Below are positions 1 to 64,000 of a DNA stretch of 64,000 bases, piece by piece (within the stretch, counting starts at the first letter, position 1; every line of letters starts with the position of its first letter). The notes beneath the pieces were generated by a model that was given only the letters and a program-made list of their open reading frames with translations, was not told where the DNA came from and did not search any database. Origin of the DNA: Trichosphaerium sp. ATCC 40318. Lineage: Eukaryota > Protista > Tubulinea. A program made the translations under genes and the position numbers. The stretch spans positions 1-64,000 of the forward strand of contig JALMLS010000514.1 of NCBI GenBank assembly GCA_038496445.1. Direction: 5' to 3'.

Positions 1-302
1 GTTAGATCCCTATAGTACATTGGCTATTACAAACGACAACAGATTAGAAAAGAACCTAGTCTTGGCTTGAATGGTCCCGAAGCCTGAGACCTTGTTTTAT
101 TAACAAGAAAAACTTCCGTGTATATTGTGTACTTGCCTCTAGGTTGTTGACTTTGTCTGTCAAGTCGCCAACCTCCCTCTAACGTCCCTAAAACCCATAA
201 AGTTGTTTAACAGAATATTACAATGATTTCTTTGCGTATAACTCCATGTGCAAGAAATTAGAGTTCTAACAAGAAACTATTTTGAAAACATTTTTTGATT
301 TA

Positions 303-3300
303 TCACATGTCTTGCAAGTTCTCTTTTGCACGAGAAAATTTGAACCTACCCATTACATACGGAGAAGAAATATCCGCAAGCATAAATTGTGGGACCTTGT
401 CAAACGAAATTACACAAGAAGGTAGACTACATCCAGTTTCGGCGTCGCTGTTCCTCTTGTAACTTAATTTCTTCAAATTGTAAGCCTTTTCTATACTTTC
501 TTGTAGCATTAACATCCTCTCATCTCCTTCATCCATCGTAAATCCAGATACATTAACAGATACACCAGGTGTATTACAAACAAGAAGTTGAATTTTTAAG
601 ATCGATCCAAAAAGACTTTCGAAGCAAGAAATGATGGAATACACAATATTGTTAGGCTTGACAGCGATAACAATATTATATATAGTATGGCTATTAGTGG
701 TATCAACTTTTCTGGTAATGTTGAGAGGAGATACGTTGTAATAGTTGAGCATTTCTCTTGTCTTCTCAAAAGCCGAATTGATTTTAAGGAAATCTGAAGA
801 TGAAAGAAAGACCTTCATTATTGGTTCATGGTCTTCCTTATCAAGAAACCGAATAGCTCGTTGAAGTCCTCTAGGATCATTTAGTTCAAAAGAACTTAAT
901 TCTAAGATAATCATTAGAAAAGTAGTGCGTACGAGGTGTCAGATCACCAAAAAAACAAAACAAAAAAAAAAAATTAATAGAACGTACTTTGCGGTTGTTC
1001 CTTATTGTCGACTGTTTGTGTAGCTTGGCGTCCAACCGGTTCTTCTTGTTCTTTATGTTGTTGCTTTGTTGAATTAGACGATTCTTGGTTCAGATTCGGT
1101 TTTGGATGGCTTTCTTTCACATCGAGTGTAAACGAGTGTTGCAATTCAGCTGGAACACCTTGGACAAGCCAATCGCTTTTCTGTTGTACTTCTCTGGGAG
1201 GGTTATATTCGAATGGAATAAATTCATACGCTGTAGGTTTTACATCATCACTTGTAGAGGGTAGTTGAGCAGAAACAGGTTTGTTTGGTTTGTAAGCATA
1301 TTTTGTAAAGTCAAACTTTGGACTTTTGTTTTCTATCTTGTCTTTGTTTTGAACCAATTTGGCTTTGGTATTAGTGGAACTTGTTGGTGACACATGAAAT
1401 TCTGTATCTTGTTTCTTCGCCTTTAATGAAGGGACACGAGGAGTAACTTTTTTTGTGATGACTCCTTTTTTTGGCCTTCTTGTCATTGGTGTCTTGTACG
1501 ACTCTGACATCTTCTTCAATTTCTCTTCTCTTTGTTTTTCGTATGCTCTGTAAGCAGCTTCAAACTCATTCAAGTCATTCTTCCACATTTGCTTCAAAGA
1601 TATTTTGGAAAGGTCGGAAATAGCTTTTCGCTTGTCTTCAAGCTCATTCGATACATTCTGGATGTTTTCACTGCTAATACAGCTGAAAGGAAGCTTTAAG
1701 AAATCAGTGTAGTCTACAGGGGTGACCTCTGGAGATGGTAATGCATCTTAGGAGAAGAGGTTAATATAGAATAAAATCAGTGTCAAAACAAAAGAAGAAA
1801 TGCATTTCATTGGTTGTTACGTACCTTCACGGAGAGAAGTCACTGTTTTACGCATAGATTCGATGTCTTTCCCAAACAAATCAATCTTTTTGGTCGACAG
1901 GTATACAAGAAACTTGAGCTTTGCAGCAAGAACGCACTCTTCATGTTTGAGCCTCTTTAGCATAGATACCTATTTTCATGAACGTCAGTTGTACCTTTAG
2001 AAAATAATGTCACGTGTAAATCACGTGATGTTTTACGAGTTTACCTTCCTGTCAGCGTATCTAGAGAGCCTGTAATCATAAAACGCCTTCATAATATCTT
2101 CAATAGTATCATACTTTTGAATATTGCCATGATGATCAAAGAGATTAATGTTGTTCCTTGATAAGGTTGTAGAAAGTCTGAATTTTTTGATAATCTCTTG
2201 ATCAGACATTTCAAATAATGTAGGTACAGTAACATTAAAGGTAACTAAAAAAGCACGTGTTTACATAAGACGCTGTTTCGAAAAACAAGAAAAGAGTAGG
2301 TAATATCTTTTTGACTCACCTTCATCAGGTACTCGTACTGGTACAGCATACTCCTCGATAATACCATAGCGGGGATCAGAGAGCTTATTGAGAGTATTTT
2401 TATAGTCGGTAATAGAATTGTTTGGAATCTCTGTTATGACCAAAGTCGTGTCATCTAAGCGATAAAAGATACCACTGTGAAAACTTGTAAGTATTTAAAA
2501 CCAAAACATTAAACGTACCTCTTAACCCATAACTGCCTTTTTTTATTCCACTCAATTTTGCCTTTGAACCCTCTATACCAAGGGTTCATAATCTGAAGCT
2601 CTTCACCGTCGAGTAATCGTCTATAAGAACAAGATCAATACATTAATGGAAAAACGTGACTCACCTTAAATTGTGTACAATTTCTATTGGATTAAATTGA
2701 GGCAATGAACATGATACTCCTTGGCCAATACCCTGTGTACCATTCACAAGTACCATAGGTATAATAGGTAGATAATAATCAGGTTCAATAGTATCTCCAG
2801 CGTCGACAAGATAATTCAAGAGAAGATCGTCTTTAGGATGGAATATTGTTCTTGTCAATTTAGATAGGTTGGTAAAAATATACCGAGAACTAGCATGATC
2901 TTTACCGGCATCATTTCTTGTACCGAACTGCCCCAAAGGTTCCAATAAGTTTATGTTATTGCTACCGATATAGTTTTGCCCCATACGTATGATTGTGTTT
3001 GTTAAGGAGCCCTCTCCGTGATGGTAAGCACTTTTCTCGCTGAGAATAAAATTAATAAGTATCAAAAAAGATGTCGCTGAAAATGTTGGCACCTCACATA
3101 GCCGCAAAGTTCTGCTACTTTAATTTCTTTTCTGCTCTTTCTTTTCAAACAACCATAAAGTACTTTGCGTTGTGAAGGTTTTAACCCATCAACAATAGAT
3201 GACACACAACGCTTGATATCAGCAATCGGATACTACATGTCATTTTTTGTTAGAATAAAATTCTTGAAATTCCTCTGGCAGTACCATTATCAACTCCTTG

Positions 3301-5109
3301 TCAATAAAGTCCTTAATGCTCACAGACAATGAAGAAGTATCCAAGTAAATATCTGGGTTGTAAGTGCGCATCCAAGCCTTCCTTGAATTAATTTTATGTC
3401 GACTAAAAGCCATATCAATCGCATCATCATCTTGCTCATCTTATTGGGTTTTTAGTTGACAAAAATAGACTCATCACGTGATACATACTCGTAGGTAAAA
3501 ACATAATCTTATGACGCTCTAAATTCGAAAAAAACTCGGTTGCTTGTACACTTGTGAATGTACCAAGACCTCTGGAGTATAGTGATTTCCATTGATTGAC
3601 ATCATTTGTTTTTTTCCATGCCTCAAATTCTGGAGCTGAATAAAAATCTAGCTTCTCACCATTTCGTTCTAGCTAAAGTATTGAAGTTAATATTTTCATA
3701 AAAGAGCGTTCTAGTGTACAATAACAATGGGTGTTATGAATTCAAACAAAAAGTTGGGAAGTTTCAATAACTCAGGCCAATAAAAGTGAAAAAAATTGAT
3801 CATGAGTGCTTTGATGTGAGTCCCATCCACATCTTGGTCCGTCCTAAACATTACATGTAAAGAAATCAAGTACATGGATAACGGTAAATTCAAAAAGACC
3901 AGAGACGTACATTAGCATTACACTCCCATATCTCAAGTCATCAGTTGATGTATACTGTTTACCAAGTTCAAGTCCAAGAGCGGTTTGTACGTTTTTTAGC
4001 TCCTCGTTCATACCTCTAGAGCTAACTCTAACATTCAAGGGTTTGCCCTGTAATGGGAATACACCGTAATATTTCTTTTGCTTAGTGGCCCGAATACCAG
4101 AGAGTGCCAGAGCCTATGATGTATAAAAAAAGAATGAACAAAATGTCAGCAACACGCACTTTTGCAGAATCGCCTTCAGTGATTATCAGAGTACATTTAG
4201 TAGACTCGCTTGTCCCTGCTTTTGGTGCATCTGATAGCTTTCTAACAGAAACTTTTTTTTTAATGTCACGTGATTTGCACGTTTGTTTTTTTACTGATTT
4301 TGTCTCGTTCTCTTTTTTTTCTGAAACATTAGCTTCACTCACATCTACCACAGAATGAGTTTCTCTAAATTTCAAGAAGACTTTTAGTACCCTTCGCATC
4401 AAGCTTCTCAGCAATAAACTTAATAATACAAGAAGGAGCTTTAAGTATATAGTTAAGAACTTGTGTTCGAATAAAGACTTACTTGACAGCGCCAGAGTAT
4501 TTTTTCGTAGAGCGTCAATATCAACTTGATGACCTTCGTCTATACGAAATTTAAGGATTGTGCCCGTTGTGATCAACGTGGGGTCACATTTAAGCGACAC
4601 TGTATCGTTCTTTGTGAAAATATAACAATTCACTTGTCCACCGTTGGAAACTTCAATGCGAACAGAAGAGCTAAAAGAAAAAAAGGGTCAGCAAAAACCG
4701 TTTAACCTGTTTTCTTAGAAACGGTGAATAGTACCTTATCGATAAAGCTTCTTTTATAAATGGTGGTGGAGGGCAGGAGCCTTTGGAGTCACCGCTGAAT
4801 AAAACTACATAACAATTAAAAAAAACGCGCCAAAAAGCATGTTTGACGCGGTTTGTACGTTGTCTGCCTATCCAGAAGATGATTTCTCTGTCTCGAATGG
4901 TAATATTCAAAAAAGTTGGTTCTGCGTTTACTAAAGCACGTGTTATAACATCAAATACCCTATATACGTCATGTGGGCGTTGTTTTTTAACACTTTTGAT
5001 TAAATTAGCTTTTTGATCTTGTGTAAGACTCGTCGCACTCTGGTTCTGCAGTAGTCTCCATTTTGTTGTCGAGTCAACTGCTTGTTTTGATATCGCCTTT
5101 GTCGAACTT
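303..5109 (-). CDS. TOP2: Atypical DNA topoisomerase II (type IIA), multi-exon; degenerate N-terminal ATPase and extra C-terminal domain; 5' end uncertain
   Basis: Spliced translation gives TOPRIM motifs TEGDSAK, PLQGK, TDQDVDG and RGLGT, then DGLKPSQRK, AYHHGE, FGTR, catalytic ASSRYIFT, PIIPMVLVNG and MWKNDL. GT-AG introns restore frame throughout. ORF 303..914 joins in frame via an intron at ~902-987. Confidence 0.9.
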
Positions 5110-5608
5110 GTTTAAGGCACGTGAATGCTTGTGTACCACAAACTAAGCAATGACTGGAAAAAAGAGCTCAAGGTCGTATCAAGCACCAGGAGCTATTATA
5201 CTAATTTTGATATCAGTGAATAATTATTGAATAAAAGTAGTAAGTTGACCGAGAAAACACTAGATATTAAGTTTGGGAGATCCATACTTAGTACCTTTGA
5301 TAATTTTGCTCTAAAAACACTGCAAGTAGCTGGGATACAAGTACTAAACGCTGTTAATGAGTCGTGGCCTTCCTACCGCAGATGGGTATGATTAATCGAG
5401 TTTACAGCTGCAATTACGATCTATCGCACTATTGTAGCCAATTGCATCAATTGTTGCACAAATCACCTCGAACTACGGAATTCACATTTTTAATAGGGCA
5501 ACGGTACCTCGTATAGAGACTTCTAATACGTCTAGACACCAAAGCGGTAAAAAGAAAGCCAAATCGAACAGAGGTTAGTAAATAAGTTTAAAACTACGCA
5601 AATAATCA

Positions 5609-6627
5609 ATGAATTCGTTCGTAGGTCATAGAAAACGCGAAAGCGAGGATACATACGATAATTACAGCAACAAAGATGATAATTCAGACTTAGGTGGTAA
5701 AAACGAACATACAAAGGTGTGAGGCGTTACATTTAGTAGTTTAAAGCTGTTTATACTACAATGAAACTCTCGCTGACATTTTATTGAATATGAAGGCACG
5801 CAGCGGAAGAGATATGAGGGAGAGACGTAAATCAGATAAAGAACCTGTAACTGAACCGAGATCCAGGGTTGTAAGAAAACATACGTGAGTAGTTGCAAGA
5901 GAAAAAAAGATAAATGAAAAAAAAAAAAAAAAAAAAGAAGTCAAGCTTGACAACGTTTGAATATCACGTTGATATTTTTCTCTAGATTTGAAAAAACAGT
6001 TGAATCTGAACCTTCTCAAAAAGATCTTGATAAGAGAAAACGAAGGTACGTTTCAAGAGCACGTTGTTTAAGAGAGTGTATTGTTTTTTTGCCAAGACGA
6101 CACGAAAAAGTGAACACAGCCGCCTGACTATTCGTTTAGATACAACGCAATTAAAAAACGGAAAGTCCCCCATAATGGATCAGAGAACTCTACTATAATA
6201 CAAGGAGTTATTGTACCTGAGATTGATCAAGTACGTTTTCTGAATGGGAATATACCTACACGTCATTTTTTTTTCTCTGGATGGTAACTAACGTTTGATT
6301 TAGCTTATGAATGATCCAAAGAATGAGAATGTTAAAGACCTATTGGACCGCTTTATTACCTCTGTTACTAATTTAGAGCAACGACAAGCTGGTATCGTAG
6401 ACAGCATGTTTATTCAATTTATGCGAGCAATACAAAAGTACACTTACTAACAATTCTGTTTTTTTCTTACCGTCGTGCTTTTTAGGAAGCAAGGTGATCT
6501 TCGTCTTGGGGTTAGTGTAGCTATTACTCCAGATGCACCCGTCAGTGAAGTAGCTCAGTTACTTCTTAAGCGGTGGCGTGCTCGTGTAAATGTAGAGGAG
6601 CAGAATGAAAAGCCATACTTTTTGTAA
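5609..6627 (+). CDS. Spliced hypothetical protein with a GCKIII/STE20 kinase-like C-terminal dimerisation tail and no kinase domain
   Basis: Exons joined at GT-AG sites give a charged N-terminus, then IVPEIDQLMND..LLDRFITSVTNLEQRQAGIVDSMFIQFMRAIQK..SEVAQLLLKRWRARV. AATAAA lies at the stop. Confidence 0.55.
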
Positions 6628-7690
6628 ATAAATTTTATATTGTTTTGATCTCTCTTTCGACCATCATGATACTCCAAAGCAAGATAATTGCCGTAATAGT
6701 GAGCACAGTTCTATATCTCAGTATGAAGGGTTTAAGTTATGAGAAGTTGCTTACTGTTATTATCCTCAACGATTCGTAAAGGAAATGAACACGTTTTATG
6801 CCGATCTGATAAAAGAGGTGACGTTTCATTACCGACTTAGTATAAATTACCCTCCCTAAGGAGGTATGGTAAGCACTTTTTAAATTGTAAGGAAGTACTG
6901 TTTTAAAAGTACAGTGTTCACTATTTTGTGTAAAGAAAAATAAAAAGTTAAAAAAGGGAGAAACTTGGACTGATGTATGGAGACAGAGTACCAGTTGAGT
7001 AGGTTTTTAGGGTAAGCGTTCACTTACCTTTTTTGTGACTAACTGCCAATAAGGCAGATTTATCTGTGTTTGCTGTAGCGCTTGTGTCGGGTAGTACTAG
7101 AGAAGTTCGGGTAGTTATTTCGGCGTATGGCGGTTGGTCAGCCCCCGAATATAGTATCTTACCCATGTGACCTCTCTCATGGACTCTAGTGATACTGTAT
7201 ACGCTTTTTAAAATAGTTTCTCGCGTGGAGGGCCGACTCTTGGGCTTTTCTTAACTACTCTTACGTTGTTATCCTTACTACCCTTATAAGCTTTTTTTAG
7301 TAGTAGCGGTGTTACAACGGTGCGCTAGTATCACACTCTAAAACAAGTGTATCACAATATAATAGGTTTGAGTTTTAAAAAAACCGTAACTTCAGTTGTA
7401 CTCAATGAAGAACATCCAGTAACTATTTTACCAAAAAAAAAATCACTTGGCTCGTCGTGTTTTTTTCTTTTTTTTGAGCACTGTTAGCATATTTTTGTAC
7501 CGCCTTACAGCTCATGTAAATCTCTCCTTTAAGTTTTAATGTATCAACATAGTAACTAAGAACAACTTCGCACCTAAAAAGGGCTATACACAAGTTTTTT
7601 AGGTAAATTTCCAGAACGGTAAAAAATGTTGATCACAAATTCTCCTCTCCAACACTAGCTACCACACCTCACCAAAACGCTATAACTACC

Positions 7691-8823
7691 ATGGACGGAA
7701 GAATTATAGCTTTAGTGTGTCTATGTACCTTCGTATCACTCATATCAGCTCATGGACGCCTTACAGTACCTGAAACAAGGGACGTACAAAACGGCAGACG
7801 TATTGACCAGCAACACGCTCCAGTATTCCTTCAAAACGGCGATTGGGTATCAGGACACGTGTGCAGAGATCTTCCTTTTGTCGGTTCAACAGCAACGTAC
7901 CAAGCCGGAGAAACTTACTCAACTGAATGGTTCTTCGAAGCAAATCATCCTGGAGATTGCTTTTTCTACCTCTCCTTCGATAATGAACAAACTTGGGCTA
8001 AGATAGCCGAGATCCGCGATTGTCACCTCATAAGTGGATGGGATATGTACATTCCTTCTTGGGTTCCTAGTGGACCAGCGGTACTTCGCTGGGAATGGTA
8101 TGCTCTTCAACAAGTCGTCAATGTTGAGCACTATCTTCAATGTGCCGATGTCACTATCACTGGCGGGAACACAGGAGCTGTCTCATGGACCCCAGTTGTT
8201 ACTATCCCTGGTCACCTTCCTTTGGACGCTAGCGGCTACAGACGCGTGTATGATGTAGGCGCTCCTTTCTTCTTCACTGGACCTGCAGTGGCACAGTTTA
8301 TGTCTGGTGGTACATTTAGCCCTACTAATCAACCAGTAGCACCACCACCAATGAGTGGTAGTACTCCTACACCATCCGGTACCGCTTTCTGTCCAACTGT
8401 TTCAAACGTTGTAATCAACAGTACGCCCTTTGGTGTTTCGTTCTGCATTTTTTTTACTGTATTTACTTTTTCTTTAGACTTTGGCACAAGTATGAATGTC
8501 CTCGTATCTCTCACAGCACCATCAAGTGGCGCTCCAGTAAGGTCTATAAGAGTAAGACAAGTATCTCCAGCTGGAGCTACAACGGATAATTGTTGGTCAT
8601 CTACTGGCGTAGTTGCCTCTGCATCAGCCACTGAAACAGGCACTAAATTCGTATGTGCTGTTTTCAAAACGTTTTTTTGACTGGCACTAACTTCTTTTTT
8701 TAGATCAGCTTGTACAATCCTTGGCCAGCAGGTACTGAGATTATGGTCATCGGATGTGCTTGGGATCTCGGCGATGACAACATTGCAGTATCTGTAATAG
8801 AAGTAAATGGTAACGCATGTTAG
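7691..8823 (+). CDS. Secreted lytic polysaccharide monooxygenase with Pro/Thr linker and C-terminal CBM2-like module
   Basis: Signal peptide is followed directly by His (HGRLTVP). Second His in ANHPGDC, plus VLRWEW and EHYLQCADV motifs. Two introns (~8421-8477, ~8651-8703); ends VNGNAC. Confidence 0.8.
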
Positions 8824-9009
8824 CACTGTTTAAGTAATAAATATCCATCTTTTCAGTGAAGATAACTTATCTGCAAACTAAATTCTTAGTTGGTTACTAC
8901 GAGTAAATAAAACAACTTGGAGTAAAAATTTACCCCAACATCGAGGAAGAGAAAAGGCATAAAGTCGAACCAATGGTTAATAATAAATAGTTACATGTAG
9001 TCAAATATG

Positions 9010-10164
9010 TCATAGAAGAGTACAAAATTTATAATGTTTTCTTTTTGGTTCTGGAGGCTTCATTGCGTTGATGTGTCTCACAAGCGTATGAAAAGAGTCT
9101 CTTATATTTATATCATATTTCGCTGAAGTCTCCAAGAACAAAGCACCCATTTTATCAGCCTCGCGTTGACCGACATTGTAATCTATTGCACGTAATTCTT
9201 TTAAATCACATTTATTCCCAACGAGAATAGCAGGTATCTAAAACCATGTCAATAATCAATACCAACAAGACAGTGAATGGATTCTATGCCATAACCGAGA
9301 ACAAAAAAATCACGTGACAATCACGTGAAAAATAAAGCAAAAAGAGTTGAAAGTTGAAACCTTTTTTTTCTTACCATGTCTGTCTCTTTGACTTGTATGA
9401 TAGATTTCCAGAATTCAGCTACTGCCTACGCATTGTTTAGACGACCTTTCTAGATTGTAAGGAAACAAACAAGCAGTACCCGGAATGTATCTTCTGCAAT
9501 TAAGCTGTACACTATCATAAATCCATCGCTGTTGTGAATATGAACATCTCTCATAACAACAAGTCTTTCCTACTGATTGTCAAGAAGCTTGAAACCTAAC
9601 GAGTCTATGCGTACTGTACCAGCTGTATCTAATATTTCTAGAACGTAAGGCACTTCATCTATAGTTGTAGGCTTGCGAAACTGGTCCTGTAAAAATTATC
9701 AGAATTCTTGATTTAGTAATAAAATCACAAACACTTTGCTGCTTGTGGTCTTGTTTACTTTAACACGAAAAAGAGAACTTCCAAGTTCGCGTAATATTTA
9801 TTACTTACTTCTACTGTTGGATCATATTTGAATACGAACATGTCATTACAGAACCTGTTGTGAAACTAAGTAAGGTTCAAAAAAATTTATGATAAAACTT
9901 TTTCGGCGCAACAATTGCAGAACAAGTTCGTATTACTGCCATACCTCACTGTGATCGCAGACTATTAACGGAATAAGTGTTTTAGATAGCTGAGATTTTT
10001 GAAAGTTTTTTTTTTAAAACACGAGATAATCACGTGATTACGCTATTTTCGCGTGTATACGTATCCAGAAATTCTACAGCTTCGTTTTTCTTCTGTTTTT
10101 TTATCAAACGTACCTTCCCAACGCCTGAAGCGCCCAATACTGTTATCTTCCTTTCGTGCGACAT
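9010..10164 (-). CDS. Rap-like small GTPase
   Basis: Spliced motifs GASGVGKS, YDPTVEDQFRK, DTAGTE, GNKCD, ETSAK and CaaX CTLL. Confidence 0.9.
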
Positions 10165-10741
10165 TACGTTTACGAATTCTGCATTGATCTAAGGCACAAC
10201 CGAATTATTAAGCGCTGCTTTCTAGCCACTAATCTTTTTCTTTCTTTTCATATTTATGTTACAGTGGCTATAACCAATAGACGCAACGAAAGGTTGTTTA
10301 GTTGCTATAGCAATACTATCCAGAATGTGTAACCAGAAAGTTGTCCCGGCCAAAGGAGCCCACATGAAAAATCACAAAAAACCCTTGAATACCTTGAGCT
10401 CAATTAGAAGGTATAACAGTTTAACGTAGTTAACCGCGTTTGGTTTGGAGTTATACCAGGTTTTGTTGTCACCTGTCCAATCTCTATTGGGATAATTAGT
10501 GACGGTCATAGTGTGCTGTGACCTTTAATGCCTTCTAGAAAAATCGCAACAATTTGGCACGTTTATATTTCTTTGAATTATGGCAACCCATGTCGCATAT
10601 TATAAACCTCTACGCCAAAAGTGTATTAACACACTCACTGTCGGAGTGCGGTGGAACCTTATACGACACCTTTGATGAGAATGTTGTTCAACCATTCTTG
10701 TACAATCCTCAACACGTGATTTTTATGGGGTTTTTTTTATT

Positions 10742-12551
10742 TCATTTACGAGTACATTTTTTGATGTGTTTGATACAATCAGCACATGATTTATCATTCT
10801 CAAAAACAAGTTTTATTTTCGGACGTTGTAGAGTTTCTGTATCTTTGAGAAAGGTTATCTGTTCACCTTTTTTTGAACGCTTCAATGTAATAGTCTTTTT
10901 ACTTGCCTATTATTTTTTAACTACCAAAAACACAAACTTGCTTTGCATTAAAATCTGATGCTTGTATTGAATGAAAAACTGTAAATTTATATTGGGTTGA
11001 TAAAACAAGATTTAGAGTTGAATTCATATTGAAATTGGCGCTGAAAGTCATCAACATTGAGAGTAAAAAACTAACAAAGAAAAAAATAAGAATTATTACC
11101 TCTGCCAATATATCTTTTAGTTCAATAGTAAACAAGCTCCCACCTTGTGGTTTTGCTTTGATTAATCCTTTTTCAAATATTTCACAATGGCATACATGAT
11201 TTGAAGAGAATAAACCTAACAAGCTGTACGATAGTGTCAATCTCCCTAGCCAAACTTTACCAGGGTCAAGACTTATTGGGTTTTCTTTTACTTCATCATA
11301 TAGCGTATCTGTGAATCCGTCAGGAGCGTCGCCACCACCCTTGAAAAAAGTATGAGAAGTTCATTTAAGACTGAGGATTTTAAGACACCAAACAACAAAG
11401 GATTTGAAGTGAGTGTATTCAATACTTAAATGAAAAATGTTTATACCCACGTCCCAGCACAATTTCGTTGAAATTGCTGCTTTGTTTGTTTACTTAGTAT
11501 TCTTGTATTATGTAAGTCTGTATTAAGCATTATCTAGAAGCAACGTGTTTTAATAATCAATAAATAACGACCAAGATGACACAGTTGAGTAGGAAAAAAA
11601 ATCCAACAATTTCGGTTTAATGAAGAAAAGCAAGCACTACCAAAAAGTGTAATTGGCCAAACATACCGCAGCAAATGAGAATATAAATACAGTGTCTTCA
11701 TCAGGATATATATTTGGGTTTTGGTCAATGTATATTGTACTAAACTGATCCAAAATACTAAGCCATTTTAGGTTTATCAGCTATACTTTTTTTTTGCATT
11801 GTCATTACTTACAGGTCAACTTTTTGAGCTTCTCCAGGCATCCTGATTATTGAAAATAAACTAGATAAAGCTTGTACTAAGGTTTTTCCTTTGAAATCAA
11901 TACGAGATAAGATCAAACTACACAATGGCCTCTAGCAATAAATTAGGTTTCGTATTTTTTTCGTAAAACATCAGAGAACGCAGCACGCCAAACAAAATCA
12001 TGTTTGGTCCGTTTAATTTACTTTTCAATATCACTTATATTTGTGCTTGTAAAAGACAATCATAGATAGACATCAGTGCCACTGTTAGGCCCAAAAAAAT
12101 TACAAAAAGATTTTTACCTGAAAACTCAAAAAAAAAAAAAAGAAAACGCACATGCTTTGGGTTAACTATGCTTGCTAACAATTGATCTTGGTTTAATTGC
12201 TTTCTCACGCGAATTAAAAGATCGCCAAGTTGTGTAGAGTCTATTCCATAGCCTAACTCGTCAAACGCCTTTAAACCGAGTTTATAATCTTTATTAAACG
12301 CTGAAACCGCGTTTTCTACCTACATTAAGTAGTATCAGAAGGTGTCAGGCGTATTAAACGGATTTTCAAATAAAATTAGAAATAAACAACTTATCGTGTC
12401 GCTAGCAGATAAGCTTACGCACCTTGTAGTATGGTGCATTAACAATGACATCGTGGAATAGTCTACAAGTCGTTAAGCAATCCAGGAATACCATATTATG
12501 GCCTAGTATATTCTGTAGCAGTTCAGGCGGTAGTTGAGCAAAATTTGTCAT
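10742..12551 (-). CDS. F-box + Sec7 (ArfGEF) + PH-like protein
   Basis: N-terminal FAQLPPELLQNIL..CLTTCRLF (F-box). Sec7 motifs FNKDYKLGL, RMPGEAQKVD and FSFAAIMLNTDLHN. Beta-rich C-terminal domain ends in a helix (PH-like, weaker call). Confidence 0.85.
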
Positions 12552-12708
12552 TGATAGTAACGATCGAAATGATCTTTTCTTTAAGTTGTATCACCGGCTT
12601 ATTGTAATCAAAACACATGATGTGAGAACGGCTACATGGTGCAAGTACGACGCCAAATGCTTTTATTGAAAGCGCAAAAATCTGCGCGCACATTATAAGA
12701 GGGTTTAT

Positions 12709-13330
12709 CTAATCCTCATCGACTGCACCGCTGAAGATTCTAGCATAACAGAATGGAGTAAACTTATGACCATCACCATAGTAAAACTTGGACTGAAATT
12801 CTACCCAGTGGAGCCTCAAAGCATGCAAGAGATAAGGATTCCTACAAAAAAAAAAAAAAAAAGTACTACAACAGTACAATGACAGTATAAATAAGTATTT
12901 TACTGGCGTTTGATAAGTGAGAGGTAGTTGTTTAAGTACGGTAGTATCGTAAAACAACATCAGCGAGTAGCAGTTCTATACAATGGCAGATTACGATTCA
13001 AAAAGTTTTTGTGTTGATTGATTGAATGCTTCAATTGATTTATGTAATTTGTTGTATATGTACAAGAGATAACTCCAATTTAATAAATGGGAAGGGTCTC
13101 TGGCTACGTGATCCAGGGGATCGAAGCTGAGTGAGACGTATTCTCTGCTCCAATCTGGTATTGTAGATCAACAAGAACATGTGAATCTAACTAAAAATAC
13201 GCACCATAACCAAGAGTACAGCAATGGTACATCCTAACCAAGCAGCCCAGCAAAAGAATGTAGTAAAGACACCAACAATGACACCTTTGCCTACACCTTC
13301 TACACCTACTTGAACAAGAAGGCAAAACGA
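12709..13330 (-). pseudogene. 3' fragment of V-type ATPase V0 subunit a, frameshifted
   Basis: Two exons give WAAWLGCTIAVLLVM|ESLS, then [26 protein letters not shown] in a different frame (short deletion in the ESLSAFLH motif). The rest of the gene is absent upstream. Confidence 0.8.
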
Positions 13331-13675
13331 GATAATTCACAAATATCCATAAATTCGAAATATCTAGATAATACACCAATATCCATAAAGGAGAAGCTAT
13401 TGACTCTGCAAAAATCAAGAATCTCCTTGTTTCAGCCGCTCCAAACGTCATCAAATAACACGTGTTTTTTTCAAGGTTCGAATCTAGATATTTTAAAACG
13501 TGTTTTCAAATCCCACTGCCTATTTAAAAATATCTAGATATCTCAGATATCTAAACATCTCTACAGAATCACACAAGGATAGACCTTTCGCATCTTAAGA
13601 AAATTCATAGAAAGCTTACACTTGTATATTTGACTTGTTTGATCAAACGATTAAATTCTTTTCACAACCCGAAGC

Positions 13676-14890
13676 ATGTCTATGTTTCCTTTGGAAGTTC
13701 TAGAACATATCTTCGAGTTCTTGAGCATAGACGACCAAATATCTTCAAGGGCCACAAGCAAAGCCGTAAACGCGTTAATACTGCGTCTGATAACGAAAGG
13801 AGAGGCTAAAAGCAATGAAATATTTAAAAAGCCTGTAAACATACCAATAGATCTTCCAACCCTCGAGGAACCTACCTTTAAGATATGTAAGTTCATATCA
13901 GACGATATTTACGCTTGTGGAGGCTATACAAAAAAATTACTCTTTTTGGCGTTTTTTCGCCTCTCAGACGATAAAAACAAGCTGACGTTTATAAACATGA
14001 TCACAGAAGATAAAACAAGGACAATGGAGCTTCATAGTGATGTTTTCTTCTTGGCTGGAGATTATGTTTTAGTTGGTTACAAATTTCTTCCTGGAAATTA
14101 CTACGAGTCAAAGTACTCCATCTTTAATATCTCAACTGGAGAACGTCATTTTGACGAAGAGTATTCTCCAACCTTTGCATCAGTTTGTTCTGTTGAGAGA
14201 ATCTACAAAGAAATGGTAAGCGATGATGAGTGCGAAGAAGAAGAAGAAAACGTATCAAAAGTAGAAAAATCAAAAGTTGATTTCGTCATTGGACACTGGG
14301 GTATTTATTGGTTTACTTATACATTGGATGATAAGACAGATTATCTAAGAATAAGATATCAATCATCAAGAGACGTTTTTGGGACATTTGAAAGCGTGTC
14401 AGATCTTCTGAGTGTCGATGAAGATATAGTTATTTCAGGTTCTGACAATAGACTTATTGTATGGACTAAGAATGTACCTGGTCGTATCATAGAGCTTAAG
14501 AAAAAATACATACAGAATATGCAAATGATTGATAATGATCACGTGATTGTAAAGCTAATGCGAGGTGTTGTTATTGTAAACTGGAGGACAGGTCAAGTGC
14601 TAAAACAAGCTGGTTGTGATACCAGTACAATATTTTCAAATTACAACAATAGTGCTTTCATCTTAACACATAGATCCCATTTTGCTGTATACGATTTTAT
14701 AGGAACTGGTGATACAAAATTAAGAAGGTTACAGATATTTGATAATGGCGCTCAAACATTATTGGTGTCTAGTAGTTACAAGAGACCAGTAAAAACAGTA
14801 ATTTCTGATACAATCAAGGTATTTTTCTATTTCTGGAAAAACGACTTGGAAAGCTTTATTCGTTGTATAAAACACAACCATGGATCTTAA
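13676..14890 (+). CDS. Intronless F-box protein with beta-propeller (WD40-like) C-terminal region
   Basis: MSMFPLEVLEHIFEFLSIDD..ATSK F-box. Beta-strand repeats such as IVISGSDNRLIVW and VVIVNWRTGQ. Confidence 0.75.
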   Translation: MSMFPLEVLEHIFEFLSIDDQISSRATSKAVNALILRLITKGEAKSNEIFKKPVNIPIDLPTLEEPTFKICKFISDDIYACGGYTKKLLFLAFFRLSDDKNKLTFINMITEDKTRTMELHSDVFFLAGDYVLVGYKFLPGNYYESKYSIFNISTGERHFDEEYSPTFASVCSVERIYKEMVSDDECEEEEENVSKVEKSKVDFVIGHWGIYWFTYTLDDKTDYLRIRYQSSRDVFGTFESVSDLLSVDEDIVISGSDNRLIVWTKNVPGRIIELKKKYIQNMQMIDNDHVIVKLMRGVVIVNWRTGQVLKQAGCDTSTIFSNYNNSAFILTHRSHFAVYDFIGTGDTKLRRLQIFDNGAQTLLVSSSYKRPVKTVISDTIKVFFYFWKNDLESFIRCIKHNHGS

Positions 14891-15419
14891 TCAAGCTCCC
14901 TTATCATCAGATATCATATCGTTTACAATCACATGTCAGTGTATTGGCAAACAGTTTGACTTATTATAATAGATAGCAATGTTAACTTTAGAATTAAAAT
15001 AAAATCGTTGAAAACAGTAAGTTCTTTGCCTCCTTCCTACGACGTCATTCGCAGACTTTAGGTATCAATCTTATCCGCCAATACTATTTGGTGTAGATAA
15101 GAATCTACGTCTGTTTATTGCCTGACATACCTACTGTGAGAGATAAACAAAAGGTCCTTACTTAAAAAAAATGTCACGTGACATTGGTGTACAGTTTTTT
15201 CGTACAAGATATTCGCTGACTTTAGTGAGTGATCACAGTAGCAACCGCACCATCACATGAATAAAATTAAGCATAAGAAACCATTCGCGTTTACACGAGA
15301 GGAGGTACACCAGAAAAAAAACCGTTATTTTCTAGCACGCTAGTAATATCACGTGTGGGTTAATTTCTACCGTAAAATAAAAACCTTTTAACGTGGGCTT
15401 TTGACTTAATCGCTTACAA

Positions 15420-16828
15420 ATGATAGAACAAGAGAAGCGACGAAGACCAAGAAGTAGTAAAGGTAAAACTAACCAGAAGGTTCACCACTGTCTGAAAAAA
15501 CCGAAAGGGAACACCTTCAAGCGATTCCAGTGGCGTGCTGTCAGACAACCATTCAAAATCTCAACGTGCAAATGATAAGAAGTCTAATCAATCTTTGATT
15601 GACGAAGAATCGAACATACTCCCTCCACCTCCTTTCCATGAAGTTGATGCTAAAGGAGGTTTGTGCTCCACAAAAAAAAAGTCCACCTAACTCATCGCTT
15701 TCCGTAGATTTACCATCAAAGCAAACCAATCACACACCCACTCTAGGTACAGAATACGACTTGGTAATAACTATGCTGAAGAATTTTAGCCACAAAGCGT
15801 ACTTGTAGATGCATTGTTTTTGACCTGCTTGAAGACCCTAAAGTTGCTTGTATTGATTGGGTAACAGACCACATGTACAGCCATTTATAAATCACGTGAT
15901 TACATATACTTATCCTATTTTTAGATTCCAAATAAACGATGAAGCAGAGTTTATCAATACAATGAAAAAAAGGTGGAAAGCCAATGCATCTGTAGTTAGT
16001 ATAGCAACAGTGTTAGCCAACTATGGTATCCGGAGGAAGACTCAACAAGATGTATTTGATTCCTACAATACTCCATTCTTGCAAGGAGCTGATCCTCGAG
16101 CTATTGAGGACATGCGTGTAACATACTCGTATGCCAAGAAACAATCATCAAAATCAACGAAAAGAAAACCACGTTCACAAAGAAGGAACCAGAAGAAGAC
16201 CGTTGGGAAAAGGAGAAAAAGAAAGCGATTGGTACAAAAAACAAAAGAAAAAGAAGAATCACGTGATTCACAAGAATCATCATCAGAATCGGACTCAGAC
16301 GATGAAATAGTACCTAAACGAAAAAAATTAAGAAATTACTGTCCTAGAGTTGCACCTGAAGCAAGAAAGAGAATATGTCTTTCTGAAATGCCTCCTATGG
16401 AATATTATAAAGTCATGCTTCGTGTGAAAAAGTCAAAGTACCAGATACAACTCTACAGTAAGCCGGAAAAAAAAATGAAGTAAATTTGTTGTAGCTCTTT
16501 TTTTTCTTTTTTTGTTAAAGAACTACTTTGGTGCTCCCAGAAACTATATTTACATCACACTCTATAAGATACTAATGTTATACGTTTTGTCTCATTCTTT
16601 ATTCTTCACATAGGAGGCATGTCGTTCGTCTTCCTTGAACTCAAAATCACTGGTAAAATTGGTCATTGTGATATTAAAAAGTTGGAGTACTTCAGTAATG
16701 TAGCAGGAGATTGGGTTAACTTGGCGTTTAAGGAGGATATTGATGTATTGTTAGATCAAATTGATGAAGGTTTACCAACATCCATAAAAGTCACAACAGA
16801 TGTTAAAGTAAAATACAACTTTTTGTAA
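15420..16828 (+). CDS. Nuclear protein with divergent HSF-type DNA-binding domain, basic NLS and PB1-like C-terminus
   Basis: Spliced CIVFDLLEDPKVACIDWVTDHIFQINDEAEF..RWKANASVVSIATVLANYGIRR..TPFLQG follows the HSF domain layout. KRRKRKR NLS. LEYFSNVAGDWVNLAFKEDI resembles the PB1 acidic motif. Confidence 0.55.
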
Positions 16829-17057
16829 GCTGTAATAAACTTAAATCAAAATAATAAAACACGTTGAGAACAAACAAGGTTGTACAACTCAGCTAAGTTG
16901 CAAGCCAAATTGTTGTATACGAAGAAATGTAAAAATCCAAGATTTTTCAGAATCCAAGTCTATAGTATCTCGGGTAGTACATCTTTACACAAAAAATTTA
17001 TTACATAAAGTGTAGCTTGATGAAACATAAGACTGTGATCATTTTCTATGTCGATAG

Positions 17058-18321
17058 TTATTTTTGTTCTTTTTCGTTCACATCAAATATGGTGTCAAGG
17101 TTAAAAATAAGTTCAGGAGAAAAGCACTCTTCATCAGCAGCAGTATATATAATATATTGTAATACTTCACGTGGTATATAACTTTCAATACACCTGTTAA
17201 TACAAAGCATAAGGAAGAAAACTTGATCTCTAAAAACTTTTGGAAAATAAGGATGTAATCTTGGATGCCATCTTTGATTTAAAGCCAATGTCATAAGTAG
17301 CCTCAACTTCGAATCCTCCTCTGAATTTGTACCCATATACTCATCAACTAGATCCATACAACTAGATATTTCATCACCACAAGAGAAAGGTATATTGACG
17401 TCAGCAGCAAACATACGAAGAATCAAAACTCTCCTGACATCTTTCGATTTAATCGCCAAATGCAAAGGTGTAGCTAAAGCATTAAGACTATCCAGCCCAG
17501 AATCATATCCAATTTGTCTGGGGTTCGTAATACCAATAGCTGACTCGGGTTTAGGTCTTTTTCTTTGTACAATATACTCTTTCTTCTTATCAACATCAGC
17601 ACCGTAATGAAGTAATAAAAGCATTGATATTTCATTGAATGGTTTATCTTCTATCACGTGATGAAGTGGTGTTGATTTTGTTCTTTCTCTTGTACCATAC
17701 TCGCTATCTAAGCTGTAAGTATTATAAGCGTTAGGGTTAGCATTTGCGTTGAGGAGTATTTGAACGATTCTCGGATTCGAAAGCGCTGTTGTAAGCAATG
17801 TTGTTGATCTTGAGCTGTCTGTCCTCATTGACTCGTGAGCTTTCTTTTGTGAGTTATTAGGATCTCCGCCCTTCTCTAAGCTGAGTTTTAAGAGGTTATA
17901 CGACTCTTTAGAAGGGTTTTTGAACGTTAGAAGCAAGATCTCTTGGAAAGCCGTTGCATGTATAGCTGATATTCTCCAACCACCTTGAGAATAAACACCA
18001 TTGACGTCCGCGCCGTATTCGAGTAGCATTGAAGCTAGTTTTAGGTTTGGCGTTGCTTCTTTGTATGAATATCGTTCAGCTGTGCGTAGAGGTATGTGAA
18101 TGAGCGTGTAACTGCATTTTTGATTAGTTTTGTTACATTTTTAGACAATTAAATTAAAACGACTCGTATAAGCGTATTTACCTGTTAGAACTCCATCCTT
18201 CGTTGTTAGAGATTTTTTCTGATGGGTTTGAGCCGTTTTTAAGTAATTTTTCAACGGATTCAACGTCATCAGCCCGCAAAGCTGTGTGTAGGTCTGAAAC
18301 AGATGATTTATCTTTAGACAT
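17058..18321 (-). CDS. Ankyrin-repeat protein with C-terminal F-box/SOCS-like motif
   Basis: LLEYGADVN, TPLHH, LLLHYGADVD and TPLHLAI repeats. C-terminal WHPRLHPYFP..IPREVLQYII. One 5' intron. Confidence 0.85.
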
Positions 18322-18584
18322 GATGGTTTGAAGAGCTCTTATGTACAACAAACACAAAAAATTAACACTTTTTTCAAAGAATTTCGTCCGTCGAACTATT
18401 CAACAAAATGTCCAATTGGAAGTACACGTGATTCGAAACGAAACGAAATAAAACAATGCAATCCCATTCTGTTACAGTAAAGAAGTTCTTAGATAGTTTG
18501 ATTCTTGATATATATATGCATGTCTTAACCAGTTTGCTAAGGCAGCGATACAGCGCACAAATTTCAAATTGTTGCTCTGTGGCA

Positions 18585-19349
18585 ATGGCTAGTATACAAT
18601 CTGAGAGTAAAAGCTCTCGTTTTGTTGATTCAATACCAACAGAGATCATAGCTACTGTGTTTGAGTACACTCCAAATACCACACGATATCCGATTGCTCA
18701 GACATGCTGGTTGTTCTACAATATTATTCATGAACATGTTGGTTACGGTAGAATCTATATTATCTCCAGAGTCCGTACAGCGTTTAATCAAGCATAAATC
18801 GCTTTTAAACAATACTCTTGTATCTACTAGGCATTTCGCTGGCTCAAACAAGGAAATACGTTCGTTGGCTGGTGTTAAAAAACTACTTAGACGTGAGTGA
18901 CACGTGCCTTGCAGCGCTTGCTGGTGTTAAGGAAATAACTTTCTACGGGTGTGAGAATATCACAGATGAAGGTATTCAATTCCTCTGAGGTGTACATACA
19001 ATAGACATGAACGACATGAGACAGTTAACAGATAAGTCAGTAGAAGCTATTTCAGGAAGTTACAAAGTAGATATTTCATACTGTAATAATATCATCAAAT
19101 TGTTTTGATATCACAGATGAAGGTGTAATTCACCTTGCTGGTGTACATAAGATACGATTGAATAGATGTGTCAAGATAACAGATAAAGGTGTTAAGGCTC
19201 TTGCAGGTGTTCATACAATATCTCTGAAGAATTGTTCTCTTGTAACAGATGAAGGGATATCAGCTCTTAAAGGTGCTTGTGAAATATATATAGATCGTGC
19301 AAAGTGTACAAAAGATGCTGTCATTGAGTTGGGAGCACAATATGATTGA
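18585..19349 (+). pseudogene. F-box/LRR pseudogene, paralogue of 54431..55732
   Basis: SIPTEIIATVFEY F-box and LAGVHTI/ITDKGV LRRs are spread over three frames, with an in-frame TGA near 18986. Confidence 0.8.
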
Positions 19350-19670
19350 TTCAATGTTGTTCAAGCTTGTAAAAACCAATGTAACTCTGTCCATCAGAAT
19401 AGAACACAAAGAAAAATATATACTATTAAACAATGATAGAACTTTATTGTAATAACCCATTGTTAGTACTTTTGGTTGGTCCCAGGCAATCATTGATTAC
19501 GTGTCAGTTGGTTTGGTTGTACTCTAGAAAGAAAAACAAGCATATCCAAGCACAAAGTTGTGAAAAATCAGTAGGGTAGTTAACAAGCAAGGAACTTAAA
19601 ACATAGTTCATTTTCTTACATTTACATACAAAAAAGAGACTAGTGTGGACTCTCGATTTCTTAAAACTAT

Positions 19671-22600
19671 TTACTTTTTACTGGTATTTCGATTCCTTTG
19701 GCGCCTTTGCATTCTATTCAAAGTTAGTGTATGTCTCGTTCAATCACAAAAACAAATTTTCTTGTATCACTATTTGGTTGGGGTGGAACTACGTACCTCT
19801 CAAATCGTTTTCTTTCCTCAAGTGCTTCTTCATCTTCCTCTTCTTCAATTTGTGCTTCTGCTTCAACAGAAGGCGCTGACGCATCCACATTAACACTAGC
19901 ATCACCAGCTACTGTAGATTCGAATAGAGAAGCCTTCTCAAGCAAGCCACCGCTAAAACAAAAACTATTAGATAAAAAACCTTGTTGACAATCTTTTTGC
20001 TTACCTAGTCACTTCAGGTTGCTCTACAACTCGTGTTGGTGCCTTCTCTGCTGATACAACGCTTTCATACTCTTCTGCACGTGCACTAAGTGCACCTTTT
20101 GTAACAATAGGTGCTTCAACAACACGTTTAACTGGCTTGTCGTCTTTAGCGACTACTGTTTCAAACTCGTTTGCAACACCCCTTAAACCTCCTGTTGTAA
20201 CAACAGGTTGTTCAACAGTCCTTACAGGACGTTCTTCAGTAGCAACAGTGGACTCATATTGCTCCGCACGTGCACGCATCGCACCCCTTTGGAGAATTGT
20301 TAGAACATATTCTTATGAAAGTAGTAGAGCATACTTTGTGACTTGTGGTTGCTCTACCATTCGTGCTGGTTGTGCTGAAACTGCAACTGATGTCTCAAAT
20401 TCAACTGCTTTTGCACGAAGAGCACCAGCATTTACCAAAGGTTGGTCAACACTTCGTCGAAAGTTTTTCTTATCATCTGCAGTAACATTACTTTCGTACT
20501 CTACAGCCATGTTCTTTCCAGAACCAGTAGAAAATGTAGGTTTCTCTACAGACCCTATCGACGTACACATAAGTAAGGCATCTATTAAGAAAAAAATACG
20601 AAAAAAATGATAATAAAGAAGACGTACTATCTATAACAGCTGCTCTTGTTAGTCCAGAACCAGATAACCATGCATTTCTTAGGCTTGCTAGTTTCCCTGC
20701 AGGAGGTGTAACATCTCCACTACGTGCAGATGTAGGTCTTTGAGACTCTTTCTCTTCAACTGTTCTTTCAAACTCCTCTGCTTTTGCTATGGCTCCACCA
20801 CGCGTCACAACAGGTTGTTCAACAACACCTAATAAGTTTGTGTTTTAATACACGTGATTTAAATAAAACGCACGTGTTGCTTTTGCATCTTTACTACCTT
20901 CCCAAAAACCTCCTACAGTTGCCACAGGCACAGATGAAGTCATCACATGAGGCTCTTCTGGATCTTTAAACATTTCTGTTTAAAACATGAGTACAAACGC
21001 TGTTTGGCTGATTTGACGTACTCCTTATCCGTGTGGCATCTGCTTGTAACGATTTTTGGAAGCCTGCCATACGTGCTTTAAGGGAAGGATCCCAACCACC
21101 TGCTTTTTGTTTTACCTGAAATTGTGTGAGGAGAAAGGAAAGCATGCAGAGTACTTTTTTTCGCATACAATTGGTTTTTCTTTTTTAACTACTACTGTTT
21201 CAAACTCCTGTGCCTTTGCTTTTAGTGCACCTGGAGAAACTATCGGTTGCTCAGCACGTTTTATAGTCGTAATGCCAACAGGAGCAATAACCTAGAGTAG
21301 CCGTAAACATAACACAATGACGCACAAAACGTACAGTTTCAAATTCTTCTGCTTTAGCTTTAAGCCCTCCTTTTTGAACTTCAGGTTGTTCTACGCTTCG
21401 CGGAGCAGCCTTCTCTGTAGCTACAGTACGTTCAAACTCAGCAGCAGTAGCGAGCATAGCTCCTTTTGTTACAGTAGGTGTTGCTGATTTCTCAAAAGAG
21501 TTATCTTCTTGTAACACACGCTCATACTGCTCTGCAGCAACACGCATGGATCCTTGCTTAACCTAAAGTAAAAAAGTTAGTGGACTTCCTTCACGTGTTC
21601 TTAAAAAAAAACAAAAAAAACAAAACAGCAAGAAACATAGTACCTCCGGTTGTTCTACAGATCTCTTTACTGGTCCTTCTTGACTAACTGTCCTCTCAAA
21701 CTCTTCAGCTACACCCTTAAGGGCACCTGACTGTACAATAGGTTGCTCAACGCTTCTGCCTGTTAAGTTTGGACTTGAAGCTGTCTTCTCATAAAGCTCT
21801 GCTTTAGCACGCATGGCGCCGGCTTGAACTTGAGGCTGCTCAACTGTCCTTGATACTGCTTTATCCTCTGCAACAATTTGTTCGTATTCAGCAGCTTTAT
21901 GCTTCATTGCTCCTTTTTGTACTTCAGGTTGCTCTACCATACGAGAAACTTCTTTGTCTTTTACAACTTCTGTTTCAAAGTGAATTGCAGCACCCTTCAT
22001 AGCTCCACTGTTCACTTCAGGTTGCTCAACTGTACGTTCTACTAATTTACCTTTTGATAGAGTGGTTTCATAGTGATCAGCAGCGTCCTTCATGGCACCC
22101 TTTTGAACTTCAGGTTGCTCAACCATACGTTCAACTTCTTTGCCCTTAGCAATTTCTGTTTCAAAATGGATTGCAGCGTCTTTCATGCCACCTTTTTTGA
22201 CTTCTGGTTGTTCTACCATACGCTCAACTTCTTTGCCTTTTGATAACGTTGTTTCAAAATGTTCTGCAGCGTCCTTCATGGCGCCAGCCTGGACCTCAGG
22301 TTGTTCAACCATACGTTCTACATCTTTGCCTTTCGATAATGTTGTTTCAAAGTGCTCAGCAGCATCCTTCATGGCGCCCTTTTGTACCTCAGGTTGCTCG
22401 ACCATACGCTCAACTTCTTTGCCTTTTGTGACCTCTGTTTCAAAATGAATAGCAGCGTCTTTCATACCACCCTCATTTACTTCTGGTTGTTCAACCATAC
22501 GCTCTACTTCTTTACCCTTTGATAATGTAGTTTCAAAGTGATTAGCAGCATCCTTCATGCCACCTGCTTGGACTTCAGGTTGGTCAACCATACGTTCTAC

Positions 22601-25600
22601 ATCTTTGCCTTTCGATAATGTTGTTTCAAAGTGCTCAGCAGCATTCTTCATGCCACCTTCATTAACCTCAGGTTGTTCGACCATACGCTCAACTTCTTTG
22701 CCTTTTGCAAGCTCTGTTTCAAAATGAACTGCAGCATCAATCATAGCACCTTTTTGTACATCTGGTTGCTCAACCATACGTTCAACAGCCTTGCCCTTAG
22801 ATAAGTTCTCTTCAAAGTCTACGGCAGCATCCTTCATAGCACCAGATTGTACTTCAGGTTGTTCCACTGTGCGAGCAATATCTTTAGGCTCCGAAGCCTT
22901 AAGAAAAAGTCAGAAAGAATCAAGAAAAAAAAAGTGCTTGACATACTTGACGTTCGAACTCTACTGCCTTTTCTTTCATAGCGCCTGAATTAACTTCTGG
23001 TTGTATTGTAGGATCAGCCATTGCTTGAATTTCTGGAAATGCATCTACAAGATCTGCAAGAGACTTTCTTTTCACCATCTTCTTTTTCCCTCCTTTGCTC
23101 TTTCTTGGTGCAACTGTAAGTTCTATCGGACTCATAGCGATCGGTTTGCCTTGTACCATAATTAGTTACTACGACAATGTATCACTTCAAAGAATAGTAT
23201 AAATTCATACCTAATATGTTGACGTGGATAGCAATTCCTTCTTCCTTTGTTGGTTTATACTCAATGTCAAAAGTTCCATCATCATTATCAAAAATCTTTG
23301 TTGTCATTTCGTTGGTACTATCAATCTTTACATCTATATCTGAAGGCTTTATATCTGCAGGGTTTCCATCACCGTCTACTGGTGATAGAGTAAAAATTGC
23401 AGTAACACCTAAACAAATAAATAAACAATGAGAAACCAGAAAGTAGTAAAAAAACAAGACTCATTAATTCGTACCAACTCTAACACGACCATCTCTAATA
23501 CCAAATCCTTTCGCTGCAGTGTTCGCCCAAGACAGTGGAGAATTACTACTTTCTTTTACCATCCCGACTAACAAACAAGTAAACACAGCAATGTAAAACA
23601 AATCACAAAAAACGTACCAATTGACGATGGCGATCCTTTTATGTTTTCACCATCAAGTTGTACTGATACATTGTATGTTCCCGCAGTAGGTAGGATATAC
23701 GAAAATTCAAATAGTCCATCATCTAGCACATCACGTGAGAAATAAATCAACCTCACAAAAAAAACCAAACTCTTACCTTTTGCTGTTGTTATGACGTTGA
23801 CATGCTCTGGACCATCTACAAAAACGCGAACTTTTGCAGAAGCTACTGAAATAGGTTTTGCGAATTGATCGCATACATTTAATGTGAATAGTGATTCTTT
23901 TCCAACAGTTACACTAGCTCCATCCTAAAAACTCAATGAGCTAAATTTCAAAATTTCAAAAAAAAAAACAAAATCAGTACAAGTCCATTAATAACACTAT
24001 CAGATCTAGAGATGTAAGGTTTTTGATTCTCATCCGGTTTCTTCGATTCTACTACCTCCTAGAATCGAAAATAAGGCTTTAACAGAAGGCAACGTTTAAC
24101 CACTGTACGTCTTCAACGATATTAAAAGTCCATGGAGAATCTTTAATATCTTTACTATCTATAGTTACGTTGACTGTGTATTCACCAGCCTCTGTAGGAT
24201 TCCACTCAACATCATACGTGGAATTTTCATTATCAAAAACATCTCCTTGCGTAACTCCAGCTGGACCCTTTACAGTGACCAAAAGTGTGCTTTCACCAAG
24301 TTCAACACCACTACGAAAAAAAAATAAAGTAAGAAAACTTCGTTTAAAAGTCAAATAGTGGTCGTACTTGTCGTTAACGTCTCGTGTGTGTACAGTGAAA
24401 CAAGCTCTCTTTTTTGGTTTTAGTGATTCCTCAACTAAACCACGACCTTTGGCAATAGTGTTTGGTGCAAAAGGGGGAACTACAAGTACAGGTTGAGATT
24501 GAACTTGTTCAAGCGCTGAATAATAATGAGTAAACAATGCGAGCGAAGCGGTAGCAGAGAACGAACCTCTATCCAAGTCCATCTCTATTGCAAAGGGACT
24601 TCCTTTAATGTTTTTGCCACAGATCTTGGTATATATCGTGTAATCAGCGGTCTTTGGTGGTGTCCAGGTAACACTCCATGAGCCTGAATAGAATAAGATA
24701 ACTGAAGATGATCAAGGATTTTTTTACCGTCTTCGTTCTCCTTGAGCTCTGGTTGTGTGGTTACTGGAACAAAGCCAGTTATTTGTACTTTCAACTAGTT
24801 GTGTTAGAATTTACAACAAAGTGTAAAAAGCACCGTACGTCATCTATCTTGATGCGACATAACGCGCCGTCGTTGTCTCGAGGATATACGCTGTATGTAG
24901 CTGGCTCTTTAGCGCGTAGTGTGTCACCTTTGTGCGAATTAACCAAACCGCGCCAAAACAACAAATACACGCACCATCAAGACCACTACCTCCAGCGTTG
25001 CTCATAAAGCCATTTACCGGTTTTGTAGACAAGGTAGCAGGAGATTCTTGCTTTTCTTCAACTTCACTTTCAACCTCTTCTGTTGCTTTTGGCGGTTCTT
25101 CTACATCGCCTTCAATGTAGTGTTGGTCTTTTTACAAACAGCAATAAAAGAATGTTCAACAAAAAAAAAATCGTATTTTCGCCATAACTGTCCAATAAAC
25201 GAACAAATATGATTTTAAACATAAAAATAAAACAATATATGATTACATATTACTATTTACCAGTGTCTTGTGTCTTTGGCGTGCCAACAGTTACTTTAAA
25301 TGGACTACCTTGTATATCTTCGTCCTTGACGCGTACATGTATGACATAGTCGCCCTAGACGCGCTTTTAGCAATTTGTAAATTGGCCCAACTGCGCTACT
25401 TGTTTTTGTCACTATAAAAAACGTACTTCAGTAGGTGGAACCCAATCAATGTCAAAGCTTTGTTCTGCGCCTTCATCACCTTCTGAATTGTCGTATATTT
25501 CAACTTCGCATTCCGCTGGTCCACCAATGGCCACCTAGTGATGTGCGATTAATAGTGATTGGTACTGAGCAATGAATACTGGGCTTTCTGTTTTGGAATA

Positions 25601-25929
25601 AAAGTACAAAAAATGGAAACGTGTTTGGTACATTTCCTGGCTTTGCTGATTACGCGTTTATGACAGCGTAGCGACGTACCCTGACTTCTCTGAGTTCTAC
25701 TGTCATTTGATTGCCTTCTGCATCCTTTGGGTAAAGCGTAAAGCATCCAGGCTCGTTTACTTTGAGGTTTTCGCTTTCTAAACCAGAACCTCTTGCCTCT
25801 GCTAGCGATCAGTCGAATGTATTTAAAAGCAGCCAATTACAGCGAGAAACCACAACTAGGCGCACTTTGGGCCGTTGTATTTTAAAAAAATCACGTTTAG
25901 CTTTAGTATTACTTACCAGAATGTGCCAT
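19671..25929 (-). CDS. Large filamin-repeat (Ig-like) protein with C-terminal 31-aa tandem repeats
   Basis: Four filamin repeats (IQGSPFKVTV, DNENSTYDVEWNPTEAGEYTVNV, NIKGSP, DNDDGTFDIEYKP), then about 20 copies of the MVEQPEVQKGAMKDAAEHFET-type repeat. Many GT-AG introns. Confidence 0.85.
19900..23020 (-). repeat. Coding tandem repeat, ~93 nt / 31 aa unit
   Basis: Near-identical units at ~22050-22870 (e.g. tcaggttgctcaaccatacgttc recurring) with more divergent copies on either side. Confidence 0.9.
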
Positions 25930-26043
25930 GGTGGTAGAAGCAGCTTGGCACGGCGCTCTACTTTTTGATGACAAGTTAAGTCTTCTTGCCACCCTTAATA
26001 ATAGCGCAACTAACGCAACAACACCTTTAAAAACAAGACAGCT

Positions 26044-27420
26044 ATGGGCGATAATCACTACTTGAAGCCAAGCTGCTTTTTCAAGATTATAGTTGGTACG
26101 TGGCGAAGGGCGGGGCTATACAGGAGCTACAAGCATAATACCACGGCCTCAAAGCTTGTTTTTAGCGTGTATCCATTTTTCTAACTTTGAAATTAGTCGG
26201 TGGAGGTGCAGTTGGTAAATCTGCAATCACAATAAGGGTACTATTCATCCTAGCTGTACACAATTTCTAACAAATCACAGTATACTTCTGGACACTTTGT
26301 GGAAAGATACGACCCCACAATTGGTATGTGTACACAGAGTAGCAAACTACTAGCCCAAACGCTAGCACTGCGCCAAATTAAAAACAAAACTCAAAACTAA
26401 TTGAAGTTACTAGAGGATAGCTACACAAAACATACACAAGTAGACGAGAATGTAGCTGTATTAGAAATTCTCGACACTGCTGGTAAAACTACAGTCCGCG
26501 CATCTTTTAGACTAAAAGTTTAATTTAAGGCCAAGAAGAATATAATGCAATGCGTGAGCATTATCTACAAGCTGGTGATGGTTTTTTGCTTGTTTACTCA
26601 ATAACAAGCTACCCGAGTTTTAAAGAACTCGATAATTTTGTAGAGTTGATATTACGCGTCAGAGACCAAGATACCCTAAAGGTACGACTCACAAGAACAT
26701 TTTTGAACGTGCACGCTGTTATTTTACGTAAAAGACTCAATGCAACTGTTGGTCTTTCAACGTTAGAATTACGCCTTTCTACTGTAGCGGAAATATTAAA
26801 CGCATTCCGCTACACTTTTTTGGGTCAAAAAGTCTATTTTTCGAAACTCGCTTCTAACTGATTGAAACAAGGGTATGCCAGTTGTACTTGCTGGAAACAA
26901 GTGTGATCTCATTGAAAAACGAGATGTAACAACAGTTGAAGGAAAGGAATGGGCTGAAAAGTGGGATATCAAAAACTTTTACGAAGTACGTTTTTAAACT
27001 GTTCATTCTTACTTTTAAACCTTCAAAACCTTATTACTATACATTATCGTAAGTTTCTATGCACTATTCAACCAGTTTCAACCAGTTGAAGTAATCTAGT
27101 AATTTTTTTTCCTTTTTTGAAATAGAAACTTTCTTTTTGTTTTTATTTATCCGTATGAGCTTTGTTGTATTATTATAAAGCGTCTTATATGTTTTTAAGG
27201 TATCAGCAAAGGAAGTCATCAATGTTAATGAGGCTTTTTCTCAAATTGTACGATTAGTGCGTGAAGAGCGTACAAAGTACTTCAGTGGATCCTCTGCTTT
27301 CGAGAAAGTAAGTTATTCCGTTTTAACTTCGAAGTTAAAACGCTTTTTTCGCTTTAATTACGATATGAGTTAATTGTTCGCTAGGATGCTAAAAAACGTA
27401 AATTTTGCACTGTATTATAA
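26044..27420 (+). CDS. Ras-family small GTPase
   Basis: Spliced [35 protein letters not shown] and CaaX CTVL. Confidence 0.92.
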
Positions 27421-27899
27421 ATATAAGCGCTAAGGAATGCGCATTAAAGCCTGTACATAAAACTATTTGTTGTTTTAAAAAAAGCCAAGAGTTGCAGTTT
27501 TCTGTTCGTTATCTACAACTGAGAGTACTTCTAGAAGGTGCATTTTGAATTTCGACTTTAGGAAGTTTTTTGTTCCTTGATAGATATCCAGAAGACTTTT
27601 TTTTTTCTGTTTTTGTTTGTCAATTTGATTGCTTGTGTGCGGGTTATATTTCTCCGTGTTAAACCCCATTTCTCCTGTGCGTTTAGTAGGATATAGTGTG
27701 GTTTTACAGAGTAAATTGGAGGTATTGAGAACGGAAAGTAGCCATTGTCGTAAAACCCGAAATGAACCATGGTATTCGATATCCAAGCAAATGCTCTCCT
27801 ATTTTTTATGTCCGCATGGCTACCCTACTAATAGTGTAGGATGAAGATTGGTAGGGAATTATAGAAGCCATATTTGGGTGCCATAATTGGTATTTTTAG

Positions 27900-28720
27900 A
27901 GTGCACTGAATGCAACATATATTATCGTCTTCTTGGTGCACGTTTCCTTGTGTGTCTGCTGGTAGCAAGGAGTGGTATCCTTAATTGCTGTGGAACTGAC
28001 TCAGATGACCCAATTTGGTCAATAGGGTAAATGGTATGGATAAGGAGTATGAGAGGATGTGCTGTATTTCTAGTGTCCTGGCTAGTTTGACTCAACTTCC
28101 CTATTTGATATCGACGTCCTTCAGAGAAAGGTATCTTCATCCACATGTGCCTCCTTGAATGATGAATTCAGTTTGCTAAATAATTGTAGCATTACATAGG
28201 TAGATGTTTTGTATTTCGTTGCGTTTTAACAGGTGTCTTGTGAGACAATTACGATACCATATTTACATTGTACCACTAATAAACCTGGTAAACTCGTTTC
28301 CTAGTATTCTACGTACCTAACACCAGCGACATAAAACACTTAATCAATAGCTGACCTGGTTGTGTAGTCTCCAAACAATCCATGTTAGCCAATTGAGAAA
28401 CAAACCCTTAACCACACTTCGGCTCTGTTTTTTTATGTATTCCAGTACATCAAGTGCCTTGGTTGTTTCTCAGTGGTTGTTAGGATTCCTTACTACCTCC
28501 TCGTTTTCGGTTGTACTTGGTGGGCCAATTTCTTTATCCATTTGTTAGTTTTCAAATAACCTGACCAGCCATAAAGACTTACGTATTGGTAAGCCATCCC
28601 TCAGGTATTTATGTGCTTGTCACTAGTAAGAAACATGTTTACTATGCGTAAAGGTGTCAAGCCTGCGACCATTCAAGCCAAGAAATAGGTTCTCTCCAAT
28701 CTGTGTTTGTCAGTTGAGGA
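27900..28720 (-). mobile_element. Possible decayed non-LTR retrotransposon ORF2 3' remnant
   Basis: Broken frames contain ISWLEWS, AHKYLRDGLPIR and LTWIVWRLHN, resembling LINE C-terminal motifs. Shares a 17-nt exact match with window positions 60-76. Confidence 0.25.
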
Positions 28721-29317
28721 ACATACATTAAATTGTACCAACTTGATTGTACCTTTCACGTTTTCAGCCGTTCTACTAGTAGGTATTTTTTCAGGGGTCC
28801 TACGATAATCGACGATGTTAATAGCACGTGGTCTTTTTTCGCATAAAAAGCGAACATGTTGGCATCAAGCGGTTTTGAGATTTTCTGAAAAACGAAATCC
28901 TATTCTGCCGGGCCAGTAGGTCCTTTTGCTTCGTTTTTTTGCATGACAACCAAGGCGGGAGGCAAGTAGATAGCATAGAGCGTTTGAAAAAAAATGCCAC
29001 AGAACTTTGTTATTGCGCTCTTTACAAAATGCCAATGAAAGTGGTGTATGACTAACATTCAAATAAGCGCATTTATTGCTATTGACTGTCATTCTTATTG
29101 TCTGAAGAATTTCTTCAGGACCGAATTCCCGCAGTATTTTCCGATAACACTGTTGGTTCTCTGGTATGACTTGGCGTGCTTATAGTCACAAGTAAAAACT
29201 GTCTGGAGGGACTACCACGGCGACATAGGCCTTTTCTCGACCAAACTAAGAATACGAAAACTATTTAGTTGTTTGGCGCCTGTATTTGGCTTTGTGTTAA
29301 CAACGCGTTAGTCTAAA

Positions 29318-31761
29318 ATGACTTCTGAGTCTGTAAAACGAAGTGCGTATTTTTTTGATTGCTTTTTTTGGCCTTGGGCGTCCTAGAATGCGGGATAAAC
29401 ATTAGTTAGACAATAATTTGCGTTTACAGACACTAATCCTCTTTTAGGTTTACAAAATGTTCCAATAGAAGTACCAACGTCTATGGGCACCCTTCCTTCT
29501 GATGTCCTACGGTTAATAGCGTCTAAACACCAAGACGTCTATTTTGTTTTACCAACACTCTCTAAACGTTTCGCTACGAACACACGATACAATAACAAAC
29601 TACAGCAACACGGAGAGGTTCTTTTCTTCTTTCCTAACGAAAAAACAAAAATAAACTGCTCGCAAGTGTTCAATAACGGCTCAGAGTGCGGTGTGTTCCG
29701 TACATTCCATGATAACGGTGGAGTTGAAAAAGAGACTTATTACAAAAATGGAAGAGCGAATGGAGTTTCGAAGCACTACGACAAGGAAGGGAACCTTATA
29801 TGTCAAAAGAGTTATATAGATGGTGAACCAGATGGTGAGATTACTTGCTGGTACCCAAGCGGTATTTTAAAGAGCCGTGAGTATTGGAAAAAAGGAACTC
29901 CTAGAGGGATTTATCAAGAATATTATGAGAATGGTACTTTGGCTGATGTTGTTGAATGGAAAGACGGTTTTCAAGTTGGTACTCATAAGATGTTTTATCC
30001 TAATGGTAGAATCAAAAGTACACTTGATGAGGATGGTAGTTTAACAGTAATACATATGTATGATGAAGAAGGTAACTTAACTTGCGTTAAAGAGTCCAAA
30101 GGTGATCAAGATAAAATTATAAGAGCTGATCCTGAATCCGGCCAGATTGTTGTTATTAACTTGAAGAATAACTGCGTTGAGACTGAGGATAGCCTTGAAA
30201 CTGATATTCTTCCTGAAGCTAGCAGCAGTATCGAAACAGACATTCGTCTTGAAGCCGATGATAGCCTTGAAGCTGATATTCATCTCGGAGTCGATGACAG
30301 CCTTGAAACTGATGTACATCTTGAAACGTCAACTCAAGAGGCTGATGATATTTCCCTTCATGATGTAGCCCTAGATAGCTTCGATGTTGATGATATTTCC
30401 TTCAGTGATACTGCGAGTAGTGAAGGTAATGATGAGTATAGTGACGATGAGCAATATTCTGATGACATATACGATGACGTTGATGCGGATGACTCGCAAT
30501 TGAGTTGTAACGACAAATTGAATTACCCTTACATACCTCCGTTACCATTACGTGAAGCTGGCTTGCTAGACATGAAGTGGAGCAACAAGGATGGAGATTG
30601 GAAAAAAATAAGTGGTGAAATAGATCTTGAACAAAGCAATGACGATAGCTCTGATGAATGTGGAGATAAGGATACTCCGGTTCTATTTGATAATGTTAAT
30701 GATATTCTTGAAAAATTTGGTACAAATGATAGTGCTCCTCTTTCTACTGTCTCAGCTGTACGTCTATTTCAGCTTAAGTTAGTCGCTTGCTAACCCTTTG
30801 AATAGCCAATTGAGACTCATGATTTAAAGATGGAAAAAATTGCGACTGTTGCTGAAAGTGCTGATCTCTTGGACAAACTCCAAGTTGAAGAAATTGTTCC
30901 TATAAAAAGTAAGTAAATCGTTTTTTTTTCATTTTTTTTGTTTTCAAACATCTAGCGCTTTTGCCAGCTTTATAAGGTCTTTGTTGACGCTTTTTTTTAA
31001 CTAAAGAGGCTGAGCCTTATGCTGCATACTTTGAATTTGGACGTATTGTGGAACTACGACAACGCGAGAGGGTATTGTTATTTTTCTTTTTTTTCTTCAT
31101 TTTTCATGATAGCTGATATTTTATCGTTTAGAGTCTCTCAGCGAGAAATGCAAGCTTACAACGACTTCTTGCGGACCGCGAGCATGAATTACGTGAAAAA
31201 GATGCTGCGTTAAATGATGCAATTGAGAAGTATCGCGTAGCAGAGCAGAGAAGTAGTGTTGAAACATCGTATGTTGTAATTTTTTTTCTTTTTTTTTTCT
31301 TTCACAACTGTTTTTGTTAACACGTGATGGTTTTTTTTTTACTTGTTTTTGTGAAACAAGCGTTATTGATGATATTCATTAGTAAACGATTATTCAAAAA
31401 AGCAAAGAGCACTGTAGCTCTTCACTTTAAAAAGCAACAAAGTATGATAAAAGGTGATTATAAAAAATCATTAAAGAATAAGAAGGAGAAGAAGAAAGGA
31501 TTATGTTCTTCTTCTTCTTACTTCTGTAGATTTTTTATATTCTTAATAAGTTGTATTATAATTACAACAAGCCTTTTATCTTTTATATACTTGTTAAGAC
31601 CTAAAGGATTTGAACCAATACTTGTACAGATGGATTATATTATAGATAATATAATCCAGTTTTATATTGTTAATTTTACTGAACCTGAACCCGAACCAGA
31701 ACCAGAACCAGAGGGATTTCTTGATATTATGTGGTCGTGGATATCATCACTATTGTCATAA
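29318..31761 (+). CDS. F-box-like + MORN-variant repeats + acidic repeats + coiled coil + C-terminal transmembrane anchor
   Basis: LPSDVLRLIAS, then YYENG-type MORN repeats and DDSLETDIHL repeats. Spliced downstream exons give LQRLLADREHELREKDAALNDAIEKY and a hydrophobic FFIFLISCIIITTSLLSFIYLL segment. Confidence 0.75.
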
Positions 31762-32170
31762 ATAAATTGTACATATCAGGGAATTAAGTTATCTGTTTAT
31801 GGCTTCTCATGCCCGTTAGAAACAACATTTCTTGCGGCGAACGAAAGTAACGGTATGATCACGTTTTGTTCAAACCTAAAGGCAAGTGATATGGACCACA
31901 GCGTCACAAACGATAATCAGCCGTGTTTTTGAGTGACAAACAATAAGTGCAAGATGGTTTACATAGAAAGGGTACATTTGAATCTTTTTCGATTTGAGTT
32001 TATGCTCAACCGCATTTTACACGCAGTATGGTCTCCCGGCTCACGGAGATTTCTTAGCCGAAAAATGGATTTTCCAATTTTTGCTAATTTCTTCGATTTT
32101 ACACTTTCATGAAAAAAAAACATTCATAAAAACTTACTCTTTCCACGTGCTTATTAACATAAACGCTGCA

Positions 32171-32854
32171 ATGGACGACTGCATTACCAAGATACTTACT
32201 TTTCTTCCTTACAATGAAGGCTTGCGTGTATTCTCGTTGGTTTCTAAGCAATGGCACGACTACGTTAAAGCTGTAGAGCCCTTAGCATCAAAGAAGGTGA
32301 ATAGATGCCGGTGGGAGTACTACGAACGAGAAATACCCGGTTCTGGCTTCAAAATAAGATCATTTGGTCGTCCATCGCGTCTACGCTTTTGCTGGGTTCT
32401 GGGTGATCTATTTATAACTGACGGGGACGGGGGCGCGGTTATTCGTGACTACAGAACCAAGAAGCACGTCACAGTCTTATTTAAAGACGATTCCATTACG
32501 TACGGAGAAGAAACGATCAGTTTTGGCTTTTCTAGCCATGGTACTCTTTGTGGGTTTGGAGAGGCTCAAGGAGGAGTACCAGACGGGTTATATAAAGAAA
32601 TAGAGAATGAATTCGACAGAAAGAAGCTTTACAAATTACGTTTATTCATTGAAAATTTTTTAAGTTGTTGTCAAGTTGAGGCGACTTATGAGAATGTAAG
32701 AAAGCTTGTCATAGAAACTTGTATTAGTGGGTACTTTATGATTCCATTTTTGGATAAATTAAAAAGAGTACCAAATGAGTGTTACACTTATGACTGGTAT
32801 AAATCTGGATTTGATGTTGATGATTTGTATCGAAGAATGGATGAATTACATTAA
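32171..32854 (+). CDS. Intronless F-box protein
   Basis: MDDCITKILTFLPYNEGLRVFSLVSKQW F-box at the first ATG of ORF 31994..32854. Confidence 0.7.
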   Translation: MDDCITKILTFLPYNEGLRVFSLVSKQWHDYVKAVEPLASKKVNRCRWEYYEREIPGSGFKIRSFGRPSRLRFCWVLGDLFITDGDGGAVIRDYRTKKHVTVLFKDDSITYGEETISFGFSSHGTLCGFGEAQGGVPDGLYKEIENEFDRKKLYKLRLFIENFLSCCQVEATYENVRKLVIETCISGYFMIPFLDKLKRVPNECYTYDWYKSGFDVDDLYRRMDELH

Positions 32855-32944
32855 TACATCTGGATTTGGTGTTGATGATTTGTTTAAAGAATGGGTGGAT
32901 TCATAACTCCTGGCTATATGTTATTCTATTTAAACATGAGGTCA

Positions 32945-34475
32945 GTGTCTTGGAACTACACAAAGATCAACTACAGAGGACATGAATAGAACCGGTCGCT
33001 GCTTGTCAGCCTACTCATCGAGGTCTTCTTCTTCATCGAGCTAATCAGGTTCATAAAAGCTCTTCAAGGTCGTTAAGTTTATTAACTAGTTTACTCACTC
33101 AAGTTGTAACTGGGTTCTATTTAAATAAATTTTTGTGTTGACTATGATTCGTTTGTATTTGTTGTTGAAACGCAGATGATATAAATTCTGACAAAACGGT
33201 AGTAATTATTCACTGAGGCCCCAGGGTCGAAAAAAACCTTCTTCTTGTCATCGCACCTGTTGTGTTGAACCTGCTTATCCAATTTTCTTACAGTCAAAAG
33301 AATTCTATTTGGTAATAATCCTGCCAGACCGCATGGCCAAACCAGAACATAAGGTACTTACAAATCTATTTAACACGTTAAATTGTACTTGTCAGCGAGA
33401 ATATAACGTGATTTTAATAGAATTATTTGGAAAAACCAGATGTTACTTCTCTATTATTACACCTTCCCGTTGAGATACAGCTTGATATCATAGATATTGA
33501 TTTTGAAGTATATTTAAAATATCCTATATTATCAAGAAGATCAGCATCTACAACAAGGTTTGATACTGACTTAAAGAAACATTCAAAATGGCTGAGACGT
33601 ATTGAATCACCTGAATTTCAAATCACTTATCAAGAGTGTTGGCGTCATGGTAAGAGAGAAGGAGACTTTAAAAAGTGGTATGACAATGGTCAATTATGGG
33701 AGCAATGCTATTACGTCAATGATGCACTTGAAGGAAAATATAAGCGGTGGCATAGAAATGGACAATTATCAGAACAATCGATTTACTCAGAAGGTAAATT
33801 AAATGGAGAATACACTCAATGGCACAATGAAGGCCAGTTGAAAGAAAAGTGTTATTATGTTGATGACAAGCGAGAAGGTGAATACTTGTCTTGGTGTGAT
33901 AATGGTCAACTTTATGAGAAGTGTCATTATGTTGACGGAAAGCTTGAAGGAGAGCTAAAGTATTGGTTTCCTTTCGGAGAATTAAAACAAGTTGAAACAT
34001 ATGTCAATGGTATACGACATGGGTTGTATAAACGTTGGGCCGCAAAATCTGTACCTGAGGAACAGTGTTATTATGTTGAAGGTAAAATGGAAGGAGAATA
34101 CAAGAGCTGGTACTTCAATGGTAATTTAGAAGTTCATTGTTGGTTTGTTAATGATAAGTACGATGGAGAGTATAGACGTTGGCATTTCAATGGAAACCTC
34201 AAAAAGGAATGCCACTACACTGCTGGTGGCCTTGATGGCGAATACAATGAGTGGTATGACAATGGCAAATTGAAACAGTGTCTGAATCTAAATGCTAAAC
34301 AAAATCAATTATGCAATATCTGTTGAGCGAATTTCTTCGATTTTAAACCTTGGCAGGTACTTTTCTAGTGCCACTATCAACTCTTACACTATCACTTGAT
34401 CTGGAATATGTCTGATCTTGTTGTATTAAAGCTCTTAAATTTCAATTGCTTGTAACCACTGAAAGTCACGTGAAA
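32945..34475 (+). repeat. Left arm of ~1.5 kb inverted duplication (partner 42603..44395)
   Basis: Aligns to the reverse complement of 42603-44395. Covers the SPRY-gene 3' end, intergenic DNA, the MORN gene and its 3' flank. Confidence 0.9.
33333..34326 (+). CDS. F-box-like + MORN-variant repeat protein, copy A
   Basis: Exon 1 MAKPEHK (33333-33353), intron 33354-33420, then NYLEKPD..LLHLPVEIQLDI and about 10 WYDNGQL-type repeats. Confidence 0.85.
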
Positions 34476-34590
34476 TTTACGTTGACACCTATAGTTGGTG
34501 CTATGTTTAGTTGTATTGGGAGGCAACATTGCGAATCAAATCATCAAGTTTATTAACATATTTAAATAGTTTGTTTTTTTGCATTGATTT

Positions 34591-37490
34591 CTATTGTTGT
34601 ACAACTCCCTCATGTTTAGTTTTTCGAATTTGGAAAGGATATATTGTAGTAGGTCTAAAAGTAACTACAATTATTATGATTATGATCGAGACTAGCACAA
34701 TAACTCCAGTGCTAGCACCAGCAATTATTGGCAATAAATTGTTTTTTGATTCTGATGTTTGGATACAGATATCGTCTCTGCCCAGGTCAAACACAATGCT
34801 TAGTCGAGAATCTGAACGAATTAAGTTAATTGTAGGGTATTCGGCGAAATCTAGGAGAGTGTAGAACTGTTGTTTGGAGCTGTAAACAGGCTCATCTTGT
34901 TAATGTTTTTTTTTTTTTACCTGATAGTTTTAGCCTTCCTTGTATGCATTCATCATTTGTTTTGACGTTAACACCTGAAATGTCAGGTGTACAAGATGTA
35001 GGGAAATTGAAAGGGTTTAAGATGACTTTGTCTTCTCCGTTCGCATGCAAACTGGATGTGTTTACAAAAATTGTACCTGGAAATTTGTAAGGTTTGTTGT
35101 TTCGAACAAAAAAAGTCACGTGTCCTTACCATTTATCGTAATACATCCAGACGATATAGTTATTAGAGTATTGTCATCAATGAATATTATACTACTGTTT
35201 AAGATCAGATCGCCTATTGTTGTCAAACCAACAGTTAGAAATGGTAATCAAGTAGTTTTTAATGAGATTTGGGTGTACCTTGTATTTCGAGTGTGACACT
35301 AGAAAAGTCATCTTCATAGCTAATTTCATCGCTATCTATACTCCAAACATCGTTACCAATACATACAGCATCAGGAAGCGGTTTATCACTATTGCAGGTT
35401 GGTTCATATTCAAACATACCTGTTATTAGAGTGAGTGTAAAGGCTTGATTATGTTGTTTACCCATTGTTGGACCACTTGTAGATCGTGTGTTCTTGAAGT
35501 AGTCATAGGATACTCTATCAGTAACCGGACCAATAAATCTTGAAGTGTTAAGGAGCTGATAGAATCTGGGATCATGTTTTTCAACATGTCCTAAAAACTC
35601 AGGAGAAGACGAACTGATGTTCACCTTATTTTCTATTCAATCAATTTTAGAGTTTTTCAAACGCAGTGCTATGTGCCTGTGGTTCCCATGAAGCTTGACA
35701 TGTCCACGATAGGATCACTAGTGTATTTAAGGATATCATTGTTTGCTGTAGGCGTACATAAGGATGTTATTCTTGAAGACAGTTGTTGTATTTGTTGCGG
35801 AAGAAGTGTAAGATACTGAATGCAAAACATTGTGATACATTTCAATATGAGTGTTTAAGTTCCAGAAGTTCCTTATAATCTTCGCGTGTAGTATTAGGTT
35901 ATTTTCAAAAGTAAATAAGTTGTCACTCTCCTCCTTTGTAATACGTAACATTGGTTGGTTTCTAAGTGACATTATGCTCCTTAAACAAAATGAGTGAGGC
36001 AGTAGCAAGTGTTGCATACATCGTACCTTGAGACTGACACATTGCAAGTAGTATTGCCTACTGTAATAAAAGAGCCATGATATGGGATATCGTCAGGATC
36101 GTCATAGTATGCCTCAACGTCTTCAATAGTCTGAGGTGGGAGAAAGGATAAGAAAACTTGCTTCTTTTATAGTTTCGGCGTACAACTTGGGTTTCATTAT
36201 AATAAAAGTTGAAGGCACTTGAGAAGTTGCCTGTTATCGTAACATGGGAAATGTGTATATTCGTATTATTGTTATGTGTGCTGATGCCTAGTTGGTGTGT
36301 TAATATCAACATAACTAAGTCCTACGGCTAATAGACGTTGTTAACTCGGACTTACCATGAGCAGCAGTTGTATATCCTGTGTCATAACCGTAGCCGGGAT
36401 ACATTGCTATGAGTATAGTCAAACGCATAGTGTTATGTGTTGTTGCGTACTATTCAAGTCGTTGGATTCAATGAGAATGTTGTGAATCCTAACATGATGA
36501 CTATTTGTTGCAATCATTATTGCTTGTCTCCCACAGTCTTTGAATTTCATATTCTCTAAAGAAATATGATGACAATGATCACATCCGAAACCACGTGCTA
36601 CAAAAAAACCAAATAGTGAATATCACGTGACCAACCCAAAATATATTACTGGTCTCACTTACACATAGAATGAGCGACTGTTAGTCCAGATATATTCAAG
36701 TAAGAAGAGCTAACAAAACCGAGTGGTGAAGCAATCCAAAGAGAATTATCAATAAACTCAGTTCGATTAAAAATCTTCTCTCCAAACCTCAATTCGAATA
36801 CTGGTTCTTCACCTTTTTCGTTCAAAAAGTTAACTTACTTTCGTTATTAATTATTGTCCGTTGCAAGCAAGTGTAAAAATGCAAATTGCTATTTCGTTCA
36901 AAGAAATGTAAGGAATAACAGAACTTGCAAGTGCCCGAACTGTCAAGTTCTGTGAGAACTGTCATATCTATCACGTTTTCGCGATCGTTTACAATCAAGA
37001 GCCTCAGTTCTGACAGTTCTGTGGCAAGTTGGACAACCCGAAGATTGGTCAACTCTCAAACTGTACCTGCAGATCTGTAATTCTTGGTTTTATCCGCAAA
37101 CTTGCTTGCGACGGACAATACTTTCCGAAAACGTTAGGAATTCAAAATACTCTACCTTTTGCGTTTTTGATAGTTATGGGCTGATTTTCAGTGCCTCTAA
37201 GCCTCATCAATGTCAAATCAAGTGGAGTTGTAATATTGTAGGTATAAAGGCCGCCAAATACTTCAATTGTGTCTCCTGGTTTTACGACCTCAGTCAATTT
37301 TGCAAGCGATCCAGATGGTCTAGAAGTTTCGGTGTTAGGTTTTTTTTTTTCAAGCCAAAACGTTCTGAATATTTAATTCTACGCACGTGGTTTTCGTTTT
37401 TCCGTCTCCTTGTCCATTAGGAAGCATATAAAACACATCACACATTAAACTTGTTGTAAATAGTACTAAAGGTATATAAAGGTAGCGCAT
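34591..37490 (-). CDS. Type I membrane protein with right-handed parallel beta-helix ectodomain
   Basis: Signal peptide. FYMLPNGQGDG..KPGDTIEVFGGLY is typical of beta-helix N-caps, followed by FENNLI/FKNNIL repeats and a C-terminal TM IIAGASTGVIVLVSIIIIIIVV. Confidence 0.6.
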
Positions 37491-37886
37491 GTGCTTTAGA
37501 GCCACTACAAGATCATTCGGTAATACAAAGTCAGATAAAGTCACTCACAAATAAATTACTTCACAACTCCGGCTTTTTGGGTGTACCAATTTTTATACAT
37601 AGCTACGATACTACCTGGATATATCTTAGGAGACATCACCCAGCAAAAAAAGTTGAATTGAGACTTCTAAAACTACTGTTAAGGGTTGGAGATTTGCCGA
37701 TTTTCTACGCAAAGATAACCCTAAGTGTAGACTTGTGAAGGGTGTTAGGGTAAACCAAACTACAATACATACAAACAGCATGTGAGGAGGACGCGTCTAA
37801 GAAGATAAACAACGAAGATTACTTTGGGTTTAAAAATACTGTTCTTAAAATACATTTTTTTTACTTCATAAAAATAGATTTTGAAT

Positions 37887-40729
37887 TTAACTATTTTCTT
37901 CATCTCCGCCTTCATCCTCTATTTCTTCTGTTTCATCAGATTCTGTAGAACCATATACAAACTCTGGTAAAAAAGATGTTAATCAAAATAATGGGTCACG
38001 TGATATTTAACAGGAGAACATACCTCCTGAAGATTCAGAATCTTCATGTACAATGCCTGTATCATCTGGATTCATTGTCTTTGATTCTCCAAGAACGATT
38101 GTAGATAAAATTCTTGTTGTTACAGCCCCAATAGATTGGTTATACACAGAAATAAACTCGTCAAAGAAAGACTTGATAACTAAATGCTAGAGTAAATAAC
38201 AAAGGCGTAACTGTGGCAAAGTTTGTCTCAATAAATTCCAAAAACAAATACCAGCGCAGTGACCACCGGCAGCTTTATTTTGCAAAATGTTTTTGTTTTA
38301 AAGAGATAAGGTATGTGGTAACCTTATACATTACTTTGAGTCTATTGTTAAGGGGTTCTTCGTGTTAAAGGAGAAAAACTTGTTTGATCGAAAAAAAATA
38401 GCACGTACTCAGACAAACAGTAAAGAGAACAAAACCTCTCGACAATAGATTGAAACTACTCCATGTCGTGTGCCACCATTGTGGTAATATCTCTAAGTCT
38501 GGAAGATCATTATTAGACCCAACAAAATAAGACGTAAGGCAAAGTAAAAACGTACCACATTCACCAGGAGTTTTGTGTTCACAAGCAATCCACTCTCCAA
38601 CCTTTTCATTAAACAGTTCGTCTGATTTCAATGCACGATCAAATGCAGCTGGTAGCGGTACAAAGCTATAAAAAAGGAATAAACCCATCCATATAATCAC
38701 AACAGCTTGACTTCTAGCAAGTCTAAGTCTTTGTTGAACTTTCCCAGTCTTTGAACGAAGAACAAAATATTCCTATCAACACGTTAGTCAATATCTCCAA
38801 AGAAAAAGCCAACGTACCCGTAAGACAAGTATAGCAAAGGCTGAAGTGCCTAACACACCTAGTATTGCAACTAACAAGAGCTCTATCACAAGGGCAACAG
38901 CCATATCTTGTGTTACACTCCTTACTAAGAGAAAAAGTTAGAGTTGGTTAAATGTTATTGTTCTTACCGTAACAGTTTGACGTTAAAACGCCTTGTGTCC
39001 CAAAATTGTCTTTAACAAAGAAGAGGATATCAAAACAAGATACTACTATCCAAGGCAAAACAAAGAAGGAGAATCTAAACGAACATTAGCCACAAGATTG
39101 CTACTTCGCACTATACAATATCACTATTTTAGAGCGTACTGTATGTATTTGTGTGGAGCTTTTCCCTTAACGAACGCATATATCATACCAAACACCCATG
39201 CAATAAATGTGTAATTTGAAAGCGATATGAAATGATACAGCCAAAAGCCTAGAACATAATAAAATAAACAACAGCCAAAAAAAATCCAAAAAAAAAAAAT
39301 GAATAAATAAAATGCGAAGATGTCTTACCTTGTAACACGCACATTGTGTTATCTTGAGGCCTATTTACAACAGCATTATTCAAACATATCAAGTTTTTAG
39401 GATTCTGGACAATACTTGGTAAGAATCCAAGACTGCCAAGCCAAGCATACCTTAAACAAATAAAGTAAGGAATAAAATGAGAATAGTAATAAACCTACCA
39501 CAACAACAAAGTATGTAACGAAAGTGGAAACCCTTTCTTAATAGCTACTCTAGTCGATATAATGACAGCTATTAGTCCTACTAACATAGAAGCTGGTGCA
39601 AACACATACAATAGCTTTAGGGTATAGGAGTTAGAGTTTGAAAGAAGGGACACCTATCGTACAATTCGTTCTAACGAAGGTGTTCTGTCATCCAAAAAAA
39701 TAGGTGTGCATCCCAAAAAACAAAGCGAATCGAGTTCTCTTAGATCATGTTCAGGGTCAATCGTAGCTGGGTAAGTACAATCTGTTGAAAGCGTTTGTAT
39801 AGATTCATTATTACAAGTAGGACTATCTGTATAGTCAGGAAACGTCGCTATAACAATCAAACAAATTAGCAAGGTTCAACAAAAGCATGGCAAACAATTA
39901 CCTGTAGTGCTTGAACAATTAGGCATTAAAACCCTTCCACCCTCTCCAAATACTGAAAATATACAATTTCTTACATACTCACATTTTTCAGTACACCCAG
40001 GTACAGGTAATGGAATGTTTCCTTGTGTCACGTCAAAACTTGATTTCAATAAAAAAATTACAAAGAAATTTCTTCGGCCGGCTTGAGCTCGTACCAAAAA
40101 AGAAAATATAGCACGTGTTGTTAACAATTATAATTCTGGTTATATATGCAACACTTTCCGGCCGAAGTCACAAATGAGAAGGGTCCTTTTCGGCAAATTG
40201 TTTTTTTTCTTTGATTTTTGTTCTAAACGAGCGATAACCGCGTACCTGTACATTGTCTGTAAATACTTTTGCATTGCAGTTCTTTAAACGCCAAACCACA
40301 GCTAAAAGTAACGTAAGTACGTAATTATCATCTCAACAAACAATCGTAGGCGTAAAAAACAGTATTAGTACTATTTGTGTACACAAAAACAAAACTTGAA
40401 GAAACTCCGTATTTTCGGATTGTGTGTGAGTGAACGTTCCAAAAGTATTAAGAAATAGCTACTTGTACGCTGAAACAGTGTTTTTATGCTTTTGTTGTGA
40501 TTTTGTACCTCTTTGTGGCGATTAAAATATCAGATGTTACATTCCGTATAAACAGCTCGTATATATTATCCATGTCTTGTGTTGTGACGTTTGGGGGTAA
40601 TATGAATAAATAATCATCTGCAAAACCACATAGGTTTGCGGTTGTATTAGCGCGAACGCACTGGAACGAATAGACCGGTGCTATCAGCAATAGTGATAGT
40701 AATAGTAGTAAACAGCATTGCAAGTGCAT
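37887..40729 (-). CDS. Frizzled/Smoothened-like 7TM receptor with Cys-rich ectodomain
   Basis: Signal peptide, Cys-rich domain, multiple TM exons with LICLNN..MCVLQG, extracellular WIAC..GEC and an acidic tail. Confidence 0.7.
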
Positions 40730-41619
40730 TATATAGTGTCTGGAGTGTGTTTAGTGTGGTGGAGAGTAGGTGGAAACGTTGATGTCCTCTTTAGAGGGAG
40801 TATAAGCGTGGGTTATCCAAAAGAAAGACGATCGACTAAGTTATCCATTTTAAGGTACAGTCTTTTTTGTTGGCTACTCTTGTCCACAACGAACGCCTGC
40901 ATGTTTTTTAGGAGAGTAATATTACTCTAAGTTGAAGGAGAAACTGTTGATTTTCATCGTTCGGAGTTGGAAAAGGTGCAGAATACTTGAAAACAGAAAA
41001 TCAACTTTACTACTTGTCGATATTGCCATTTTTACTTTCCCAATATTGAGATAATTCGGTCAACTGCAATACTGAGGAGCTTGTAATATTATTCCTACGT
41101 AACATCTAGACGCAGTAACGCACTAGTACATGTAGTATTACTTAACACGCACTCGTGGTACTGAGTATAGCGTGTAAGTCGGTTTTATGTCTGTTGAAAA
41201 AAAATACGAGAATTTACAAACAGTGCAAGTTAGAACCTTCAAAACATTCAAAGGGGCTCTTGTCTTTGCGTGTACATCCTTGCGTGACCTTACTTTAGCA
41301 AATACATATTCAAGTCCATCACTGACTTGTACCTAGGACAAATTTGAGCGGAGACAGTCTTAATTAAATGTGCGTTAAATAGGCCTAAGCTGGTCCGCGA
41401 AAGACTGTAAACTAGCAACGGGGAAATAAGTTCCATAGTTCCGCTTTTTCGTTCGTGTTTATCATACAACATTTTGCGCAATGTGACAGGTTTTGTCGTA
41501 ACGCTGTTTGTTTGTCAATAGATACTTACCTTTAGAATATTTCAAATATATTCATGCATTTGAGTATGTGGGTTTTAAACGTTGTAGTTAATGTATACGT
41601 TCTCGATGAAAAAACAGGT

Positions 41620-42529
41620 TTATTGATGTGAGTTCTTAGTGTTTGAGATCTCTACATTGCTATAAACAATAACAGTTGTCCCTGAGCAATCAAATCTACA
41701 AGGACATTCAATACCATAATTACAATGACATAGACCGTGGGCACAATCAAAAACAAGATCAACATGTAGCTCAGGGAATATATTGAAGCCAGAAGGATAA
41801 ATCTCAACAGTCCATGTAAACTACAAAGCATAAGAAAACAGTTTTCAATTCATCCCATTTTTTAAATTGGAATACTGTTTTTGTTTGACCAAATACTACT
41901 CAATTACGTTGCGGGTTGCATAAGATTTTTGCGTGGACCTTTTTTGTATTTCATGTAGTGTATTGGTCATATTAACCAAAGAAAAGTTGTTGGTGAGAAA
42001 AAACAAAGTTATTTAGGTCATACGTCCAAAAAAACTTTGTTTCTGAAAGTCGCTAACGTACGTAGTCAATAGTGTAGTCACCCTTGCCACAATCATTTAT
42101 GAGATAACTCTTGATAAACCGTTATTACATGTTGTAACTGTCACGTGTTGAAAAGTTTTATTAATAAAGACTATTGTCCAAAAGTCACGTGACAAGTGTT
42201 TTAAACGTACACCATAAATAGGATTATCATAAGGTCTGAGCGCTGGGTATCCTATTTCAAAGTCTGTTCTTGTGAATGTAGCATTCTAGAGTTTCTCCGT
42301 TTTTAGTTTGTAGGTTTGTCGCGAGCAAGATACTCCGATATGTTTGTTGGCGTACTTGGGTTTCAAGTGGTAGTATTGGGAAGTATGAAGCGGTTTTAAA
42401 GCATTTATTTGAAGAAGTAATTCGGTAAGTCCCCTTTATGTCTAATGGCCACGTGACTGGCTTTGTTTCTATACATTCAGCAATATTGTTAATAAATAAC
42501 AGTGTAAAGATAACCAGAAGCGAACGCAT
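41620..42529 (-). CDS. Small secreted Cys-rich protein
   Basis: Signal peptide MRSLLVIFTLLFINNIAEC. The spliced last exon contains CAHGLCHCNYGIECPCRFDC. Confidence 0.55.
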
Positions 42530-42749
42530 TGGTGGGTTAGTGAAGTATACATGTCAAAAAAAGTCAGAAACTACTGAGAGTATGTTGAAAACTTGATTCC
42601 ATTTTCACGTGACTTTCAATGGTTACAAGCAATTGGAATTTAAGAGCTTTAATACAACAAGATCAGAACATATATATACTCAAGTGATTGTGTAAGAGTT
42701 GATAGTGGCACTAGGAAAGTACCTGCCAAGGTTTAAAATAGAAGATAAC

Positions 42750-43740
42750 TCAACAGATATTGCATAATTGATTTTGTTTAGCATTTAGATTCAGACACTG
42801 TTTCAATTTGCCATTGTCATACCATACCTTGTATTCGCCATCAAGGTTACCAGCAGTGTAGTGGCATTCCCTTTCCAACTTTCCATTGACATACCAATGC
42901 CTATACTCTCCATCGTACTTATCATTAACAAACCAACAATGAACTTCTAAATTACCATTGAAATACCAGCTCTTGTATTCTCCTTCCATTTTACCTTCAA
43001 CATAATAACACTCTTCCTCAGGTAAAGATTTTGTAACCCAACGTTTATACAGACCATGTCGTTTACCATTGACATATGTTTCAACTTGTTTTAATTCTCC
43101 GAAAGGAAACCAATACTTTAGCTCTCCTTCAAGCTTTCCATCAACATAATGACACTTCTCATAAAGTTGACCATTATCATACCAAGACAAGTATTCACCT
43201 TCTCGCTTGTTATCAACATAATAACACTTTTCTTTCAACTGGCCTTCATTGTGCCATTGTGTGTATTCTCCATTTAATTTACCTTCTGAGTAAATCGATT
43301 GTTCTGATAATTGTCCATTTCTATGCCACCACTTATATTTTCCTTCAAGTGCATCATTGACGTAATAGCATTGCTCCCATAATTGACCATTGTCATACCA
43401 TTTTTTATGCTCTCCTTCTCTCTTGCCATGACGCCAACACTCTTGATAAGTGATTTGAAATTCAGGTGATTCAATACGTCTCAGCCATTTTGAATGTTTC
43501 TTTAAGTCAGTGTCAAACCTTGTTGTTGACGCTGATCTTCTTGACAATACAGGATATTTTAAATATACTTCAAAATCAATATCTATGATATCAAGTTGTA
43601 TCTCAACGGGAAGGTGTAATAATAGAGAAGTAACATCTGGTTTTTCCAAATTCTATTAAAATCACGTTATACTATCGCTAACAAGTACAATTTACCGTGT
43701 TAAATAGATTTGTAAGTACCTTATCTTCTGTTTTGGCCAT
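42750..43740 (-). CDS. F-box-like + MORN-variant repeat protein, copy B
   Basis: Exon 1 MAKTEDK (43720-43740), intron 43653-43719. About 20 aa differences from copy A over 299 aa. Confidence 0.85.
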
Positions 43741-44011
43741 GCGTGTCTGGCAGGATTTTTACTAAACGGAATTCCTTTGACTGAGGATGTAGTGTAAGAA
43801 AATTGGACATTGGGTGAGCAGGTGTGATGACAAAACAAGGCTTTTTCGACTCTTGACCTGAGTGAATAATTATACAATCATTTCATCAGAATATAAATCT
43901 GTGGTTCAACAACAAAACAAGAATACATTTCACAGGTAACACAACAATTTATTTAAATAGAAGTCAGTTACATGAGTAGACTAGTTAATAAACTTGACAA
44001 TCTTGACGCTT

Positions 44012-45930
44012 CTATGAACCTGATGAGCTCGATGAACTTGAAGAGCTTGAAGACCGTGATAAACTTGAAGAACTTGATGAGCTCGATGAGGTTGAAGAAC
44101 TCGACGAACTTGAAGACCTTGATAAGCTTGAAGAACTTGAAGACCTTGATGAACTTGACGACCTTGATGAGCTCGATGAACTTGAAGACCTTGATGAGCT
44201 CGATGAGCTTGAAGAACTTGATGAGCTTGATGAACTTGAAGAACTTGAAAAACTTGAAAAACTTGAAAAACTTGATGACCATGATGAACTTGATGAACTT
44301 GTTGAGCTTGATGAACTTGATGAGTCAATTGGCAAACAGCGAGTTGTTCTTCTCTTGTCATTTTGAAGTTGATTTTTGTGTAGTTCTTGTGGCACAAGCA
44401 CATCTGTAGGGAACTTGTAAATATAGTCTTTGTACTTGTCCAAGAACTTGGCAGCTGGGAAAACAAACGGCTTCTGGAAAAAACACATAAGTAAGACCTC
44501 AAAGTTCAGAAAAAAATCAAAGATTCTACAGAATGTACGTTTCTTCCAAGATTGACCTCACATCTGTCAAGTTTTCTAAGAAGCGCTATTGTTGGTGCAT
44601 AGCTTTTAGGTTCAGTTATTACAATATTACCTAGTCCAACGAGTTTTCCATTGAGTGTCCATATTGAGACACCATTCCAAAAAGTACCACAACCTTCAAT
44701 GTCAGTATTCAAAGTTTATGTCCACAAACAAATAAGTACCTATGACATCCTTGTCTTTTAATTTCTTTGTGAATATGTTCATATACTTTATGTCTTTTGG
44801 ATTACTGGCTCCAAGTAAACTGTACCGTGGTTCAATACTAGTTGTGTGATCAAACCCAACTGAAAGGCCACCATTCCTTTAAAATAATTAATTTAGGAAA
44901 TATGTTTTTAATCAAAGGTTAAACCATAACCACATGCCTGTCTTTCTTGTTCTGAAAGTATGTCACTTCAAAGTAACCAAAAAGACATTTAATATCTTTT
45001 TGTTTATAGTACATCCAATGTTTCTTGAGCTGAACGTTCTACCACAGACAATCAGGTTATATTTTTTGTTCTTCTTTTACAATAACACGTACTTCACAAT
45101 ATCTTCCACCCTTATGCGTGAGCTCTGTATGTTTTGAGAAAACCTTAATTATCATTGATTTTCTTCTGTGAAAAACACACCTCCATCCTCCTTTAGCATT
45201 CGCACGTGATTTGAACGTTGTCAAGGAATCTATTCAATAAAAAGTTCATTAGCTTTTCGTTTCACTTCTAGAGATGCACCCAAGTGTTTAAAACAATTAA
45301 AAAGCGCCAAAACGTATAACGCGCTTACTGAGCATTGTATTGACATCCTCCCAATTCACTTTTCTTTCGTTGCTGAGTTGATACAGTGGTAGAACATACT
45401 TGAATTCTCTGAAGCATAATAACCGATCTTTTAGCAATCTATTCAACTCCTGTACAGTTTTTTGAGACAAAATACCGCTAAATACACGCTCGTACATGGT
45501 AGTAAAAGCGACACGTTTCAACAAGCGATAAAAAGCCAATTGGATCTAAATCCAATGCTATTTTCTCAAGAAGCTCCTACAATGCCAAAATTATCATACG
45601 AGATACTATGGAGTGCTGTAACAGCGATTATGGATAAATTTACGTGCGTTTGGAATTGAGAGAAACTCGCAGTTGTATTCGTAGTCTACATCGTCTATAT
45701 TGTGTATTTTCTGTTTCTTCTGTTTCTTGAATAACTTGAGTAAATGTTTCATCGTGGTTCTGGCTCTTTTTAGCACGTCTACTTCTTGGAATTTCAACGG
45801 CCTAAAAAACCTCAAGGGACAATGTCACGTTCCGGAAACATACTATTTTCCACCAGAATAACACTCTAGTGGATTTTTTTGGTACCTAGCACATATTAAC
45901 TTGTGCTGCCATACCCACCAATGGATGACA
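44012..45930 (-). CDS. SPRY-domain protein with poly-Ser tail; 5' exons uncertain
   Basis: Spliced KDVIGCG..IWTLNGKLVG..YAPTIAL..CEVNLG|KPFVFP matches the SPRY C-terminal motifs. Confidence 0.65.
44015..44325 (-). repeat. 9-nt periodic microsatellite encoding a ~100-residue Ser tract
   Basis: Units tcaagttca/tcaagttct/tcgagctca/tcaaggtct on the minus strand. Confidence 0.9.
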
Positions 45931-46705
45931 TTTTGTGAGAAGGTCGGGTTCTTGTCCCGAGCTAAGCGACGGGTCCGACCGAAAGCGAACAGCGCTCTAT
46001 ATTAGCTTGCATTCGCTGTCCCATACTCGAATAGTGTTAAACCAAAACTGGGAAAACTAACAATCTACTTGAGTGGATTTTGGTCATATGCTCACGTTCC
46101 ATCTTTTGCAATAAAGAGAATCCAAGTCCTAAGAACCATAGACACTCTTATTATTAATGTTGATAGTAGCTTGTCAAACTAAAAAGGATTGCGAAGGGTG
46201 GGTTGACACCATAGCAACAGGTTGTCGACTTAACCGTTATGTCAATTCGGTTATGGTAAAATAACAGTTGCTAGCGTCATTTTGAGCGTCCGAGAAGCTT
46301 TTTTCATCCATACTCTAATGACTCTTTAAAAAAAAAGTTCTACAAGGTTGAGTGAAAGTGCCAAACTAGTTTTAAAGAGTCGCAAAAATAGTTCACTGAA
46401 TCATAGTTGAAGTAAGAAGTCGAGGTTAACCGGCTTTGTAACAGAACCTAAACGGTTAACCGGAAAAGTAATACGTCTAGTTGACACTAAAGAAAATCGG
46501 GCCTTTATACCACGTATCCTACTTGACGTGTAATTATGCGTTATTACTATTGACCACAATAAACAATTGAAAAGAACTGTTGAAGTAAGGTATACAATTA
46601 TTAATCAATATCATCTGTAGATTTGTTTTATTTATGTTTCTTTACCATTTGATTTAATCTATCATTAATGTCAGTAACATGCATTTTGCGAGCTTACTTT
46701 TACAT

Positions 46706-47479
46706 CTAGTGTATGTCTACCATTGCTACTACAATGAAAAGAACAATTATGCTATGTGGAAAAAAAAAGTGTTAGCACGTTTTTAATATGAAGACGTGTA
46801 CCATATACCAATGATTTTTCCATTGGCTTTCCATTCTGCATCTATTTCCTTATTAATAGCAGATTCATCTGTGTTTAGCATTCTTTTTAAATACTTAAAG
46901 AGACCGCAATATATACTTGTCGGTTCATACTTTAATATTAATGCTTCTGTTAAGACTTTTACGAATTTCTCTGCTTCTATAGCACGTTTTTCTAATTCTT
47001 TCTTATCACTCTTAAGTAATAAAACACTAGTTTCTAGAGTATGGATTCTTCTTTTATAGCTTGAGGGGCTACAACATTTACGAGATGAAAATTGAGACCT
47101 AAAACAAGTTAAATGATAAAAACTGATTGATTTTGTTATCCAGCGTACCATGACATATTCTTCTTACAGAGGCTACAAGTACCCTTCACTTTTGATACTA
47201 AATTCCTCACTATCCTTGGCGCATTGTAAAGCAAACCTGAATACAAATTAACAAGTAAGCAAGAAGAAGTCTTCAAAACGTTAAATGTTATTTGTTTGTA
47301 CCTCTCATTTGTTTATGGCATACTGGACAATTAACTCCCTTATAGTTGTCCAAACAGTCCTTGCAAAACGTGCTCTGGCACGTGCTGTGCGTTACTGGGT
47401 CAGAAAGTAGGTTATTGCATAAAGAACACTTTAATTCATGTACATCTTCAACGGGGTCAAAAGTACTTTTAGAAGCCAT
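46706..47479 (-). CDS. RING finger protein (TRAF-like N-terminus) with coiled coil
   Basis: CSLC..DPVTHSTC..FCKDC..CPVC, then a second Cys cluster and heptad repeats. Confidence 0.8.
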
Positions 47480-47980
47480 GATACTACCTAGTTGATGATG
47501 TACACAAGTGACGCTGCCTTATGTGAAGTTAAGCGACCTCGAAATCTCTTTGAGATGTACTGTGCTAGTAGCGTAGGTAACACACGTATACTGTATTAAA
47601 ACCCTAAAACGTTTTAATGTGATTGATTACTTAACTTAAGGACCTTTAAACAACTTAACGTGAAGTCTTATCACTTCTTGCAAGTCGTATTTTGTTCGAG
47701 TCAAAAAATCTTACATAGCAAGAAAGCTAGGCAGCTCATTGGGTATTTTTCCACTGATAAGAGCTTGAAATACTTTATTAAACAATGTTGCTGTAACTCA
47801 AACTGAAAAGTGTACAACACCGGTGAATACACTATTTAGCTTATGTGCTAACAATGTCAGTAACATTGTTACTGATAGGCTTTTTGCCATAGAGCATTCG
47901 GTCTTTTCTTTTAAAGAAATTATGCTGGTATAAAGCGATACCACTAAACGTGTTACTTTGGTTTTTTTTTCAATTTTTTT

Positions 47981-49576
47981 TTAATCTACAGTTGTATTTT
48001 TAACTGATATCGTTCTGGGTCTCTCGGGCGTCATAGTAAACATTACGCCTACTATAAGAACTGCTTCCATAACTCTGAATAACATATGGCTAATTACATA
48101 GAAAGTTGTGTATAGTTGTCCTGTTTCTCTTTTGATAGCTGTCACACGAATAATGTTAAATGTAGCCAGAGATAAAAAATACATAAAACCTTGGATAAAG
48201 GCAACAGCGACTAGTTTGTAAACCTGGATTAAATTAGTATTATAGACTAAATACAATATGTCATTTTTATAACCAATCCTATCGGAAAATATTAAGAGAG
48301 TGGTACACGTCCAAAAATAAAAGAAGATTTTCTGTGAAACAAGTTTTTTTGTTTTAAGGAAAACACTCCGTTACAAAACAGTCACCTAATATTCAGTTTT
48401 ATATAAACAAAGGTGTAAAAGTACACCAAAACTGCGCAAAAGATTAAAATAAAAGCTGGTTTCCTAAATGTGACACCATCTTGATGGATTGGAGTTAGTC
48501 AAGTTTTGTTTTTTCTTACCTTTTTCATAATATTTTTAAGCGCACTAAAGCTGCTTTTCTTTAACTTTGTGTAAGTTATACATCCGCTTACTGAAAATAT
48601 GACGCATGCTAGTAATGCTAATACAGCTGTATAACCCCAGTAAAAGTAATCTAATATCCTAAAGGAGCCCACTCGACGAACGATAGAAAAAACAAGCTCG
48701 AAAATCAATAGCACTTGAGAAAGAAAATACTAGTTAGCACGTGTACCCATCCTTAAAAATAATAATTGTTTACCTATCAAAGATACCCAACAAATCCATA
48801 ACACAAAATGACGTGTCAAGCTACTCGGCCTTGGCTCAAAAAGCGCCCTTAAAAAAAGTCACAAAAATCAACAAGCGAATTCTCACAGCAATCGCAAGGT
48901 AAGTACAACTACTGCAAATAGAGCGACGTTTCCCATAGCCCAAAATATGCCAGAGATCCAATATGGTAGATAGTTATGTATAGAGAAGGGGTCAACAAGC
49001 TGGTATAGAGCTCGTGCTAATGAGCAGATTTAAAACCTCAGCGATTAGCATGAAGACGCACCAATGCAAAGAACAATGATACATACCCATAACGATTTGA
49101 TAGTCATAGTCCTTGCTGTTAGTTGCATTTTTATAATACCCTTTTTGTACATACGCCATCTGAAGAAAAATTAAAAATCACGTGATTTAACGGGTAAATA
49201 CTAAAAATAACATGAAAAAAACCGTACATTGCTAAAACGAATAGTAGTATAAACATCGCCCCAATACCTGCACTGTACGTCCATAACAAAGCGCCTTATA
49301 TGTGTAAGTAATTATCACTTACTATTAGGAACTTATGGTATATATTTCGGGCTTACCTTCAGGCTTGTATTCACACCTTGAAAACAAAGTTAATAAGTTT
49401 TTTTTTTTTGGAATGAACGCTAGAGACTTGAAATAAAGCCCAACTCAGTAGTTGAGATAGTTTACGCTCGCCAGAGAGCCGTACCTTACGCCACCATAGC
49501 CAGATAGACATTTACAGTCGGAGTCTTTACACCATCCGCTATTAAGGCAATCGTCGTCTGTTGTACAGTTAGCCAT
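47981..49576 (-). CDS. Multi-pass (about 7 TM) membrane protein with N-terminal EGF-like domain, THH1/TOM1/GPR137-like
   Basis: CTTDDDCLNSGWC..CKCLSGYGG..C, then hydrophobic exons including RALYQLVDPF. Confidence 0.6.
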
Positions 49577-50120
49577 TGCTTGTATTATGATGAATGTAGA
49601 CTTTGAGATAATTACTACAAAAATCTGTTAATATGCATGGTATTGTTGTTACGACTTTGAATAATAATACAAATATGCAATATGACGTCCACTGGTGTAT
49701 GGTGCTCACCTTTAAAATGATAGCTGACTCGCAATTTACTTTCTACATTTTCTGTTGACCAACGTAGAATTTAACCATAACGCGCTAGAATGGATATGTA
49801 GTGGAATCAGGTTGGCTGATAATAGTTTGATCAAACTCTAGAAAGGCAAAAAAAGCTTAGAACATCGGAAGAGATACAATACCTCCATAAAGTCACGTGT
49901 TTAACTTTGGATTGGACGTTCGGACAATTTATTGTCCAAGCTTACTGAAAAGGAGTTACGATTCACGTGTGATGAGATACAATATAGGTAGCACATCCAA
50001 TACACTACCTATATTAGTAGCGGAAAGGCCAATTTGCGACTCATAGATTGCATTGAGTTACAAAACAAAACCATAAATAGATCGCAACGATATTCATAAC
50101 ATTTAATTTACAACGAAAAC

Positions 50121-50560
50121 CTAAACTACTAGACATCTCATTACCTTGACAAAGTACACCAGTATTACTACGACAGTGATAGATAATACACAAATGACAA
50201 CAACCAAGATGATGCAGCATTGTATACCTCCACTGGCTTGATTGTCTTGACAAACATCTTTTACAGAGAAAATGACAGAAAATGCTGTTGGGTTGTATTC
50301 GGAGCTTGTTATTGTCACAGCTATCGTCCAGTACAGTTTGGATCTCTGAGAACTCAGATGTCAAACAGTTATACTCCATAAAGTCTCGCTTTTCGCCATC
50401 TTTGGGTGGTTCGGTAATCTGGACGCAAAGAATACTGTCATTTATCTCAAGGCACCCTGCACAAATGAAGGCAATAGACAGCATTTCTTGCATTTGTATC
50501 ACATTGCTGCATGTGTTCATCTGAAAAAGCACCAGCATCTCCAATAAGTATAAGCCGTCC
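50121..50560 (-). pseudogene. Frameshifted fragment of a membrane-anchored surface protein, similar to the C-terminus of 34591..37490
   Basis: AGCLEI..FMEYNCL..DSC in one frame continues as EYNPTAFSVIFSVKDVC plus a TM segment in another frame. Confidence 0.4.
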
Positions 50561-50886
50561 TTTACCTAATGTATTGTTAATATATCATGGTGAAGGCATT
50601 ATCCCTATGTTTGTTATAGACACCTAAACAATCCTATGGTTACCTAGGTCTGCAACTGAATGAAAAAAGTGATAAGTTTTAGGCATTATATCAAAACCTA
50701 CCATATTGAGACAAACAGCACTGTTGCTTTGTTTACATCGCCAGGGATGCATAAGAATCCTTGTACCTAGTATGAGATTGGGGATTTTACCTCTGCTGAA
50801 CCACGTCTACAAAAAGGAAATAACTGCTGAAAACCATAACTTTTTTTTTTTATTAAGTTGTTTTATTCTACTTTTACTTGTAAGGA

Positions 50887-52831
50887 CTACGTCCTCATTT
50901 GCTTTGTGCGAACATAAATATGTTCTGTAGGCTGTATGTCTTTGAGGGTTAAAAGACTACTTTTATAATCTAAGAAACGAAGTACATTTGGTTTAGGCAA
51001 GGCAAGTATACTTTTTGCAATAAACTCGCCGTATGCTGTGTATAAACTCTTAGCAATGGTCTTTTCATGTGGGTAATGTACAATAGCTATTAGGGTACAT
51101 CAGTAAGGATTCAATCAGAAAAAAATAAGAAAGATAAACAAGGAGTACTCAAAAACAAAGGACAGTTCCACTTTGTTTTCCATGTTTTTGAAAAAAAAAC
51201 CTAACAGTTTCTTCTTACTTTGCCCCTTGACTTCTGGTTTGTTGCCTCGTTCTAAATTATATATTCGTAGCATCTTAAATATTATAGTATGATCTTCAGG
51301 AGCCCAACCACAAAAAAATTCTGGGTCATACCCTCCAACTCGCTTAAAAAGTGATGACTTAATCATCACAGCGCCACCTATTTTTTTTTTAATTTAATGG
51401 TAATGAAAAAGAACGTGTTTACCACGTGACATACCTGTAGGGTGTCTGACAATATTTCCTCTTTTTTTACTTCCCTTATACGGACCTACGTATCTTTTTT
51501 TTATCCAGTCCTTTACGAACAATTTCGCCTGACGCTGGTCTAAATAAAGACTTTCTAGAAAAAAAAGTTACAACTGCATTCAAAAAAGATCAAGTTTTCT
51601 GAAACGTCTTGTGGTGGTATTGTTTTTTTTTGTTTTGTTTAAACGTACTGTAATATGGATTAAAGAAATCAGTATCACGATGATCCATATTCATTTTTGT
51701 AAAAAAGTCACGTGGTACAATAAAATCAGTGACAAGAAATAAGTTCCATTCGGCTTCTTCTGTGAATAAAAAGCCAACGTTATGAGCAAGACTTGTAGGA
51801 AATAAAAGACTACAACCCCATAATTGACTTATCCAATCAGGTACATATATATAATTGGTTGACATTCTAAAATGACTAGCCTTAATAAGAGGTTCATGAA
51901 CTCTTTCACCAAACTCCAATAATGTAACTTGAACTTTATCAACAAGATGAGCGTATACAATAGCTTGATCAAGTCCATTCAATGCATACTTCAAAGGGCT
52001 ATAAAACATAAGAATATAATTAAAGCTATACAATAAAAACAAACTTTGTTCTCGCTGCCCGTGAAGATGTTCTAACGAAACAACAATCTTTGGTTTTTTT
52101 CACAAAAACAGCACGTGCGTTCTCGCTATACTCTGTACTGCGATAAAATATACACTGTGAAGGCTACCACTTGTAGCAGTTATAAAATCTTGTAGCAGAC
52201 TAGCGTAAGCAAACGCAAAGCAATGTCCGTGAAACATTTCGGGATTTTCGAAAAAAAAGAGATTTCTGACGTACACTCTTCTATCTTGTCCAGCAGCGAT
52301 GAATACGTTAATCTTCCTGTCTCCAGGCTTTGTCTCAAAGACAAGATACGGTTCAAGACAATCATGATTGAACATTGCGTAATTGACATGACGAGCAAAC
52401 GTATAGTCTGCAAAACCATCAGTGTGGTCCTTGAAGTGGTTTGTTTCAATATCCTTTGAGTTTTCGTTTACTGCCACGTATGCCTTCCATTTAGCCTTTG
52501 CAATGTTTACGCGATCGTTTAGCCATACAGAACAGTTATTAGAAAGAGTTAAGCTATTTTTGCTCTCAACGTCATCATACGCCTTCAAACTTTCTTCAAA
52601 CGCTTCCCTACGCGTAAGAGTATCGTACTGTATATTGTACTGCACTGGAAATAATGATTTAAACGTTAATGAGCTATTCGTTACAGGGTCTCGCTCGTAC
52701 GAGAATACTGCCATATACGCATGTAAATCATCTCTAGGACTCATAGATAAATAAATTATCAGCCAAAGCAACTGTGTTACTACTACGAACAGTAACACAG
52801 TGAATAATAGCTTTTTGGAGGATAAACCCAT
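50887..52831 (-). CDS. Type II membrane GT-A glycosyltransferase (GT7C/GT2-like C-terminus)
   Basis: N-terminal signal anchor. GGAVMIKSSLFKRVGGYDPEFFCGWAPED and IVHYPH motifs. Confidence 0.75.
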
Positions 52832-53199
52832 TGTTTTATCAATAGACTCGGGCCAATCTCGAATTCATCAAAATTGTTGTATCAAAACGCTGTGCTTGTT
52901 ATTGTTGCGGCTTCGAAGGATGAAACCAGTCAATGAAATTACCACGTGCAAAATTTTTTTACGAGAAAGATTTCAGTCTTTTTGAACCAAAATGAAGTAT
53001 GACTTCAAAATTGTAAGTCTCACAGCTAGATAATCCGAAGAACACTCTACTCATAACTCTAGTAACCACTGGTGCAATTATTATTTACTCATGATGATAA
53101 GCTAGAGTGACATGAATCTTAGAAAACCACAACTGATTCAACTTGGACATTAAACGAACAGTTTTTTAGAAGTACACGTGGATGTTCATTTTGTACAAC

Positions 53200-53961
53200 T
53201 CAACATTGACATATACTTCTTGAGGTACTTTCTGTAGTATCTTGAATGTACTTGAGATCCAAAGTATCAATCGTCATAGATGTTACCTACAATAAGAGTG
53301 AGAGCTATTAACAAATTATTTTATGTAGAATAGCAAACCTTTGGAATAGATATCTTTCCAACAAAAGCAAATGCTTCATCAACGTTAGTCCCGTCTTTTG
53401 CTGAAGTCTCAAAGTAATAAATATCTCTTTCTTTACACCACCTCTCAGCTGTACTCCTTGATACAACACGTTCACGCTCAAGATCTATTTTGTTACCAAA
53501 AACAATACAAGCTAAATCTTTAGTGTCATTTCTAGAAGAAGTATGCATAAAGAATTCATCTCTCCAGGACTCTATGTTTGTAAATGACTCGAAATCATTA
53601 ACATCAAAAACTATGACACAACAATCAGCACCGCGATAAAGATGAAGCCCTAAAGAGCGGAAACGCTCTTGACCAGCGGTATCCTAAGCAAAGTAAGGAT
53701 GATGTCCAAAATATTTAACATGTACCCAGATTTGCATGGTTACAAGTTTGTCGTCTATCATCAAGTCTTTTGTTAAGAAATCTGCGCCGATGGTTGTCTT
53801 GTATTTGCCGTTGAATCGTTTATTTACATATTGGTTCAAGAGGCTTGTTTTACCTATTGGGACAGGTGAGCGACGTCATCAAAGCCGAGTGCTACATTAG
53901 ATAAAGTACCAACACCAGCATCTCCAAGAATGATTGTTTTAAGAAGTACTCGTTTATGCAT
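53200..53961 (-). CDS. RAB7: Rab7-like GTPase
   Basis: [62 protein letters not shown] and a CQC terminus. Divergent paralogue. Confidence 0.88.
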
Positions 53962-54430
53962 TGTAGTTGAAGACAATTCTGTTTAATTCAAATGATAGAA
54001 AGGAGTTGCTTCTTAATTATGTAATGAAGCAACTTCTCAAAATTCAATGGAAATTTCTTTGAAAACACTACGAAGTTTACCGAACTGACATCAACTCAGT
54101 ACAAAGTATTCTACAATAACTTTTAAACCTATAGAACAAACGAGCATTCTATTGCGCCTGTTATTGGTTTTAGAGTCAACGAATTAGCGTGCCTTTAATT
54201 TCAAACTTAGTCAACAAAGTTGTTCAGAACTGCTCTGGAATTTTCACAAAAAAACGCAAGTTCACTTTTTGATAACCAGTGGTGGTATTACAATAGTGGC
54301 ATAAATAACTGAACCATGCTACATACTCTAACGAATATACCAAAGTACGTGAGACGTCACATCAATTTATTGCTTTTCCCCAGCAACATCTGCTGTCACG
54401 TGTACTGATAGTATTCATAGGCCTACAAAA

Positions 54431-55732
54431 ATGCTGTGTTTGCCTACAGAAATCATATTTTGTATTTTATCTTTCTTGGGTAAACGTGATCGTATTTCTT
54501 CAACGTTTGTATGTAAATTCTTTTCTACAATAATTATAAATCATTTGGGATATTACAAGATTACTGTGACATCAAAGGAAGACTTTTCAAGACTTTCTAA
54601 AAGTCCTTTGCTGAAAAACACAAAAGTTATTGTTGACAACCATACGTATACAGTAACTACAGATGACTTCAAGAATATCTCTGGTGTACACCACCTAGAG
54701 ATAGAAGACTTAGTTGAAATAACAGATACTATGTTAGAACATATTACAGGCGTACACTGCCTGGAACTACAGATCACAAGTGCGTCAAAGCTAACATGTG
54801 GTGGATTTAAATCATTGTCGGGTGTTCATACAATAGACTTGACTTATGGGTATTTTAACGATGAATGGATTCAAGGGCTTTGTGACATCCATACAGTTAA
54901 TATTGCCGGTACGAATATATCTGATAAAGGTCTTGCAGCACTATCTGGAGTTCACAGTATTGACCTATCAGATTGCTACAGTATTACAGACAAAAGCGTT
55001 ATTGCAATTTCAGGTTACATACACAAGATACAGTTAAACGGATGTAAAATTACTGATGAAAGTATCAAGGCATTAACAAAGGTACACTCTATATCTTTGA
55101 TTGATTGTAAGAATATATCAGATGAGGGCATTAAGTACTTATTAACACACAATCAAAAAACACTTACTATAAACAAAATAGTGCTAGACAATTGTGTACA
55201 AATATCGAACAACACATTGAAGCTATTGGCTGGAGTACCGTGTGCAGAGCTTGTTAATTGCACTCAACTACATGATGATACACTGTCTTGTTTAGTAGGT
55301 ATACAGCATATTGATTTGTATCGTTGTAAGTCTATAACAAGTGATGGAATACAAAAGCTATCAGGAGTAAAAGTGATTGACATTTCAAAGCTTGATTGTG
55401 TTGATGATAGTACTTTAGAATCACTTGCAGGTGTCCAAACTATTATTCTCACGGATACAAAAATAACAGATAAAGGCCTTGGTTACTTGATAGGCGTTAA
55501 AATCATCAACCTTGATGATTGTAAGTACATCACTGATAAAGGTGTAAATCGTCTTGTTGGTGTTAAGAAGCTATCCTTAGAAGGCTGTTTTCAAATCACA
55601 GATAGTGGTGTTGCTAGTCTAACAAGCCTATATCGTATTAATCATCGGTGTACCCAAATTACACAGAAGATGGTTGACTATCTAGTAGCAGAAGATGTGT
55701 TTGATGAAGAAGGCTTTTGGCCTGATTTTTAG
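54431..55732 (+). CDS. Intronless F-box/LRR protein
   Basis: MLCLPTEIIFCILSFL F-box and many ~22-aa LSGVHxIDLxxCxxITD repeats. Confidence 0.9.
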   Translation: MLCLPTEIIFCILSFLGKRDRISSTFVCKFFSTIIINHLGYYKITVTSKEDFSRLSKSPLLKNTKVIVDNHTYTVTTDDFKNISGVHHLEIEDLVEITDTMLEHITGVHCLELQITSASKLTCGGFKSLSGVHTIDLTYGYFNDEWIQGLCDIHTVNIAGTNISDKGLAALSGVHSIDLSDCYSITDKSVIAISGYIHKIQLNGCKITDESIKALTKVHSISLIDCKNISDEGIKYLLTHNQKTLTINKIVLDNCVQISNNTLKLLAGVPCAELVNCTQLHDDTLSCLVGIQHIDLYRCKSITSDGIQKLSGVKVIDISKLDCVDDSTLESLAGVQTIILTDTKITDKGLGYLIGVKIINLDDCKYITDKGVNRLVGVKKLSLEGCFQITDSGVASLTSLYRINHRCTQITQKMVDYLVAEDVFDEEGFWPDF

Positions 55733-56182
55733 TTCTAGGGGTTTACACTTGTAACATAATTTTACATTAGGCACTGAACTAATACGAAGCAATTATGTAC
55801 TACTGTAAGAACAAACAGCGAGTAGTAAAACCAATAAACTTGAACTTGTGTAGGAGTTTTTTGTGCAATGTCAACCACCTGAGAGTTCTTGCGTGATGAA
55901 AGCTTCTATGTACGAAAGGTTAGGTACAGATTTATGTAAGTACTTGTGTTCTTGAAGGTATTGCTCTTTAAAAGAAAGAAAATGTAACCAAGTTGACAAC
56001 TGCCTTTTTTTTTATGTGATGTGATTTGTTGCTTTGTTAAAAGAGCTTCCAGTTTGTTGTATGTTGCAAAACAAACTTGATCGAGTAAGCAAAGATGAAC
56101 CTATTTTTATTATCTAACACGTGTTTGGTAGCACCTACAGAATTTGAAGCGATGCGCCCAGGCGGTTCTCCACCAGCTTTGT

Positions 56183-56909
56183 TCATGTCATCATTTGCAC
56201 ACTAGCACTTGATAAGAGTATTCCATTATCATCCCATAATTTTATTTCAATTAATCTACCATTATTCCACATGTTGTATTCTTTTTGGAGGCCATTATTG
56301 AACCACTTTTTAGTTTCACTATTTACCATCAATCCAATTAGATTGATGCTGCAGCTGCCCATTTTCATACCATGTTTTTCTTTCACCATGAAGCTTATCA
56401 TCAACCCAAAACCTTTGTACATTGAGCTGGCCGCTTTCATACCAATCTTTATTCTCGCCGTTTAGTTTGTCATTAATTAACATACTTTGTTTCTTAAGTT
56501 ACCCACTTTTATACCATTCTTTGCTTTCACCATGAAGCTTGTCATCAACCCACATGCTTTGTGCCTCAAGTTGTCTGTTTTCGTACCACTCACTTTGTTC
56601 ACCATGATGTTTACCATCAACTGTTGTAAATTGTACCTTAAGGTTTCCATTGTCGTACCATACTTTGCCTGGTCCATTCTTTGCATGGACGTGTTTTAGT
56701 ACCTTTCCACTTTTATACCATTGTATCCATTTTCCTTTTCGCTGCAGTTGTTCATCAAAATGTGTATTGAGTGCTGCTCTCTTTGACAGTGTATGGAATT
56801 TTGTAAAGGCTTCGACATTGAATGTGCAAATATACTTTTGAAGTTCACGTGGGAGATCCAATAGACTAAAACAATCACGTGTTTCTGATATGAGTAATTT
56901 TTTTTTCAA
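56183..56909 (-). pseudogene. F-box-like + MORN-variant pseudogene
   Basis: LLDLPRELQKYI and WYDNG repeats, with an in-frame TAA at 56499-56501 and a frameshift near 56320. Confidence 0.8.
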
Positions 56910-57810
56910 CAGACCGCTCTAAAGAAGACAAATTTAGGCGTTGGACATTGATTGTATTTAAACAAAGCTAAGTTGGGTGATGCGTTTAATGTACCATAAC
57001 GTATAGCTTGTATTAAACTGTTAGGCCCTTACTGGTACTAAATAACACCAAATGAGCTTGGGCGATAGCAAATCATTGTACAGTACGTTTGTAATTAACT
57101 TCGTTCTTTTGAGTCTGTTGTGCTCGTAGCAATAATGTTGCTTGTTAAGTCACCTATTAAGCCGGCTTTTTATTTACCTTTATTTACAGCTCTCAAACAT
57201 ACTTTTCTTTTGCGCATATCAATAGCAGAATAATAGTTTCATCAAAGACGTTGAATACGCTTCGTAAAGGTAAATCTGTACTTGAAAACGGACACGTGAC
57301 GGGCAACACAACGAGTTTAATAACCAAAGCAAACCATAGTTCTTGTTTTCAAAGATAACTCAAAGGAGATAGCTAAGGTATGAGACAACGGGACAGTTGA
57401 GAGTAAGAATCCATCAACACTCAGGAAGTACAACACAGTTGTTGGCTAAGGTCAATGATATAGTTGGAGGATGTCACATACTGAAGAAGACTACTTTGGT
57501 AGATTACATGGGCGAATATTGGAAGAACAGCATGTGAGGAAGCAAATCCTGCCTGGCTATCAATAAATAGCACTTGTTTTTTGGGAAGTTATTTAAGTGA
57601 ATAAGTGTCATTAACTACCATGGGTATGTTTGTCGGTTTAAACGTTTGTACTTGTAATTCAATATACAAATGTTTACATTGTTAGTGTCCAAGAATTCAT
57701 TCCCAAACCTCAAACGTAAATACAACGCAATCACCAAAAAAAAAAAAAGGCGGAAAAAATGAAGATTACGTAAAGCGCAAATGCATTTTTATTCTGTTTT
57801 CTACATACAC

Positions 57811-58919
57811 TTAGGATTCATAAACACTAGCCCAAGGGTTTATATCACTGAAACAAATCAATCTGTGGTTAGTGTAACCCGCTGATACTTTGGTAAAGTG
57901 ATTATCAGCTCCAATATACCATTGACCGATTGTACCAATATTACCATTATTACTTGACATTGTCCACTGGTTATTAACTACTCTCATAGTATGAGAAGCA
58001 CCGTTAGGGTTCATAGCAACGAGCGCTTCTGGTGCGGTACCAGAGAGAGCAAAGTTACCTCCGATATAATAATCTTGTGTGCTAATTGGCCAACTCGCAA
58101 TCTTGCCTCCTGTGTATCCACCGAAGATGTACACAAAAGTGTTCGTGTTTGTATCAAATCTCATAGTATGATGCCACTTGTTGTTCTTATTTAAAGCGAG
58201 AAGGTCACATTTACGGACTTGCATGAAAGCACCAACAATATACTCATCAGAGTTTGTTGATATCTGCCAAAAACCGATTGATCCTGTTGTTGTACTTGAA
58301 AGAATATCCCAGTTGTTAGTGTTCCTGTTATAGTTCATAACGTGGTATTCATTTGGTTTAATCAAAACGACGTAGTCTGAAGGGTTGGTATTGTGAGCTG
58401 CAAAATCGCCTGAGATGAGTCTATCTTCAGCACCAATGTCACCGTTTGTTGCGTATTGAATCTGTTGCCATGCGAATGTGACAGGGTTGTTTCCTTGGTA
58501 CTGAACCTTTAGAGTAGCATATCGTCCATCTGGGTTAGCAGCGAGAAGAGATTTCTCTCCCAGCTGTTGTAGTAACCAGAAACGTATTTATCGTTCGTTT
58601 GAGTTGGCCAAGGTCCAATGAAGGCTCCACCGGTTTCAGCAACATGCCATTCTTTCGAAGTATCGTCAACGAAGGCTAGCATCCACCGTTGTCCAGGCTT
58701 TATGAAAAGGGTAAATTGTCCGTGGTTTGCCGAGATATATTCTAGAGGGATAAACCTATCGGTTTCCTCGATGTCCCATTGTACTGTCGTAAAAGGGCCG
58801 GTTCCAGAGAAGTAATTTTGGGTGTATCTCTTAGCTACGATGTGGTTCGATTGGGCGTCCGTGTTCCAGTACTGAGCTGAGATTGTGGTGAACGCTACTA
58901 ATAGCAAGAGGGCACGCAT
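57811..58919 (-). CDS. Secreted FG-GAP/VCBS-like beta-propeller protein with one frameshift (pseudogene or sequence error)
   Basis: Signal peptide and about six W-x-I..D-x-Y..G-x-F..LLAxN repeats. The frame changes in the gggagagaaa run near 58555. Confidence 0.6.
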
Positions 58920-59920
58920 GACTTGATGTTGATGTTGTATCATTCTTGCGAAATGACCGTAAAAAAGTCACTAAAACCGAAAGCATGAAGTTTGACTTTT
59001 TCATTGAATTCACATGAAAGATTTTAAGGTTCCTAAAAGTTGGGTAGTAATTTTACCCGCTTTCTATCGGGTAATGAATATAAAGCAACGTAGCAGTATT
59101 TCACGAGAAGTAGCCTCGAAGTCAGACAGTCGTGACAGAAAAGTCTAAATTGGTAATAAGCGCATCGGGTGTAGTTAGCTGTTTTGCGCTGCCGCGAAAA
59201 TCGAGCTAATTTCCACTTCCGCGTGTTAGCTCGGGAAAAAACGAATTGTTGGCGAATCCTTTATCGTGGTTTGATATAGCGAATACAATCTCTTTGTCGG
59301 AGTAATTAATACCACAATGTTGAACGCAAAAAAAACGGATTGTTGAATGAGAACCATAATTTTCATGTGAAATGAGCAAGGGGTTTATTCACTCAGAATC
59401 ACGTGTTTGAAACGTTTAATTAGGTTGGTTGGTAGTAAATAGACATAGCACTTGAAACTATACATGCGATAGCAAGAATACGCCTACACTATCAACCTTT
59501 TCAGCCGAGAAAAAAGAATGCATCTCCACTAACTTTGTAGTTTTACAGAATCGCCACGGAAAACCTCTACACTACATTAATTTTGAAAAGTTTAACTTAG
59601 GCTGCTAGAATCATGATTACGGAAATAACGAGAAGAAAAGGAAGAAGACACTATTTCATGACTTCTTCTCACACACTTTTTCGGGAGAAACTTTACGCAT
59701 CACGGAAACTGTCTCTGTAGCTCGACATAGTGCGATATGTTCAATAAACCTTACTTTGGTATACAAATAGAGCGATATCCTAAAGTCCGTTGCCTCATTT
59801 TTGTTGACTCTAAAAAATGACTTTGCAAAGGATCATTACCAGCAATCAAACAATAGTAGTAAGGGCTCTACTGGCTTTATAACGCTGGTGGTTAACGGAA
59901 GAAAGCTGTTAATTCGACAA

Positions 59921-61075
59921 ATGTTGACTTTGCCAAAAAACAGACAAATTATCAAGTTTGACACCCACAATGGATCACCCTTTGGTTGTATCAACGCTGG
60001 AAAGGTACAGTCAGTATCACTGTAACACTAGTTAAAACGTTAAAGCGTCAAAACTATCCTTGAACAAGAGCAGGCTGCTGTTTTCGGCTTTGGAGAGGTG
60101 TTTTTGTACATGGCGATAGCGTATATCGTAGTGTACATGTTTGGGAAGCGTTTGCGTGGCAATGGTACACAAAGAATGGTGGTTTGTGATTTTGTTACGC
60201 TGATTCGTCACTAGACAAGCTCATACTGTTTTGGTATGTTTGTGACGCGCTAACGCATATTTTCATGGAGGGTCGATTAGTGTACATGAATTTATACGGA
60301 GACACTGTCAATAAGACAAACCATTGGTCTGCTTTGCTTTGTACGCCGTTTTGACATGTTTTGCTTAAATATCTACGCAACCATTATTTCGCGCTAAAAA
60401 AAATGCGTAGGGCAGGAATATACACAAGCAGACGCCAGATGGGGCGTTATGGATCCAGTACGAGCAAACTAACAGAAATTATCACTTAAACTGTTTGTAG
60501 GTCATCATCAGCATCGAATCGTATGCGTATCGCTTTGTTTATTTTTCTTAACGGTATTCATAGGCTCACTGCTGTTTTTGATGGCTTTCTTGCTTTGTTA
60601 ATGATATACGCTGTAAGTTGTTTAAAAGTTGATTTTTTTAACGCTCTGAGTGTCTCTAAACACCTTTTTAATATTATAGGTTATTAAAAACACATATTGG
60701 CGTCACTATGCTCAGATTATTCTTTGCGTTTGTGAGCTCTATGGCGGATGGTAGGCGATTTTTTGAAAATAAATCATGAAAAAAGTTTTGATTTTTTTCC
60801 GCCTTTCTAACACTTCTTCATAGGATGACATTTATGCCTGAGTGGTTAGTGGTATGTTGACTACATAATTAAAATATTTTTACTTACTTTAAACGTTATA
60901 GGACAGCCCAAATCTCGATTGTTCAAACCCAATGTTCATGTGGGTTTATTTGGTCTTCTTTAACGGTTTGTGGGTTATTGTTCCACTGCTTCTTTTATGG
61001 CAATCATACGACGCGTGCAATGCTGTTTTTAAAGCGCATAAGAGTGCTTTAAACAGAAAAAAAAAGATGCACTAA
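59921..61075 (+). CDS. EBPL: Emopamil-binding protein-like (EXPERA domain); start uncertain
   Basis: Spliced DALTHIFMEG, WQEYTQADARW, ELYGGWMTFMPEWL, WVYLVFFNGLWVIVP and a KKMH ER-retrieval end. Confidence 0.88.
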
Positions 61076-61199
61076 ACTGGAGCCAAAATAAAAAACATCG
61101 AAAATTCTTACCACTTGAAGTGACTTTCGGCTATCACGTGATCGCTCGAACTTAATAAAAACAATAAGCGCAATTTGATTGAGACATAACACCTTCTTT

Positions 61200-64000
61200 A
61201 TGGAGCACAGTACTCAATCGGTGTGTAATTACATTCTTGACAAAGCAAATGACATGTCACACATGTTTGTTACCAAAAAATAGGTAGTGACCGTTCCCGA
61301 TGATTACAAGTCCGATGAGCCTGTAGAAATAACAATACGGGGCGTAATAATGGCGCTAATACTTAGGTAACCTTCATCCATTATATAATACGTTTCTAAC
61401 GCTACCAAGCGGCGTATTCTGTGCTGCTAATACGTATTTGGGTCTCTTTGCTGGTATTTCTATATCAGTTTCCATTCCTTCTTCTATTGTAGCAATGACT
61501 GTTCTAAGGTACACTAGAGAGTCGCATTATCCTTTATATGGAAAAGTAGACACCATTTTTTTTTGCTATTTAATCACGTGACTTTAACAAAATTTTTAGG
61601 CCGTTTCACGCCGGAATACATGAGATAAACGCTATTCAAACAGGTAATCTATCAAACAAAAGTAAAGATTGATACCAAAAAAGACCTAAATAGGTTCATC
61701 GGCTGGAGCGACTATTTCTGCTGGAATTATATATACTCTACCTGCCCTAATTTTAGCTAATTCTTGGAGCACGATTGTATACTGGCAAACTGCAGTAGTT
61801 GCTCTATTAGGTAAAAGAACTTCCTTCCAAGGTTTTTCGGCTTTGTCTTTTGTACTTGTTCTGAAGTTTGTACTCAAGGTGGATTGATTGGTATATGTTA
61901 CTCGATACCACTTAGGAGAGCTCTAATAGTTGAAGATCCTCTTAGATATCCTGAAGGTCTAGCAACTGCTGAAATACTTAAAGTTTACAAAAAAAGCACA
62001 AATCAAAAAGTACAAATTTTAGTAATTTGTCTTGGTGCAGTTCTTGGATGCCTTGTAAGTCATAGAGTATCTTCAAATCGTTTTTCTAATTCAGGTCAAG
62101 GCTAAACTATGTGAATCAGGATTTAGACTTTGGGGAAACACTGTGGAAGGCGCAACTTTTGTTGGGTCTTGGGTCTTATATTTTTCACTGAACACTTCAC
62201 CTGCGTTATTAGCTATCGGTTACATTGTTGGCGTATGGGCGAGCTCTTTGCTTATTATCGGTGGTAAGATTTGTATCTTTTTTCAACCTACAGTTTTTGT
62301 CGCACACGTGTGGTGCTTGCAGATTTGTTTTGCTCTGAATCTCTACTCGTTTTTGAAGGTGAATTCACTTGTATCCACATTACTATATTAAGTGTTATTG
62401 TACTGATGTATTGGTAGCTTTCATCCAGTTTTATGTTGCTATTCCTGTTGGTTTAATAATGTATGGCAAGGATAACAAGTTGAGTGCCATAGAAAATATA
62501 AATTCTTTATGGAATAGTAAATTAAGATACCTTGGAGTTGGTGCAATGTTCTTAGGTATGTAACACAACCTTTGCTATGAAAAGAAACGTTGCATCAAAC
62601 TCATCATTCGTATAGGCGGCATTGGTACTATTTTGGAGATAGCTACAAGTATTTACAAAGGTATCAAATCAGCAGTTATATCATTTTTGCTCGTCTTCAG
62701 AAAGAAGATAAATGTCATTAGAAGAAAAGACAGGTACACCTTAATATGACATTGTAAAAATCTTTATTTAAAATGCAGCCAACATCGTGATGAAGACAAT
62801 TTTTTTTTGTTATTCGTTCTCATTCTTATGCTGTCTTAGGGATATACCAATACCTTTCGTTTTTGGTGGATTAGTGTTATGTTGGATACCATTGTTTGTA
62901 TTGTACTTAGTGTTCTTACATAAGTGGTACATTGCAATAACTGTTTCAATCTTTCTACTTCTTGGCGGTTTCATCTTCGCTGCAAGTAAGAACTATAACC
63001 CTTGGTGTCGCTGAAATCAACTTACCTATTCCAATACTAGTTGGAGCATACATGGCGGGTATTGTTGGAAGTAGCAACAATCCAATGTCAGGAGTACGTC
63101 ATAAGGAAAAACACTTTGCAAAATCCTTACTTTTCCATTTTGGAACTGGAGTGCTTTTTGGTTTTTTTTTCTTGTGGTATTTTAACGTTGTTGTACAGAC
63201 AACTTTGATACGCTAACTCTAAATCAGGTCGCTTTAATAACAATACTCACTACTAGCCTAATACTACTGGCTTTTCTTGGTACTCAGAACGACCTTGGAC
63301 CACAAGCAGCAATACTTGTATTTCTCTTATTTTTTCTCTATGTATTCATTTCAAGACTGAGGCATTGTTTAGGCTGGTTCTGTTGCATGTGTCGCTGGCG
63401 CTCTAGCGGGTGATAATATGCAAGATTTGAAGACTGGGCATTGTATTGGAGCAACACCTTTAAAGCAACAAATAATGCAACTCATTGGGATTGTTGTACC
63501 TAGCTTTATAATAGCGCCTGTTCTTTCAGTATTGATTGAGGCATATGTAAGTATTCACGAATCAATTTATAAGAAATTTTATGATTTGGATCACGTGAAT
63601 CATTGGCGACCAAGGCTGGCAATGAATACAGAAGTGGTATTTTTTTCGACATTAATTGATGTTTGTAGGGTATTGGAGAGCCATCTCTGGATAAACCCAA
63701 CCCATTACCAGCGCCTCAAGCAGTTCTAATGGCAGCTGTTTCGAGAGCAATGTTCTTTGGCGGCATTCCCTATATGACGGTTGGTAAATTCCTTTGGTTT
63801 GGAAAAAACAGTTAACTTTTATTTCTCATGTCTACGCTATCTGATGCTGTTTGTCTCTAGGTATTGGCGCTTTGATTGCAGCTGAATTCATTGTAATTGA
63901 TATAATTTCAAGGAAAGTTTTTGGGTTTAAAAGCAAGATTTCAGTACTAGTAAGCTCTTTGAACGAAAAGCACTGCCATGTTTTTTATTCTTACATCTCT
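61200..64000 (+). CDS. OPT-family oligopeptide transporter, truncated by the window end
   Basis: EITIRG, AANTYLGL, SIPLRRALIV..LRYPEGLATAEIL, GSSNNPMSG and DNMQDLKTG motifs. Confidence 0.92.

What the first reader, a model, noticed from the sequence alone, without database searches (positions are those of the whole stretch)
2661..5109. Topoisomerase II with intact cleavage core but vestigial ATPase and no transducer domain
Seen: the TOPRIM acidic residues (EGDS, DQDVD) and catalytic RY are intact and the splicing preserves frame. Under ~290 codons precede EGDS, versus about 450 in canonical Top2. No GGRNGYG ATP-lid or NNGxG motif is visible. Remnants of the GHKL fold (LNITIRDREIIFW, VRIEVS, GTILKF..DALRK..IIKFIAEKL) run via a ~20-aa charged linker straight into KLSDAPKAG. 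PLRGK reads PLQGK and KGLG reads RGLG. Known: the ATPase gate guards against stray double-strand breaks; C. elegans cin-4 and TOPOVIBL are precedents for ATPase-less derivatives. Inference: a specialised ATP-independent DNA-cleaving or chromatin-structural paralogue.
Basis: partly seen in the sequence, partly recalled or inferred. Interest (0 to 1): 0.85.

Follow-up and report, generated by a model that had tools for sequence, protein, structure and literature searches.

The report
Amoeba topoisomerase II without ATPase motor
A marine amoeba (Trichosphaerium sp.) transcribes and splices an 18-exon gene for a topoisomerase II that keeps the whole DNA-cutting core but lacks the ATP-driven clamp, giving a natural enzyme on which to test why these enzymes need ATP.

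Summary
It is a minus-strand, 18-exon gene (CDS 5061..306, 1253 aa). It matches TRSP10656.t1, "DNA topoisomerase 2-like", 1251 aa, on Trichosphaerium sp. scaffold scf.00078 (Tekle 2023).

Spliced contigs of one public run confirm three introns directly. Their ends fit two more exon boundaries. They run unspliced to 5197, and a TGA lies 15 nt before the ATG at 5061, so no upstream ATPase exons are spliced on.

TOPRIM (EGDSA, DQDVD), the catalytic Arg-Tyr (aligned to Y805 of human TOP2A), tower and C-gate are intact. Only 202 residues precede EGDS.

A profile of 34 full-length Top2 aligns only from the last transducer helix onward. No GHKL or transducer signal exists in the protein or anywhere in the 64 kb.

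The "vestigial GHKL" reading is weak: one N-box-like stretch (4/500 shuffles) and sub-threshold language-model look-alikes.

No orthologue was found. The branch is long and unplaced.

Best reading: an ATPase-less cleavage-core paralogue working without its own ATP gate. A separately encoded ATPase partner is not excluded.

This scan already noted a second such gene, and an ATPase-only gene, on other DNA of this genome.

The parts
306..5197 (-). Whole transcription unit as far as supported: 5'UTR, 18 coding exons and stop codon at 308-306. Equals TRSP10656.t1 of Trichosphaerium sp. scaffold scf.00078.
   Evidence: Gene model. Spliced contigs. Gene-order match to Table S2 of PMC10521059.
5039..5197 (-). 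First exon: 5'UTR with no upstream ATG, an in-frame TGA at 5076-5074, start ATG at 5061-5059, and codons 1-7 (METTAEP).
   Evidence: A contig of run X2 lies colinear on 5039-5197 and ends exactly at the donor at 5038. Sequence read.
4391..4992 (-). Exons 2-5 (4992-4859, 4804-4735, 4670-4483, 4438-4391): orphan N-terminal region, aa 8-154. It contains an N-box-like stretch YRVFDVITRALVNA (4964-4923) in which the catalytic Glu position is Val.
   Evidence: Intron 4734-4671 confirmed by a spliced contig, and a contig covers exon 2 end to end. No family match. Weak N-box signal.
4909..4914 (-). T6 run in exon 2 (A6 on the + strand). The run-X2 contig has one more base here, which would frameshift the N-terminus.
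   Evidence: table 4: 'put in behind 4908: A', one contig at depth 3.8.
4160..4320 (-). Exon 6: Lys-rich linker that aligns to the last transducer helix and linker, followed by the TOPRIM catalytic Glu motif EGDSAK (4177-4160).
   Evidence: Top2 profile alignment starts here at node 375. Composition.
3285..4113 (-). Exons 7-10: rest of TOPRIM (PLQGK 4056-4042; DQDVDG 3839-3822) and TOPRIM_C (SRGLGT 3576-3559).
   Evidence: Pfam TOPRIM_C 1e-13 and 1e-14. Profile alignment.
2665..3232 (-). Exons 11-12: winged-helix (5Y-CAP) domain with AYHHGE, GQFGTR and catalytic Arg529-Tyr530 (Tyr codon 2882-2880).
   Evidence: Pfam DNA_topoisoIV 1.4e-45. PDB human TOP2A 2e-45, aligned 753-876.
1825..2620 (-). 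Exons 13-16: tower and coiled-coil arms leading to the C-gate.
   Evidence: Profile alignment. Introns 2319-2245 and 2044-1970 confirmed by spliced contigs.
988..1746 (-). Exon 17: end of the C-gate region plus about 200 aa of Lys/Ser/Pro-rich, probably disordered C-terminal tail.
306..901 (-). Exon 18: extra roughly 197-aa domain of unknown fold, joined by an 86-nt intron (987-902).
   Evidence: In-frame GT..AG join. The published model length of 1251 aa requires it. A contig covers 690-866. No Pfam or atlas match, and the AlphaFold2 model has pLDDT 38.

Best explanation
Shown: an expressed, intact nuclear gene of Trichosphaerium sp. encodes a 1253-aa type IIA topoisomerase paralogue. It consists of a 145-aa orphan N-terminal region, a basic linker, a complete TOPRIM / winged-helix / tower / C-gate cleavage core with every catalytic residue, a basic tail, and an extra C-terminal domain. 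It has no GHKL ATPase and no transducer.

Inferred mechanism: it dimerises through the DNA gate and C-gate as Top2 does. It cleaves and reseals a G-segment through Tyr530 with Mg2+ held by Glu203 and Asp278/280/282. Having no ATP-operated N-gate, it works without ATP hydrolysis of its own. That would mean slow ATP-independent strand passage (relaxation, decatenation) and/or regulated double-strand cleavage, with the basic tail boosting DNA engagement, as in the engineered ATPase-less human TOP2B core. The orphan N-terminal region and the extra C-terminal domain would supply targeting or restraint in place of the ATP gate.
For: - Gene model and frames.
- Expression and splicing: contigs of run X2 skip exactly introns 4734-4671, 2319-2245 and 2044-1970 with GT..AG ends on the minus strand. 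They end at 5039 and at 4992/4859, as predicted for intron 5038-4993 and the donor at 4858.
- N-terminus fixed: contiguous 5'UTR to 5197, in-frame TGA 15 nt upstream, no upstream ATG.
- The ORF runs for 154 codons before TOPRIM in 36%-GC DNA.
- Core: 906-bit match to a Top2 profile, nodes 375-1244. About 40-45% identity to canonical enzymes. The query keeps 133 of 153 columns that are at least 90% conserved, including all catalytic ones. Tyr530 aligns to Y805 of human TOP2A.
- No ATPase or transducer.
- Independent gene prediction of 1251 aa in the published genome.
- Biochemical precedent: the ATPase-less hTOP2B core performs ATP-independent relaxation and decatenation, its CTD potentiates this, and DNA damage rises (PMC10853770).
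- A second gene of the same build is noted elsewhere in this genome (not checked by me).
Against: - No biochemistry was done, and ATP independence is inference.
- The same genome is noted to hold a gene for 'only the ATPase gate', so a two-subunit ATP-dependent enzyme is possible.
- The one X2 contig over exon 2 carries an extra base in the T6 run, which would truncate the ORF in that strain or allele.
- The query differs at 20 highly conserved columns, against a median of 4 in relatives. Examples are KYYKGLGTS to SLYSRGLGTF, GIGTGWS to GIGQGVS and LILFS to LIMYP.
- Its branch is twice the median length, so altered or reduced activity is possible.
- No orthologue was found, so no dN/dS could be computed.
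Confidence: 0.45

Rival explanations
1. Split enzyme. This protein is the cleavage ('A-like') subunit of a two-gene type IIA topoisomerase. A separately encoded GHKL-transducer protein docks on the orphan N-terminal region and basic helix and restores an ATP-operated N-gate. The break would fall between transducer and TOPRIM, as in topo VI B/A rather than GyrB/GyrA.
For: The scan's note s1-418780 reports an 'intact spliced gene encoding only the ATPase gate of topoisomerase II' in the same genome. The protein keeps the last transducer-helix and linker segment (profile nodes 375-410). It also has a 145-aa N-terminal region with no other assigned role.
Against: The ATPase-only gene could be a fragment of the canonical TOP2. 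No co-expression or interface evidence exists. No ATPase-type sequence lies within the 64 kb.
Confidence: 0.25
2. Regulatory or structural paralogue. It rarely or never passes strands. Instead it acts as a DNA-crossover or chromatin-binding protein, or forms heterodimers with the canonical Top2 that cannot close an N-gate, damping or redirecting Top2 activity.
For: Dimer interfaces (C-gate, WHD) are conserved. Conserved non-catalytic motifs are unusually altered and the branch is long. Extra domains sit at both ends.
Against: Every catalytic residue is kept across roughly 55-60% sequence divergence from canonical Top2 enzymes. That is not expected if catalysis were dispensable.
Confidence: 0.15
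3. Decaying copy. The N-terminus was lost through degeneration and the gene is on its way to becoming a pseudogene, or is already null in some strains.
For: A +1 base in the exon-2 T-run in the X2 contig. The N-terminus is an orphan sequence. There is a faint N-box-like remnant with the catalytic Glu replaced by Val.
Against: A 3.76-kb ORF stays open across 17 correctly spliced introns and is transcribed. All catalytic residues are kept. The frameshift rests on one low-depth contig. A second copy with the same build is reported.
Confidence: 0.08
4. Annotation artefact. ATPase exons exist but were missed, either further upstream, on another scaffold, or joined by trans-splicing.
For: Only one run with short, low-depth contigs supports the 5' end.
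Against: The contig runs colinear with the genome from 5039 to 5197, with an in-frame stop before the ATG. A divergent + strand gene starts near 5608 (TRSP10657). No GHKL or transducer signal appears in any frame of the 64 kb. The published prediction has the same length.
Confidence: 0.04

Closest known systems
Canonical eukaryotic DNA topoisomerase II (human TOP2A/B, yeast Top2)
   Same: Same TOPRIM-WHD-tower-C-gate order on one chain. About 40-45% identity over roughly 700 aa. All catalytic residues are present, and there is a basic C-terminal tail.
   Different: The roughly 400-aa GHKL ATPase plus transducer is replaced by a 145-aa orphan region. A 197-aa extra C-terminal domain is added. 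It differs at 20 of 153 near-invariant columns and sits on a long branch.
Engineered ATPase-less hTOP2B core with or without CTD (Bandak et al. 2023, PMC10853770)
   Same: Same domain content: cleavage core plus basic tail, without the N-gate. This is the only biochemical model for how such a protein can work, namely ATP-independent strand passage with more cleavage.
   Different: That protein is a laboratory truncation. This one is a natural, expressed gene with additional terminal domains. The paper states that no ATPase-less type IIA enzyme had been noted in genomic data.
C. elegans CIN-4
   Same: A Top2 paralogue beside TOP-2 (PMC5584148). From my own knowledge, not checked here, it lacks the N-terminal ATPase domain (Stanvitch and Moore 2008).
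   Different: CIN-4 is a recent nematode duplicate that is very similar to TOP-2. The amoeba gene is a deep, long, unplaced branch with novel N- and C-terminal domains. I ran no direct sequence comparison.
Giant-virus (Nucleocytoviricota) Top2
   Same: Comparable identity to the query as cellular Top2 (62-65% in exon 12). The host genome is rich in giant-virus genes (PMC10521059). FastTree joined the query to an entomopoxvirus Top2.
   Different: The viral enzymes keep HATPase_c and DNA_gyraseB and have no introns. With the long-branch virus removed and IQ-TREE LG+G4 used, the query leaves the viral clade.
Topo VI A / Spo11 and bacterial GyrA/ParC, T4 gp52
   Same: Cleavage subunits that carry no ATPase and depend on a separate GHKL subunit. 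They are the model for the split-enzyme rival.
   Different: Spo11 and VI-A have the order CAP then TOPRIM and belong to type IIB. GyrA, ParC and gp52 lack TOPRIM. Here TOPRIM precedes the WHD on one chain, and the best matches are eukaryotic Top2.

Membership tests
Eukaryotic-type type IIA topoisomerase (Top2) | TOPRIM fold with catalytic Glu (EGDSA) and the DxDxD metal site | tested here: met
   EGDSAK at aa 203-208 and DQDVDG at aa 278-283. Profile alignment and Pfam TOPRIM_C.
Eukaryotic-type type IIA topoisomerase (Top2) | Winged-helix 5Y-CAP domain with catalytic Arg-Tyr | tested here: met
   SSRY with Tyr530 aligned to Y805 of human TOP2A. DNA_topoisoIV 1.4e-45.
Eukaryotic-type type IIA topoisomerase (Top2) | Tower and coiled-coil C-gate | tested here: met
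   Continuous alignment to profile nodes about 800-1090.
Eukaryotic-type type IIA topoisomerase (Top2) | GHKL ATPase domain (N-box Glu/Asn, G1/G2 boxes, ATP lid) | tested here: not met
   No HATPase_c at E up to 10. No profile or hhalign match. Only an N-box-like stretch with Val in place of the catalytic Glu.
Eukaryotic-type type IIA topoisomerase (Top2) | Transducer domain (DNA_gyraseB, QTK loop) | tested here: not met
   No PF00204. The profile aligns only from its last helix, node 375.
Eukaryotic-type type IIA topoisomerase (Top2) | ATP-dependent strand passage | not testable with these tools
   Needs enzyme assays.
Type IIB cleavage subunit (Spo11 / topo VI-A) | Domain order CAP then TOPRIM, with type IIB sequence signature | tested here: not met
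   The order here is TOPRIM then WHD. All PDB matches are type IIA.
CIN-4-like ATPase-less Top2 paralogues | Orthology or close similarity to nematode CIN-4 | not tested
   No CIN-4 sequence was fetched. The query is a deep unplaced branch among 61 Top2 sequences, so common descent with a nematode-specific duplicate is unlikely.
Split type IIA enzyme with separate ATPase subunit | A partner gene encoding GHKL plus transducer that forms a complex with this protein | not testable with these tools
   Only an unchecked note of such a gene exists. That sequence could not be reached.

The most novel reading that the evidence does not exclude
Trichosphaerium carries a natural type IIA topoisomerase that has dispensed with a covalently attached ATP gate. 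Either it is the first characterisable ATP-independent Top2 in nature, possibly used for programmed DNA breakage or ploidy changes in this multinucleate amoeba. Or it is the first eukaryotic Top2 split into a separate GHKL-transducer subunit and a TOPRIM-WHD subunit, a topo-VI-like quaternary plan in the IIA family.
Probability: 0.3. Interest if true: 0.85.

Novelty: new variant of a known kind. Interest (0 to 1): 0.68.

Why it matters
Why relaxing and decatenating type II topoisomerases burn ATP is a long-standing question. The current proposal is that the ATPase protects the genome from the enzyme's own breaks. It rests on engineered truncations, and its authors wrote that no ATPase-less type IIA enzyme had been noted in genomic data (PMC10853770).

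Here is a natural, transcribed and catalytically intact example with new domains at both ends, in a cultivable amoeba with a published genome. It allows direct tests of three points:
- whether such an enzyme passes strands without ATP
- how a cell tolerates or exploits it
- whether the added domains or a separate ATPase subunit replace the N-gate

The gene is already in a published annotation as 'DNA topoisomerase 2-like', but its architecture was not remarked upon.

Tried and rejected
1. First gene model, starting at 5111: rejected because it has no ATG. Replaced after the read layout.
2. Orthologue searches:
   - The 1.8-billion-protein library queried with exon 12 gave only canonical or viral Top2 at 67% identity or less. 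The top two hits are mis-joined canonical genes.
   - Every hit with a short N-terminus still has a transducer, so these are truncated annotations.
   - JGI metagenomes and IMG/VR queried with exon 12 gave 69% identity or less. Queried with the C-terminal domain they gave nothing.
3. A mixed alignment of one canonical Top2 with the exon pieces, meant to reach full-length relatives: MAFFT scattered the fragments, so I abandoned it.
4. GHKL remnant tests: PDB phmmer, Pfam at E up to 10, profile hmmsearch, hhalign, pairwise Smith-Waterman, and my own profile alignment with shuffles. Only the N-box stretch rises above shuffles.
5. Viral origin: suggested by FastTree, but not upheld by IQ-TREE after removing the long-branch poxvirus.
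6. Structure:
   - AlphaFold2 of the C-terminal domain alone gave pLDDT 38.
   - AlphaFold2 of exon 4 alone gave pLDDT 63 and no Foldseek match.
   - The spliced N-terminus (aa 1-200) has no reference and was not typed in, so it was not folded.
7. Language-model atlas: the C-terminal domain and exon 2 were uninformative. Exon 4 gave only sub-threshold GHKL-type look-alikes.
8. The other topoisomerase rows of Table S2 could not be retrieved, because the stored file is cut.
Full report
**What is there**

The finding lies on the minus strand of a 36-37% GC, intron-rich eukaryotic sequence. Six-frame reading and a search for in-frame GT..AG joins gave a multi-exon gene. Its pieces hit Pfam TOPRIM_C (1e-13 and 1e-14) and DNA_topoisoIV (1.4e-45). 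They hit no HATPase_c and no DNA_gyraseB.

**Expression and the true 5' end**

Two public runs hold parts of the stretch. Laid on 300-5600, contigs of run X2 are 96-100% alike. They skip exactly 4734-4671, 2319-2245 and 2044-1970, with GT..AG ends on the minus strand. These contigs therefore derive from spliced RNA, and they confirm three of my introns.

Two further contigs fix the 5' end:
- One contig covers exon 2 end to end (4992-4859), with short unmatched tails on both sides.
- One lies colinear on 5039-5197 and stops at 5039.

Together they fit a 46-nt intron, 5038-4993.

A TGA lies 15 nt upstream of that ATG in frame, and no other ATG occurs between 5062 and about 5200. A divergent + strand gene begins near 5608. 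The N-terminus is therefore fixed.

The resulting model has 18 exons, introns of 44-86 nt and 1253 aa.

**Identity of the locus**

A previous note of this scan suggested the organism is Trichosphaerium. The published genome has 37.7% GC, a mean intron of 75 bp and 8.7 introns per gene (PMC10521059).

Table S2 of that paper lists these genes on scaffold scf.00078:
- TRSP10656.t1, 'DNA topoisomerase 2-like', 1251 aa, best hit a plant
- a 237-aa orphan
- later a 404-aa orphan
- a 433-aa Harvfovirus-like protein

The window's single-exon ORFs of 404 aa (13676-14890) and 433 aa (54431-55732) match in order and length. The gene has thus been predicted independently at the same length. Its missing ATPase is not mentioned in that paper.

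**The core is an intact Top2**

A profile built from 34 full-length Top2 sequences matches the protein at 906 bits over nodes 375-1244 of 1264, with no break at any exon junction. Identity to canonical enzymes is about 40-45%.

These motifs are present:
- EGDSAK, DQDVDG, AYHHGE and GQFGTR
- Arg529-Tyr530
- PIIPMVLVNG

Exon 12 aligns to human TOP2A 753-876, which puts Tyr530 on Y805.

Of 153 core columns that are at least 90% conserved in 61 relatives, the protein keeps 133. The 20 changes are not catalytic. They include KYYKGLGTS to SLYSRGLGTF, LILFS to LIMYP, RSIPS to RCVSS and GIGTGWS to GIGQGVS. Even so, 20 changes is well above the median of 4.

**The ATPase and transducer are absent**

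Only 202 residues precede EGDS. The profile aligns from the last transducer helix and linker onward.

An N-terminal-only profile of 409 nodes finds nothing in the first 215 residues. It also finds nothing in any of 2,725 six-frame pieces of the whole 64 kb; best E is 2.5. hhalign gives a probability of 0.5%. PDB and Pfam searches of exons 2 and 4 are empty.

**Is the N-terminus a GHKL remnant?**

Pairwise Smith-Waterman scores do not exceed shuffles.

A profile Smith-Waterman of my own always selects residues 18-45 (YRVFDVITRALVNA..ITIRDRE) against the N-box and first strand (YKIFDEILVNA..VTIDRE). In that alignment Val stands at the position of the catalytic Glu.
- 17-24 of 300 shuffles reach its score for the whole N-terminus.
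- 4 of 500 shuffles reach it for residues 9-60, a stretch chosen after seeing the alignment.

Residues 53-145 score below shuffles against the remaining GHKL columns.

The language-model atlas returns HSP90, sacsin and HATPase_c_3 fragments for exon 4, at 0.77-0.79. That is below the 0.9 line, so it is a lead only. AlphaFold2 of exon 4 alone gives a three-stranded sheet plus a helix at pLDDT 63, with no Foldseek match.

I therefore treat the N-terminal 145 aa as an orphan region. Descent from a GHKL domain is possible but unproven. The spliced N-terminus could not be folded, because it has no reference and I did not type it in.

**Relatives and origin**

- No closer relative than canonical or viral Top2 turned up. 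The best is 67% identity or less in the most conserved exon, from the 1.8-billion-protein library.
- All hits with short N-termini still carry a transducer.
- JGI metagenomes and IMG/VR gave 69% identity or less. The C-terminal domain found nothing.
- FastTree paired the protein with an entomopoxvirus Top2 inside a clade whose contigs carry giant-virus genes, and flagged long-branch attraction.
- With that row removed and IQ-TREE LG+G4 used, the protein is an unresolved deep branch of length 1.0, against a median of 0.53.

Its origin, whether an old host duplicate or a viral acquisition, stays open.

**How it most likely works**

Shown: the domain content, the catalytic residues and the transcription.

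Inferred: a Top2-like dimer that cleaves and reseals DNA without an ATP-operated N-gate. The only biochemical model is the ATPase-less human TOP2B core. That core relaxes and decatenates without ATP, is strongly helped by its basic C-terminal domain, and causes more DNA damage (PMC10853770). The amoeba protein has such a basic tail and also two extra domains that could target or restrain it.

The main rival is a split enzyme. This scan notes, on other DNA of the same genome, a gene said to encode only the Top2 ATPase gate, and a second ATPase-less Top2 with the same C-terminal module. I could not reach those sequences.

**Open problem**

The single X2 contig across exon 2 has seven rather than six T in the run at 4909-4914. 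No alternative frame rescues that version, so it would end the ORF in exon 3. It may be an error, a strain difference or a null allele. With T6 the ORF stays open for 154 codons before TOPRIM and 1253 codons in all, which argues that T6 is the functional state.

**Novelty**

The gene is in a published annotation, and C. elegans CIN-4 is a precedent for an ATPase-less paralogue. That CIN-4 lacks the ATPase is my own knowledge; PMC5584148 confirms only that it is a second topo II gene. The field's recent statement is that no ATPase-less type IIA enzyme had been noted in genomic data. This is a deep, structurally elaborated, expressed example, so I rate it a new variant of a known kind.

Noticed in passing
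window 705-731 (exon 18): The run-X2 contig carries a 27-nt in-frame tandem duplication of ACTTTTCTGGTAATGTTGAGAGGAGAT. This adds 9 aa to the extra C-terminal domain, so it is a strain or allele length polymorphism.
   Followed up: partly
window 5155 (5'UTR) and 4322: X2 contigs show a 22-nt deletion in the 5'UTR. Two other contigs match exon 6 up to 4322 and then continue into unrelated sequence. That could be transcripts of the second paralogue sharing this intron position.
   Followed up: no
window 33427-34326 (+) and 42750-43649 (-): Two nearly identical 299-aa F-box plus MORN-repeat ORFs lie in inverted orientation about 8.4 kb apart, forming a gene-bearing palindrome. The published table calls such genes 'YwqK family antitoxin'.
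   Followed up: no
window 21563-22867 (-): A 434-aa ORF made of about 13 tandem repeats of roughly 30 aa (..GKEVERMVEQPEVQKGAMKDAA.HFET..). It probably belongs to the 1554-aa 'gelation factor'-like gene TRSP10665.
   Followed up: no
window 7691-8680 (+): A 329-aa secreted protein whose mature end begins HGRL... after a signal peptide, with a Ser/Thr/Pro-rich tail. It looks like a lytic polysaccharide monooxygenase. It does not obviously match the published gene list at that position.
   Followed up: no
window 5608-6630 (+): A divergently transcribed small intron-containing gene starts about 550 bp from the Top2 ATG. It is probably TRSP10657, 237 aa, with no BLAST hit. The two genes share a short bidirectional promoter region.
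   Followed up: no
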